Assembly (NCBI GenBank): GCA_965113315.1 | Contig: OZ220365.1 | DNA: 64,000 nucleotides | Reading direction: 5' to 3' (one strand) | Origin: Podarcis vaucheri | Lineage: Eukaryota | Shown here: piece by piece, positions 1 to 64,000 of the stretch | Layout of the letters: each line of letters opens with the position of its first letter | Position numbering within the stretch: position 1 is the first letter of the stretch | The notes under the pieces: generated by a model | Database searches by the model: none | What the model was told of the DNA's origin: nothing | What the model saw: the letters and a program-made list of their open reading frames with translations, nothing else | Made by a program: the position numbers and the translations under genes

Positions 1-490
1 TCATGAGTGATATTCTGAATACCACTGGGTGGGTCATTAAGTGTAGATTAGTTGCTAAAGCTTTCGTGTCTTGACCTCTTGAGCTTGTGAAGAGTTTTTC
101 TGAGAAGATGGCTGTGCTGCATTTAGTTGTGCTCTGGCTTGGCTTCGTGTATAGGGGCGAGCTGTGGTTTTGTGCCTTGTGCCAGCCAGATCTGTGTAGG
201 GATTGCAGGGGGGTGCAGCATCCGGAGGTGCCACTCCATCCAGTAGCCAAACTATAGTGGCACCTCCGGATGCTGCACCCCCCTGCAATCCCTACACAGA
301 TCTGGCTGGCACAAGGCACAAAACCACAGCTCGCCCCTATACACGAAGCCAAGCCAGAGCACAACTAAATGCAGCACAGCCATCTTCTCAGAAAAACTCT
401 TCACAAGCTCAAGAGGTCAAGACACGAAAGCTTTAGCAACTAATCTACACTTAATGACCCACCCAGTGGTATTCAGAATATCACTCATGA
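1..490. repeat. Perfect long inverted repeat (arms 1-235 and 256-490, 20-nt spacer); probably continues left of the window
   Basis: 1-10 tcatgagtga is the reverse complement of 481-490 tcactcatga, and the arms match through ...gtgccact / agtggcac...; mirror-image ORFs 55..288(-) and 203..436(+). Confidence 0.97.
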
Positions 491-666
491 AATCACCCAA
501 GATATCCCTCAAGTAATTAAGGAACAAAAGAAGAAAAGGCACACTAATCTAGGAACTTCCTCTCTGCCCAGAACGTTGGAGGCTATACACCACACCCCTC
601 AACAGTATTTATAGGAACTCAAACACCAGACTCTGCTCTGTTCCAGTAACAAGAAGCCGAAAGCAC

Positions 667-708
667 CAGCCTGAAGATGACGAGTGAGACCTCGTCGAAA
701 CGTCGCAC
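667..708 (+). ncRNA. Minimal type I hammerhead ribozyme motif, copy 1
   Basis: CUGAAGA(U) at 671-678, stem II gacgag/tgagac loop/ctcgtc, GAAA at 697-700, CGUC at 701-704 (palindromic ACGU helix III). Helix I has only about 2 canonical bp. Confidence 0.75.
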
Positions 709-755
709 AGACACCCCGACTCTTACACGGGAAGACACCCGAAGACACCAAAACC

Positions 756-758
<3 letters not shown>

Positions 759-802
<44 letters not shown>
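759..802. repeat. (TA)n microsatellite
   Basis: Direct inspection. Confidence 0.98.
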
Positions 803-805
<3 letters not shown>

Positions 806-865
806 TCTTTCCTTGGCTCCAAGTCAAGATTCTGCTCTGTTCCAGTAACAAGAAGCCGAAAGCAC

Positions 866-907
866 CAGCCTGAAGATGACGAGTGAGACCTCGTCGAAAC
901 GTCGCAC
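866..907 (+). ncRNA. Minimal type I hammerhead ribozyme motif, copy 2
   Basis: Identical to copy 1, offset by 199 nt; CUGAAGA at 870-876, GUC ending at 903. Confidence 0.75.
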
Positions 908-985
908 AGACACCCCGACTCTTACACGGGAAGACACCCGAAGACACCAAAACCTGCATTCCTGTACCCGTGAAAATCTACGAAA

Positions 986-987
<2 letters not shown>

Positions 988-1033
<46 letters not shown>
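988..1033. repeat. (TA)n microsatellite
   Basis: Direct inspection. Confidence 0.98.
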
Positions 1034-1035
<2 letters not shown>

Positions 1036-2906
1036 AAGCAGTAGGGTGCTCTCTAATGACGTCATGTTTTCTGGGTGTCAGTACACTTTGCCATGAACCT
1101 GGAATGAAAGTTTGTTTATTTGTTTGTTTTAAATCCTTTCTTGGTATGCAGGTGAAGGGGAGGGGAAAGCCTGTGAGCACAAGGATCGTTAAATGCTAAA
1201 ACATGGAACTTTTTCTTAAATAAGCAATTAAATGGGATTATATGTGCTTTTAAAGGGTGGAGTATGATCTCAAAGTGGAAAGAGCTGTAACGTGTGAAAC
1301 ATTCATTGCAATTCTGGCAAGTCTGATAAAACTCTTTATTTGAAGAGAAAGAATCCATTGACATGGACTTCAATATAGTGCTGAATCACAGACTCAGATA
1401 CATTTTGAAGAAACAACAACTTTTCATGAAATTTCCACCACCCCCTTTCCATTTAAGATCTTGATTTCTTTTTTTCCTCCTTCCTTTTGGAAGGGAAAAA
1501 AGCAACTTCACAAAAGCCAGTAAAAAGCATTTCACTCTTTTATTACTTGCAAACTGCCAGAACAGTTTCAGAGAAATAGCAATCATTGTTAAAGAGAATA
1601 GGAGATATATACAGATAAGGCTTTAGAAACGGCCCCATTACTCTTCCTCTTTCCATAGCACAGCTGAATGCATATTTGATAATGCAGGGACTGACGGTGG
1701 ATAAACCACCAGGACCGTGGGCTGACTTTTTAAAAGCTATACCAGCAGGAACATATAGATTATGGAAACCAAGCCTTCCCTCTCCCCATCTGCAAAGGCG
1801 AAGAATGCTGCTTTCAAAACAGGCCATTTTGTTGTGCACATGCAGCAATTACTCCTGCTGTTCATAGAAATAAAATTTACCACTACATAAAAAGTTGAGG
1901 ACTTTTATCTCTCTCTTTTTTTGAAAAATGCAACATAGCTTGCATTTTCGTTCAATTCCATCATAAAAAAGGGGGGGGGAAATCTCTGATCCCAAACAGA
2001 ACCAAAGACACCTAAAGCCCTGCTATGCTGCTATTGACTCATTGGGAATTAATAAAGCACACAATCATGAATGGGATAAGCTAATAAATCATTATCCTTG
2101 CAACACCTTACAGTATGAGATGTAAAGATAAATGTGAGTATATGTTTAAGGGCACAAAGCAGATTTAGGGTAGCACAACCGGTTCAGCCACACTGGGCGC
2201 AGAGCTGCAGGGACCCCACAAGGCATTGCAACTCTGATGTAATGAATTGAGCAAAACAGAAGGCAAGAGGCAAGGGGGCTGAATTTAGGCCTTGCACAGG
2301 GAGCCGCTGAAATTTAAAAGACCAAAGACTACCTCTGAGGGCATCTCTTCAGGAGGTCAGAAAGCAGGGCTGCTGGCAAAGTGGGACAATAGCTAAAGGA
2401 GAGGAGACCCTTTGTGCATAGTTCTGTAATAACCTATTTCTTGTTCAACTCCTCTGACCTGCTCATTATTTAAACAGAGAACAAGACAACAAAGATAATT
2501 CTTATTTACTCCAATTGAAACATCACAGGCATTCTTGGAGCCTACAATAAAATACACAGTAGATAATCCTAAACTCCATGACTACAGTTTATCAGCTGTA
2601 TATACAGGAATGTAGGTGCCTACACATCTGTCAATTCGTGCTTACAAATAAATTCATCATTTTCCATTTATTGATTTTCTGCATTTTTTAAAAAAGGGTT
2701 AAATTTAAATAAATGGCTGTGTTAATCTAACATACTGAAGGAAGTCATAAGTCAAAGCTACCACCCTTTCCTTATTTTCTTTTATATCTCTTAGGATAGT
2801 AACATAACAATACCAAAAAAGCACACACACCCTACAGCCAATTATGGTTTTAACTCTCAATCCTATATATTTAAGTTTGTTATAAGCTATGGAAGTTATA
2901 AGCTAT

Positions 2907-3324
2907 GGAAGTGAGAGCTGGAAGTGAGAGCTGGACCATAAAGAAGGCTGATCGCCGAAGAATTGATGCTTTTGAGTTATGGTGCTAGAGAGTCCCATGG
3001 ACTGCAAGAAGATCAAACGTATCCATTCTTAAGGAAATCAGCCCTGAGTGCTCACTGGAAGGACAGATCATGAAGTTGAGGCTCCAATACTTTGGCCACC
3101 TCATGAGAAAAGAAGACTCCCTGGAAAAGACCCTGATGTTGGGAAAGATGGAGGGCACAAGGAGAAGGGGCCGACAGAGGACGAGATGGTTTGACAGTGT
3201 TCTCAAAGCTACAAACATGAGCCTGACCAAACTGCGGGAGGCAGTGGAAGACAGGAGTGCCTGGCGTGCTCTGGTCCATGGGGTCACGAAGAATCGGACA
3301 CGACTAAACGACTAAACAACAACA
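2907..3324 (+). mobile_element. BovB (RTE clade) LINE, 5'-truncated 3' fragment
   Basis: Peptide KLRLQYFGHLMRKEDSLEKTLMLGKMEGTRRRGRQRTRW...WRALVHGVTKNRTRLND; (CAA)n-type tail; TSD ataagctatg at 2882-2891/2898-2907 and 3325-3334. Confidence 0.93.
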
Positions 3325-3344
3325 ATAAGCTATGAACCAGCTCA

Positions 3345-3590
3345 GCACTGAGCATGGTGGAACCCAGGTAGACAAAATTGTCTAGCACCTCAAGTGCGGG
3401 GTCACCAGTGCTGATGCTTGGAGTACTGGTGATGTCCTGACCCAGGATGTTAGTCTTCGTCAGGCTGATGGTAAAGCCACACTCCCTGCAGGTTTGGGCA
3501 AAATGGTTGATGAGTCTCTGTAGAGCTTCCTCAGAGTACGCTGTCAAGTCTGCATCAAGGCTTCCACAGAGTGCAGTGTCAAGGCTGATT
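3345..3590 (-). mobile_element. RTE-clade LINE reverse transcriptase fragment (older, not BovB)
   Basis: DADLTAYSEEALQRLINHFAQTCRECGFTISLTKTNIL...LEVLDNFVYLGS matches RT motifs downstream of FADD. Confidence 0.82.
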
Positions 3591-4185
3591 AATCTACCAA
3601 TTAAATTGAGGATAGCTTGTAGTTCTAGTTTTAGCATCTAGTTAACCAAGAGGCCTATATAAACACATAAAACCTTAACGTTTTTAGGAATTGCAGCAGC
3701 TGTTTGCCACCCTATGATTGTATTCTGACTGAATCTTACAAGCTCAGAATCCATATTGGGCAAGCATCCAGACTTCTAAGGAATGGTTCAGTGTCAAAGC
3801 AAGTTCTCTAGCGTTAGAGACACCATAGGATACATTGTTCTCTGAGCCAGCCGAGAACTAATGCCCCAACAGGGACTGTTGTAATTAAAGGAACAGCAGT
3901 CTACATTTACTCTGAAACAGAGAGAAAAAAGGAGGTTGGTGGAAGTTCAATAGGAGGTGAGCACTGGCCACTATAGATGCAGGCTAGATTTTTTAAACTG
4001 TCCATTTTTAATAAATAAATAAATTTTTCAGAGGTCTTTTTTTAAAAAAGGAAACACAGCTGCGATTACAAAAATTGTAACTATGCTGGAATAACAGAGC
4101 ATATCTCTCAGTGCTTTTGGCCACACATACATCCTTTATTTCCCTTATACCATATTTTGTGACCATCAGATGCAATATTTTAAAA

Positions 4186-4553
4186 GGGCTGCGGGTGGTG
4201 TCGTGGTCTAAACCACTGAGCCTCTCGGGTTTGCAGATCAGAAGGTCGGCAGTTTGAATTCATGTGGCAGTGGTGAGCTCCCATTGCTCTGTCCCAGCTT
4301 CTGCCAACCTATCAGTTCAAAAGCACACCAGTGCAAGTAGATAAATAGGTACCGCTGCAGCAGGAAGGTAAATTGCATTTCCATGCGCACTTGTCACGGT
4401 GTCCCATTGCGCCATAAGAGGTTAAGTCATGCGGGTCAAATGACCCGGAAAGCTGTTTGTGGACAAACGCCGGATCCCTCGGCCTGTAAAGTGACACGAG
4501 CACCACACCCCATAGTTTCCTTTGACTGGACTTAACCATCCAGGGGTCCTTTA

Positions 4554-4554
<1 letters not shown>
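4186..4554 (+). mobile_element. Sauria SINE
   Basis: tRNA-like head, core gtgcaagtagataaataggtaccgc, 3' ggggtcctttac; homologous to four other copies in the window. Confidence 0.9.

Positions 4555-4611
<57 letters not shown>
4555..4611. repeat. (ATT)n microsatellite
   Basis: Direct inspection. Confidence 0.97.
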
Positions 4612-5949
4612 TTAAAGAGCCAAATGTGGAGTTGAATGATCTCTTCTAAACTCAGGAATGAGAGAATTCTGATTTATCCTATATGCAAATAGTGATATTT
4701 AGTTCTCCGAGTACAAATCCTTGTGTAGACAAAATGGCACAATTCATACAGACGCAGGAGGTAGCTACAGTTTTGGGACAACCCTGAGATTCGAAGAAGT
4801 GCCACTTTATTGAGAAAAATCCTAAAGGGGTTAAGGCATCTCAAAACAGCTCAGTGAGGATAGAGCATCCTCAGTGAGCATGGGATGCTGACGGGTGGTT
4901 GTAGGAGGGGAAAACTGAAAATTAGATGTGAAGGAGGGGTCCTTGAAGGGGGCATGGCTCACTGGCTGGACCTCTGAAAAACACCAGTCCACACTTCAGC
5001 ACATTGGCACAAATCCCATTTGTAATGGTTTTATCATCTTTTGAGATTTAATATGTTGCTGATTATCAATAATAATTTTATTTTAATAAAATAAAACACT
5101 AGGCTCCACTAACTCTTTGCTTTCTTTTTGTCTTGTTGCATTTGACAGGTATCCCAAAAAGCTGAGAAAATCAATTGCTTCCTTAGGTGCTTGCTGCGTT
5201 AAGAACACTATATTTTTAATTGAGATGGCCATTTGCTAGGAGATAAGCTGCATCGCCCCACTGCCTATTCAAATGGTTGGCTCTGCTTTAGTAGGTTTTT
5301 TGGGGTTTTTTTGAAGATGTAATCCTAGCAAATCTAACGGCTTCCTTTGGCACTTCCTCCTGCCACTTTCCATGTCACTAGGATTGCACATTGCCCGCAG
5401 CAGCCAGGAAGGCCTTGGCTGATTCAAAAATATTGGGCGAGAGACTGCCAAGGCAGAGTGGACTAGGTGCAGGCACTGATCTCTAGGATTTCCAGCATGT
5501 CTCGTGCAGATCTCCCATTCACTAATAGCTGCGTAGGGAACAGACACAGTGGTATCATTAGCATATGCTTTGGATTTGTACGAAGGGGAGCCTGTGTGTC
5601 ACGAAGAAATATAGAAAGGCAGCCAAGGCTTTGGAAGGATCAGAACAAATTGGACCGAGCCAAGGAACTTCTGCTGCCAAGGGAAGTAAACAGGCTTGAC
5701 ATTTGAGTGCTATTGACCGAGAGTGAGACTTTTGCTGTGGCAGTAACGTATTTAGGTCCCTGGACTGAAGTTTTGCAATAAATATCAAGGGTATGTAGGA
5801 AACAGATATTTCAGAAGCCAGCTGCTTCATTGCGTTTTCTATTCAGAAATGGTTCTACAGTTGCAGAGGCTGTCGAATAAGAAAAGGAGAGGGAAAAGAC
5901 TAGCGGTTTCCCAAGTGAGTCATTAAGAGGTCACATTCGCATCACACAA

Positions 5950-6075
5950 CTAAGGCACGATACCACTTTAAAAGTCATGGCTTCTCCCAAAGAATTCTGG
6001 GAGATGTAGTTTGTTAAGAGTGCTGAAAGTTGTTAGGAGACCCCTATTCCCCTCACAGAGCTACAATTCTAAAAG
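5950..6075 (+). repeat. Interspersed lizard repeat of unassigned class; related copy on the opposite strand at about 26670-26780
   Basis: Shared tgggagatgtagtttgttaag...gttaggagacc..tattcc.ctcacagagct sequence. Confidence 0.55.
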
Positions 6076-6323
6076 TGGGGGAGAGGAATGTGCAGAATCT
6101 CACGTCACTTGTTCTCTTCTTTTTCAACTACAGTTTTCCATTCAGTTTAACACCATATTATGAAAGGAAAGATATTATGAAGCACATATTCGTTTTTGCA
6201 GTTAAAGATCCAAACCGGAAGTATGGAAATGAGGGCAAATTGAGAAGATGTGCTATCGCAGTTTCCCATCTCCTTCTGTCCGTGTGCATCCATGCAAGAA
6301 CAAAATTATCCATTTAAATCAGT

Positions 6324-6514
6324 TACAGGTAGGTAGCCGTGTTGGTCTGCCGTAGTCAAAACAAAATTTAAAAAATCCTTCCAGTAACACCTTAGAGACC
6401 AACTAAGTTAGTTATTGCTTTGAGCTTCCATGTGCATGCACACAAAAGCTCATACCAATAACTAACTTAGTTGGTCTCTAAGGTGCTACTGGAAGGATTT
6501 TTTTTATTTTGTTT
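6324..6514. mobile_element. Fold-back remnant of a Penelope/Neptune-type pLTR (two inverted tails)
   Basis: Arms at about 6358-6428 and 6445-6514 are near-perfect reverse complements around the palindrome tgtgcatgcaca (6431-6442); tacaggtaggtagccgtgttggtctg terminus resembles reptile PLE ends. Confidence 0.72.
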
Positions 6515-9500
6515 CATTGAAATCAGTGAGAGGCAGGCATAACTGGGACCAATACAGAGCAGGCCAGAAGTGGACCGGAGACATAAGTAAGACTTTGAAT
6601 CTGTAGGAGTCCACTGATGCTCCTGTGCCTAGGAGGTTGCTACCTGCAAAAAGAAGCAGCTTAGCAATGAGTTCAGGAGTGAGAGTTTGTTACAACGAAC
6701 AGATGGAAGGTTGATTTCCATCTGCCGTATGACTTCACACAAGGCGCACCCTAACCTACAGAGTAGGCATGGAGAATCTAGTGCTGTGTGGCTGCTGCAA
6801 TGTATCCCCTAAAATGTGCAGAAATAACCTGAATAAAATTCCAAATCTGTACGAAGCTCACCGACCTTCCCACGCTCTGCAGACAGGCAGGAAGAAAAGA
6901 CAACGATGGAATATTTTTGCACTGTTTCTGTGAAGAGACTTGCCCTCTTTGAAGCAGAGCCATGGGTTGCATTTTGCCTGCATGCTGCATAGATGTAAAA
7001 TATATGCCTTAAAATATATGTTGCCAGAGGAGAAGACAATGCAAACTGGAACGATGGAAACAGGCCTCCCAGTACTCTCCTCATTGCTGCTTGGCCCGAT
7101 TCAGTTTGTGAAGAGGAGGTTGAGCAATTGCTATCATTTGGGCTGGAACTGCTCCAGGCTCTGGCACATTAAACTACAACAGAAGATGGAAGCAGGACTC
7201 TTGGAATCAATTTATAATCATTTCAGGCACTGTAGTTCACGTGCAGAGCAGGAGCCAAGTTGGCTTGAGAAACTCTGCCACACACAGCACCACATCTATT
7301 CCCCTGACAATGCTCCTCCCCACACACATTTACAGTTGTGTTCTGAAGCAGAATTCAGTAGCCTGGGAGGTTTCTAGCGCAGACACAGAATCATTGTTTA
7401 GAATGCACAGTGTATACATGGCACTCTTAGGGCCTATTAGGAGCTGTGGGGAGCTGCACTGGGATTCTGTTACAATACAGGTGTGTTTAAAATCCTGCCA
7501 ATGTCTTATCCTGCTTTCAATGATCTTGTATATAAATTATAAACTCTCCCCATTCTTTTTTAAAGTTCTTGTCTTCTTGGTTCCTGAACTCCCCAGTTAA
7601 TTTCACCATTTCAGCAAAGCCCATCAGCTTGATTTGCCATTCTTCTCTGGCCTCTCTTCCCTCCTTCTCTCCCTCATATGTATATTAAATGTATTGATGC
7701 ATGCTGGAGATGTGTCTTGAGTGCTTGAAGGCCAAACCTTATCCAGATATTTCAGAAAAACATAATTGACTCATCAACATCTCTTCCATCAGTTATTGTT
7801 CAAGTGGAGAATTGTTAAATGCAGATGAGATTCCTCAGGGAAACCTTAAAACTGTTTGTTCTTGAGAATGCAAGAAGTTTGCTTATCCCCACCAATACAA
7901 CAAAGCCAGTTTATTTCAACAGCACTTATCCTGGATAATGAAGAGAACATTTCCCCCCAACATTGGCCTCAAAGAAACTAATAAAGAATCACTATTCTAT
8001 TGTAAAGTCGTTGGAAATTTTTTTTTCCCTTTCACAGAAAAGCCATCAAAGTATTCTGAGGGCAATATTGTGGCATTATGTTTATGGAAAAGCCAATAAA
8101 CATATCCCAAAGTCAACAATTTTAGTGTTTAGCACTTATTTCCTTACTCAGGGTGGATGGTATTTTATATTCATTCATGCTCTGATGAGTCCCATCACAT
8201 AGCTACTTTATTAAAATTGCAGGTGAGCGAAATCATAAATTCTAACACGCTTCTGTTCTGAACAATCTATGGAGCACAAGATTGGAAGCATAAAATAAAG
8301 TAAGGAAAACCATGTTGCATTCCACTGGGAAACATATTTTATCCTTCAGAGGAATATTAGAAACACATGTTTTAGAAATTGAGGTGAGGCGCATTGGACC
8401 ATCTTCCCAAGGGATATTTCTTTGCCTCCGGCACACTTTTCTCTTGTCAGTTATGTCGCAGAAGCAGAAGTTCAATGCTTAAATCTGTGTAGCTTTTGCA
8501 TAGCATTTTTCTTAATTCCAAAACATTTCCAATATACTAACAGGATTTCTTTTCGCAAACACTTTTAACACGTCGTGAAGATTTGCTACTCTCTTTCCCA
8601 GGGGTTGTTTGAACCGCTGGGGTATTTTTCTTTCCGCATCTGTTCACAGAGACACTCTCATTTGCTGTAACTTATGTCCAAGATGATAATTTCACTTTGC
8701 TATGCACTCAGTTTCTATCAAACGCGCTCACAACACAGTATGCGAAACGGTGGAAACACCTGTCATCGATGCAAATGACTCATGGTCCAGCCCTAAGATT
8801 CACTAAATTTGTATATTAGAGCTTAGAATGAGGCTTACCAACTGCTGAGCCTGCTAAGTGTCACAAGCAATGACAGTGCCCTTTATGAGAAGAGCTTGCT
8901 CATATTATGGGGAAATTTATTTTGAAAAGGAAAAAAAAAAATCAGCAAGTGGTGAGATATGGAATAGAGATGTCACAGCAAATCCCTTGAGGCAGCTCTC
9001 ATTTTTACATCAGGTAACTAAGCCCCATACTCTGTGAGATGTATATTGGCTTTAATTATGCAGAAATTGAAAACAAAAGCCCACAACCATTTTAAGCCGT
9101 TAATGCTCTGCTCTTCTTAGCTCCTAAACGTAAGCTGTAAAACAATGGCTGATTACATAATGAATCTTCAGCAAGAAGATGTAAATATTAAATGAGTTTT
9201 GAACTTAAATTATTAACCTGATTGTTAATGTAAGGGTTTTGATTTTCAAAGGAACTGCATATAGCAAGGGGTAGATTAAAGACTTTTATATAGATAATGG
9301 CTGAGATGGGGGGGTGCTTTTTGCATACATCTTAAGCATCATTTAAAAATATAAAAAAACCACCCCCACTCTTTTCAGGTACTGCATTTAAACGGGGTGG
9401 TTGAAAGTTAGAATTAGACCAAGTGATAACCCAATTATCTGGGATCACATATTTGACTGATGCACTTCCAGTATGTACCATAGCCATATCTGCTTAGCTA

Positions 9501-9519
9501 CCTAGCATAGCTATGGATG

Positions 9520-9991
9520 TCATCTCACTTACTGAATGATCTTTGACAACCCTTTGGCACTCTCAGGGTATGAAAGTTGCAGAAGCTGGAAGCCTCTCTC
9601 CTCCTTCCCTTATTTAAGAGTTTCCTTCTGTGCATTCTTCCGGCATGATTCAGCTTTTGTTATCTGCTCTTTCCATTTTTCAGCTCTCCTTTCTTGTGCT
9701 GAGAAAGTGGGGGGAGAAGGGGCCGGAAGGGGACTGTCCTGTAACGTGGAAAATGCAGCCTCTACTCTCTCCCTATCAGGGTCTGTGCCCACACTGTGCC
9801 TTTCACCCTCACCCTCACCCTCACCACTCTCTGGCTCCAAGACTTCCCTGATGGTTCCCTCTCTGGAGTGCTCATCCCTACCTCACCAGCCTGAATCAGG
9901 CTCAAAATCTCCCTCTTCCCCAGGGTCATTCTCTGGTACTTCCTGGGCAACTGGCAGCTACCACTCCTCTCCATCTAGCCAGTCCCTGACA
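9520..9991 (-). mobile_element. Degraded Gypsy-type solo LTR (left boundary approximate)
   Basis: Ends ...agccagtccctgaca (TGTCAGGG on the minus strand); terminal about 30 bp homologous to the solo LTR at 51173-51751. Confidence 0.72.
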
Positions 9992-11929
9992 CCAGCATGT
10001 GCGAGCCTACACTTCTTTTGTAGACCCATGACATGACCTAGCTCCTAGCTGCTCCTCGCTGTGATTGGTTGAGCTACAGGGTGGAGCCAATTCATATTTC
10101 ATTTTCTTCAGTCCATCTCCCATGTAGCTGTCCTAGCCATCTGCCTGAATCTAAGAGAATGAGGGAAGCACAGGAGCATTTATTTGACCTGCACCAGAAC
10201 CAGGGGCAACCCCCAAATGAGCTAACTACAGCTTAACATAGTTCTTAGCACCTCTGCAGGCAGTGAACTTCTAGCTTCTAGCACCTCTGCAGGCGCTGTT
10301 GTCAAGTTGGCATCTGTTCAGGGCTGCCCCAAGTCACCCCATGACTTACTGTAAGAACTTCATGATGAGTTCTGGCACCTCTTTTTCTTGAAAAAAAAGC
10401 ACTGATTTGAAGTATTTTGATAGTATGGAATCTATTCTGGTATGTTATTGATATGTATTCTTTAAATCCAACTTTTTCACAGCCTTTGGTTTCACTTCCT
10501 TGAGGAGGATCGTTGACCTCCCACTCACATTTAATAATAATTGCAGTCTCACCAGAGCCTGTAGGAGCTTTGCCTTTAACTTTCATCGAAGCATGATCTA
10601 ACTCTTCCTAATTAATTGTGTGTGCATAGAAAAAGTCAAATTAAAAATTCCACGGGTAGTTTATTAAAAAATTAAAAGCAGCAGCTCCTTTGTTCACGAG
10701 AGTTGATTAACCTTTGTAGGTGGATGGCACAATTATAATGTTGTTTAATTACTAAATGACACTATAGATCACCAGCTTTATTAATCATCTGGACAACAAT
10801 AACTTTCACGCGGTATTGTGAGCTACAAAATGAATATGCAGCTTCTGTGGGGAAGTTTGTTTTGTTTTTTCGAAATCAGTGTGCAGCCTGAACATAAATA
10901 TACGTTGAAACCAGCCAAACAGAATATATACAATAAACACAAGATAATTGACCATATAAAACAAACAACAACTGAGGTACAGCATCTGTTTATTTTTACA
11001 TGCATACCTTGACATGTAACAGTGATGGATGTGAGACTAATAGTGACCGGCAGAGCAAGCCACACCCCTTTTACACTGAGATGGAGAGAACTGGATTGGT
11101 CAGAGGTGTCCCTTCACCAAGCCTGCTGATATCCATTCACATCCTGCTGGCTACTGCCCATGGAATAGTGCCTGCATCACTTTCCTAGACTGGAACTGAC
11201 TAGCTGGTGAGAATTGCTACCGGTGGGTTCCCTACCACCAGCTGCTAGCAGAAAGCCCCATTGTTCCTTAGCATTCATCAGCTCTGACATCTAATTTCAG
11301 ACTTGTTCTATGAACCATTGAGAAATGGTAGGCTGCAATGATTAAATGCTGCAGGAAGTTGCAAACAATGTTGGAGGTTCGTAGGGCCTGAATCTCAAGA
11401 TTGTATATACATTGTATATAATTGTATATTAACTTTGAATTCTTTTATTCTTTTAATTTTAGGGTTGTACTATTGTCACCCAGTGGCACAGAGGGGGTTG
11501 CCCCAGGTACAAAATTGTTAGGGGCACAAATTGTTAGGTGCTGCATCAATACAGTTGCATGCTTCTGTTACTGGGCTTTGTTGAAAATGGTTTCTCCATG
11601 CAAACCAGGAAGCGACCTCTCCAGACAATGGAACAACTCTTTCTTTCTTATCTGTGCAGCTGTGATCTCCTGGGCGATGTGGTCACCGTTAGGCAGTACT
11701 CCATTTCCCTCGCTTCCCCCCTCCATGCAGCCCTGGGTGCTGGCAACCCACGCTACAACACTGTTGTAACCTACTCTGAGACCGTACAGTGAGTGATGGC
11801 TAAGAAACATAAATAAATGCAATTTGAGGCCAAGGAAGGACTTCCAAACAGTAGAGAGCAAAGTTGAAGGGTTCTTAAGGGCCAAAAAGCCAAAAGAAGG
11901 AATCAAATCAAATCAGTATTTATTATTTA

Positions 11930-12188
11930 CTGTATTTTTTGCTCTATAAGACGCACCAGACCACAAGACGCACCTAGTTTTTGGAGGAGGAATACAAGAA
12001 AAAAACCATTCTGAATCTCAGAAGCCAGAACAGCAAGAGGGATCGCTGCGCAGTGAAAGCAACAATCCCTCTTGCTGTTCTGGCCTCTGGGATAGCTGTG
12101 CAGCCTGCATTCGCTCCATAAGAAGCACATACCTTTCTCCTTACTTTTTAGGAGGGAAAAAGTGAGTCTTATAGAGCAAAAAATACGG
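11930..12188. mobile_element. Tc1/mariner (pogo/Tigger-like) non-autonomous DNA transposon
   Basis: TIRs ctgtattttttgctctataagacgcac / gtgagtcttatagagcaaaaaatacgg flanked by TA (11928-11929, 12189-12190); internal palindrome at about 12019-12089. Confidence 0.87.
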
Positions 12189-12190
12189 TA

Positions 12191-12590
12191 TTTTTATTTA
12201 TTGAATTTGTATACTGCAATATACCCGCAGGTCTCAGGGCGATTCACAGGATCACAGTCGGACCGGGATTGGTGTAACATGCTCATACCATCTTGCTCCG
12301 GGGAACAACCTGGCCTCTGAATTCTGCAATAGCTGAAGTTTCCAAACCATCTTCAGAGGCAGCCCTACGTATAACATCTAACCTTAAGGTTACCAGAGCA
12401 TAGACAATAGTAGTTAGGCTATCCCTGTCCAGATAGGGGAATAGCTGGGCCATCTGCTGAAGCTGATGAAAGGCGCTCCATGCCACTGAGGCCACCTGAG
12501 CCTCAAGTGACAGCAAAGGATCCAGGAGTACCTCCAAGCTATGAACCTGCACCTTCAGAGGAAGTGTAACCCTATCAAGAGCTGGCAGGA
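12191..12590 (-). mobile_element. L2-clade LINE fragment
   Basis: LDPLLSLEAQVASVAWSAFHQLQQMAQLFPYLDRDSLTTIVYALVTLRLD. Confidence 0.85.
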
Positions 12591-13489
12591 ACAGGGGACT
12601 CTTATGTACATGGGGATGCAGCTGTAGAGCAGGGGTTGGGAACCTTGGCATCAAGGAAGAAATGTGGCCCTCCAGTACAGCAGTTTAATCAAATGTTTGT
12701 GTGTGTGTGTGTGTGTGTGTTAGTGTTAATGTTGTGATCTGTTGTGGAAGAAGCCCACTGAAGAAGATAACAGTGGTTACCCAAAACCCATTGCTGGTTC
12801 TGAAGGGGCTCCCATAACAATTCAAGCTTCAGGCCCCCAAAATGTAGGTCCGCCACTGACCATAGGCAATGCAATATGGAATACTGGAGAAGGCATGAGT
12901 GATTGTTGTGAAAGAAACCGAGTGACCACAAATTGAAGAGATTTAAGAACTGGGATAAAGCAAGGCTTTAAGATTGCCAGAGGTTGGAGCTGACTGGATG
13001 GAACAGCCTTGATTTTCTCCCTGATTTTTTTTTTTTTTATTCTCAATAGTTGAATACAGTGGATTATTTATGAGCACAGAGGTAGCTCTTTAACCAAGCT
13101 TGCCAAAGGGGTAAACAACTGTCTACAGCTCTGATCTAACCCTTTATTTCATTTAGCAAGAAAATGCTGTGATGTTCCCACCTCCTGGGTTATTAATTTT
13201 AAACTCTATGTTTTAAACAAAGATTGGGCATTGAAATGGAACACAATAGACAGGAAGATGAGAGAAATCCAGCGATGCAGTGTGTGGCCATCAGGCAGCA
13301 ATTTACTTGCAGCTTGAGTGGGGGCAAATTTGCCACACACACCCTCCTTCAGAAGCCTTGAATGGCTTCTCCCAATGGTAGTATAGTATTAGGCACATAG
13401 TAAAGGCACATAGTAAGTGGGAGAGGAATAGGTGCCTGGCTCTTTAAGCCAGAACTGCCCCTTGATTCCTCCTTTGGTTGTTCCGGTAT

Positions 13490-13590
13490 AGCGTGACTGG
13501 GCAAGGCTTCCCCAAAATGGCTTCATGGGCCAAATGGGGAGATCTGGTGGGCCAGCTTTGACCTACGGGCTGCAGGTGCCCCATCCCTGT
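13490..13590. mobile_element. hAT/Charlie-like MITE end
   Basis: Terminal gggctgcaggtgccccatccctg followed by ttctaaag. Confidence 0.5.
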
Positions 13591-13674
13591 TCTAAAGCTT
13601 ATCGGCAAATAATATGATTCCAAAGAAAATGAAACATGCCACCGAAAAGTGTTCCAGTGGTTATTGTGTAATAA

Positions 13675-14112
13675 TAACAATAAATTTATTATTTATATCC
13701 CACCCATCAGGCTGGGTTGCTCTGGCCACTCTGGGCAGCTTCTAAGACATATAAAAACACAATAAATCACCAAACATTAAAAACCTCCCAATACAAAACT
13801 GCTTTCAGATGCCTTCTAAAGGTGATATAGTTCTTTATCTCCTTGACATCAGAGGGGAGGGTGTTTCACAAGAAGGTTGCTACAGCCGAGAAGGCCCTCT
13901 GCCTGGTTCCCTGTAATTTCACTTCTTGCAGAGAGGGAACCACCAGAAGGCCCTCAGAGCTGGACCTCAGTGTATGGGCTGAACAATGGGGATAGAGACG
14001 TTCCTTCAGGTATACTGGGCTGAGGCTGTTTGGGGCTTTAAAGGTCAGCACCAACACTCTGCTCTGAAACATACTGGGAGCCAATGTAGGTCTTTCAGGA
14101 CCAGTGTTATGA
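13675..14112 (-). mobile_element. L2-clade LINE 3' fragment
   Basis: LKDLHWLPV...VLVLTFKAPNSLSPVYLKERL..HTLRSSSEGLLVVP..RQRAFS; homologous to 35238-35605. Confidence 0.88.
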
Positions 14113-15287
14113 GCATAGTTTTGACAAACTTAATTTTTGAATAGGTTGCATGTCTTGGTACACAGCACCTTCTTCTCAAGCTTCTAGTTACATAGCTCAC
14201 ACGCAGAGCACATGTATGGATAGTTTTCATTCATTCATTTTAACATATATAGCCCATCTTTCCTCCAAGGATCTCAAGGTCTCCTTCTCCTCATTTTATC
14301 TTCACAACAATCCCATGGGGTAAGTTAGGCTGAGAGTGAGCGATGTCCAAAAGCCAGAGAAATTAGCCAGGTGATTGTTGAGTGCATTCCAGTCCTGGCA
14401 CCCAAAGAATTGCCGGAACCCTGAATCATTAATAAAATAACTGCTTGAATATGTTGCCATTCATAGGTTTTAACCTCAGCGTACCCAGGTAGCTAAACTG
14501 ATTATGGAAGCTAACTCTGAAATTAATTCTGAGGTAATCTCAATCCTTGTTAGGTGTTTTCTCATTGCAGCAGAGGAAAGGTGCTCTGTACTGAATCAAA
14601 CCCATGGGCTCTCCATGGTTTCAGCCAGGGAACATCCCTAGCCCCACAGGGAGATATCCTCAGGGACTGAACAAACGACCTTTTTACATGCAAGGCAGCT
14701 GCTCTGTCACGGAGCTATTGCCCTCCTGTCACTTTAGCTTGCTATGTCAGATACATTCTCTAATGTCCTCTGAAATAGTCTGAACGCTCAGAACCCTTTG
14801 CTTTTAAGGAGGCCGCATGGGAGACATTTGCCGTATTTGCATGGGGCAAATTTAAGAAAATAAGTCATTAACTTTCTTTATCTGGGTTATTAATTAGGGG
14901 ATGTGAATGGTGGCATTTATAACGATTAAAGAATTCAGAGGAGTGTTGTGACAATTAATTACTGCTTTCCGAGTGTTTCATAGATGTAAAGTGTTATATT
15001 ACTATTAATAACATCAAGATTACGAAGCTTTAAGGGCATCAGATGTTGACCTCTCTTGTTTTACTACAGGGACCTCATTAATCCTGTACCAGTTTATCAC
15101 AGTGATGAATAAATAAAATTGCAGCCTTTTATATGCTTTTGGTGAAATTGCAATTTACCACATAACGTGCCCCACAAGGGACAGAGATATGCTATGAAGT
15201 AAACAGGAGTTGGAAAGCAGAGACTGTGAAATATAAAAGTGAACAATGGCTCAGGGAAAATAGTTATATGTGAAGAAGTTTACCAGC

Positions 15288-15294
<7 letters not shown>

Positions 15295-15341
<47 letters not shown>
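15295..15341. repeat. (TTA)n microsatellite
   Basis: Direct inspection. Confidence 0.96.
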
Positions 15342-15342
<1 letters not shown>

Positions 15343-16974
15343 TTCTGTTCCTTTATAACGTTTGTGTAGCAGGAAGGAATGTCATCTGTGTGTCCAACAA
15401 AGGCACATCTGCTATATTTCTTTTTTCCGTAGAGCTCTTTAAAAGCACAGGTGTGTTCCAGAAACAAGTTGGCTCCTCAGTTGCTGAAATTTCATAAGAA
15501 ATGACTCTCAGTGGCACCCTGGTAGATCCCGTGAAGTCACTTTACAAATGTGTTTTATATGATTTAGTCAGATTTCCAACTTACCAGCCAGCCCTGTAGC
15601 AGGCTGAACCTTAATCGGCAACTTTCATCAACACCCGTCAACAGGTGATAAGATTTATCACCATGCAGTAAGATGTTCACCTTTTAATTCCTAAGTATCA
15701 AGCTGTTGACTGTTAAAGGTGCAGCTATGGGGGCCAATTGATCAGGTTTACCAGCTTTTCAAGCTCCTCACATTTGCTGTGAATTTTGCTCTCAGCCAAA
15801 CTGAGTAACAGTTCCATTGTCTCCTGCTTTTCCAGTGTGTGTGTGTGTGTGTGTGATGCTAAACTAAGATTCAGCACATTTGGTTTAGATCTGTCGTGCC
15901 TGAATATTTGATCCTAATCTGAAATTTGTAAGGGAAAAATCCCATTCCTACCCTTGCTATGAAGGAAGTATGGGGACTGTGTTGTGTTCAGCCCTACATG
16001 AGGTGCAGGTCACACAGGTTGCTGTTGTGGCAGCTGCTGCTGCTGCAGCAACAACAACTGTTATTAATTTGTGTGAGTTTTTTGAGAAATCCAAAAATAG
16101 TGGAAAACATTATCCCAAGCAGCGATTTCAGTGCTGGCAGGAACAGAATGGCCACTGAAAACCTCTTTCACCAAATGTAATTAAGGATGTACCAGTATAG
16201 CCTAAAACTCTGGGTTGCAATCTGACATTCCAGATACTGTATTACATATAAAAAGGTTTTTCATTATCAGTTTTCATTACCGTTAATTCTCTCATTGCCC
16301 TGGAATTTGTTGTATACCTTTTTCACATATATCTGCGGAGGGAAAGTGCATTTGAAGATTTGCACTTCTGGAATATCTGTTCCAATGCCTGTTTCCCCAA
16401 TAAAAAGAATTCAGAAGCAATTCTTCTGGTAAGGATTCTTATATGAAGAACTCCCGAGAAATCATGATGTCTACGTAAATATATGTAACAACATAAGAAG
16501 TGCCTTTTTAAATCACGGAATCCATGTTCCTCAAACTCCGCGCTCTTCTTCTGACACTTCTCTTTTAATGCATGAAGCAAATTGTTCATTTGGCACACTG
16601 TCCATGCTCTGTTGACACTGTCGTTGTAAAAATTTCAATTTCCTGCTTGGTCAGTAGTGTGATTTTGAAGTGCTGGGATATTTTCAACTTGTCCATCATG
16701 AGCTCAACTGGGGGATTTTTAGGTTTTCAGCACAAATGATTTAAAAGAGGCATGACTTGAGAGGACTGTCCATCAGTTGTCTAATGATCAAGAATGTGAC
16801 TGAAATCCAACGGGCTGGCACCAGTGGGAATTATCACAATGTGAAAAGTTAGCTACGTGTCTCTATATTTTCCATATTAGGTTCTAATCTGTGACTTCCA
16901 TTTGACACTAGGTACGCTGAGCTGGTACTGAATTTATTGGGAAATGGACTAATGGTATTTATTTTTGTGCAGAT

Positions 16975-16977
<3 letters not shown>

Positions 16978-17012
<35 letters not shown>
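16978..17012. repeat. (TG)n microsatellite
   Basis: Direct inspection. Confidence 0.96.
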
Positions 17013-17016
<4 letters not shown>

Positions 17017-17606
17017 CACATGCTCTGCTTTAGCAATGATTTAAAACAAAGACATAGTGACAAAGGAAGATTTGAAACCCTTAGGTCAGAACCAACCATT
17101 GGGTCTGGGGTTTTTTCCTCTGTTCTGGCTTGAGAACTTTCCTCCCACAACCATACTAGAGATGTGATCAGTCAACTATATTTAGCCAGAACTAATAAAG
17201 AAAGGAATAGCATAAAAAAACAATATATCCAACAAGTCAAAAAACTCTTCACTCCACCTTAAGTCTAGACATGCTGTGGAAGTCTATGTTGTTTTGTCAA
17301 ACACATGGGAAATCTGGCGGTAGTTATTTTACCTTTAAATAATTAAAGTTTGTGTGTGACCCTTCTGGATTAAGTCTACCCTTGATGGTGATGAAAATAT
17401 AAATATATAAAAATAGAATGCAATGATAGTTTTCTGTATACTTGGGTTTTTTTAAAAAAAGCTTCGGGGTTTGCATGTTGTAACATTGAATGATTATAAA
17501 GATTACAAAGAAATCATGTATTCTTTTCTCACATAAGTATGTTACTTGACTGGTGCCTACCACATTTTCCCTGGTTCTTTTCAGAAGAGGTTCACCAAAA
17601 ACTGCA

Positions 17607-17988
17607 GTAAAAGGTAAAAAAGGTAAAGGACCCCTGGACCATTAAGTCCAGTCAAAGGCAACTATGGCGTGTGGCACTCATCTTCCTTTCAGGTCAAGGG
17701 AGCTAGTGTTTGGCCACAGACAGCTTTCTGGGTCATGTGGCCAGCATGACTAAACCGCTTCTGGTGCAACGGAACACTGTGATGGAAACCAGAGCGCACA
17801 GAAACACTGTTTACCATCCCGCCGCAGTGTTACCTATTTATCTACTTGCACTGGTGTGCTTTCGAACTGCCAGGTTGTCAGGAGCTGGGACAGAGCAATG
17901 GGAATTCACCCTGTTGCAAGGTTTTGAATCACTGACCTTCTGATTGGCAAGCCCAAGAGGGTCAGTGGTTTAGACTACAGCGCCACCC
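17607..17988 (-). mobile_element. Sauria SINE
   Basis: aaaggt tail repeats, tacctatttatctacttgcac core, tRNA-like head. Confidence 0.9.
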
Positions 17989-18204
17989 TAACAATATTCT
18001 TTTTAGTCAAATATCTCCTGTGGTGGGAAAACCACATAACCCTAGAACCTGACATCTAAATGTCTCAAAACAGCTGCATGTGATCATGGCTCGGACCATC
18101 TTACCCTTAATTGCTTGCTATTTTCTATTAACTATCAGAGCAGAATTCTAATACGTTATCATGTCCTTTATTCAAGTTCTAAGTTTCCAAATTTGGCAGG
18201 TGGG

Positions 18205-18370
18205 GAGGCGGAAGGAAGCTGCCTCTTTCAGGGTCACACCATTGGTCCATATATCTTAGTATTATCTACCCTACCTGGCCGCAGTTCTGCAGGATTTCTG
18301 GAGATGGCATCAGGGACTGAACCAGGGACCTTCTGCACGCAAAGGAGATGGCTGAACTGTAGCCCTTCCC
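18205..18370 (-). mobile_element. Degraded tRNA-headed SINE (same family as 39665-39853)
   Basis: gggactgaaccagggaccttctgca B-box region and ggaagctgcct tail. Confidence 0.55.
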
Positions 18371-20754
18371 TGATCAAAAATATATTTTAAAATGCAATCT
18401 GATCCTTTATAAGTCACTAGATCTTACTTTTGAGTAAGCATGCATATGACTGCCACCTTAAGGAATTTTCTCTCTATTATGCAGCTGACCTACAGATAAC
18501 CAAAGCTTATCTAACAGAAAATTAGACATATTTTTATTTTAATGAAAATGTCACTGTGTTTAGCTGCATCAATCTGACATTGAGAGAGGGATAAAGCATG
18601 CTGCAATTTTCTGGATTCTAAAACATCCTTTCCCCTTATATTCTGTAGTTGATTACCTGGTATAAAATGGACGTATGGCCTGCATTGCAAAGAAAGTTAT
18701 CCACTATACTTCAGGGACAGGAAACCTAATTCAGCAGGCATAGAAACTGGTCATATTTCCATATCCGTGGCTGATCAAACTGTCTTTTAGAGGGTGTGCC
18801 TTATATCCTCCTTTAAGAATTATGACTAGACCAAACAGAGAGAAGCAGAAACATCACTAAGATTTTATATTCTAGATTTTCCTTCCACCAACTAAAAGCA
18901 GACTGTCCAAAAATCCACATAATGTAGAAATTACTTCTGGAGAGTTGAATGAGTTACTGTTTGGAGCTGATGTCTTTATTGGGATCATTACGGGGAAGAT
19001 ACATGATGTTATTCTCAGTTTTTTAGTTCTGCAAAAAGCATTCAAATATCAGAGCAAAACAAGTAAATCACACCTCTTTTTTTCTAACTAGAGTATACTT
19101 AGTTACTAAAAATATGGAGAGGCAAGGGATGTGTGAGACTTCCTGGAGGCATTTTGATAGTCTTAGAAAAATCCTTTGGATAGCCCTCCATTTTTGTGAG
19201 TGGGACCCCCCCCCCCCGAATTCACTTTACAGTTAGCTTTTGGTGCTTGGCAGGGAACGTAGTTTGGTTGCAGAATACATTATTTGCATGCAGAATGTAC
19301 TATTAAAACCATGACTGCTCAGTGCAGACTGTTGTAGATGGTCTGACTCTGTCCTTATACAGGCATGGATAAATTCTTGCCCGCAGTCCAAATTAGGCCC
19401 TTTTGGGATCCCAATTTGGGCCCCAAGGCCATTTACCCTCAGCCATGACATCATCTGAAAGGTAGGAGAGTTAGATTAAATGAAGAACACCAACATAAAG
19501 TACAAGACAAGTAAACAACGCTGTCCTTTCTAAGATGGCCCCACATCAGAGTGGCTCATAGGAGACAATGTGTATTTTAAGGCCCACTTTAAAATCTGTG
19601 GTATTGAGGCCATAAACACCTCAGAGGGGGAGTAATTCCAAAATTGGGGGGGGGAGGCAACCATGGAATATGTTGTATCTCCAGTGCTGCCTGCTTCTTT
19701 CCCCTTATGTTCTCTACCAAGTGACATTTCTGGAACTTATTCACATAACACCTAGTACGTAAACATCGGTTTACTTATAAGAAAAATAATTTCCCCCAGA
19801 AAATCATGAAAGCGGGGAAACTCAAAGCACACTGACGTCAGAACTATGTACAATTTCCAGTATTGGAGGCAGTATGCTGTGGATCAAAGCCATGCCATAA
19901 GCCATGATGAGCTATTGCGTATATCTTGTTTGTGGGCTTCCCGCAGGCACCTGGTTGGTCAACTATGGCTGATCCAGCCATGCTCCTACATTCATATTAT
20001 GCCATGCATTAAGGTCAAGAAAAAGACTGTTGTTTTCAGTGGCAGCCATAGTTCTCTTAAAACTGTTTGTTCTGCCCACAGAACTCAATTCGATCCCTTC
20101 ATGTTGGTTATGGTACTCTATAAGCTTGTTATTTTGATAGATTTCCTCCCTCCCTCCCTCTTGTAATAGCTGGCATTGCTGTTAGACTGATGGAGTAACT
20201 TCCAGAATGTGGCATAGTAGGGCATAGTAGTGCAGTGAGACAGTCTAAATAAGAATGCTGTTCCACTGATGAAGGCATTATGTTCAGAGAACAGCTGTTA
20301 AAAACCTTCATTGACTTAGGCATTACACTGAAAGAACCATCAACTTGTTGCTTCTCAACAGTTTATTTTATGCATTTGTGTTGTCACAGGGACTATATTC
20401 GGAGATAACATCCTATAATCAATGACAAAATTCATTGACTTGGCCTAGGAAAAGATTGCTTAGAAGCCTAAATCAAAATCCTAGGGACACATTAAGAGAT
20501 GATTCACACAGCCTTTCTGCAATTGACTAGGTTCCGTTTTTCAGCCTGGTTTAATCTGGGTTAATTTGTGCACATGCAAAGCTCTCTCTGCATAAATTAG
20601 CATCCATGTATTCAATGCAAAGCGTCAAATGGGGTCCTATGCATTGTCCCAGACTCCCATTTCACTGAGTGGAAAATCTGAAGGAGAAACCTATATTTAC
20701 CCAACTCAATGCATGTAGGCTCCTCCTTCCAATTTGAGCACCCAATCATGTAGA

Positions 20755-21002
20755 AGAAGAAGAAGAGTTTGGATTTGATATCCCGCCTTTCACTCCCCTT
20801 CAGGAGTCTCAAAGCGGCTAACATTCTCCTTTCCCTTCCTCCCCCACAACAAACACTCTGTGAGGTGAGTGGGGCTGAGAGACTTCACAGAAGTGTGACT
20901 GGCCCAAGGTCACCCAGCAGCTGCATATGGAGGAGCGGAGACGCGAACCCGGTTTCCCAGATTACATGACTACCGCTCTTAACCACTACACCACACTGGC
21001 TC
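20755..21002 (-). mobile_element. tRNA-headed CORE/MIR-like squamate SINE
   Basis: Head gagagccagtgtggtgtagtggttaagagc, core gctgggtgaccttgggccagtcac, (TTC)n tail, TSD tcatgtaga at 20746-20754 and 21003-21011. Confidence 0.88.
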
Positions 21003-22232
21003 TCATGTAGAGTTCTCAAGCACATGTATACATTAATGGGTGCTCATAGGTCACCCCTTTGAACCTTCCACCCAATGTATGAAGATATTGGGTATGTTGT
21101 CTGGATGTGGGGAAGCTAAATCCCTGAAGTTGCCTAAGGTGGGGTCATTTTCTGAATTCACATCATGAGCATGAACTACGATTTTGCCACTCAGCATGAA
21201 CCTTTTTAAAGTAGATTAAATTAGTGATGTGAGATTTATTCTCAGAATGAATTATTCAGACAACTCACTTGCCGTGTTTGGGATGCAATCTGTGCTGAAA
21301 ACTAAAATGGCCGGTCATGTAACCTGACCCTAAAAATGTTACAAGAGAGCTGTGTGCTGAAAGTGCATTGGTTGACAGATGCCCTTAAGATGCCCTAGAA
21401 GTGGTTTCTGGGAAAAACCTTGACCCCCATGAGAACACTATTATTATTAACCCCTCGTGGATGAGAGTCCCCAGCAAATCATTCTACGATTAGATAGCTG
21501 TTGTAGTAGAAAGTCAGAGGTGTTCCCTGGCTTCCCGTAATAACAGGCACAGACACTTACTGCAAGAACTTAATCATTTATTTTAATATAAAGCACAATG
21601 GAGGCCTAGAGACTGAGACCCAGAGAGCCTGCCATCACAGACAACCACCAGAGACTCTTCTTCCCATGTAGCCTCTGGAAGGCAGGTGGCCTCTCCTATA
21701 GTTATTAAAGTTCACTTTCCACAGGAGTTTCCACAAATCCTTTTGCTGTTCTTCGGTTTGTGTGCACATGTGCATGGATTCCCCTCGATCAATGGACAGC
21801 ACAATGCAGCATGATGGCTATAACTTGAGCAACTGATGCCTTGGGGTGCAATCTCAAACCTAATGCCCTGCAAGGTTTAACATAGTGGAAGAACCACTGT
21901 AAATCAACAGCCCTGCTGAGCATGATGACCAAGGCAGAAGGTTGCAGCCTGGACTGAGGCCATGTGATGGCTGTAGCTTGGGATCCAACAGACCTTGAGT
22001 CAGCTCAGCCCAGCTCACTCTTGGAACACCATATTTGGGGGGTTTCTGCTGGCTGCTGCTGGCAGGGATCACTCCAGCAGCACTTCCACTCAATCATTTG
22101 GCAGATGGAAAGGGAAGTTCCATGCTGGCAGAGTGATGCTGACACCACTAGACAGGCAGAAACCAGCAAAGGTCAACAGGGCTGGGTGAAAGGACACATT
22201 TGCCCAATTAAGCCCACCCTACTCTGTCCAGT

Positions 22233-22583
22233 GGGACGCAGGTGGCACTGTGGGTTAAACCACAGAGCCTAGGGCTTGCCGATCAGAAGGTTGGCTGTTC
22301 AAAACCCTGCAACGGGGTGAGCTCCCGTTGCTCGGTCCCTGCTCCTGCCAACCTAGCAGTTCGAAAGCATGTCAAAGTGCAAGTAGATAAATAGGTACCA
22401 CTCCAGCGGGAAGGTAAACGGCATTTCCATGCGCTGCTCTGGTTCGCCAGAAGCGGCTTAGTCATGCTGGCCACATGACCTGGAAGCTGTATGCCAGCTC
22501 CCTCGGCCAATAAAGCGAGATGAGCGCCGCAACCCCAGAGTCACGACTGGAGCTAATGGTCAGGGGTCCCTTTACCTTACCTT
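22233..22583 (+). mobile_element. Sauria SINE, full length
   Basis: TSD tactctgtccagtg at 22220-22233 and 22584-22597; canonical head and (ACCTTT) tail. Confidence 0.94.
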
Positions 22584-22818
22584 TACTCTGTCCAGTGCAA
22601 GGTGCTTTGCATTTCTCCTAAAATCTGATCTAAATTAAGCCTTTTAGTTACAGACCATCTGTCTCTAACTATAGGAAACTTTAAATGATAAATAAGAAAA
22701 TATTACGTCTGACACAAACGTCAGAAGTAGCACTTCTATTGCATTCTCCTTTTGACCATCAACACAAGCATCATCAGTAGTAGGAACAGTAGCAAATGTT
22801 TCATCAGATACCTGTGAT

Positions 22819-22990
22819 TAGGGGTGCGAACTTAAATAAAATATTGTGGGGCGGGATTAAGCCCTGCCCCCACATAATCAAGCACAGGGCACTGCCCCCA
22901 CAGCAGTTGAATGGAAACTTGGGGAGGGGGGCTCTCAAATATTTTAGTGGGGACTTACTGGACCTCAGCCCCTAGGAGTTGGCTCCTATG
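22819..22990. mobile_element. Short hAT-like non-autonomous element; related copy at about 47145-47303
   Basis: Shared end cagcccctaggagttggctcctatg; imperfect 8-bp TSD cctgtgat/cctgtgac. Confidence 0.55.
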
Positions 22991-25489
22991 CCTGTGACTG
23001 CATTCTTTATGTGTTCAGGCACCTGATTCAGTCAGGATTCAAGGCTCTGATTCAGCCCTCTAAGAGTTTCAGTAACCTAAGCATTACTGAATTATGAGAG
23101 AAACCCCACTGATGTGGGAAATTAGCCCAGGGAGTACAAAGTTGAAAGAAAGCAGCAATATGGAACCCTAGACTCTAGAGCAAGAACAAGTATATCAATC
23201 CTTAGGCTGGAGGTCCACAAAACAGATGCATGTTGTGGATATTACAAATAAATATTGTTCCTGGGATTCTGGCATCAACGGCACTGGTAGTAATAGCTAA
23301 AACTCAGGAAGAATTGCAGTAAGAAATAAAATAAAATAGAAAGTAACAAGGGTCAAAGAAGCAAGGGTTTGTGTTTCATAATTCAGAGAGGGACGTTAGT
23401 GCACAGAGATGTGGTGAATGTGAAAAGAGAGAGGCCTCTTTGGATGCTCATTGATTTACTGAGAGCATTTGTAACCTGCTTTTCAGCCTTGAAGCTTCTC
23501 AGAGTGAATACAACCCTTGCTTACAGGCTTACAATCTAAATGACAAACTTAAAGTTGGGTGGGGAGGAAGTGAAAGGGGAAGCAAACTCGGACACCAGTT
23601 ATTAAAGTTAAAAATAAGTTCTCATAGGGACCAGCTGAAGTGGAAACTCTGGAAAACCAGGGTTCTAAAATTCACAGAAGGACTCCATGGGACACAAATG
23701 GCTCCCTGTTGGAGATATTCACCTTACACAATTTGGAATATGACAGGAAGGCTTGTTCTTGCTGCTCCACCTTACATATTTAATTAACAGTTGAGTATAA
23801 TGCCAGGAGAGGGCACAAAGTTCCTGACCCATCCTTTTAGATTATTAAAATTGGAAGGCGCAATGTGCAAAGGTTATATCTTAAATCCATACATGAGCTA
23901 GTATAAAACAATCAACTCGCAGAACAATGCTTAGGGAATGTAAATAAGAAGCAAGCTTGCCGAGGGAAAAGTGAAAGCAATTCTGTACATAGTCCAGTGT
24001 TGACAGGAATGCTTTTTATTATTAATATAATGTAATTTACATATTAACAAGAAAATTCTTGCACTCCTCAGAAATGAATTAATGACAGGGACTCCAGATA
24101 TTCAACTCATGGCCCCCGCCAGATTCTTTCAGCATCTGTGTATCTTTCAGAAACACAGAATCTTATTTCACAGAGAATAGCTAGTACTCATCAAGAGCAA
24201 ACTTCTATGTCCAGGATATTTCTGGTTTTTTCCTACCAGAAATTTGTGTGTTTTCTCACACAGTCAATTCACCACCTCTGTGTAGGATGAACTCTTTTTC
24301 AGAAGCTCTGTGCTACTCTCCTGATAACAAGCAGTATCACAAGACAAAAAGTCGACTTGGGTGATAAGAAATAGCAATGAGGTTTCATCCATTTCTGGTG
24401 CTTTTCGATATGGAAAATGTTTCATTAGTTTTCCTGATAATAACTTTTTGCACTTCTGTCTCATTTTCTTATGCTCCTTCCACACTGCAGTACCTGTTGT
24501 GCTATGGAACTGTGGCTTTTTGACTGATGAGACTGCTAAATTTCATTCACACCAGTGGGAACAGTGCGACCTCACAACTAACGTCATTGAACAACTGTGC
24601 TGCTCCTCTACCTGAACTGCACATGCTTACTTCTGTTTCTCCAGGATCCAGCCATGAAAATGGCAGGAAACAATGGCATGCCAGTCTACCAGCTCAATTT
24701 TCATCACTTTGCTCCTATGATTTTCTGGGTTAATGGAGTTGCAAACAGATTATTATTTTTTTCTGGAGCCAATTCACATGGAAATCAGTGCTAAGCTTCC
24801 CCTATATTCCAGTAGATTTCTGGCTGTTGCTTTTACATGTGAGAGCTCACATCTAATGCAGAAATTAGCATGTGAATGCAACCCGCATTCAAGAAAGCTC
24901 CAGGTTTCATCTTTTCCTCAGTCTTTCCTGATGGGCTTTGGCTGGGTTTCGGCCAGGATGTGGGGCATTTAAATCAAGTGGTCACAGGCCTTTTATATCA
25001 AATGTGGATATGAATCCATAACCACAGACAGCACATGGTTCTCAGCAGTCTTATCTGTAGCTCTGCTAGGAATGGTAGCAGAAACATTTTTATGCAGTTT
25101 CAGGGTTCTTGGCCATCTTTAGCTATCTGTCCATGCTATCAACAGATGCTTAATAATACATGCTTATAAATATTCTATGCTGCAGATACCCCGCTAAACC
25201 TGCAGAAAGAATGCTAAATCTTGGAAACCAGTTAGTAAATTAATTCTGTTGAACAGGGACAGGGATATGATCTTCATATTTCTGGCTAATATATGTTGTG
25301 CACTGGCAAAGCAATGGCTGATTATTATGATTTTTTAAATAAGAAGGTGTAACAACATATTTAGATGCACACAGGTCTGTAAGCTGTGCTGGTTGGCTGT
25401 AGCTGCGCTGAGAGAGCATCCAAAAATAAAGTCCTGAGGGGAGGGGGAGGGATCAGTTATAAACACTCTTTAGCTGGATCCCGTAATAA

Positions 25490-25556
25490 CTGCATTGCAG
25501 AGGGTTGGACTAGATGACCCTTGGTATTCCTTCCTGCTCTGCAAATCTATGATTCA
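25490..25556 (+). mobile_element. CR1 LINE 3' tail
   Basis: gggttggactagatgaccctt...ccttcc..ctct...tctatgattc. Confidence 0.75.
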
Positions 25557-28500
25557 CTCACGACGCAGATGAAAACGCAATATTGCAAACCTAATCTGGA
25601 TAGTCAGTAAAGGCTGAGGCAGTACGAATTCATGTTTTGAAGCTTTGTTTATGCACATTTCAGTGCTATGCAGCAACATTACAAACCACAGAATAAAATG
25701 TCAAGCAGAAAACAAGATATTAACTCGGGAGACCTCAGACCTGAGGTTTCGTTATGCCACAGCCTGTAATGAAATAGCAGAAGGAGAGCCATAATAGAAG
25801 ACAGAAAGGGATGAGGGGAAGGCCCAGAGTAAGAAATCTATACTAGCTACATTAACAAATGCCTAATTGCTTTATTTAACAGGAGCTTCAGAGCCTGCTT
25901 GTAGTACTGGAACTTGCTCCAGACATTGCCAGGTTCCTAGAGTGATGTGGGCGATACTTTGACTATCCTGCCCAGTCGCAAACCAACCAGCCTAAGCTCC
26001 GAGTCTAGTTGGAGGCTTTTCCTTCTGTAGCAGAATGAGAATTGGATTGAACACAGATTGTTCATATTTCTGAAATCCCATTTGACCTGAGCATCCTGCT
26101 CTGTAAACTCTTTAGAAGAAATAAATAAACAAATAAAACAGAAGCCTATTTTGGCATTAAATGGCATATAGATAACATAAATATGGTATCTTCGCTTTTA
26201 CTGCATGAGGCAGAGAGGAACAGACCTTTGAAATGCTAACTGGTGAGACATCAAGCATCTGTTGACTCACTAAGAGAACGGCATCTTATTATTGTGCCTT
26301 TATGAATATAGGCTTGAAACTGCTGTATGTCTGAGATGCTTACAAAAGCAACTGCAGGCAATCCTTGTTTCGCATGGGGGTTCCGTTCCGGATCCCCACG
26401 CGCACCAATGGAGTATATTTAATCCTGCTGTGCCCCCACTCTATCCCTGCTCCACCCCTTCTACCTCTGACCCATTTTGTCCCTTTTCATGATGTATTTA
26501 TGGCATTTGGGGGCTACTTTCAGCTTCAGTACCATCACTGGGATGCGCGTAAATTGGGAGTTGCCTGTATGCAGCTTCCACTCTGGAAACAGCAACTCAT
26601 AAGCATAGCTTTGTGGAACACCTAACCTAGCCAACGTGATGTTCACATCATACACTTACAGAGCTATGATAACACTTTAAAACAAACAATATCTCTTCAA
26701 TGTGAACTCTGCAGCTCTGTGAGAGGAATACTGGTCTCCTAACAGTTCTCAGTACCCTTAGCAAACTACAGCTCCCAAGACAGACAAACATTTAACTTTT
26801 CTAAAGATATATATCAACAGTTGTCTTTATCAACGTGGGCCTTGATAGATCAGAGGTAGACCTTCCATTGAGACTCCTCAAAACAGCATGCATCTCCTTC
26901 TTGATCAGTGTAGTCACACATTGCAGAAAGCATTAGGAAAACCATCTTGTTGATTCCAGGTGTGTTCCACGGAAGTCACGAGCTGCTTCACAAAGCGGCG
27001 TGCAATGTGGAAAAAAGGGGATGTCAAAACAAGAAGTTTCCAACAATGCTCTGTCAAACTCCCTATCCTCCTTTCTGTACATCTCTGTACAAGACAATAT
27101 GGCTTGAGTGCTGCCTGCCTGGATCACACCATCACTGACATATTTTTTTAAAACACACACACATTATTTTAAGGAAATGGAAAATAGATTAAGCTATGGG
27201 TGATATGACAAAGTGGTGCCATAAATGGACTGTTTCAGTTCATGTAAACATGCGAAACTTCCTGGCACATGTAGGGGAAGGCATTGCAAACCTTTTCTAG
27301 CTGCATATTATGTGTGATGCATGAAGACTGATTGTGTACTGGATTGGGTGATGTTCCACCATTGTTGATTTGTGCCTTCTGAACATGGGTAATATGTTGC
27401 TCAAAGCAAATAATGCTGGATGTCTTATAGCAGAGCTTCCATGGATGCTATAGGAAGTGACACCATGTTAGCTGCTGTGCTGTTGTTGCTGCTGTCGATG
27501 TTATCAGTACTAGCCTTAGTGTAGCTGCCACCAGATCTGAGAGAACCAGAGGACCATTCTACCCATAAATGACTTTCCCTTTGCTTTTGCCTCCACCCCC
27601 ATATCTATCAGGAAAGGCTGAATGTTAGCATTGAGCAGCTGTGGGCAGAAGTGGAGTTAACCTCAAGTTAACTTACCCTTGTGTTACCTTTGCTGTAAAA
27701 ATTAGCAAAAGCATTGCTTTGAATTCCATTGAAGTATCTAGTGCTTAAATGTATGAGTATTACATTTGTCGGGAAGCTATAAATTCCTCAGATTGCACTG
27801 GAAAGTCATTGTCCAACTAACAGTTAATATTGCTGATTTGTCAGGCATCCTAGGTACCTACCTCATTATACCTCATTTTAAAAATCCATTTCCTTTAAAA
27901 CCCTGGATATAAAAAGCTATGCTAATTGAAAGCCTGACTTAGTATTGTTTGTAGGTTAATGTGGGACCATTCATAATGTTTGCCACACTTCTGAAGGCCT
28001 TTTGATTCTCCTCTATCTTCCTTTTGTCACAGTTTGCTGTATTTGAAGCAGCTATTCTCTCCCTTGTTACAGCTTTGCTACTCCGAGCCCCCTTGATGTG
28101 TGACATCCTTAATGGATTGCCCCTGTATGAATTTTTGCTTACCATCTAATGTTCAGAGGCACCTTCAGAACTCCATTATCTCTTTTAATTCCAGTCTTCC
28201 TTGTCAGTGAAAACATAAAGATGCATATATATGAGAGGCCACCATGTAGGCAATGAGTATTTTAATTAAATTGACTCCTTGGGTCACTCTTACTTAGGTC
28301 TACATGGTGTTAGGGAAGAATAAATCATAGCACCCCTTTAGAAAATATTATCAAGTCAGAACCTACGTGTAAGGTTATCTTGAGAAAGCATGTAGTAGTA
28401 AGTGAAAGATTGTGAACCTGAAATAAAATCCTGCTCAAGGGCACACGCACCATTGCTTCTAACGACAAAACAGACGTTTCAGATAGTGATGGGTGAACAT

Positions 28501-29874
28501 CAGAATGGACTCACTTCAAATGATTTTTAGGCCCAATTCAAATCAGTCGCCAAAATTATTTAAGTTCAGTCACAGTCCTAGCTAAGGTTCCACCAAACAC
28601 TCAGTGATGTTATTGGGAGTGCACAGGGGGCTCCAACTCTCACTGTCACTCCCCTTTCCTTTTACCTTTAGTGACGTTCCTGGATGTTCCTGATGTTCAT
28701 GGAAACTACATTTCCTATAGTTCCTGGCAGACTTAGATGCTGATGTTGCAGTTTCCAGCATATAACAGAAATTTCAAAACAAGCCTTTCTAATTGCCAGA
28801 TAAGCAGCACCAATAGCAAGGAGGACTTGCAGTGGGGTGAGCACATTATAAACCAATTCTTAAACCAAAAGCTGTCTGGACCCAATAATGGGCTAGTGAG
28901 GTGGAGGCAGAGGGACAAATTCAGCACTGTCTGCAGATTGTCGTAGATACTCATGGCACAAGGTGTCCATGCCCTCTGCTGAAGCTCCTTTCCTGCTCCA
29001 TCAGGCTGAAGGGACATAGCCTGAGTAAGCTGCTTTACATGCCCTCGAGTTATGCCAGGAAATGGGAGCTTGCCCCCAAGATTTCTTCAGTGGTGCAAGG
29101 TTCTTCCAGACAAGCTCCCATTTCCAGAAGGAAGGGGTGTTTCATGTGAGCAAAAGAGTGACTCTTCCACATTCCTTTTAGTCTCATCAGTGCAAAGCAA
29201 TCCAAAGAACTTCTGGCGTTGATTTAACTTTATCTTCAGATGCTTCTGACTTCATAAACTATTCAGACTTGAAATATGAGGATGAAGGCATGTCATTAAA
29301 GGATGCCAGGGAGGGTGACACTGGAATGCAGGATAAGGAATTTCCCAAGGATTCATATCCGAATCTGGTTATGTTCATAACTTTGCTGAGGAACTAGATT
29401 TTAAACACATTTCTAGAACCCTGCATCATGTTGACCTTCATGAATAACACAAAAGAATCATTGCAACCAATTAATAAACCTGCCTCCTGGTAGTATATGT
29501 GCTCTTGTGGTGTTGTGAAAAATGCAACCTGAATTCTTAGTGGACTTTCCTCATTAGAATTTATGGACAGGCTTCTTCTTTTTTTTACAGTTGGTTCAAT
29601 CCATCCCACATAGGCTTATTCAGTGAAACATTATTCTATGTATGTTTGCGCAGAGGTAAATCCTACTACATTTAGTTGGACTCCTCTAAAAAAAATCTAC
29701 GTAAGATTGCAGCCTTAAACTGCTGAGAAGGTCCTCTTCTTGGTTCCCTGCAGTTTCACTTCTCACAGTGAGGGAACCGCCAGAAGGCCCTCGGCAGTGG
29801 AGCTCAGTGTATTTGTATAATACACATGCACAAAATATTTTGCAGTTCTTTCATAATACTGCTTTAAGCCAGAA

Positions 29875-29876
<2 letters not shown>

Positions 29877-29910
<34 letters not shown>
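29877..29910. repeat. (CT)n microsatellite
   Basis: Direct inspection. Confidence 0.96.
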
Positions 29911-29912
<2 letters not shown>

Positions 29913-30737
29913 TTACTGGTTGAGTACCAGTGATTTAAATCAATGAGGCTTATTTAACCTACAACTTTGTGTTTGCACTTAACAGCAGCCATAAATAAAC
30001 CACAAACAACGCTCTTCATGGTTATGCATGTCTTTAACTACGATTGCTTAACATACCATTATTTGGGTAAGGTAAAACCATGGGGCAACATATCCTGTAG
30101 TATTTCAGCTTTTTAGTATAAATCACATTATGTCACCTTGAATCATAGAACCAACAGGAGGCTGAAAATGGGGAGGTGGACATTCCTATGGAGTAGGTTA
30201 TTCATGGCTTTACCCCATTTTGCATTACAGGGCTTGGATTGGGACGTATATTTAAGATCTTTCAGAATCGTAAAATATAATGGATCAGTGTTTTAGGTAC
30301 TCTTCATTAATTTCCAGAGGAGCTCTCTGGTTAATTTTTCTGCCAAGAAAATAAAAATATGCTGAGAAATGTAATTTCTCTTTCTGTATAATCATACTTG
30401 ATGAAATGGACCTGTAACTATTAGATAAGAGTCATATAGAAAATCCTGTACTTGACTGATTCATGACTGCGGGTTTTGACCCTTTCTCTGCTCCAGATGG
30501 TATTGGACTTCTTCTTTTTTAAAAAGAGCAAGTTTCTGTAGATAAGGCTGCCATCAGGCCACTATTTTGTACATCTGTTTGTTCAAAATATTTCATTGCT
30601 TTATAGCAGGCTTCTGTTGGATGGATGACTTTTCAGGAGGACTGAACACTGGTGATAAGATGCATGCTCTACCACACTTAGGGGTAGTAAGCTAGCTTTA
30701 GGGGGCTCCAATGAAAATAGGGACCTTCTAGTCAGTT

Positions 30738-30900
30738 GTTGTTGTTGTACCTTGCCCATCTGACTGGGTTTCCTCAGCCACTCTGGGCAGCTTCCAACAG
30801 GTATAAAAAAACATGGAAAAAAATGAAACATTAAAAAAATCCCTATACAGGGCTGCCTACAGATGTCTTCTAAAGGTTGTATAGTCAATTATCTCCTTGG
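30738..30900 (-). mobile_element. L2-clade LINE 3' end fragment
   Basis: Homologous to 13690-13845. Confidence 0.75.
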
Positions 30901-31056
30901 CCCAGGGGCCACATAACTCCATACCCTCCAACATTTCTCTGATGAAAAGAGGGACGTCATAAGCGAAAATGGGAAATTCCAGGATCAAATCAGGAACCAG
31001 AATGACTGCTATAAACCCAGGACTGTCCCTGGAAAATAGCGACCCTTGGTGGGTCT
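30900..31056 (-). mobile_element. DNA-transposon-like repeat; related copy at 43415-43700 (+)
   Basis: Shared gaccctccaagtgtc.ctattttccaggga.agtcctgg.ttta and ggaaggtatggggttat sequence. Confidence 0.6.
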
Positions 31057-32314
31057 TTGTGTGACATGCAGAGACCTATTCTCCAGCACCTCACTGCCAA
31101 TCCCTGAGCCACTTTGCCCAATGGTAGAGGTGAGTGTAAAGTCCAACAAATGATTCATGAACAAACATAGCCGTGTGGTCAGCGAGACTATTGCATTCTA
31201 CACGTTCTTAAGTGCATTGCTAAACAGGGCCTGAAATCAATAGCTTTCTTCAACTTGTTCTTTAAAGGAGCTCAGAGCATATTTCAGAAAACTTTGAGAA
31301 CCTCCGAGTTACAAAACCAGCACCTGATCAATACATCGTGAACTGCTTAATGAGAGTGGCTGAAGTCGGGGCCAGAAGATGAAGTTACTGAACAATAACT
31401 AATTAATCAACAGTGCAACCACTGGGGACAAAAATGCTAATTGAAGCAGAACTGAGACAAAGTTGTGATGAAATCACCCCGAAGTTAGACAGATCAACCA
31501 CTGTGACAAAATCAGTTTAAATAGAATCTGTCTCTCGTGTACCTGGGCATGATTCTTGTTATTAATTATGTATTGAACAATCCCTTCTCTCAGAAGTTGT
31601 CTGCCCAGCCACCACGGCGGAGAGTACAACTTCTAGAGAGCTAACATCTGCTCATTCACAATTCAAAGCACTTCATCAAATACTTATAGCAACAGCACCA
31701 TGATGAAAGAGGAACATGGGAAGACTACTGAGGGAGCCTGTGGAACTTCATATGCATAGATCCCACCGGTAATGTTGATCAGTTCAGCATCTCAGGATAT
31801 AGAACAGTACAGATTTTTTTATATATTAAAAAAATCATGCTCACAGCTGAACAAAAACATTGCAAACCAGAGCTTGGCAAAAATGCTGTTTAGTATATTA
31901 AGTCACACGCTGTTTAACATTTTTTATTATTATTTCATAACACTGATGCAAAGTTTGATTGCAAGACGAAAACCTCACGCCAGTTTACAAAAAATAATAA
32001 AACAATAACATGATCAGTAAAAATGTAAAAACAACAATTTAAAAATAATTAAAGTGATTTAATTCTGAAAATGCACATCAACATTCTACATATCTAGGTA
32101 TGCTCATCTAAACAAAAAATGTACTAAAAGAGTACAGTGGAGACACCAGCCTGGTGTCAATAGTGCTATAATCAGAAATCATGCAAACAAAAAGCAGAGT
32201 TAGGATCAGATATTGTGGCTCTGGTAATTGCGACAGATAAATGAATTTGTACATAGAATGTGGTGATTCTAACCTGATTTGAGCTTTGTGCCTCTTATAT
32301 CAAATACTCACTTA

Positions 32315-32390
32315 CAGAATCATAGAATTGTAGAGTTGGAAGGGACCTTGAGAGTCATCTAGTGTAACACCCAGAAATGCAAGAATTTCA
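32315..32390 (-). mobile_element. CR1 LINE 3' tail
   Basis: agaatcatagaattgtagagttggaagggacc...gtcatctagt. Confidence 0.8.
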
Positions 32391-32502
32391 GCTAAAGTGA
32401 ACAGTTCGAGCTGCTTGTGCAGCTGGGTGTGTGTGTTTAAGGTTGGCTAATTAAATGCAAAATTATGTATATGTACAATATATAAAAAGAGTCAAGATGT
32501 AT

Positions 32503-33648
32503 TTTTTAAAAATAATTTTTATTAACAGGCCAATCAAATCACATTAATTCCAAATCACATTAGTTCCAAATTATACAGCCAAATTTTTGAAATTTTGTTG
32601 GGGGTAGCCATACTTCGAGCTCCGAAAGGGATCCAAACATCACTCTTGCTGCTGCTTTAATTACACAGTTCTGTCCGGTTCTGTCCAGATAGTCTCTTTG
32701 TTATTTTCCTCATCTTCTTGTTGTTAACATATATTCCTTTCTTTGTGATCTCTGATAATCTTCACAAGCGGGTTGAAAACAAACATATCCTGTGTGGATT
32801 TTACGCTCTCCAAGAGCCATATCACATAAAGGGCAGGCGCCATTTCCACACCTCCGTAAAGAACATTCCCACAGTCTGTCCGTTGATCTCCACAGGCCTG
32901 TTAATCTGTGTATCAGGGGGCCCTGCCAGGTCAAATCCACATTCCGATAACCAGACATTCACATTCCGGTGACCCTGGTCCTCCTCCTCCTCGTCCTCCT
33001 GTGGGCAGGCCTGTCTTAACGAATCTCCATTTGTAACTGCGTCACAAAGCTTTCTTTCCATTCCCAATGATTCCCACCAGTCCTCTCTTTGATCAGTAAT
33101 TCATTTCCACACAGTTCTTAATCTCCTGCTTGTGATTAGTAATTTGCAACAAATTTTTCTCTCTGGGGGGAGGATTATTGGGTACTCACATAAGACAAAA
33201 AAAGAAAAGATTTTTCCTCCCCCCCTTTCCGTTTCGCTCCGACATACCGATCTTTTAATGATGAGTCTTCACTTAATTTATTGTCCAGCCCGTCGCTCCG
33301 CATCACAGAGATCCCATTAATCAGCAGTCTTTACTCCCGATCTTCACTTGAAGTATGTGCATTTGCTTCTTTTTCCAAGTATATATTTCGAGCTGATGCA
33401 AACCAGTGCGCGATCAGAGACAGCGTCCGGGAGAGCCAACCCCACCCGAGGGCTTCGTGCCTAGTGCCCTCACCCCCTTCTTTTTAATCCGGGGGTGAAT
33501 TATGGGCACAGCAGGCAAGGCAGTGCCCCCATTCCCTTGGGGGGCAAGGGAGGCTGCATACTCCCATATCAGCCTCTTAATTACCTCGTGTGGGTCAGAG
33601 AGATGTTATTGTCGGCCATCTTCCAATACGCCCCCTGGTGGCCCCCCC
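32503..33648 (-). mobile_element. Full-length (1146 bp) non-autonomous L1-type retroposon
   Basis: 18-bp TSD aaaagagtcaagatgtat (32485-32502 and 33649-33666); 5' G-run, L1-like GGAAGATGGCCGA start, CpG-rich 5' part, A-rich 3' tail; no endonuclease or RT. Confidence 0.85.
33613..33643 (-). promoter_or_regulatory. CTCF motif (GGCCACCAGGGGGCG, 33643-33629) followed by a YY1 motif (AAGATGGCCG, 33622-33613)
   Basis: Direct match to the well-known CTCF core consensus and to the L1-type YY1 site; binding not shown. Confidence 0.65.
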
Positions 33649-33934
33649 AAAAGAGTCAAGATGTATGCCGTAATATGAGTTGTATCCAACAAAACTGTCC
33701 CATTTGCACAAGGACATCTGTGTGTGCAGCAAAAAAAAAATCCCTCCTCCCCTTCCCTCCCCTCCCCTCCCCTCCCCTCCCCTTGCCCCATTGCCCTGTT
33801 CTTGGGTTTTCCTCAGTCCACTGGAGCAGATCTGGGGAGGATACAAGGGGAGTGCAGGGAGGGGAGGGGAGGAGAGGGGAGTTCTGCTGCTCAGGTGGAA
33901 GTCCGCTTTTTCAACATTTCTGCATATTTTATAT

Positions 33935-34510
33935 TTTTTAATGTTTTATTTGATTTTACATGTTCATTTGCAGTAATGATATTCTTGCAAATATTAAAAT
34001 TTTACACAAGATTCTTTCAAATCCTAGGACTTCCCTCCTCCCCTCCGTGGGTTCTTTCGGTAACTTTTCAACTGCATCTTATAAGTCCATCTAGTTTACA
34101 GTCTTCCATTATATCCAAAGTCTATGTATCATTGCAAGAGTTATTTAAAGCCTGCCAAAGAGTTCAAGGGTTTACAGTGGTCTTTTAAATACAATCTGTA
34201 TTTGTCCCATTCTCTGTTGAAGTTTTGATCCTCCTGATTTCCGATTTTCTTAGTTAATCTTGCCATCTCTGCATAGTCCTATAATTTCATCTGCCAGTCT
34301 GTCCTTGTAGGTATCTTATCATCTTTCCAGCTCTGGGCAAGCAGCACGCTTGCAGCCGTTGTAGAGTACATTTTCTGCATATTTTTAAAATACTTTGCTC
34401 ATAGTATTTTAATTTTTTAAAAATGAACTCTCTCTCCTGTAATCTTATGGAATTCCCTGCATTGGGTTTTACATAATTCCAGTTTTCCAACTTTTGATCC
34501 ACACTTCATT
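33935..34510 (-). mobile_element. L1 LINE 3' fragment (ORF2 C-terminus plus 3'UTR)
   Basis: Minus-strand peptide MYSTTAASVLLAQSWKDDKIPTRTDWQMKL*DYAEMARL..IGNQEDQNFNREWDKY; A-rich tail. Confidence 0.8.
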
Positions 34511-35237
34511 CCTGTCTGCTTTAGAGCAGCATAATGGAAGTCTCTCAAGCAGCTGCAGACTACCAGCGGGCCAGACTTGGACTGACTCCTTTTGATCCAT
34601 ATCGCCCTCTCATCTCCACTCCCCAAAGCTTCCTTTGCTGCATGTCTGTGAACCAGACTGGTCCGAAGTAATTGCGGGACATGGTTGCACTTTTTGAACC
34701 TTGAAAGATTCTTCTGTGGGCAAGGGAGTTTAGTGCAGAATAAAAAGAAAATAGGATGTACTAAGTTCATAACAGCACAATTGTCTGCTGATAACCTGAG
34801 GTGATCTGAGAACAAAGGAGGTGGTCTGGGTTGGCAGCTTTGATTCAATTACAAATCGCCTGGTTGCAACACAACATTGATGGCCCGTGTCTCAAAATAC
34901 AAAGGCCGAAATGAAATGACACTAGAAAACACAACAGCACTTGGATATTTGCTTCTCAGCTGAGGCCCACAGAACACTTGTAAGTCACAGGAAAGGAAGA
35001 AAAGGAAATGTAGCAGAGTGCAGGTTCTTTGAAATCTATCTGGCACCAGTGAAATGTGGCAACATACTGGTATATTTTCTCCTAGCAGAAATGGGGAAGG
35101 AGTGCACCCTTTCACAGGGTTTTCTTCACACAGGAACCAACCATTCTCTGGTCAAATAAGTACACACCAGTCATAGCAATCTCACTAAAGAAATTAGCAG
35201 ATCAGTATGTTAGTGGTTCAAGACCTATATGCATAGA

Positions 35238-35602
35238 GGTGGATACAAAGATGTCCTTTGTATACCTGAAGGAGCATCTCCACCCCCATTGTTCAGCCTG
35301 GTCACTGAGGTCCAGCTCTGAGGGCCTTCTGGCATTTCCTTTCCTGCGAAAAGTGAGGTTACAGGGAACCAGGCAGAGGGCCTTCTCAGTAGTGGCGCCT
35401 GCCCTGTGGAATGCCCTCCCGTCAGATGTCAAGGAAATAAACAGCTATCTGACTTTTAGAAGACTACTGAAGGCAGCCTTGTTAAGGGAAGCTTTTGATG
35501 TTTGATGTTTTATCATGTTTTAATATTCTGTTGGGAGCTGCCCAGGGTGGCTGGGGAATGAGCAGGGGATTTAAACCCTGGGGATGAGCAGGGTTTAAAT
35601 AA

Positions 35603-35605
<3 letters not shown>
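35238..35605 (+). mobile_element. L2-clade LINE 3' fragment followed by (ATT)n (35603-35661)
   Basis: YLKEHL...LRSSSEGLL...RQRAFSVVAPALWNALPSDVKEINSYLTFRRLLKAALLREAF. Confidence 0.9.
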
Positions 35606-35662
<57 letters not shown>

Positions 35663-35966
35663 TCAAACACTCTCTATATATTTTTGGATTCCCTACCAGG
35701 ACAGACTTTGCTCATGTACCCAAGACATCGATTGTATAAAACATATTTTGCTGCACTGTGTGAAATACGAGCAAGCCAGGGCTGAACTGATATTACCCTT
35801 GTTGGTACCTTTCCCCGGAAAATCAGAGACTCACTATGTCAGGTTCCTATTGTAAGACCAGACAAATACCAGAACATTAGCACTGGTGAAGTTTTTATGA
35901 GTGGTTGCAAGAACCAATGATCCCTAACTTTAAGTCTGAACAAAATGCTTGTTTAACCTGGAGGTA

Positions 35967-36317
35967 AAGGTAAAAGGACCCCTGACCATTAGGTCCAGTC
36001 GTGGCCGACTCTGGGGTTGCTGCACTCATCTTGCTTTACTGGCCGAGGGAGCCGGCGTACAGCTTCCGGCTCATGTGGCCAGCATGACTAAGCCACTTCT
36101 GGCGAACCAGAGCAGCACACGGAAACGCCATTTACCTTCCCGCCAGAGGGGTACCTATTTATCTACTTGCACTTAGACGTGCTTTCGAACTGCTAGGTTG
36201 GCAGGAGCAGGGGCCGAGCAACAGGAGCCCACCCCGTTGTGGGGATTCGAACCGCCGACCTTCTGATTGGCAAGTCCTAAGCTCTGTGGTTTAACCCACA
36301 GCGCCACCCGAGTCCCA
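35967..36317 (-). mobile_element. Sauria SINE, full length
   Basis: TSD taacctggaggta at 35954-35966 and 36318-36330. Confidence 0.94.
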
Positions 36318-38294
36318 TAACCTGGAGGTAGGCTGTCTGAATTGTGCATTGCTTTGTTGGGTAATCATAATAAAGATTGATTGATATATTTTTGGAAGGG
36401 CTCCTCTGATGAGCGGAAGAGGTATGGAACTGGCAAATACCTTTGCAAATGGAAATGGGGTTGGGGGTTGGAAGCAATCCCCTCTGCAGCACCCCATGCT
36501 ACTTTCCACAGCATTCTAGAGATTAAGGGTCCCCAGTCCTCCAGATCATATTTTCTGAGGATGTAGGGGAACATAGGAAACTGTTTTAGAATGAGGTACA
36601 CCATTGGTCCATCTAACTCAGTACTTACTACACTAACTGGCAGTGTCTCTCTAGGGTTTCAAAGAGGAAATTTCCAGCCCTACTGCTGTTGAAACAGATA
36701 CTCAATACCTAAAACCCTCTTCTGACTGAGACAAAAATGAGCCCTGCCCCATTCATGGAACTCTGCATTCAGTTAAAATCCATGGAAAATAGACATTTTT
36801 AAAAAATAAAATTTAAAACAAATGTTTTAAAAATGTTTCTTTAAAACCTGATTTTATGGAGTCAGTTGTATATCTTTTTGAAGAGAATTCCCCAGACTAG
36901 GAGCCACCACCAAGAAGACTCTGACAAAAGGTTGGCTCCACACTTGGTGGATTCCTCATTTAGGACTACATTATGCCTGGATAGAGTATAGAAAATAAAA
37001 TGAGTGCTAACCTTATGCAGAAGATGAACCAATCTATATGACTTACATTAGACAGGCTGGAGGCAGAGAAGCGTCAGCTGGCTGATTCTGCAATGTAAAC
37101 ATGGCCAAAATGATGATAAGAGAAAATTATCTTTATAACAGTAGTATGACTAGCAATCAGTGGTGCATTATGCTGTTTGTCAAGGATACAGATTGCATTT
37201 TGCTGTTTTTGTTGTCACAGATATGCTAATGCCTCATTAATATGTTGCCTTTCCTTTTTTCCAAAGTGAAAACACATATGCTAAGCCCTGCAAATAAATG
37301 ACTCAGTTTCTGAAATGCTGCCCAACACAAAGGCTGCCTTCTCCATCTCCAAGTGGAATGTTTATTGTATTCAGATGAAGCGTACACACAAACATCTGTG
37401 ATTTCACATTATCCTAATCAAAAACAAATATTGGGATTACAAGAAATGTGCTAATAGGAATTGAGCAAAAATCTGGCAAAGTGCTTCCGCAGCATGTCTG
37501 CCATTTGTCACAATAATAGGCTGCTTGTGGCTGAAATATGGAGAAGATGTGTCATCCAGTTAAGCCAAGCAATCCTCTGGTCTCCACAAATCAGTGGCCA
37601 GTTTATGCTGGCATAAGACCAGTGTCACGTAGTCAGGACTCTTCTGAAAAGATGAGAAGCAAACAGAAGCAGTCAAAAACACAAGCATGGCAACTCTGCT
37701 ATCCACTACCTCAGCAGTGGCACAAACCAATCAGAGAGCAACGTGTTGATGATGCCCCCAACACTAGCCATGAATAAGGGGAGCCAATATATACCCCAAC
37801 GAAGCCTACACACACACACACACACACCAGTACATTCATAGTATATTCCAGAGCAGCAGCCATTGTAAGAAAAGAGTAAGAGACAGGAAACTGAAAGGCT
37901 GCAATTATCTTCGAACAACGAGCTTGGATACCACTTGCACAGAATCCCCATGGACTCAAACCACTCTTTCAACTTGTGAGCAAGGCTGCACCTGACCTGA
38001 CCTTACTTTGACATCACATGTGCCCTGGCATCTGCGCATACAGTGCAAACATCCTCAGAAAGGCAGCCTTTGTGCATTTTGCTGTTCACATGAAGGCTCC
38101 CTCCCTGAAATAAAATAAAATAAAAATGACTAATGGATGCCAAGGGATGGTACTAGTTGATTTGCATGGTGCTGGAGTGGGGCTAGTCAGGACTGCCTTG
38201 CTCCCAGCTCACAAACAGGCAGCACATGTGAGCTGTTCAAGCAAATAGGGATAGCGCAATTGCTGTAATAATAACTCTTTTGAATCACCAACAC

Positions 38295-38398
38295 CAGGCA
38301 TCCCCAAACTCGGCCCTCCAGATGTTTTTTGGGACTACAATTCCCATCATTCCTGACCACTGGTCCTGTTAGCTAGGGACGATGGGAGTTGTAGTCCA
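38295..38398. mobile_element. Truncated palindromic hAT-type MITE (family of 52169-52305)
   Basis: caggcatccccaaactcggccctccagatg...gactacaattcccatc / gatgggagttgtagtcc. Confidence 0.8.
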
Positions 38399-38534
38399 TT
38401 TTGCACCTGAGACAACCCCACACTAAGGTACTGTGCCTTAGGCAGGAATCATATTGAGCCTAGATGGTCTCTGGAGACTTGTCAATGAGCAAAGGAATAA
38501 CAACAACAATAAAGGGGCAACAATAAAGGGGCAA

Positions 38535-38772
38535 GAGAGCCAGTGTGGTGTAGTGGTTAAGAGCAGTAGTCTCGTAATCTGGGGAACCGGGTTCGCTTCC
38601 CCGCTCCTCCACATGCAGCTGCTGGGTGACCTTGGGCCAGTCACACTTCTTTGAAGTCTCTCAGCCCCACTCACCTCACAGAGTGTTTGTTGTGGGGAAG
38701 GAAGGGAAAGGAGAATGTTAGCCGCTTTGAGACTCCTTCAGGTAGTGATAAAGTGGGATATCAAATCCAAAA
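38535..38772 (+). mobile_element. tRNA-headed CORE/MIR-like squamate SINE
   Basis: Near-identical to the reverse complement of 20755-21002. Confidence 0.88.
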
Positions 38773-39664
38773 TATTAATATATGTTGTGGCACAAGAGAA
38801 GCCAAAGAGAGAAAAGGAGGGCAAGAAGAAAGGAAATGACATTTTCTTTATGGCTTCTTCAATGTATGTGAAATTCATTTTCATGTCTGGCATAAGTGAT
38901 GAAACTACTTTGCAACCCTATTTGATTGTACACTAGCAGTCTGAGTCATGTATAGTTTCCTGTATACCAATAGACACATTATGAATAGTGAGTAATGGTG
39001 GAAATGATGGTACAGCCTGAAAGATGGTGACTTTCTAACACAAGGAATCAAAATTTTCACGACTTAAAATAGTTTAGCTCCACGTATACTCCACATGAAT
39101 GCTAAGCCAAAATAAATCAATTTATTTTCTTTTTCGGTAAAGGTGTGTTTACAGACGCACTCACGTGGGATTGAGTAACAACACACAAATCCTTTATTAA
39201 ACAGAAATAGCAGCAATAGACAAATAGTCTTCTATCAAAATGATACGTTTAATGGAAATTAACAACTCAGTGAATATGAATCAATAGGTTTTGAAGTACC
39301 ACTTGAAAATTATGAACCTTTCCTTTGGCACATTTAACTCCAGCCAACCATCCTATGAGTAAATTGGGCAAATAGTCTCTTTTTCTCTGTTTTTCAAAAG
39401 GCAACAGGAAGCTTTTAAATCTTGCTTTTTGTTTTTCTCACTAACCTCTGCCAGTTCTTTTCTCATGACTCACTTTCTTCAGCCACTCTTTGCAACAAAT
39501 TCCTTCATCTTCCAGATGGGTAGAGATCACACAGGTAACTTTGTGGGAAGGACTCAGTCACTGTGACACCAAAGGAAGAGGGAGCTCTTCTTGACCCTAC
39601 AACATTTCCCCTCACTGTACATTCAGAAATAGATAGTCAAGAAGTCCTTAACGTGCATGAGAAT

Positions 39665-39853
39665 CACCACAGCTCAGCAGTAGAGAATCTGCCTTGCATC
39701 CAGAAGGTCCCAGGTTCAATCCCTGTCATCTCCAGGTAGGGCTGAGAGAGAGACTCTCTGCCTGAAACCCTTGGGCACTGCTGCCAGTCCATGTACACAG
39801 TATTGAGGTAGCTGAACCAATAGTCCAACACAGTATAAGGCAGCTTCCTATGT
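39665..39853 (+). mobile_element. tRNA-derived SINE; other degraded copies at about 14570-14720, 36565-36690 and 46105-46300 (-)
   Basis: A-box agctcagcagtagag, B-box ggttcaatccc, tail gtataaggcagcttcctatgtt. Confidence 0.72.
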
Positions 39854-42389
39854 TAACAGATGTAGGTCTGAGGGGGGTACCGTTTCTTCCTCCCAACATA
39901 AAGATTTTTTGTTGAAAGAAGTACAAACTACCACCACCCCCGAACTTGAAACAGGCTTCCCAGTTCTTCCCAGGGAGCTCAGTTAAACAATCGGCTGGCA
40001 TGAGCCAACTGCTTAAAAGTGAACTTTCAAAGCATCCCACTTCAAACTAACTTTCCATAACAGCTGGGCAGCCGTTTTGAAGTAAAACACCTGAATTACC
40101 TGGAGGGCAAGATGAAATCATCTACTGTCAGAGATACTCTGCTTCTTCTGTCCTTAAAGAAGTGGTTTTGAAGACGTATGCTCTGGGATCACTGAGGAGC
40201 CATTTTTGAAAAGACAGCAGCACAAGAATTGCAGCCCCTGTTGCTGAATTTCTGTCACAATCTTTTTCAGTTTCTACAGGAGAAGAAGAAGAAGAAGAAG
40301 CCTGCTGGAACTCACATATTCCTCACATAGCTACAAGAAAATTTAGGCAAGCTCATATGCCCCTTGCTGAACAAGACAGTGTTATCCGTGGCACCAGATT
40401 ATCAGATAGTCTAATCAGAGCTGTCCCAAAATGTATTTATGCCTGAGAAAGAGAGCAGAAAATGGTGCCAGTCAAGGTGCAGAGTACCCAAGGCCAGCCA
40501 CACTATTTTGGCACCTGAGACAGAAAATCTCATGGGCACCTCCTGTATCTTGCCCTGGCAGTAAAAAAACAGTTGATGGGAAGAGTCTACTTACCTGACT
40601 CCCATCACTTTGCTGTCCAAGGAGGGCAAGGTGGTGGTGAGGTCCGTGCGATGCAAACACACTGGTGGAGCCAATCTGCCACTCCTGCCTATGTGCCCAA
40701 ACCATGCCAATTTCTTGTTCCTCCCCTCACTGTCCCAGTAGGAATGGCAGTGGTGGGAGGTTAGGGAAACAGTTCTGCCCTGCCAGCTGCTGGTGGTAAA
40801 AATTCAGTGGGTTGGATCCAGAGGAACAAGCACACAATGTTGTCCTTTCCTGCCTCTTCCAGGCCACCAATCGTGAAGCCTCCTGAAAAGGTTCCCACAA
40901 AGACCAGGGATCCCACCTGAATGGGGAAGAGTGTGATAGAGGTGGGCAGAGGGGGAAGGGAATGTGATCCTAGAAAATCAGACAGTGTCAACTTTTTGAT
41001 GAGTTCTATTTGAGATATGCAGTCAGGGTGCTCTTTCTCATCTTTTTTAAAAGTTATTAATATTTTTAAAATGTACTGATGCACAGGTACTGTTTTTATA
41101 TAAACTCAAGGTTTCCATTATATTTATGGGTACGTTTTAAAATAAGTAGATAAATAAATAATGACAGGATAATACAGCTGTTTCAGTTGAAACTGTTCTA
41201 AAAGCAGTTACAATTAAAAACATTCTTTCATCTAGTGATCTCAGGGTTGCCAGGGTCACTATTTTGCAACCATGAATGCTAGGGGAAACATCAATGCTTT
41301 CAAATTCATCCTGAAAGTTAATAATTGACATTAAGACCCCATTAAACCTTTGTACCACTATAAAATAAGAGCAAAATCACATTGTAAAGAAAGAAAACAT
41401 TGGGAAGGTCATGCTTTTGTTTGCTAATTATAATATTAAAAGAAAGATATGTTGAAATTGTTGGAGACTATTCTTCGGCCTCATTAATTTTATACCATAT
41501 GCCATTCCCCAAGGAAGTGCATATAAAATGCTCAAATGTAGGAGCAATTTGTTGTTCATCAATTTAACTTGTTCATCTGTCCAGTTCCACAGGTAATGGC
41601 TGTGCGCTTAAGTGTATTTATTCATGAAAAGTGTTATTGATTTCAGCGGTACTCACTCATTACCAAATGTGTTTAGGAATTAAGCTGATAGCTTCCATGT
41701 ATTATGAAAGTCCTATTATTGTGAGAAATGTAAAAGAAACAACCCATACCAAATGAAGGTTTTACAGAGCTGGAAAGGAGCAAGATAATATTTAAGTCAC
41801 CAACTAGTCTTGAGAAAACAATAAATTGGTAAGTTTGCTTTCTTAAAAGTCAGGATTAAAACCTGAAATTTAAAGTTGCCACCAAGCTCAACTCAGTTTT
41901 CAAAGAAATCAGGGCTGGTGAGGGGCATTATCTGACAAGCTATACAAACTGTCCCATAAAGGATGACTGGTTGTTCTAGGTCCTTCTGCTCACATACTCA
42001 TGGACTCCAGTTTCCCTTCAGCCCCAGCCCCTTTGGTCAGAGGTTGTGGATGATAGAAATGATTCATGGTAACTAATGGGTAAAACATTTTTAATGTTGA
42101 AACGTCTGATTTCCAATCACCTGTCCTCCCTCTGCACTATCCGTGTATAGGACGACTCCAAATGTTTAACATTATTTTATAAGAAGAAAACATGGTCTTA
42201 TACATGGAAAAGTACGGTATATTTTCCCATTTTCACATGTTCTTCTCTTGATAACGCTAGTTATTTATTTTAAATCTTTTATTATTTCACTCTGTGACAA
42301 AGTAATATCTTCACTGACACTTTTGGCTTTAACCAGCTTTTCAGGCTCTACTTTATTATCCTCTTTAATCCTCTTTGTATTTTTTTGTT

Positions 42390-42421
<32 letters not shown>

Positions 42422-43414
42422 AATTCTTTTTTCTTCTCTTTTCATAGATCTTTTAATCACCTAAGTCAAATGTTATTTCTAAGCCGCCATACAATTAATT
42501 CTGGAGCCTGAAATCTCCACCACCCCTTCTCTTTCCAGAGACAGAAAACTGACAGGCCTGAAGGCTGATATCTTCCATCTGCTTGAGAGAGATGACATGG
42601 AAATTGACAGTGTGAACTGCCCCACAACCAGATATAAACCACTTCAAATTAATAACTAGGGCTGTGTTCTAGATTTGGCCAGGTCACAAGCCAAATCAGG
42701 CATATTTGGAGAGACATGGACATCAGATGAGTTGGGTACAGACAGCCATGGATTGCTATATCCCAGAGCAATTGATGGCTGTCAGGGGAGATGGCATCAG
42801 ACAGGAAGGAGAGGCAGGCAGGGAAATCCTTCAAAAAGCAAAAAGCAAAAAAGCTGATACCTACTCTGGCAAGCAGTTGCAGACTAACCACCTGCAAGGG
42901 AGCACCACACAGGGTTGATGGTGCCACACCACAGCTGTTGTGTTGAGGAGGCAGCAATCTGGCTTGGTGCAGGGTTCTTGTATGCAAGCAGCTTGTCTGC
43001 TTAATTAGGTAGGGCTTAATTGAACATTTGCCCTACCCCCTAACTAATTTGGGACCAGATCCAGGGCTGGTTGGTTCATCCCCAGGTTGGTCCAGGTCAG
43101 GCTGACCTGATTTGGAGCCTGGATTAGGGCCACAGGGCAGATAGGGGGCTTGTGAATCACCCAACTTTCAAACTCCAATTTCAGAGCAGGGGTCATGCAT
43201 CTTCCTCAGCCTCAGGGCCACATTCTTTCTTGAGGATATTCCTGGGCCAGTTGCCAGTGGTGGGTAGGGCCAGAGTTAGATATGGATAGGCTAGTTTATC
43301 CACACACTCACATACTTCTATCATTCATCCTTGTCTGGTTTTGGCCCCAGTTCAGTCCTTTTGTATAAATTTCTGGGTTGTGTAAATAGAATCTTCTGCT
43401 GGAGAAACAGCATA

Positions 43415-43700
43415 ACAGACCCTCCAAGTGTCCCTATTTTCCAGGGAGAGTCCTGGATTTACAAAAGCTGTCCTGGTTTCTTATTTGATCCTGGAACGTC
43501 CCGCTTTTCCCTAGGATGTCCCTATTTTCATAGGAGAAATGATGGAAGGTATGGGGTTATCTAACCCCTGAGCCATCTGACGGCAGCCCTGCAAAGGGAA
43601 GTTTTTTAATGTTTAATACAATGAAATTATCATTATCATTATCATCATTATAGAATAGAACGTCTCTATTTTCATCAGAGAAATGCTGGAGGGTATGACA
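43415..43700 (+). mobile_element. DNA-transposon-like repeat with internal subrepeats
   Basis: Repeated tgtccctattttc motifs; homologous to 30900-31056. Confidence 0.6.
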
Positions 43701-43859
43701 TAGCCATAAGTCACACAAGCTAGCAGGTAGAGTCAAACTGTGTATATACACAATTTGTTTCCTTTGCAACATTTCCTATGATTGAAACTGCTTCTCTCCC
43801 TACTCCACCCCACAGCCAACTACATCAGACTGAGCTGATGTTCTCAAAGTGTTTTCTGT

Positions 43860-44095
43860 TGTAAGGCCAGCATCTCTTTCCTGGGTGATAATCACAGTCA
43901 ATGTGGGCCCTATTAGTGTGTTTTCCCAACATGCATCCCTTTTCTCACTTACTTAAATTGAGTCTCATCTGCTGTTCTTCCACTCAATTTTGAGCAGTCC
44001 TTGTGGAGTGCCTCATAATTTGACTGGGATTTCACCATCCTCAGTAATTGGGTGTCATCTACAAATTTGGCTGCTTGACGGTTCACTTCTGACTG
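43860..44095 (-). mobile_element. CR1 LINE RT fragment
   Basis: AAKFVDDTQLLRMVKSQSNYEALHKDCSKL (degenerate FADD). Confidence 0.75.
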
Positions 44096-46384
44096 GAATG
44101 GAAGTGCAATCAAATGGAGGCCGAATTCACATCTGCTGACAGACTGTCTGCAAAAATACCTTGGCCATGAAACCAGAATTAGAAATAGCATCCTTTGGGC
44201 CGTATAACAGTTTCCAAGTGGGCAGCCGTATTAGACTGGTGCAGCAAAAACAACAAAGTGTGGCATTTAAGGGGTCTTTGTTTAGTGGTTCTCAATGGCT
44301 GAGATGCATGGCTTGCTTCAGCCAGAAGCCATGCATTTTGTAGACCTGATTCTCTTTCAGCTGGGATTAGACAGGCTCCCTCCCTGTTGAACTTCAGGCA
44401 CTTGATAAAGACCTGTCTATTTCAGCCAGCATTTCAATGGAGTTTTCTGTTAACTGATCTTATCCACTGTGTGCTGTTTTTATTATTATTATGTACACAG
44501 CTTAGAAACTCTGGTAATTAAGTGGTTATGTAAATAGTGTAAATGAATGAATGCATAAAAGATTAGCAAATTCATGGACTGGAACTCACTTCTTCAGGAA
44601 TCATCCCCTCTATGCACATTCACTCTTCCACCTTCTGAGTGGGCATGGCCTATGCTTTTTCTCCCTACAATATGAACATTGAATCTAGAGATCTATGGAG
44701 CCCCTCTAAGAAATGTCACCAACCTTATCAAAGCCCCTTTTCTTATTGTTGTTGCTTTCCTTACAGTTCCTCATTATCCTAAGAGCTGCCATGCTTTGTT
44801 CTGCTTGATTACTTCAAAATCCCTCAGCTGTTTTATCAAGCAGAACAGTCTCAATAGCCTTGGCATTTCCCTTTGGGTGACATTTGGTAACAACTCTGTC
44901 AGGGAAAGTGTTGGATGCTCTGAAGAAGACCCAAGGCTATTGCACAGGAGCACAATGTCAATAGTAGCAGCAGTAGCAACATGATCTAAAAAACCAAACA
45001 CAACACAGAACCTCATACTTATTTCAGTGGGGTTTCCAATATGATTAATATCCTCTTCCAAAACTCTTTTCTATCAAGTTAATCATATGTAAAACACCAC
45101 CATGGCCTTTTATGAAAAGCCTTCCATTCCCTGCTAGTCATGAAAGCCGTGTCCCTATGCTGCAAGACTACCACATCGATATGTGACTCTTACTTTCAGA
45201 ATGCCCATTTGCTGAATCTGTTTTATTGTGATATCCCCAAAGCATCTGTTTATTTTATTCTAACTCCAATAATAAGCTGTGCACAGTCATAGTTTTTTGT
45301 TTTTTTTTGTTTGTCTTGTTTGTACGTTGTTGTTTTTTAAACCTTAATGTATACACATCTTTTTATAATAATAAAAAAAACCTGTAGTGAGAAGAGCAAA
45401 GATTGCTGTCTTGCTGGTATGTGTGATAAGACTGAGAATACTCTATTTGTGCAACAGAACTTATTTTCTTTTTAAAAGACCCCAATAACTCAAAGCTTGA
45501 GAATCTAGATCAAGTCTGTATTTATGTATTTGTTTTTGGCCCCTTTAAGAGATGTGATTTGAGTCTCCCACGAGCAGGGGGAAAGAAAATAACCCAGCCT
45601 GTGAGTCTCAAGAAAGAAATCCAGATATAATGTAAACCTTTGTGAGCCAGTCATCCTTCTTACGTGTGCTATATTGCATCCCAATGTACAAGCGGTGCTG
45701 GGGGAAGTTTGAATTTTAGGGGCCATTGAGCAATGGATTTCCCCCAATGCATCTCAATTATAGAAACACAAGTGCTAAATAACTTTGCACGGAGGTACTG
45801 TGAAAACACAAAGTGTTCAATAGCCCTCAAAATTTCTATTTGTTACCTGCAGTGTGTGAACTAATGGCTGTACATTGAGTGAGAATACAAAGGGATAAAG
45901 CATGTAAGGACATTTGTTCGAGACCTCTTAAAAGGTTTCCTTTTACTGCCTACTGTAGATAGCGCTGCTCTAGCATTAATGGCCAGTTCTCTATTGTGTA
46001 GCATCTCTCAAAGGGGAAAAAGATGTCCATGTTTAAATTCTGCTTGCTTTAAACAATAATATAATTGACACAGGCTGGCCAAATCGAAGCTCCTTCCGTT
46101 CCTTCTGTTAGGAAGCTGCCTCATACCAGCTCATAGTATTTGTTCATCCAGCCCAGTATCATCTACTCTGATTGGCAGTGGTTATTCCAGGTCTGAGAAA
46201 GAAGCCTTGCACATCACTTGATCCTGTATCTTTTAACTGGAGGTGCTAGGGGTTGCACCTTAGATCTTCTACATTCAAGACATACACCCTGGCCTGAGCA
46301 CCCTTCTTTGCTAGAGCATTGAAATCCATTGGACCCTGTTCAGTTTCAAGTGAAGGGTGTACAGCTAAGCAATGTGTCCTATTC

Positions 46385-46427
<43 letters not shown>

Positions 46428-46878
46428 TCTTTATTGTCATTGCCCCCTTCGGGGACAACGAAATTACTTGACTGCTCCATAAAAACACTAATTAAACAAT
46501 ACAGTATAATACAGCAAGGGAGATTAGATGACCTTCAAAGTCCAGGCTTCCCATTCAGGGCCGAGATCACTCTGGAGAAGAAGCTGTTCTTAAGACGGCT
46601 CGTTCGTGTCTTCATCGTCCTGTATCTCCGTCCCGACAGCAGGAGCTCGAAGAGACAGTGACCAGGATGCGATGGATCTTTTACTATGTCCACTGCCTTT
46701 CTATGGCACCTTGTGGCATAAATCTGCTCTAAGGTGGAGAGTGGGCAGCCAACAATGCTCTCTGCTGCCTTAACAACCCTGCACAACCCCATCCTGTCCT
46801 GGGTAGTACAGCTTCCGTACCACACACATAAGCCATAAGTGAGCACGCTCTCAATGGCACAGTGATAGAAGGCACTAC
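46385..46878 (-). mobile_element. Rex1/Babar-clade LINE 3' fragment with (TTA)n tail
   Basis: AFYHCAIESVLTYGLCVWYGSCT...IVKDPSHPGHCLFELLLSGRRYR...RLKNSFF; 3' end atttcgttg...atgacaataaag followed by a microsatellite at 46385-46427. Confidence 0.88.
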
Positions 46879-47515
46879 TCCATTTCATTTGAAATAGGAT
46901 TGTTGTTCCATTCCAAAAGAGGGAAAGGGTCAAGCTGTCCCCACATCAGGACTTATGAAAGCTGAAACAGTAACAAGAAGAAGTTTGAAGGACTCTGTAT
47001 TTTGGAGAGCTTAGGGCCGGGGAATAAAATCTTACATTTCCCCCAGGATCTGAGGAGAATCAAATGGCTTATCAGGAGCTTTTTCTGGTTTTCTTTCATG
47101 CATGGTAAATACAGTTTCATATCCTTAAAAATTATCAAGATCTACTTTGCTGCCAACTTGAATCAAATATTTTATTGGGGGGCAGGTAAGCCCTGCTCTG
47201 CATAATGCACACCATTTGAATGGCATTGCTTATCAACTTTTCAGGGGGAGCCTCCTCAAATATTTGATTAGGTCCCTTCAGCCCCTAGGAGTTGGCTCCT
47301 ATGCTGCCTACCTATCCAAATCTGAAAGAAGATACCAAGTATTTCCCCTGATCTGGTATATGCTTCCCCCTTACCAACAAAGGCTGTAGTTTTCAACACT
47401 TGCAGTTTGGATACATAAGCACTCACATGATGTATTAAAGGAAAATGATGGATCTTCTCAGATATGTGAAAGGAATCATGCCCTCTTTATAGATTGCATC
47501 TTATTGTGTGGTATA

Positions 47516-47902
47516 AAAGGTAAAGGTAAAGGTAAATGACCCCTGGACAGTTGAGTCCAGTCAAAGGGGACTACGAGGTGCGGTGCTCATCTCACTTCAG
47601 GCCAAGGGAGCAGACGTTTGTCCACAGACAGCTTTTGAGGTCATTTGGCCAGCAGGACTAAACCGCTTCTGGTGCAATGGAACACCATGACGGAAGCCAG
47701 AGTGCACGGAAACGCCGTTTACCTTCCCACCACAACAGTACCTATTTATCTACTTGCACTAGTATGCTTTAGAACTGCTAGGTTGGCAGAAGCTGGGACA
47801 GAGCAATGGGAGTTCATCCCGTCACAGGGATTCAAGCTGTTGACCTTCTGATCAGCAAGCCCAAGAAGCTCAGTGGTTTAGACCACAGCACAACCCACGT
47901 CC
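47516..47902 (-). mobile_element. Sauria SINE
   Basis: (AAAGGT)3 tail, tacctatttatctacttgcac core. Confidence 0.9.
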
Positions 47903-48519
47903 TTTTACCATTATATGGTATATCCATGGAAGAATTGGACAAAACACTTACCTCTGCCTGAAATCCAATCTATGTCAGGATTCAAATTAAATAAGCAAAA
48001 ATGTAATTTCCACTAACATTACCACAAGATTTCTGAGGGAACACATGACTAGTGTGGGACCATGACCAGTGGCCAGGGATCTTGGGAACTGTAGGGCAAC
48101 AATGTCTAAAGGAGAACACATTGGCTATCCTGATGTATTCTATCACAAAGCACACATTTAAATATATATTTTATCTCAATGTATTCATTTCCAACCCATT
48201 TTATAATAAAAAGGCAATTTTCCTGCATGTTAGTTTTTGTTAAATCATAAGCTGTAACACAAAATTTAGGGAAGTGCAAAACCTGATGGATAATTATGTT
48301 GCCATCTGTATATTAGTCAGGGAGGTGCAAATTAGGTTAGCTCGTTTAAGAATGCAAACCATGGAAAAGTCTTCCGCATCCCTGAAGAAAAATACACAAA
48401 CATACCTTGATCTGTAGTTCTGAAGATTAATCCTTATTTACAGCCAAGAAATAAATTAACAGTCACCAGGTCAAGTACTTCTGTTTCTGAAGTAAACTAT
48501 TAAAACAGCAGGTAAATGG

Positions 48520-48522
<3 letters not shown>

Positions 48523-48591
<69 letters not shown>

Positions 48592-48598
48592 TGAGAGA
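48523..48598. repeat. Compound (CT)n(CA)n(GA)n microsatellite
   Basis: Direct inspection. Confidence 0.95.
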
Positions 48599-49858
48599 GG
48601 ACACATTTGTCAGGTGCTATTGCATTCCTTCTTAGGCCTCTATGAATTTCTTTGCAAGAAAAAAGCCCACATGAATATCCTCAGATTTTGTTCATACCAC
48701 TAAAGCAGAGATTGCAAAAACCAGCAGTATGAAGCCTCTGAGGTGACTGAGTCATGGAAGATTGGTAGGATTAAGAATGTGGCATCAAGGAGCGAAGTGT
48801 GGCTACATTCATTCTTAAGACACCAAAAATTGCTTTGCTTAGGAATCAGAGCACAAAATAGGGTCAAATCCTATTCACTTTCAGCCATGTTCTAAAAGGT
48901 AAACTAGTTAGGTCCTATATAATATTGAGGTCTGAGGCACCTCAAAGGAGACATTGGGGTGGACTAATCAGTCTATTTTCAATCTGTGTTCCTTTTGCAT
49001 TATTCATTCAAAAGCCCATTAAATTTGCTCAAAAATGTGCATTTAAATATATATTTTAAGAGTGCAAGCTATCTATTCAAATGTAAGCCCCAATGAGTGC
49101 AATGAGCCTTACTCCAAGGTAATTGAGTTTAGGATTGAAGCTTAAAAGTATTTGTTTTCAAAACACATGTTGTAAAATGCATTTCCCTTTGAGATATGCA
49201 TTTAAAAAATAGTTTCTCTAAAAATACACATTTCTGAAAGCCTGTTGATGTGCTTAGTCAGGCAAAAACTACAATGGAATATTCACGAGGTGCAAAAGCT
49301 AACTAAATTGCAATGCACAGGTTTATCCTGGAGGTGCAGATCAGGTCAATTTGAACTGAAGTTTGCAAAAACCATATTCCTCAGGCCTTAAAAAACAATA
49401 ACACCATAATGTGCCATCCATTTACTATACCATTCTCACCACTAGTGTTGTATGCAGTGTGAATACCATATATTCTAAACATTTCTCAATGTTGGGTCAG
49501 TGTCTTTTTTAGTACTGAACAGAGCCGAGATGAAAAGAATAATGGAAAAACTGTTTTACACACCTATACATACAGCAGCAATGGATATCAGCCATGATAT
49601 AACCTAGCGATATCTAATTTTAATCACCTATTAAATTTTTCATTAATCAAGAGCACAGGTGTAAACGTAGCTGTTGCCAAACCGCAGATTCAATGATGTT
49701 GAAAAAATGCTCACAAAAAACCTATAAATTATGGTGTTTGGGGGGGGATGCAATATTTCTGCAATACAAGCCTACATTCAGCAGGTGCAACCAATTTAAA
49801 CAAAGTAAGTCCAGGCCATGGTGCCTTGAGTCATCCAACAGCCTAAGTGTTGCTCAGT

Positions 49859-49990
49859 CTCAGGGCTGGGGAATCTTTGTTGTTGCTAGACTCCAATTCC
49901 CATCAGACCCAGCTGGCACACCCAATGGGTAGGGATGATGGAAGCTGTAGTCCAACAACATCTGGAGAGCCGAAGGTTCCCCAGCTCCGC
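49859..49990. mobile_element. Degraded palindromic hAT-type MITE
   Basis: cagggctggggaatct...cccatca...gatgatggaagctgtagtccaacaacatctggag...ggttccccagc. Confidence 0.6.
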
Positions 49991-51172
49991 TCCATATTTT
50001 AATTTGGTTTAGTGTTTTAAAACTGTAATCCACCTGTGAAGCATCAGCAGAAAGTTGGGATATAAGTGGAATCAATCATTCAACCATGTTTGTACATAAG
50101 GTGCTCCTTAGGCAGCATAGCCACCTTCCTGTGCTGTCATGTGTGTTCATCTGTCTATGATTTTATATGGAGCATTTCCACTCTCCGCTTCACTGTAAAT
50201 TGAAATCATGCTAATCTCTAACACAGCATATTTCCAGTAGGTTCAGAAGTGGGTGGTGGTAAACATCGCTGCTCCAGGCAAGGTGACAGGGATAATTACT
50301 TGCTATAATTCACACTTAATACCTGAACACCAGAGAGAAATCATATTACGTTCTTGATCCAAAATTCTCAGCTGTGTTACATCAACTTTCGTCAGGTCTT
50401 TTTGAATTGCCAGATTTTGTCCATGCCAAATAAAGCCACCCACAAAACATTCGCAAAATATACCCTTTTTTGCAGGTTCTTTACACTCTTGTAAAACCTT
50501 CTTTGTCAGGCAGAAGGTCTGTAGCAGAGAATTTATTTATCTCTTTGCTTGTCGAAGCAATTGGCATCTGAGGTTGGAGTTCTTGGCTTAGGCAATGGGA
50601 CGAAGCATCTTCATGCTTTCAGTTTTATAATCTGGTTTACCCTTGAAGAGGATTTGTACTCGCGGCAGTTTATAAATGCTTAGGAGGCTATTCACCCACC
50701 ATTTTAAAACAGGTTCAATCCTGCTGCAGCGAGCAAGATAAATGAGTTACACCTGAAAACACATGAAGATACACATGAAAAATTGTGAAAGGCTCTTGTG
50801 GGCCGGGAAAAGATGTGATTTGTGAATGGGGAAAACAACAACTGGTGGCACTAAGTTATCATTTTCCAACAGTAACACTCAGCGTCTTGTCTCATATACC
50901 ATAGATCAGCCTTCAGCAGCCTGGTGCCCTCTGGATGTGTCAAGCTACACTGAGTTATTTGTGGGATTGCCATATTATCTCTCAAAATGATTTAGTATTT
51001 GATTGTTATTGTAATGACATATTGATTTGCATTTTTGTTGCTGGGTTGTGAGCTGCTGCATGGAAAGGGGGCATATGCATGGGAATAATAAGTAAATAAA
51101 TACATATGCCATCAATCCCAGCTGGCATGATCAATGGTTGGCAGTTACAGTCGGATGTCTGGAGAGCACCAG

Positions 51173-51751
51173 TGTCAGGAGCCGGAGTCAGGAGTAGATC
51201 AGCAATAAAAAAACCACTGGTGTCGGTGAAGTTAACTCTTCGTTCAAAGAAACTAAAACGGTGCTATGGTCATAGCAACTCTTTGCAGTAGGTCTTGTCC
51301 CAGTTGCGAGGACTGAAGGTCCCCAGCTTCCCACCTCTCTCTAAGGCTCCTTCCCCAGTTCTTTTGCCAGCACCTAAGACCTCATCCTCTTGCCTCTCAT
51401 TCCTCTGCCCTCTTCATTTCTATGTGTGTTCTGGGCGACCAGGGGGAGCTGGTCACAGCAGGAGGGGGAGACTCCCTGGATTCTTCAGCAGCCTGCATCA
51501 TCACTGTCTCCTGGCACATCTCTTGCCTCTGAGTCTGGACTGCCTTCTGCCACAGCCTCTACCCGCTCACTAAGCCCTGATACCTCTTCAGCTTCCAATA
51601 CCTCCTCCTCCCAGTCTTCTCCTCCTTCTCTCTCTGACCACTCATTGTCATCCTACCACCAACCCCCAGGCTCTGAGCCTTCTTCCCTTGGGAGGGGGGG
51701 TCTTCAGCTGGTGCCTCCCACCACTCCTCTGCATCCAGCCAGTCCATGATA
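51173..51751 (-). mobile_element. Gypsy-type solo LTR (579 bp)
   Basis: Starts TGTCA and ends ...CATGATA (decayed TGACA); 5-bp TSD accag at 51168-51172 and 51752-51756. Confidence 0.85.
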
Positions 51752-52168
51752 ACCAGGTGCTGAAAGGGTGTCCACTTCAACAGGGCAGGTGAAAAAAGCA
51801 TTAGAACAGCAAATCTCACTCATTTATTTACATCATTTCTACACTGTTTCCCCTTACCAAAGGAATCTCAAGCAGAACATTGCAATCTATCCAATGCTAC
51901 AAACAAAAATCAGGTACAAATACAATAATGATTGACATTTAAAGCAACGTCATTAACAGAAAAGCAATATGCTGTTAAACATTTTAAAAGGAAAACATCG
52001 CACATAAAAATCAAATGCAATATAGACAATAAAAGTTTCTTATATAAAGATTATTAATGACTGGACAAAATAAATGAAATAGAAGTCACATACACACAGT
52101 TCTTCTCCACAAAAAAAGTCTCCAGTAGCATTAAGCATAATTTACACCTCCATCTAGTCACTCTACAG

Positions 52169-52305
52169 CAGGCATCCCCAAACTCGGTCCTCCAGATGTT
52201 TTGGGACTACAACTCCCATCATCCCTAGCTAACAGGATCAGTGGTCAGGGATGATGGGAACTGTAGTCCCAAAATATCTGGAGGGCCAAGTTTGGCGGGT
52301 GCCTG
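52169..52305. mobile_element. Complete palindromic hAT-type MITE (137 bp)
   Basis: TIR caggca.ccccaaact / agtttggcgggtgcctg; 8-bp TSD ctctacag at 52161-52168 and 52306-52313. Confidence 0.92.
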
Positions 52306-53776
52306 CTCTACAGCAACATAACCACTCCCTCCCTATCAACTTTCCAGGTAGGCTCTTTATACTGGCTCAGTCTCTCACAGCAAATGGTGTTAATCAACTT
52401 TAGAACACTCAAAAATGTTGCTACCCAGATTTTCATTCTGGGCAGCAAAAAGCAAACATGCCACATTTGAGTGACTACCTAATAAGGCACCACTCGTTTC
52501 ATCCAACCTGATAATAAGGTTAACAAAAACTAAACTAAAAGGGGTGGTGTCTTCTCCATCCACCACTATGTTCACACACACACTACTACTACTACCATGT
52601 AAGGGAAAGGGAAAGGTTTTTGGGGTGCTTATTATGAGGATTTGGGGGATGAGACAGAAACCAGTAATTCATTTCTAGCTCAGATTATGATCCAGATTGG
52701 ATAAGAAGCTGGGGACATTCAAATATGTCCTCTCCTTTGAAGCATGTATTTCATAGTTATCTGAGCCTGAGCTTGGAGATATTTGCTGACATACAGTTCT
52801 GGAGAAGCCAGATCATAATGCTGGGTCCTGGATTGGTCTCCAACACCTCTGCCTCTGGTGTCAGTGGTCTGATAGAGCTGGCCAGCTCCCTTCTCATCTG
52901 AGTCTGGACTCGAGTTGCTGCTTATGTATCCTAACAAACATGCACACACGCACCACCTTGGATCATGAAATACTTTCTCTGTTGCCACTGAACACAACAG
53001 AAAAGATGTTTTGTCTTGACACGTTTATTTAAAAAGCGCAGATCTTTAGCTGCATCATTATGTCAATCAAAAACACCCCCAAAAAGAACAAAGAACTCCA
53101 AGATGATTCACTTTCTCAGATGAAAGATGGCCATGATTATTCACTGCTTCCTTACCTTGAGATGAAGCGTTCCCCTGCTCTGCACATAAAAATTAAAAGG
53201 GGCTAATTAGAGGAGACCATAAGATAAAGCACATAGAAGACCTTTATAATTAAACATCCATTTTAGTGCATCAATCATCATGTAATTGGTTATTTAATAG
53301 CAGCTGTCCAAAACTTTGGCAGGACATCTTTATGGGCCAATATTGTTCTTGTCATTTTCCAGGGTTTGTTTATTTTTAATTCTGTATATCAACATGCTTT
53401 AGATTCATTGGCCAGAGTCCAGCACAGTTATGTGCCCTTGAGCAACATTGAGCTTAAGTATTGTATTTGAAGGTTTAACTTTCTGTGAGGTTGTTGTTTT
53501 TTCAAGTTAAATTTTGTTTTCTTGCAAACCACTCTGAGCAAGGATCATGACTTTTTCCTAAATACATAAATAAGTAGACTGCCAAGAGCTTAGGAGTAGC
53601 AAAATGTACCTTTGATTGTGCCCATTTTCCTGTACATTTCTATCATATGTATAGAAAAAAACTTTTAGCGCTCCTGGGAAATACACCCAATCAATCAAGC
53701 AGGCACCATGTGTACATATGTTGCTTTTCCTCACATGGCACACACTTGCACTGTTTGCCACAACATTGCATTAGAG

Positions 53777-54105
53777 CAGATGTTTTCAACTTTTTTGGGT
53801 CTATGGCTCCCTTAACCAACTACATTCTTTCTGCGGCATCCCCTGTGGGGCTCAGGAGCCCAGTTATGTCACCCCTTGCCAACAGAGCCAGCAGTCCCTC
53901 ACCCTTTTTCAAACACTCGTCCCTTGTGTAAAATTCCCTCAACCTCCTCTCTCTCTCCCCCCCTTTTCTTGGGAGTCCTCTGGGCAGCCGCTGCTGCCCC
54001 TGGAGTCTGAGACACAAGAAGGCGTCAAACGGGCGAGGGAAGGAAAGAGGGACAGAGGCCAGTGTTGCCTGCAGGGTGCCACAGCACACTGGTTGAAAAC
54101 CATTG
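53777..54105. mobile_element. hAT (Charlie-like) non-autonomous DNA transposon
   Basis: TIR cagatgttttcaac / gttgaaaaccattg; 8-bp TSD cattagag/catttgag. Confidence 0.8.
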
Positions 54106-56021
54106 CATTTGAGGATAGTGTTTTCTAAGCTAGCCTGCTGCCCTCAGATCCAGGTGGTGGCATTTAGGGGAGCACATATTCAGTCAGTGTCAGTTTCTCA
54201 TGTGACCAACAGATAGCCAGTTCTGTCCTATTTCACACACTTGAGTGGAAATATTACATTTGACAAGGTGGTCAGAGGGGTTTCATTCATTCCAACATCT
54301 TTTACAGGTTAGAGCCATATGAGGCAGCTAGAAAGTGCAGGAGCGACTTGGAAAATCCTGCCAAATATGCCCCTTGGAGCAAAAGTACATATTGATGTGC
54401 TGGACCTTCCAGAGACATTGCAAGTGATAGGCAGGGAGGAGAGATGGGGGCAGCTATTGCTTTCCTTACATGTGTGGGCTTTCCATGTCTTCCCTAACCA
54501 CTCCATGCAGCTTTAACCCATTTAAGAAAGGAGGAAAGGGTACAAATGCAGATCTCAATCCACCTTGTAGAATCTGCATGAGGTGAAGGTTCTGATGTAT
54601 GCCACTTCTGATCCACAAATTGATTCAGGGCCTGTATATCGGAGGAGTTCACTTTCGAATGTGGGCTCCTCAAAGTCTGCAGTCATTTGCAAGGATCATG
54701 TTGCATTGCCTGTAATGAAATAATATCCAGCTGCCAGTCATTTGGCTTCTGTATGTGAAATGGGAGGGGAGGGCACCAAGTTGTCCTTTTGCCTCAGGTG
54801 AGATGTCATCACCTGGGTCAGTGGCGGTGCTTCATGCTCCGGCACCAGGGGGCAGAGAGCAGGCGGGGGTGGGGCTGGCACCCCACCGGGATCATGCTGC
54901 TGGGGGCGGTGTGCTACCGCCACACTCCTCTTCCTCCGCCAGTGACCTGGGTTCCTCTCACATGGAGTAGCAAAGGACTGAAACACATATCTCTACTGCA
55001 ACCACTGTATCCCAAGAACTCAATGTTATTTGTTTTTAATGGCATCTTAAGAACTTTCTACCAATGTCTGAATCTCAGACAAATTGAAGACTGTGGCAGA
55101 TTTCCCGCCCCCCCCCCCATTCTGTGTCTCTTAAATTAAGATACATTATCTCTCAAAGGGCTCTTTGTAATGATATGCTGGTATCTGATGTATGAAGCAT
55201 CACTCCACAGTCCTTGATATTGTTGCTTGAGAAGTTTAAGAATGCCGGCATCAAGATTTTAAAATATTTATCAGCTTAAACCCTGTCAGTTTTCTCTGGA
55301 GACTGTCACCTAGAGAAGTGATGTGGATGTAATGCCTTTTATTGGTATTGTTCCTATTAAATCAATTGTAGCTGACAGGGCTTACTCTGAAAGCTATTGT
55401 GCCATTGGTATTCTGTGTGGAGAAGAATGACAATAATTATTGTTTTTGATGGGACCATTGGTTTCCAGTGGAATGTAACCAAGAGCTCTAGGCTGGATGT
55501 TGCTTTTCTGCAAAACATTTCCCTTGAATACTTTTGCTTTAAAGAAAGTGCAGTCTCTTTTTTCTGTGAAGTTTTTCCAGATCACTCTTCAACTATTGTT
55601 TTATTGGGCTTTATTTCTGTCATTTCTGCTTGCTTCTTTGTTATGGTTTAGGTTCCAGAATAACAAAACTGATTTCCCTGCAGGAAACATGGTAAATTCT
55701 CAGTCAGATGCGTATTAATTTTGCTGTCCATGTTTTCCCTTGTTAACTAATCTTTAAATCTGCAGTTCACTTTCATTGTCAGATGTGTTCTTTTTTATTT
55801 GTTAAATGTGATATTTTTAAAATGCAATATTGATATTCAGCAATAATATTTAACAGCAAAAAGTTGGTTCCAGTTTACATGAACAGCTTCTCAAACACAA
55901 GGGGATGATCAAAGAAGACATTAAAAACAAGTGCAATCTTACTTACCATGTTTACTCAGACGCTACCCTGAGTTCTATAGGACTACTCCCCGGGGCAGTA
56001 TAGATAGGATTGCAGGCAAAG

Positions 56022-56077
56022 TACAGGGTGATTCAGAATAAATAGAAACTGTATACTTCATTCTGAATCACCCTGTA
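56022..56077. mobile_element. Tiny Tc1/mariner-derived hairpin element
   Basis: 18-bp perfect inverted repeat tacagggtgattcagaat / attctgaatcaccctgta including terminal TA. Confidence 0.7.
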
Positions 56078-59000
56078 TATGGATTTACATTAACAAGAAG
56101 TATTGCATTCACAACAAATTGCATTCAGGCAAAAGTATTGCATTCACCTTCCGCTAAACATTGCAAATTTCATTTTTAGGCACATTCCTAACTGCTACTT
56201 ATCTATGAATCAAATATTTGTATATTCTGTGTCTGTTCATAAATATCAAAAAGCCCTGCTGGATCAGACCAAGGCCCATCTAAGTCTAGAATCCTGTTCA
56301 GACAGCGGCCAACAAGATGCCTATGGGAAGCCCACAAGCGGGAACTGAATGCAATAGCACTATCCTCTCCTGTGTTTTCCAGTAGCTGGTGTGGCTGGGG
56401 CTGATGGGTAGTGCACAACATCTGGAGGAATCAGTGTTGTCCACCCCGCCTTGAAAACACATGCAGACGATTATTTTATATACAGAGAGATGAGTTGTAT
56501 TTCCTATAATATTGAAATATAACCATTTCTCCACTCTTTTCCCCCGGGCATGGATTGATTGCACACCCAAAATTGAACTCCTCAAATATAGGCCCACACT
56601 AGAGGTTTATCCTTCTGTCATTCAGGCGATTATAGGTGAAAGTGCCCTTTGTCTTTTTTATCAGTAAATAATAAGTCTGATGGTTTGAGAAAGAGTCTTA
56701 TCTGACATCTTTACTTATGGTCCTATTCATTTCAGTTGACTCATTGTATCATAACAGCGCTTTCCAGTATTTCCCCATCAATTTATAATGTTTTTCCTAT
56801 GACTCCTGCCACAGGTTCATTGTTATCCTGTCAAACACCACTCTATGTAAGCATTCTTTGTAAGAAAAGACTCGTTCTGTTTATCGATGCTGCTATCATT
56901 CACACCATCATCATTCTAAGAAGCCTCAGTCACATGCGTCTTACTTTAGCAGGCTTAGAATTCAAGCTTATGGTAGATGGGTAAGAAAAGGTGAGGGAAG
57001 AGTCTCACAAAAAATCAGCTGCAACTTTGCAAAGCATAGTCCCCTGCAGCAACACAGCTCTTTGGGGAACTTGATCTGCTGGGGACAAAATTCTTCAGTC
57101 CCCTATGGCAGCTCCCAAAGGCCTGTGAGCCTGGTATCCTGCAAGAGGGTCACACAATGATATGATATCTCATCCCATCTAAAATCCCATACATTTCAGA
57201 GAGACAAATGCTGTGATGAAGTAAATGATGTGCCTGAATTGGGCCAATTTGTGGGGATCTGGAGTTGTGGGGAGACAGGTCAAGATAGCCGCAGATTACT
57301 CTAGGATGGGCCAGGCCACCTGGAACAATCCAAGGCTGTCAGAGAAGGAAGTATTGGGCGCAAAAGTTGCAGGGGTCCAACCATACCTCAGCAAGATTGA
57401 ATCTTCTGCTCACCAGCTGGAGAGTGGATGATTCAATCCTGTGGGCTGCAGAGTGCTCCTTCATAAGCACCTTCTCAGCTGGTGAGTGAGGCACTCGCAA
57501 GACACTTGCAAAGCTGCACCCAGCAGGATTGAACCCTCCTGATCTCATTTAGGAGGGGAGGAAGAAGAGGCACCATCTCTTTCTTCCACAACTCTATGTT
57601 TATGTTGGTGTTTCAGTAACCCTCATTAAACATTAGCACCACACCCAGCCAAGACTGGGTGCTCCCTAGATTGGTCTGGCTGAGGTATACAGCCCTAGTG
57701 CTTAAGAATCAAATCAAATAAGCCACATAAACCTTCCAGAAACTGTCCACAACTCTGTGAGCTGGAAAAAAGCTTTGGTATTATAGAATTAGTGTCTGTC
57801 CTTCTGCTGGTGCAAGAGATGGGGTCAGGTTGCAGCCTGTTTGCTAATGGAGGAGCTGTCCATTGTGCTGACACTAAGAATTAGCTCATAGAACCAGTCA
57901 TGAGAGCCTGAATATCTCTTTCTTTATTGCCCATAAGACTAGGGAGCACTTGAAGGAATAACAGAAAGATAGATGGTTATTCTTCCCTTAACTTTCATAT
58001 AGATTGTGGAAGATGTTTTCCACTAAGACTCCAAGATTAATTCCAGTGCCAGATATTGAATATCTTTAGTATTTTGTTCAGTGCCCTAAAAGAAAGCATA
58101 ATGATTGATGAAAAAGTTTGGAGATATGACAAAAATAAATAGAGAGGTAAATTATGATTGATGAGTGCAAGGCAGTTATATAAAATAATCTAGATGGTTT
58201 TCTTAGCCTGCACCCTATCTGAATTTTCTTTTCTAAAGTTAAGGGTCCTATCTCCCAAAGTGGAACCAGAAAAGGTCATAAAATGGAATCATCAAGGGCT
58301 ATGGCACAGTGTGACAGCCAAAAATGACCTCTTCATGGTGAGCAATTTCCACCAAGGTCATAATGCTTACAATAGGCCTATGAAACATGTTTCCTACCCA
58401 GCCTAACACATCTCATCAGTCATATATGGCACACTTCAGTGTCTTGATAAACTTTCTCGTTTTAACAGCCAGAATGTGACTGGGAGAAAAGGAAAAAATG
58501 TAGGTTTGCCAAGCACCTAGCAGACCACAATATTGATTGGACTCTGTTAGGCTTAGCGGCTTACAATGTTACAAGCCTAATTGAGAATCCCTTCTTATGC
58601 TGAGTTGAATTACACAGTGTAGACATTCATGCTTCTTGAAAGCATGATGCATGGGTGTGGATATCTCACACGGGTAAGATCCACACCAAGCTCTCATAGC
58701 ACATATAAGTAGCAAATTCCTGCTTCCTGTAATTGTTGCTTTTCTTTATTTTGAATGCCAGTCCTGAGATTGCTAGCTTGGTTTTTCAAGGGGCATGCAA
58801 CCCTGTCCAGAATAGGCTGTTATGGTGATTATTGATATTTTTATTAATAATTATTAATAAATAAAGTATTGTTAATATTTTTATTACTAATGTTCTTAGC
58901 AACTTGCTTCTAGACCACAGAGAAGCAGAAGATCTTGTAAATCTTTGAAAGCAAATGTGATACCGATTTCATTATGTCTGAGTTCTTCTCTTCAGTGCAT

Positions 59001-60864
59001 CCCACATTGCTCAAATGTTCACCTGTCAACCTCGTCCCTCTCTTGAGTAGAATAGATTATGTTTAGTGAACACTTATTTCAGTGGTAAAGCTGATATACT
59101 TTCACTGTATTGTGTACAGTATAAATAATGGTGGACTTGTCTTTTTCCTGCAGCAGAGATGTTTTCTGAAAACAAAGAAGATTTGCCACATCCACAGCAG
59201 AAGAAAGAACAAAGTAGTTAGTGTTCTTAATGTGCACAGATAGACATACATAAGCATGAAGGAGATTAAGAGACAAGATGTAGAAATTTGAAGGAAGACT
59301 CTCAATTGCAAACAGCCTGGACTTCAAGTGAGACCTCATTAGAGCCCATTGCTAGTTGCAGCTGCTCATTCAGGAAAACGTTATTTGGAATCTGAAGCAG
59401 AAATATCTCCAGTGGCAGCAGAAAAATCCCACTGTAGACTGACTTTTCCTCCCTCCCTCCCTCTATATATATCCTGCATGCATAGATATCCACATATCCA
59501 CACATTTTTCCATTTTAGCTTGTGAAGGTAAGCAAATAACATGGGAATTTTCTGTCACTGATGAAAATTCATTGAGGATATGGTCTGTCAACAACTGTGC
59601 TAACAACTCTGAGGCACATACATTAATCTAAATAGCCGGCTGAGGGCAGAGGGATGCAAGGCACTTACAAGACCGCAATTTTCCAACCCCTTTAGGTCTT
59701 CGGGAACTGAAGCTCGAATTGAGTTAGGAATAGGAAGCAATTAAGAGAACAGAGCTGACATGTTACCACATGTGATTTTAAATAGTATCTTGGGGAATAA
59801 ATATTTTCTGATTTCCTTGTCACCAGTGATAGGTTTTTAATGACCCATTTATGAATAGTCTAAGAAGTTAGGTCGGTATATATGCTCCAGGGAGCCTTCA
59901 CCACAGAAGACAGTGTCTAACAAGAGAAGGTATCACAGACCAGCCAGTGTATGGTCTTGAGGCCTAGTTACTCTGAGTTTTGCTTCATCCATTGTTAATT
60001 GCTTTTTGTTGAGTGGGTTTAGATAAACTTGTATTTATCAACCCTCCACATTTTCCATCCCTTGGGGGGGGGATCTCGATACTACTTTGACTTTGCTAGT
60101 ACTTTTTGGGTTGTGTGGAATAAAACAAGGCATTTTTCAAGACTAGTTATGAATAGAAACTGAATGTCGTTTTATGAAGAAAAGCCTCAAAAATATGTTT
60201 ACTGTGCTAGCCGTGATCTTTGAGACATCCCTGGAAGCTGATATGTGACCTGCTTGCTCACCCACACAACATTTGTTAGTTTAGTTTACTGTATTAGCTT
60301 TGTTAATTGCTTCTCAGTGGAAGTCCTGGAGCAATTTACAAAACAAAAAAGTAAAAAACAACAAAAAATACAGACGATACACTATAAATTCAAAAATACA
60401 TTTAATCAATGGGAATAATACAAATAGACTGCTGTGTTTGTCCCAAAAGCTGTCCAAAAGCATAAACAATATTCCCCTCTGAAATATAAAGACAAATCAG
60501 AATATCTAGTTGAATGATACTTTGGGAATACAGCCTGGGACCAGAGGGAAAATTCTACCTTGATCCTTGGTAATGTGATCTGAAAAGCAGCAGAGAAGAC
60601 AGACAGAGACTGTTTAAACCACACTGGCCTTAAATGGATGGTGACAACATTAATTTTATGTTGCATTTGCTGAAGGAGATGGCATGTAGCCTTTCCCTTG
60701 AAGATTGATATGGCATTTTTGCTTTATCTGTGAATATTTTTTGTTCAGTACATCTTTTTGGGGGGGGGTGTCCCACACCATTTCTATACAGAAGAAACAA
60801 TGTCAAACAGGCACCAAAAGTCAGGGCACTATGCTAAAGTCACCACCTTGCACCAGAAAGATGT

Positions 60865-61015
60865 TAAAGTTGGTCCAGGAGAGAACATTTCACAACTGGA
60901 GGGGGCTACCACAGAAAAGGCCACTCACCCAAGCATCTTTCAGCAAGGGCACACAAAGAAGGTCCTTAGATGTTGATCTCAGGGTCCAGGTAGGTTTATA
61001 TAGGGAAAGGGATGC
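60865..61015 (-). mobile_element. Degraded L2-clade fragment
   Basis: Similar to 13850-14010 (gctaccacagaaaaggcc...agaaggtcctta). Confidence 0.55.
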
Positions 61016-61295
61016 ATTTTAATTCTTTAATTAAAATCTGGATAACTCATATCCTATCATCTTCTTTCTCTCTCTTTCATTCTTCTCTTCTCAGTTTCTG
61101 CATATCTCCAAGTTACTTGAGCTGAAAATAGAAGGCCACATCAATAGCATCCTCCACATAATGGTTTATGTTCATATCCTATAACCTTAGAAGAATGAGA
61201 TCCCATATTGGATCTAGAAATGTACTGACCAAACAACAATTGCATAGCTTTATATTTGTGTATTTGCCTCTATTTCGTTAATTTAACTGCAGAAT

Positions 61296-61299
<4 letters not shown>

Positions 61300-61354
<55 letters not shown>
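61300..61354. repeat. (TA)n microsatellite
   Basis: Direct inspection. Confidence 0.98.
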
Positions 61355-61358
<4 letters not shown>

Positions 61359-61756
61359 TCATTTAAAAACTTCAACCTTGGGTCCTTGATGTTGGTTTCC
61401 CCTTCTACGCTGTCCAGCGGTACCCATAAGGACAGACAGAATGGGAAAATGTCCAGCAATGGAAGTCAGTTTCTGCACAGTTTATGCCACACTTGCCAGC
61501 ACAGAACTTTGTGTTTATCACTATGCACCCTAAATTAAAACAAACTTCACAGGAAAAGCTGCATTTGTATTTGCAGAACCTTTTTAATGCTCTGAATGTG
61601 TATATATTAATGTGGAAGAAGAGGAAATTAATTTGACATAAATCAGATAACAAAACAAACAGCGATTTACCAAGTTCACAAGAAATCACATTATAATGAT
61701 CTTTCAGTAAGCAAATTCTCACTTGGAAGTAATTACATGCAATCCTTATGTAGAAT

Positions 61757-62512
61757 TGTCAGGGGTTCAGGAGCAGAGGCGAGGGCAAGGGAGGAAACAG
61801 AGAGCGAGGGGGAGGAGGCAGAAGAAAGGATGAGTGACGACGACGACCCGAGATCTCCGAGTCTGTCCAGTGAATCAGAAGATTCACAAAGAGGAGCACC
61901 AGTGGCAAGGGCAAGGGGGGAGACTAGGGGGACACCCCAGGAAGAAAGAGCCAGAGGGGACTCAGAGGGGAGCAGTTGGAGATCGGGACCTACGTCACCG
62001 CCAGAGAGTAGGGAAGAGGAAGAGCGCCTGGGAACTAGCGCTGGCAGCTCACAACAGGAGGGAGGGCACGAGTCAGGAGTGGCCACACCTTCATCGGGGA
62101 GCGAAGTGACGGTTAGACGGAAAGTGGAAGGTTGGGCGCGCGCGCCAAGTTCAAATGCACAGGAAGGTGGCGCAGTAGGCAGCCCGGAAAGAGAGCCAGG
62201 TCCTAAAGCCCGGCGCAAGGAGACAGGGGAGTCAGGGGGGTCAGCGTCAGAAGAATCCCGGAAGGGAGAGACCCAGGGGGGCAGAGGGACCCAGAGGAGA
62301 ACTGTCAGGCGGAAAAGGTGGAGCAGGGCTAGGATATTAAGTTGGTGCGCAAGGGGCGGAGACTCAGAAGGAGCTTCGCCGACCTAAGCATAAGGCGTAG
62401 GGTTGCACGCAGCAGCTCAAGAATGGAGACTGTAACTCAATAAAGACTTTTAATCAACAACCGCTGGCTAGCGTGATCCTCTGTGAGCTAGGATCTGGAA
62501 GTAACCCTGACA
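61757..62512 (+). repeat. 5' LTR (756 bp)
   Basis: TGTCAGGG...CCCTGACA termini; TATA-like TATTAA at 62335-62340; AATAAA at 62439-62444. Confidence 0.92.
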
Positions 62513-62514
62513 GT

Positions 62515-62525
62515 AAGCTCCTTCT
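62515..62525 (+). promoter_or_regulatory. Self-priming primer-binding site (Tf1/sushi type)
   Basis: aagctccttct is the exact reverse complement of LTR 62366-62376 agaaggagctt; no TGG tRNA-type PBS after the LTR. Confidence 0.85.
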
Positions 62526-62606
62526 CTTCAAATTGTGGACATCCACGACCTCGCGGAGAGGAGGGAAAGCGGGTGCCTACAAGAAAGCTCACGAACGGTA
62601 GACAAT

Positions 62607-63683
62607 ATGACGGCCGAACAGCAAATAACGGAACTCAGAGACGCGGTTTCACGACTGACTGCCGAGGCGGTGGCGTCCAGGAAGAGAGAGGAGGACGCAG
62701 CGGCCGCCTACAGGGATCTCCAGGTCAGGTTGGACGTGCTTACGAAGCAGGGGCAACAGACACCCAAATCAGAGGGGATTGGGTTGGGGAGACGCACAGG
62801 CAGTCTGGTCTCGCACTTCGATGGGAATTTGCAACAGTACCCCAATTTTAGAGCAGACGTAATGTGTGCACTACAACTACTGCACAAAGACTTTAGAGAT
62901 GAACAAGAGAAAGTGGGGTTCATCATGTCCCATTTGCATGGAGACGCTAAAGCATGGCTGCGCAATTTGTGGAGGGATAAGGATCCTGCGCTCCAAAATG
63001 CGGACGCCTTTATTAAAGCGATGGATGGCTGTTTTTTATCAAGCATTGACGTGGATCTTGCCCGAAGGGAGGTGCACGGACTAAGACAAGGGAGGGCCAG
63101 CGTACGGCAATATCATGCCCGCTTTTTCGCTTTGGTCAGTGCCCTGGAATGGGACAGAGATTCGGCTCCCGTCAGAGACCTTTTTTGGGAGGGCTTGAAC
63201 AGCTCGGTGAAAGATGAGATTGCGAGGGGGGAGAGACCCCGGACCACGCAGGAGATCGTTCAGAGGGCGCTGGCGGTGGGAGTGCGGCTGGAAGAACGTC
63301 CGTGGAGCAGGGACGAAGGGCGCAGCGGGCGCGAACCAGCCAGGGGCTCCTCCTTCCTTCCCAGAGAAGCAGCGCGTGCGCAATCCACGCCCCCAACAGG
63401 GGGAGGGGTGGAACCGATGGAGGTTGGGAGTGCAAGGGCTCAGTCAGCAGCCAGAGCCCTAGCACCGGCAGCAGTGAAAGCGAAGCCTCCTAGAGGGAAC
63501 AGGAAGTGTTACATCTGCGAGGATCCAGGCCATTTGGCGAAAGAGTGTCCCCGGAGGCTCCACAAGCACACTGCAGCCTCAGCAATGGTGACTGCAGCAA
63601 CGCAGCAAGGAGAACCACAGCAGGGAAACGACGATGTCTGGCTGGAAGAGGAGGCACTGGGGCCCAGCCAGACGTGTCAGTGA
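62607..63683 (+). CDS. gag: Retrotransposon Gag (PEG10/RTL-like capsid plus CCHC zinc knuckle)
   Basis: First ATG at 62607; N-terminal coiled-coil-like segment; FDGNLQQYPNF, KVGFIMSHLHGDAKAW, LRQGRASVRQYHARF, CYICEDPGHLAKEC. Confidence 0.93.
   Translation: MTAEQQITELRDAVSRLTAEAVASRKREEDAAAAYRDLQVRLDVLTKQGQQTPKSEGIGLGRRTGSLVSHFDGNLQQYPNFRADVMCALQLLHKDFRDEQEKVGFIMSHLHGDAKAWLRNLWRDKDPALQNADAFIKAMDGCFLSSIDVDLARREVHGLRQGRASVRQYHARFFALVSALEWDRDSAPVRDLFWEGLNSSVKDEIARGERPRTTQEIVQRALAVGVRLEERPWSRDEGRSGREPARGSSFLPREAARAQSTPPTGGGVEPMEVGSARAQSAARALAPAAVKAKPPRGNRKCYICEDPGHLAKECPRRLHKHTAASAMVTAATQQGEPQQGNDDVWLEEEALGPSQTCQ
63623..63682 (+). promoter_or_regulatory. -1 programmed ribosomal frameshift signal (G GGA AAC plus pseudoknot)
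   Basis: Slippery heptamer at 63623-63629 in the correct phase, 6-nt spacer, stem 63636-63645/63664-63673, second stem 63655-63659/63678-63682. Confidence 0.88.
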
Positions 63684-64000
63684 AGCAGTCCCCAGAGATT
63701 TTACCGCCCATGGACCCCCTCCCGCCCAAGCCAGTAGTGAGGCTCACCGCATCGCTCCAGCTACCCAATGGAATCACCATGGACGTGCCAATCACCGTCG
63801 ACTCGGGAAGCAATGCAGACTTCATAGGGCAGGACTTTGTCGACCGGCACGCTATACAGTTGCTGCCTGCCGCGCTGCCACTGCAGGTTGTCACGGTGGA
63901 TGGCAGGGAGCTGTTAGGGGGGCAAGTGGTGAAGCAGACGCCACCTATGGTGCTGCGGCTTGGAAATCACAAGGAGATTATCAGCTTCAACGTCACTCAA
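63623..64000 (+). CDS. pol: Pol N-terminus (aspartic protease), -1 frame, partial
   Basis: 126 open codons to the window end: ...MDVPITVDSGSNADFIGQDFVDRHAIQLLP...VVTVDGRELLGG...; DSG active site at 63800-63808. Confidence 0.92.

Follow-up and report, generated by a model that had tools for sequence, protein, structure and literature searches.

We analyzed a window of 64,000 nucleotides from Podarcis vaucheri (assembly GCA_965113315.1, contig OZ220365.1), which holds the 5' part of a Gypsy retrotransposon and two older solo long terminal repeats (LTRs). The features considered here are as follows, in window coordinates.

9610..9991, minus strand: older solo LTR that has lost its 3' part; its base-2 frame, interrupted by two internal stops, covers 126 codons up to the terminal stop of its family
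51173..51751, minus strand: older solo LTR with a 5-bp target-site duplication (TSD), from a different and abundant family (4841 candidates); frameshifted, where frame 2 of the family covers ~130-140 codons
61752..61756, plus strand: left copy of the 5-bp TSD; the same 5 bp follow the 3' LTR in the neighboring sequence (L001)
61757..62512, plus strand: 5' LTR, 756 bp, TG..CA, differing at one site from its own 3' LTR; part of a 6563-bp Gypsy element
61758..62387, plus strand: LTR frame of 209 codons plus stop, which in the 3' LTR copy reads as the end of pol; dN/dS 0.38
62333..62341, plus strand: TATA-like box by sequence, presumably functional, 33 nt upstream of the predicted start site
62366..62376, plus strand: predicted self-primer, equal to the RNA 5' end and the U3/R border; complement of 62515-62525 and overlapping the last codons of the frame
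62439..62444, plus strand: AATAAA, the probable poly(A) signal, 3' of the frame stop
62515..62525, plus strand: primer-binding site (PBS) of the self-priming type, for which no tRNA is needed; pairs with 62366-62376 in RNAfold
62607..63683, plus strand: gag, 358 aa from ATG, with a Ty3 capsid and a CCHC knuckle
63494..64000, plus strand: start of the pol frame (protease), continuing in L001 through RT, RNase H, integrase, SH3, a chromo-like domain, and a tail
63623..63629, plus strand: slippery heptamer G GGA AAC with a hairpin after it, where a -1 shift from gag to pol is predicted

Neighboring genome sequence (L001) completes the 6563-bp element, which is bounded by a 5-bp TSD and has LTRs with a single differing site. 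The assignment to Gypsy made in a first-pass annotation of the window agrees with the TG..CA LTRs, the TSD, and the order gag then PR-RT-RH-IN. Pfam domains were identified for the Ty3 capsid, CCHC knuckle, protease, RT, RNase H, integrase, and SH3. A chromodomain-like module after SH3 falls below Pfam detection; among PDB entries it is most similar to CBX5/HP1 chromodomains (E 0.008). The three cage aromatics of the chromodomain are lost in lineage A, the lineage of the window element, and present in lineage C, which is described below. The gag and pol frames overlap in -1 phase at the slippery heptamer, with the hairpin inside the following 50 nt, and the frameshift itself is a prediction. 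Heptamer and hairpin were also present in all seven other copies checked, from three lineages. The same heptamer, G GGA AAC, is found in mammalian PEG10. No tRNA primer site was found at the window element, where a self-priming site takes its place: 62515-62525 is complementary to 62366-62376, and the RNA start is therefore predicted at 62366. Of 14 lineage-A elements, 12 have such a complement of 10-11 nt, in five versions whose two sides co-vary, and it also occurs in most lineage B and C copies. Self-priming is described as a hallmark of the Tf1/sushi group (PMC6317226, bioRxiv 2022.12.06.519325), and the window element is, by its predicted features, a full-length, self-priming (Tf1/sushi-type) Gypsy element. 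The RT/IN tree was built with fish, frog, and squamate database proteins and has neither a named reference element nor an outgroup.

All 40 genome matches to the window LTR that were scored, out of 1603 candidates, are 100% identical to it, and the young copies listed are spread over many contigs. The family of the window LTR is very young and highly active. Identical copies also occur in tandem (G000:C1:106492918-106511590, loci L012 and L013). Further tandem or nested insertions were seen at L041, L058, L071, L246, L084, and L106, with lineage-A copies inside or beside other LTR elements; these arrangements may reflect target preference or survival bias.

The first-pass annotation proposed that the U3 region of this LTR is protein-coding, with an acidic, Ser-Pro, and basic frame open for about 209 codons from base 2. 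We recovered the same coordinates and translation, with the frame open for 209 codons and the stop at 62385-62387; the other two plus-strand frames over the LTR contain 11 and 5 stops. The frame ends just past the TATA box and predicted start site, as had been described, with its stop ~20 nt into R. Given an RNA start at 62366, the frame spans all of U3 plus ~20 nt of R, and because AATAAA lies 3' of the stop, genomic RNA would contain the entire frame. Within 62366-62387, a single 11-nt stretch doubles as start site, primer, and coding sequence, and the residues encoded there co-vary with the PBS. The T content of U3 is 10%. The suggested comparison with shuffled sequence found equally long frames to be rare: an ORF of at least 209 codons in any plus-strand frame arose in 0.2-1.5% of shuffles (5000 per setting), so length by itself is modest evidence and suggestive only.

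Continuity with pol was examined in near-identical siblings of the window element. In one of these, L002, pol is a single 1566-codon frame that crosses the polypurine tract (PPT) and ends at the LTR stop. The sibling set was reduced from 24 loci to 20 with two LTRs and to 19 after one with a large deletion was dropped; the 1566-codon frame is intact in 10 of the 19 (a tandem duplicate accounts for two of these) and is broken by private stops or small indels in the remaining nine. In the copy that begins in the window, pol is interrupted by a private stop 106 codons upstream of the 3' LTR. In lineages A, B, and C alike the pol codons begin at LTR base 2, and UniRef protein models from Podarcis muralis share the same tail. 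The earlier proposal that Pol continues across the PPT and into the 3' LTR is thus borne out by sequence in the family of the window LTR. Pol was in frame with base 2 of the 3' LTR and continued past the PPT rather than stopping before it. The proposal had left open whether Pol or an extra ORF was involved; the Pol half stands and the extra ORF falls away, since the frame is continuous with pol. Translation of the frame also predicts the acidic tail with a basic end that Pol was expected to gain in this family. Three lineage-A copies lack one base of the PPT and have no other variant in common, and they therefore look like recurrent slips and not a lineage. Coding read-through of pol into the LTR is almost certain. 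Long antisense open frames were also observed in L002, one of 373 codons over the tail and one of 434 codons over RT (2618-3922, minus strand).

Relatives of the LTR frame were collected using tail proteins, which yielded 103 scored relatives, from which 50-51 loci were taken. Seven real open copies, one per subfamily, were chosen from these loci for the dN/dS set. Retrieval by tail proteins (lineages A and B) and the choice of open copies bias the sample toward open frames. Frame 2 is open for at least 200 codons in 24 of the 49 junctions listed (some places were fetched twice) and broken before 200 codons in the other 25, and frames 1 and 3 at those junctions never exceed 106 codons. The open LTR frames are 206-234 codons long and end at the same motif, one truncated LTR apart. 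Between subfamilies, the LTR part has a dN of 0.277, a dS of 0.734, and a dN/dS of 0.38 (0.31-0.46), well below 1, and the same stretch read in the shifted frames gives 1.84 and 1.06. IQ-TREE estimated an omega of 0.33 for LTR codons 101-195. Elsewhere in the element, dN/dS is 0.10 for RT/RH, 0.12 for IN, 0.14 for SH3 plus the chromo-like module, and 0.40 for the tail before the PPT; the LTR value resembles that of the pre-LTR tail and exceeds those of RT and IN (0.10-0.12). Its dS (0.73) is comparable to that of pol (0.54-0.70).

Patterns of mismatch and length change point the same way. A frame-blind DNA alignment gave mismatch rates of 0.195, 0.221, and 0.381 by codon position. In columns with an invariant amino acid, synonymous change was found in 42 of 57 for the LTR and 109 of 146 for integrase; because it is as frequent in the LTR as in integrase, it is the protein that is kept and not DNA motifs. 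Invariant blocks such as PGPKARR and R-RW--L-WC occur in the LTR frame. Differences between the 5' and 3' LTRs of 41 elements, used as a neutral control, are distributed 48/67/66 by codon position, and 4 of 16 indels are multiples of 3. Pairwise gaps between subfamilies are multiples of 3 in 73 of 144 cases, a DNA-only count that is non-independent and noisy, and we therefore relied on net frame lengths as the measure of frame-keeping. Length changes between subfamilies keep the frame whereas those after insertion do not, which was the outcome anticipated for a coding U3. These substitution patterns show purifying selection on the LTR-encoded amino acids.

A profile search identified Vipera and Rhineura protein models with acidic-then-basic tails behind a chromodomain, and most other long extensions among its matches are gene-model fusions. 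Two of the proteins from this search were used to find two further lineages, B and C, in the same genome. Their integrases are 46-52% identical to that of the window element (B ~51%, C ~46%), and both read 102-115 codons into the LTR in the same phase as lineage A. The lineage B LTR is ~437 bp, and 12 of 20 fetched loci have two LTRs. The pol frame enters the LTR in 11 of these 12 copies, covering 102-110 codons in 10 of them and 158 in the other, with a dN/dS of 0.53 (0.37-0.74) over the LTR. Lineage C was searched mostly via integrase plus chromodomain and was thus largely LTR-blind, with 20 of the 105 matches picked for long frames. Eighteen of the lineage C copies have two LTRs, and in every one of them frame 2 of one or both LTRs is open over 82-115 codons; pol is in phase in 10 of these copies and has lost its phase in eight. 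The losses of phase are length changes of 1-2 bases in runs beside the PPT and are scattered over the tree. LTR dN/dS in this lineage is 0.53 (0.20-1.20), indistinguishable from 1. We found no support for the out-of-phase copies as a propagating sub-lineage, given the scatter in C and the lack of a common variant in A; homopolymer assembly error may account for them.

Fish-type database proteins end ~20-30 residues past a PPT-like GGGxV, and six of them end in SPEY/F, as judged from protein records only. A short overlap may accordingly date far back, and the long one may have arisen by expansion in squamates, with DNA here drawn from one genome. No significant protein similarity was found between the LTR-encoded tails of lineages A, B, and C and the old family, the LTR frame has no Pfam match, and Rfam returned 0 matches. 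Because the tails are dissimilar and lack a Pfam match, a shared function would rest on charge pattern and short motifs. Several public gene models from lizards, amphisbaenians, and frogs are LTR/integrase fragments or fusions with host genes (P0012, P0017, P0121, and P0016), as are many of the 150 profile-search matches. Older copies of all three lineages are strongly enriched on contig C41 (41.3 Mb, 2.6% of the assembly), for example with 57 of 90 matches in one search, as might be expected if C41 were the W or another heterochromatic chromosome.

The two solo LTRs in the window had been read as carrying the same frame as the intact LTR. For the LTR ending at 9991, a DNA search supplied 16 relatives in which frame 2 has 15 stops over 1599 aligned codons, against 114 in frame 1 and 42 in frame 3, and the terminal stop is common to eight of nine. 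Its translation was reproduced, and at its two internal stops a sense codon is present in 14 of 14 and 10 of 11 relatives, nearly always for the residue that had been named. For the LTR ending at 51751, 29 copies were mapped onto a real unbroken relative (L079). No common frame-2 stop precedes the terminal one in these 29 copies, of which 27 share that terminal stop; frame 1 has eight common stops and frame 3 has two. The frame 2 translation is as claimed, with the window copy frameshifted and the family frame open. Neither solo LTR has DNA similarity to the window LTR beyond chance words, and the two have ~30 nt in common with each other. Both solo families have an acidic-then-less-acidic pattern. 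What survives of the claim is therefore the shared phase, composition, and charge pattern in three LTRs, and not their membership of a single family. No pol in register was found beside the solo-LTR families in 88 loci gathered with PPT-plus-LTR patterns, DNA search, and protein search. Pol matches near these loci were considered as internal regions and rejected as young insertions or as lying on the opposite strand. By analogy with the autonomous lineages, a pol link of the solo-LTR families may be inferred.

The closest precedent is in plants, where CRM group A and some beet chromoviruses (Beetle7, Bingo1-4 and 7) are described as encoding the integrase end in the 3' LTR (PMC3059260, PMC3605345), as predicted here for the window's family and lineages B and C. 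In the account of CRM group A, the 3' LTR carries a targeting (CR) motif, whose partner is given as unidentified (PMC3059260). The CR motif replaces the chromodomain there, whereas a chromodomain-like module stays upstream of the PPT here. We set the CR motif apart by chromodomain position and the absence of a Pfam match. CRM group A is further reported to use tRNA-Met priming in plant hosts, unlike the self-priming window element, and differs from the window's family in that the latter has a frame spanning all or nearly all of U3 and a low-complexity tail. The window element has a CRM-like layout and is not a CRM member. Its likeness to vertebrate Tf1/sushi chromoviruses, described as sushi-ichi, Amn-san, and V-clade (PMC6317226, bioRxiv 2022.12.06.519325, PMC4131045), extends to domain order, CCHC Gag, the -1 gag-pol overlap, self-priming, and a chromodomain at the integrase end. 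The sushi U3 is reported to be T-rich (PMC3601003), in contrast to the T-poor U3 of the window.

No description of 100-230-codon U3 overprinting in Tf1/sushi chromoviruses was found in the literature searched, which agrees with the first-pass annotation, where no such description was known for squamate Gypsy elements. That literature contains no squamate or vertebrate description, and Repbase/Dfam and some older papers outside its scope may note the overlap. An analogy had also been drawn with nef and MMTV sag, which overlap U3 as separate genes with their own start and spliced RNAs. The likeness lies in a U3 that is both promoter and coding; the difference is that the window frame is the Pol C-terminus, continuous with pol and not a separate ORF. 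The analogy applies to the dual use of U3, and the plant CRM precedent is the stronger of the two.

The predicted integrase would end in a disordered tail of ~370 residues, the last 209 of them LTR-encoded. AlphaFold2 gave an uninformative mean pLDDT of 32 for a 529-residue tail alignment. The tail has a net charge of -14 over its first 70% and +9 over its last 30%, and the tails of the separate lineages each have an acidic front and a basic end although they cannot be aligned. An acidic-flanked FxGF follows the chromodomain, upstream of the LTR, in seven of seven lineage-A tails and occurs twice in lineage B. Lineage C keeps a canonical chromodomain, and RRSARLKA ends the LTR-encoded tail in all five lineage-C tails aligned (L200-L218). 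Neither RRSARL nor FxGF occurs in the LTR-encoded part of the window's family. The lineage C sequence is close to the acidic-patch motif of HMGN, given as RRSARLSA for HMGN/Dsup nucleosome binding (PMC12487698); the likeness is confined to this short motif, and any binding is putative. Similarly, the acidic FxGF in the disordered tails of A and B is a short-motif likeness to the TND-interacting motif, described as a helix, an acidic linker, and FxGF that binds LEDGF-type domains (LEDGF/HRP2 partners) (PMC9987994).

These features suggest how a single sequence could serve two roles. The RNA would start at ~62366 in the 5' LTR and end after AATAAA in the 3' LTR, so that only the 3' copy of U3 would be translated, as the end of Gag-Pol made via the -1 frameshift, and the same DNA in the 5' LTR and in solo LTRs would act as promoter only. 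The tail would form a flexible acidic/Ser-Pro spacer with short motifs and with basic clusters at its end, likely aiding nuclear entry of integrase and chromatin tethering. Protease could cut the tail off integrase. Taken as a whole, the statement that the read-through pol tail acts as a disordered nuclear-import and chromatin tether is reasonably probable. A broader version is possible and more tentative: the squamate Tf1/sushi U3 would be a modular chromatin-tethering integrase tail that mimics host motifs, using an HMGN-type anchor or, in lineages with a decayed chromodomain, a LEDGF-type FxGF, and the thousands of lizard solo LTRs would be fossil tails.

Other readings of the open frame were weighed against a tether. 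That it simply follows from the low T and high purine content of the promoter, with no selection on protein, has in its favor the 10% T of U3, the 0.2-1.5% of shuffles that yield such an ORF, and the many LTRs scanned. It is largely refuted by the excess of third-position change, the frame-keeping length changes, and the phase with pol in three lineages, the first two of which are missing from changes after insertion. Selection could instead act on an antisense frame whose third positions coincide with those of the sense frame (minus strand, 61733-62383; 216 codons in the window), in the manner of the antisense proteins HBZ and ASP. dN/dS is unable to tell the two frames apart, and the antisense frame is open in seven of 12 lineage-A copies, with two stops against 9.0 expected over seven related copies. 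The per-copy chance of having no stop is, however, 0.11-0.38 and the copies are non-independent; in the window's family the frame lacks a Met codon where it crosses the LTR, it is broken in five of 12 A, three of five B, and two of two C copies with an open sense frame, and it is the sense frame that is fused to pol. We regard antisense selection as very improbable.

Two further explanations accept the sense frame and assign it another purpose. Translation might serve mainly to shorten the 3' UTR and so spare the genomic RNA nonsense-mediated decay, with a peptide that need only be soluble and harmless. The stop would move from ~1.2 kb to ~80 nt before the poly(A) site. Its position, at the U3/R border or close to it, is common to the three lineages and does not depend on LTR length; the tails cannot be aligned between lineages, and a disordered acidic composition is as expected of a harmless spacer. 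Mere openness, however, predicts a dN/dS near 1, against the 0.38 and the invariant blocks found, and most ribosomes would still end at the gag stop far upstream, which makes a gain against decay doubtful. This explanation is unlikely. The selected tail might also work within the particle, or handle the nucleic acid of the element itself, in packaging, cDNA chaperoning, or solubility of the pre-integration complex. The evidence for selection fits such a role equally well, and Arg-rich ends can bind nucleic acid. Against it are the host-type motifs, acidic FxGF in A and B and RRSARLKA in C, and the position of the tail immediately after the chromodomain, which usually does the targeting, and we hold an intra-particle role to be improbable. 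The tether remains our preferred reading of the tail.

The read-through is real and well supported at the sequence level, a variant of a known arrangement, with a predicted function. Here the promoter of a vertebrate retrotransposon evolves under the constraint of a protein code, in at least three autonomous lineages plus two orphan solo-LTR families in one genome, and that code explains the purine-rich, T-poor composition of the LTR. Annotation of pol that ends at the PPT loses a selected domain, and short acidic "hypothetical" gene models in lizards can be LTR fragments. The tail is a candidate determinant of insertion-site choice by vertebrate chromoviruses with a degenerate chromodomain.

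Follow-up and report, generated by a model that had tools for sequence, protein, structure and literature searches.

What primes reverse transcription of the retrotransposon that begins close to the end of the 64,000-nucleotide stretch of DNA analysed here (hereafter the window)? A sequence-only reading of this locus had proposed that the element dispenses with tRNA and is primed by the first 11 nucleotides (nt) of its own RNA, folded back onto the primer-binding site (PBS). This proposal is now supported by covariation of the two pairing segments, by a partial comparison with host tRNAs, and by footprints preserved in genomic copies. We put the probability at roughly 90% that this young Gypsy element, of apparent Tf1/sushi type, primes with the first 11 nt of its own RNA and not with a tRNA.

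A complete and young Ty3/Gypsy element

The element is a complete, recently active and young Ty3/Gypsy LTR retrotransposon of 6,563 bp, flanked by a 5-bp AGAAT duplication (Table 1). Its second LTR lies beyond the window (L031:6065-6820) and differs from the first at 1 of 756 positions. The pol gene occupies the -1 frame relative to gag and has the domain order PR-RT-RH-IN, and the best match of Gag to a solved structure is PEG10 (E 2e-4). A chromodomain profile (PF00385) matches at the integrase end with E 8.5e-4 and 19.6 bits, under the 25.1 cut-off, although it is the sole family match and lies at the expected place. The subfamily of the window's element comprises 509 LTRs matched by sequence pattern. 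Partial homologues with names from Podarcis lilfordi agree with its earlier description as a lizard element.

Table 1. Features of the window, with positions counted from its first nucleotide
Feature	Position	Strand	Remarks
Perfect 235-nt inverted repeat	1-490		20 nt between arms; fold-back element or assembly artefact
Palindrome, 78-nt arms	6359-6514		90% complementary, no loop
Dispersed 300-nt repeats	17619-17987, 22232-22542, 36007-36317, 47528-47906
Target-site duplication AGAAT, 5' copy	61752-61756	+	5 bp; 3' copy outside window
5' LTR, TGTCAGG...CCTGACA	61757-62512	+	756 bp (TG...CA); LTR pair comparison
Open frame across U3, TATTAA and primer	61758-62387	+	continues pol frame in 3' LTR; dN/dS ~0.2 between families
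Pol tail, loci examined	61758-62387 (window); L031:5748-6695; L034; L115; L122	+ (in window)	frame analysis
TATA-like TATTAA	62335-62340	+	31 nt upstream of primer; doubles as coding frame
Predicted self-primer, RNA nt 1-11	62366-62376	+	inferred main start 62366 and RNase H cut 62376/62377
Small hairpin past cut site	62383-62395	+	3 bp in this copy versus 4 bp in sister families; pairs covary
R strand of 8-bp helix with U5 end	62399-62406	+	U5-IR-like, adjoins PBS; two-sided changes in 4/8 pairs
Polyadenylation signal AATAAA	62439-62444	+	sequence
U5 hairpin, 6 bp	62475-62495	+	covaries
U5 strand of 8-bp helix	62501-62508	+	partner of 62399-62406; covariation
PBS, without TGG	62515-62525	+	complement of 62366-62376
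C (inferred cap copy) and 3 multi-allelic positions (inferred untemplated additions)	62526-62529	+	copy comparison
gag: Retrotrans_gag, DUF4939, CCHC knuckle (PF00098)	62607-63683	+	profile matches; best solved-structure match PEG10
Slippery site GGGAAAC, stem behind	63623-63629	+	predicted -1 frameshift into pol
Start of pol frame (protease)	63494-64000	+	RT, RNase H, integrase and weak chromodomain follow outside window

The dispersed 300-nt repeats of the window are, we presume, akin to Sauria SINEs, which they resemble. Copies of the element and its relatives occur in a variety of genomic contexts. Several lie inside TTAGGG arrays (L003, L011-L014, L026, L116, L206, L207, L213, L222), and this telomere-repeat context was found at 6 of 30 loci in one sample and at 0 of 42 flanks in another, which might reflect either a preference or sampling. 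Tandem elements with a common LTR, together with elements that are nested or sit 5 nt apart, occur among L284-L286, L119, L032/L133 and L217-L220.

An 11-nt complement between the LTR and the PBS

The sequence-only reading had placed the PBS at 62515-62525, 2 nt past the LTR, and its exact complement at 62366-62376, 31 nt after the beginning of TATTAA at 62335; all of these coordinates and distances are correct. The upstream segment reads AGAAGGAGCTT and occurs once in the window, its pairing with the PBS cannot be extended by one base on either side, and the spacer between LTR and PBS is the dinucleotide GT. By itself, the match in the window is modest and suggestive only. When the LTR was dinucleotide-shuffled 20,000 times and a complement to any of five PBS offsets was accepted anywhere in it, 239 shuffles (1.2%) carried one of 11 nt. 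The purine-rich composition of the LTR and the pyrimidine-rich one of the PBS account for this rate. Likewise, the folding energy of the 200-nt leader is ordinary (z -1.25), with 25 of 200 shuffles folding equally well. The strong evidence comes instead from other copies and other families.

Primer and PBS covary across copies and families

Related families were picked from the same genome by homologous Gag and by DUF4939, and pairs were sought without bias by accepting any complement of at least 9 nt with its start 0-4 nt past a CA that lies upstream of gag. In a family at ~60% Gag identity, this search recovered a primer/PBS pair in 28 of 30 loci. It also did so in 27 of 30 loci (L085-L114, many of them near-copies on one contig) of a family at ~31% Gag identity, for which the LTR end was inferred from local sequence and no second LTR was used. 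The pair in this distant Gypsy family is 10 nt long, and a GATAAA box lies ~30 nt upstream.

In the window's own family, 70 junctions were examined in genome order and the primer was located in 68 of them; in every one of these 68, nt 4 of the primer is matched by its partner in the PBS (23 A-T and 45 C-G pairs). One copy, L300, carries a private change on both the primer and the PBS side. The sequence-only reading had anticipated that the two 11-mers would covary across related families, and this is what the genome holds: nine distinct primer/PBS pairs are complementary, and 124 of 127 junctions are either fully paired (98) or mismatched at the nt 1 pair alone (26), the other 3 having one inner mismatch. 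These junctions were de-duplicated (with loci L001-L034 and one non-PBS row excluded), yet they come from related copies that are not independent events and so are not 127 independent tests; moreover, the search patterns behind this count, behind L300 and behind the G-after-PBS copies described below fixed 6 of the 11 primer bases and left only positions 4-8 free. Both complementarity and covariation are direct observations, made on the copies themselves.

The structures surrounding the primer also covary. Among 22 diverse sequences drawn from 78 distinct ones, 12 of 29 pairs in four helices changed on both sides, a count that none of 500 shuffles reached and that compares with 1-2 for slid controls. 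Furthermore, RNAalifold predicted the same helices unprompted. In the helix that joins R with the U5 end just upstream of the PBS (62399-62406/62501-62508), 4 of 8 pairs show such two-sided changes. Two of the three helices of Tf1 are present here, and both covary. For the third helix of the Tf1 'pretzel', in which the leader downstream of the PBS pairs with the LTR, no conserved duplex was found among the 22 sequences; a search against shuffled leaders, which short helices would escape, gave p<0.05 in 3 of 22 and p=0.64 for the window's subfamily.

Chance, which did yield a match somewhere in the LTR in 1.2% of shuffles, has almost no prospect of explaining a pairing that keeps a fixed position and undergoes compensated changes in families down to ~31% Gag identity.

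A PBS that is hard to assign to a tRNA

The longest tRNA match to the PBS is 6 nt among 27 distinct tRNAs of 9 isotypes from the same genome, an incomplete set, and the PBS has no TGG. Over this set, the comparison with host tRNAs that the sequence-only reading had proposed went in its favor. The PBS exists as nine sequences, each tracking its LTR, a pattern that a tRNA would not readily explain.

A host tRNA half or another small RNA might still be the primer, in which case the fold-back would be a regulatory structure that hides the PBS. Copia lineages do use half-tRNA priming (PMC6317226), and the comparison set was limited to the isotypes given above. However, we judge such priming very improbable: the nine PBS sequences follow the LTR copy, one of them being private to a single copy, and a tRNA would leave unexplained the footprints at both ends of the primer that are described below.

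Bases after the PBS point to capped RNA starts

If self-priming operates, the copies may record where the RNA begins. A C lies directly 3' of the PBS in 124 of the 127 junctions, though the base preceding the primer is C or T. Such a C would be expected if the primer were copied as far as a capped 5' end, since reverse transcriptase (RT) can copy a cap as C. Tf1 reportedly retains its primer. If the primer stays on the minus strand here as well, plus-strand synthesis would copy it to its 5' end and so rewrite the PBS.

Departures from the usual junction are consistent with other starts. The last PBS base in 126 intact junctions is T in 99, C in 18 and A in 8, and the C in place of T would fit a start one base later. 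Five copies have a G after the PBS, and in all five the pairing reaches as far as nt -1, -2 or -3, with a C as the next base, as would be expected for earlier starts; this final C differs from the family's usual base in two of the five and is the same in three. Multi-allelic positions also concentrate here: four of the five found in the first 100 nt past the LTR of 45 copies fall at PBS positions 11-15, and in 33 elements compared over 5,052 nt, PBS+2 and +3 account for two of five. The RT of Tf1 has been described as capable of strong untemplated synthesis and of transfer on 2-nt overlaps (PMC3035444).

The C and the variable bases are seen directly in the copies, and from them we infer a main RNA start at 62366, with minor starts predicted at +2 and at -1 to -3. 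The sequence-only reading had claimed to predict the start to the nucleotide. Its main position agrees with the copy footprints, whereas the minor starts blur the claim of a single one. Its anchor, TATTAA, fared less well, for although the distance is exact the motif is weak, lies within conserved codons, and is TCTTAA in one sister family. We rejected the conservation of TATTAA as independent support for the start because the pol frame in U3 runs through it.

A different origin for the same 11-mer also deserves consideration, namely that the primer comes from the 3' copy of R or from a longer transcript that is cut internally. Covariation cannot discriminate between these sources, since the sequence is present in both LTRs, and TATTAA is a weak anchor for a 5' end. 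The start footprint, in contrast, favors a primer taken from the capped 5' end over one taken from the 3' R copy: pairing breaks off abruptly at nt 1, the next base is C in 124 of 127 junctions, and the copies of shorter and longer primers likewise end in C. In addition, the deletion junctions described below indicate that minus-strand DNA stops at nt 12 and not at nt 1, which requires that the 5' end be cut there. We thus hold an origin in the 3' R copy or in a longer transcript to be improbable.

Recurrent LTR deletions meet at the predicted cut site

Minus strong-stop DNA runs to nt 1 when an element is primed by a tRNA. Tf1 RNA, by comparison, is reported to be cleaved between bases 11 and 12 (PMC7175516), and therefore its minus strong-stop DNA would end at nt 12. 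A probable trace of such an end is found in sister family B (L123-L134, L195-L222), where 58 LTRs, as against 2,788 intact ones, carry a 166-bp deletion that joins U3 to nt 12 across a 5-nt overlap and removes TATTAA and the primer. Both LTRs of the deleted elements are affected, all 17 of the 17 paired deleted elements checked have a target duplication of their own, and the frames are mostly open; three of the deleted copies represent one duplicated block.

Foreign bases precede nt 12 in 48 LTRs, nt 1 in none and nt 22 in 1, these being the three positions that our junction search probed, in families B and B2. A 5-nt match in U3 is available for 56 R/U5 positions, nt 1 among them. Four of the 48 LTRs form a second deletion class that uses a different U3 site and derives from two insertions (L330 and L331). 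Their LTRs are 197 bp long and join U3 position ~60 to RNA nt 12, so that nt 12 is kept and nt 11 is lost, and the base at nt 11 is a different one in the three intact relatives checked. The two insertions have different target duplications and 22 differences between them.

The deleted copies might have arisen in another way. They could be a helper-dependent subfamily of single origin that spreads by borrowing primer or strong-stop DNA from intact copies, or they could stem from a source element whose 3' LTR was deleted. It is true that ~29 elements have one common junction, with both LTRs deleted, open frames and target duplications of their own, and that 13 of 23 deleted copies fall in one weakly supported branch together with one intact copy. 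However, a single clade of deleted copies is rejected (p-AU 2e-9), and at least 5 label changes are forced, in a test of 23 deleted and 13 intact copies (one mixed element excluded) whose tree is blurred by recombination between co-packaged RNAs. Three U3 haplotypes that lie no more than 70 nt from the junction are common to deleted and intact copies, and the second deletion reaches the same nt 12 from another U3 site. Among the elements fetched, none has an intact 5' LTR and a deleted 3' LTR. A helper-dependent or single-source origin is, in our view, unlikely.

Recurrent mis-transfer of minus-strand DNA would be the simplest reading of the nt 12 deletions, with recombination or helper-dependent spread as less probable alternatives. 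The junctions themselves are plainly visible in the copies, and the cut that they suggest is predicted at 62376/62377. To place it we rely solely on where the junction falls and on the second class of deletion. Variable bases at the junction were considered as a further marker of the cut site, but intact U3 turned out to show the CC/CT difference too, which weakened this use. Untemplated additions on the minus strand might be expected to leave point changes at primer nt 10-11; we found no excess of such changes in the window's subfamily (0 of 100 among the LTRs listed), and the sister family had 4 of 100 among its listed LTRs (2 elements).

Some further characteristics of these copies were noted. 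All 30 deleted copies have T as the final PBS base, compared with 99 of 126 intact ones, and G follows the PBS in 3 of 30 deleted versus 2 of 126 intact copies. Element L197, with a deleted 5' LTR, an intact 3' LTR and no target duplication, is probably a product of recombination after insertion.

A pol tail encoded in U3

The same part of the LTR appears to have a coding function. Beyond the chromodomain, the pol frame extends across the polypurine tract, all of U3, TATTAA and the primer, and reaches a stop ~20 nt into R. This tail is open in six subfamilies, where indels preserve the frame, and its dN/dS of ~0.2, with 79 of 146 differences at third positions, indicates a tail of ~200 residues under purifying selection. 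The window's own copy has a stop within the tail, after the chromodomain. No Pfam match was obtained for the tail, and the five homologues found include none with a function.

A proposed model for self-priming and its possible cost

Our proposal is that RNA synthesis would begin mainly at 62366, and that nt 1-11 would then fold onto the PBS, held there by the R/U5 helix. RNase H would cut after nt 11, as in Tf1, and minus-strand DNA would end at nt 12 because of this cut. This end may sometimes land on a look-alike site in U3, and such mis-landing would delete the promoter and the primer from both LTRs of the progeny. With the primer retained, plus-strand synthesis would rewrite the PBS, copy the cap as C, and add untemplated bases.

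More broadly, we think it fairly probable that the copies record vertebrate self-priming at single-base resolution. According to this interpretation, the bases after the PBS log capped starts, and ~2% of the LTRs of one family carry a recurrent promoter-and-primer deletion at the RNase H cut site, which would be a built-in cost of self-inactivation. The same stretch of LTR would code for the conserved 200-residue pol tail, so that promoter, primer and protein overlap.

Comparison with known self-priming elements

The mechanism itself is already known and is to be expected in this group of elements; the copy-level footprints are the new part. Tf1 and Tf2 of Schizosaccharomyces pombe are self-primed, and Tj1, Tosmo1-3 and Tcry1 have been proposed to be so (PMC7175516, PMC10085805, PMC4600332). 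Self-priming with a pretzel structure has been proposed for the vertebrate Tf1/sushi group, with credit to Butler et al. 2001 (PMC10085805, PMC6317226), and self-priming is described as common to the Tf1/sushi group including vertebrates (PMC10085805, PMC6317226, PMC4600332). The sequence-only reading had likewise given as background that Tf1 primes with its first 11 nt and that the same was proposed for sushi-group vertebrate elements. In the literature searched, with the primary Tf1/sushi papers lying outside the search, we found no account of copy-level footprints, recurrent nt 12 deletions, or a pol tail encoded in U3.

Fission yeast provides the proof of self-priming; for vertebrates it has, in the literature examined, so far only been proposed from complementarity. 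In the large, young vertebrate family described here, each end of the primer now has support from covariation and from two independent kinds of footprint, and the RNA ends are predicted exactly, with a cap at 62366 and a monophosphate at 62377. The footprint approach requires an assembly alone, and it is applicable to other candidate self-priming lineages. An element without a tRNA site would also be expected to escape silencing by 3' tRNA fragments, as we infer from PMC7472051.

Like Tf1 as described in PMC7175516, PMC10085805 and PMC4600332, this element has a PBS shortly past the LTR that is complementary to an 11-nt primer at the predicted RNA 5' end, with a predicted cut after nt 11, and a helix of R with the U5 end upstream of the PBS that corresponds to part of the 'pretzel' (PMC10085805). 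It also has a 5-bp target duplication and, to judge from a match below the cut-off, a candidate chromodomain-like integrase tail. Unlike Tf1, which has a single ORF and no CCHC (PMC10085805), it has a CCHC knuckle in Gag and a pol gene that reads in the -1 frame and continues through the 3' LTR, and our search recovered no third pretzel helix. Self-priming of Tf1 was established by experiments, whereas the evidence here comes from genome copies.

Self-priming, the -1 frame and CCHC are features that the element would have in common with the vertebrate sushi group (sushi-ichi, Amn-ichi/ni/san; GyDB V-clade), and the termini of its LTRs agree with the Sushi motifs TGTYANR and CNTNACA given in PMC3601003. 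Membership in the Tf1/sushi group is likely, as judged by features and not by a tree with named members, these features being the self-primer, one flanking helix, CCHC, the -1 frame, the PEG10-like Gag and the LTR ends. The resemblance extends to the domesticated sushi-like mammalian genes PEG10 and RTL1, in that the best match of Gag is PEG10 and DUF4939 is present, and the slippery heptamer is the same as that of PEG10 (PMC10570562). PEG10 and RTL1 are immobile genes without LTRs, whereas the element described here is complete and recently active.
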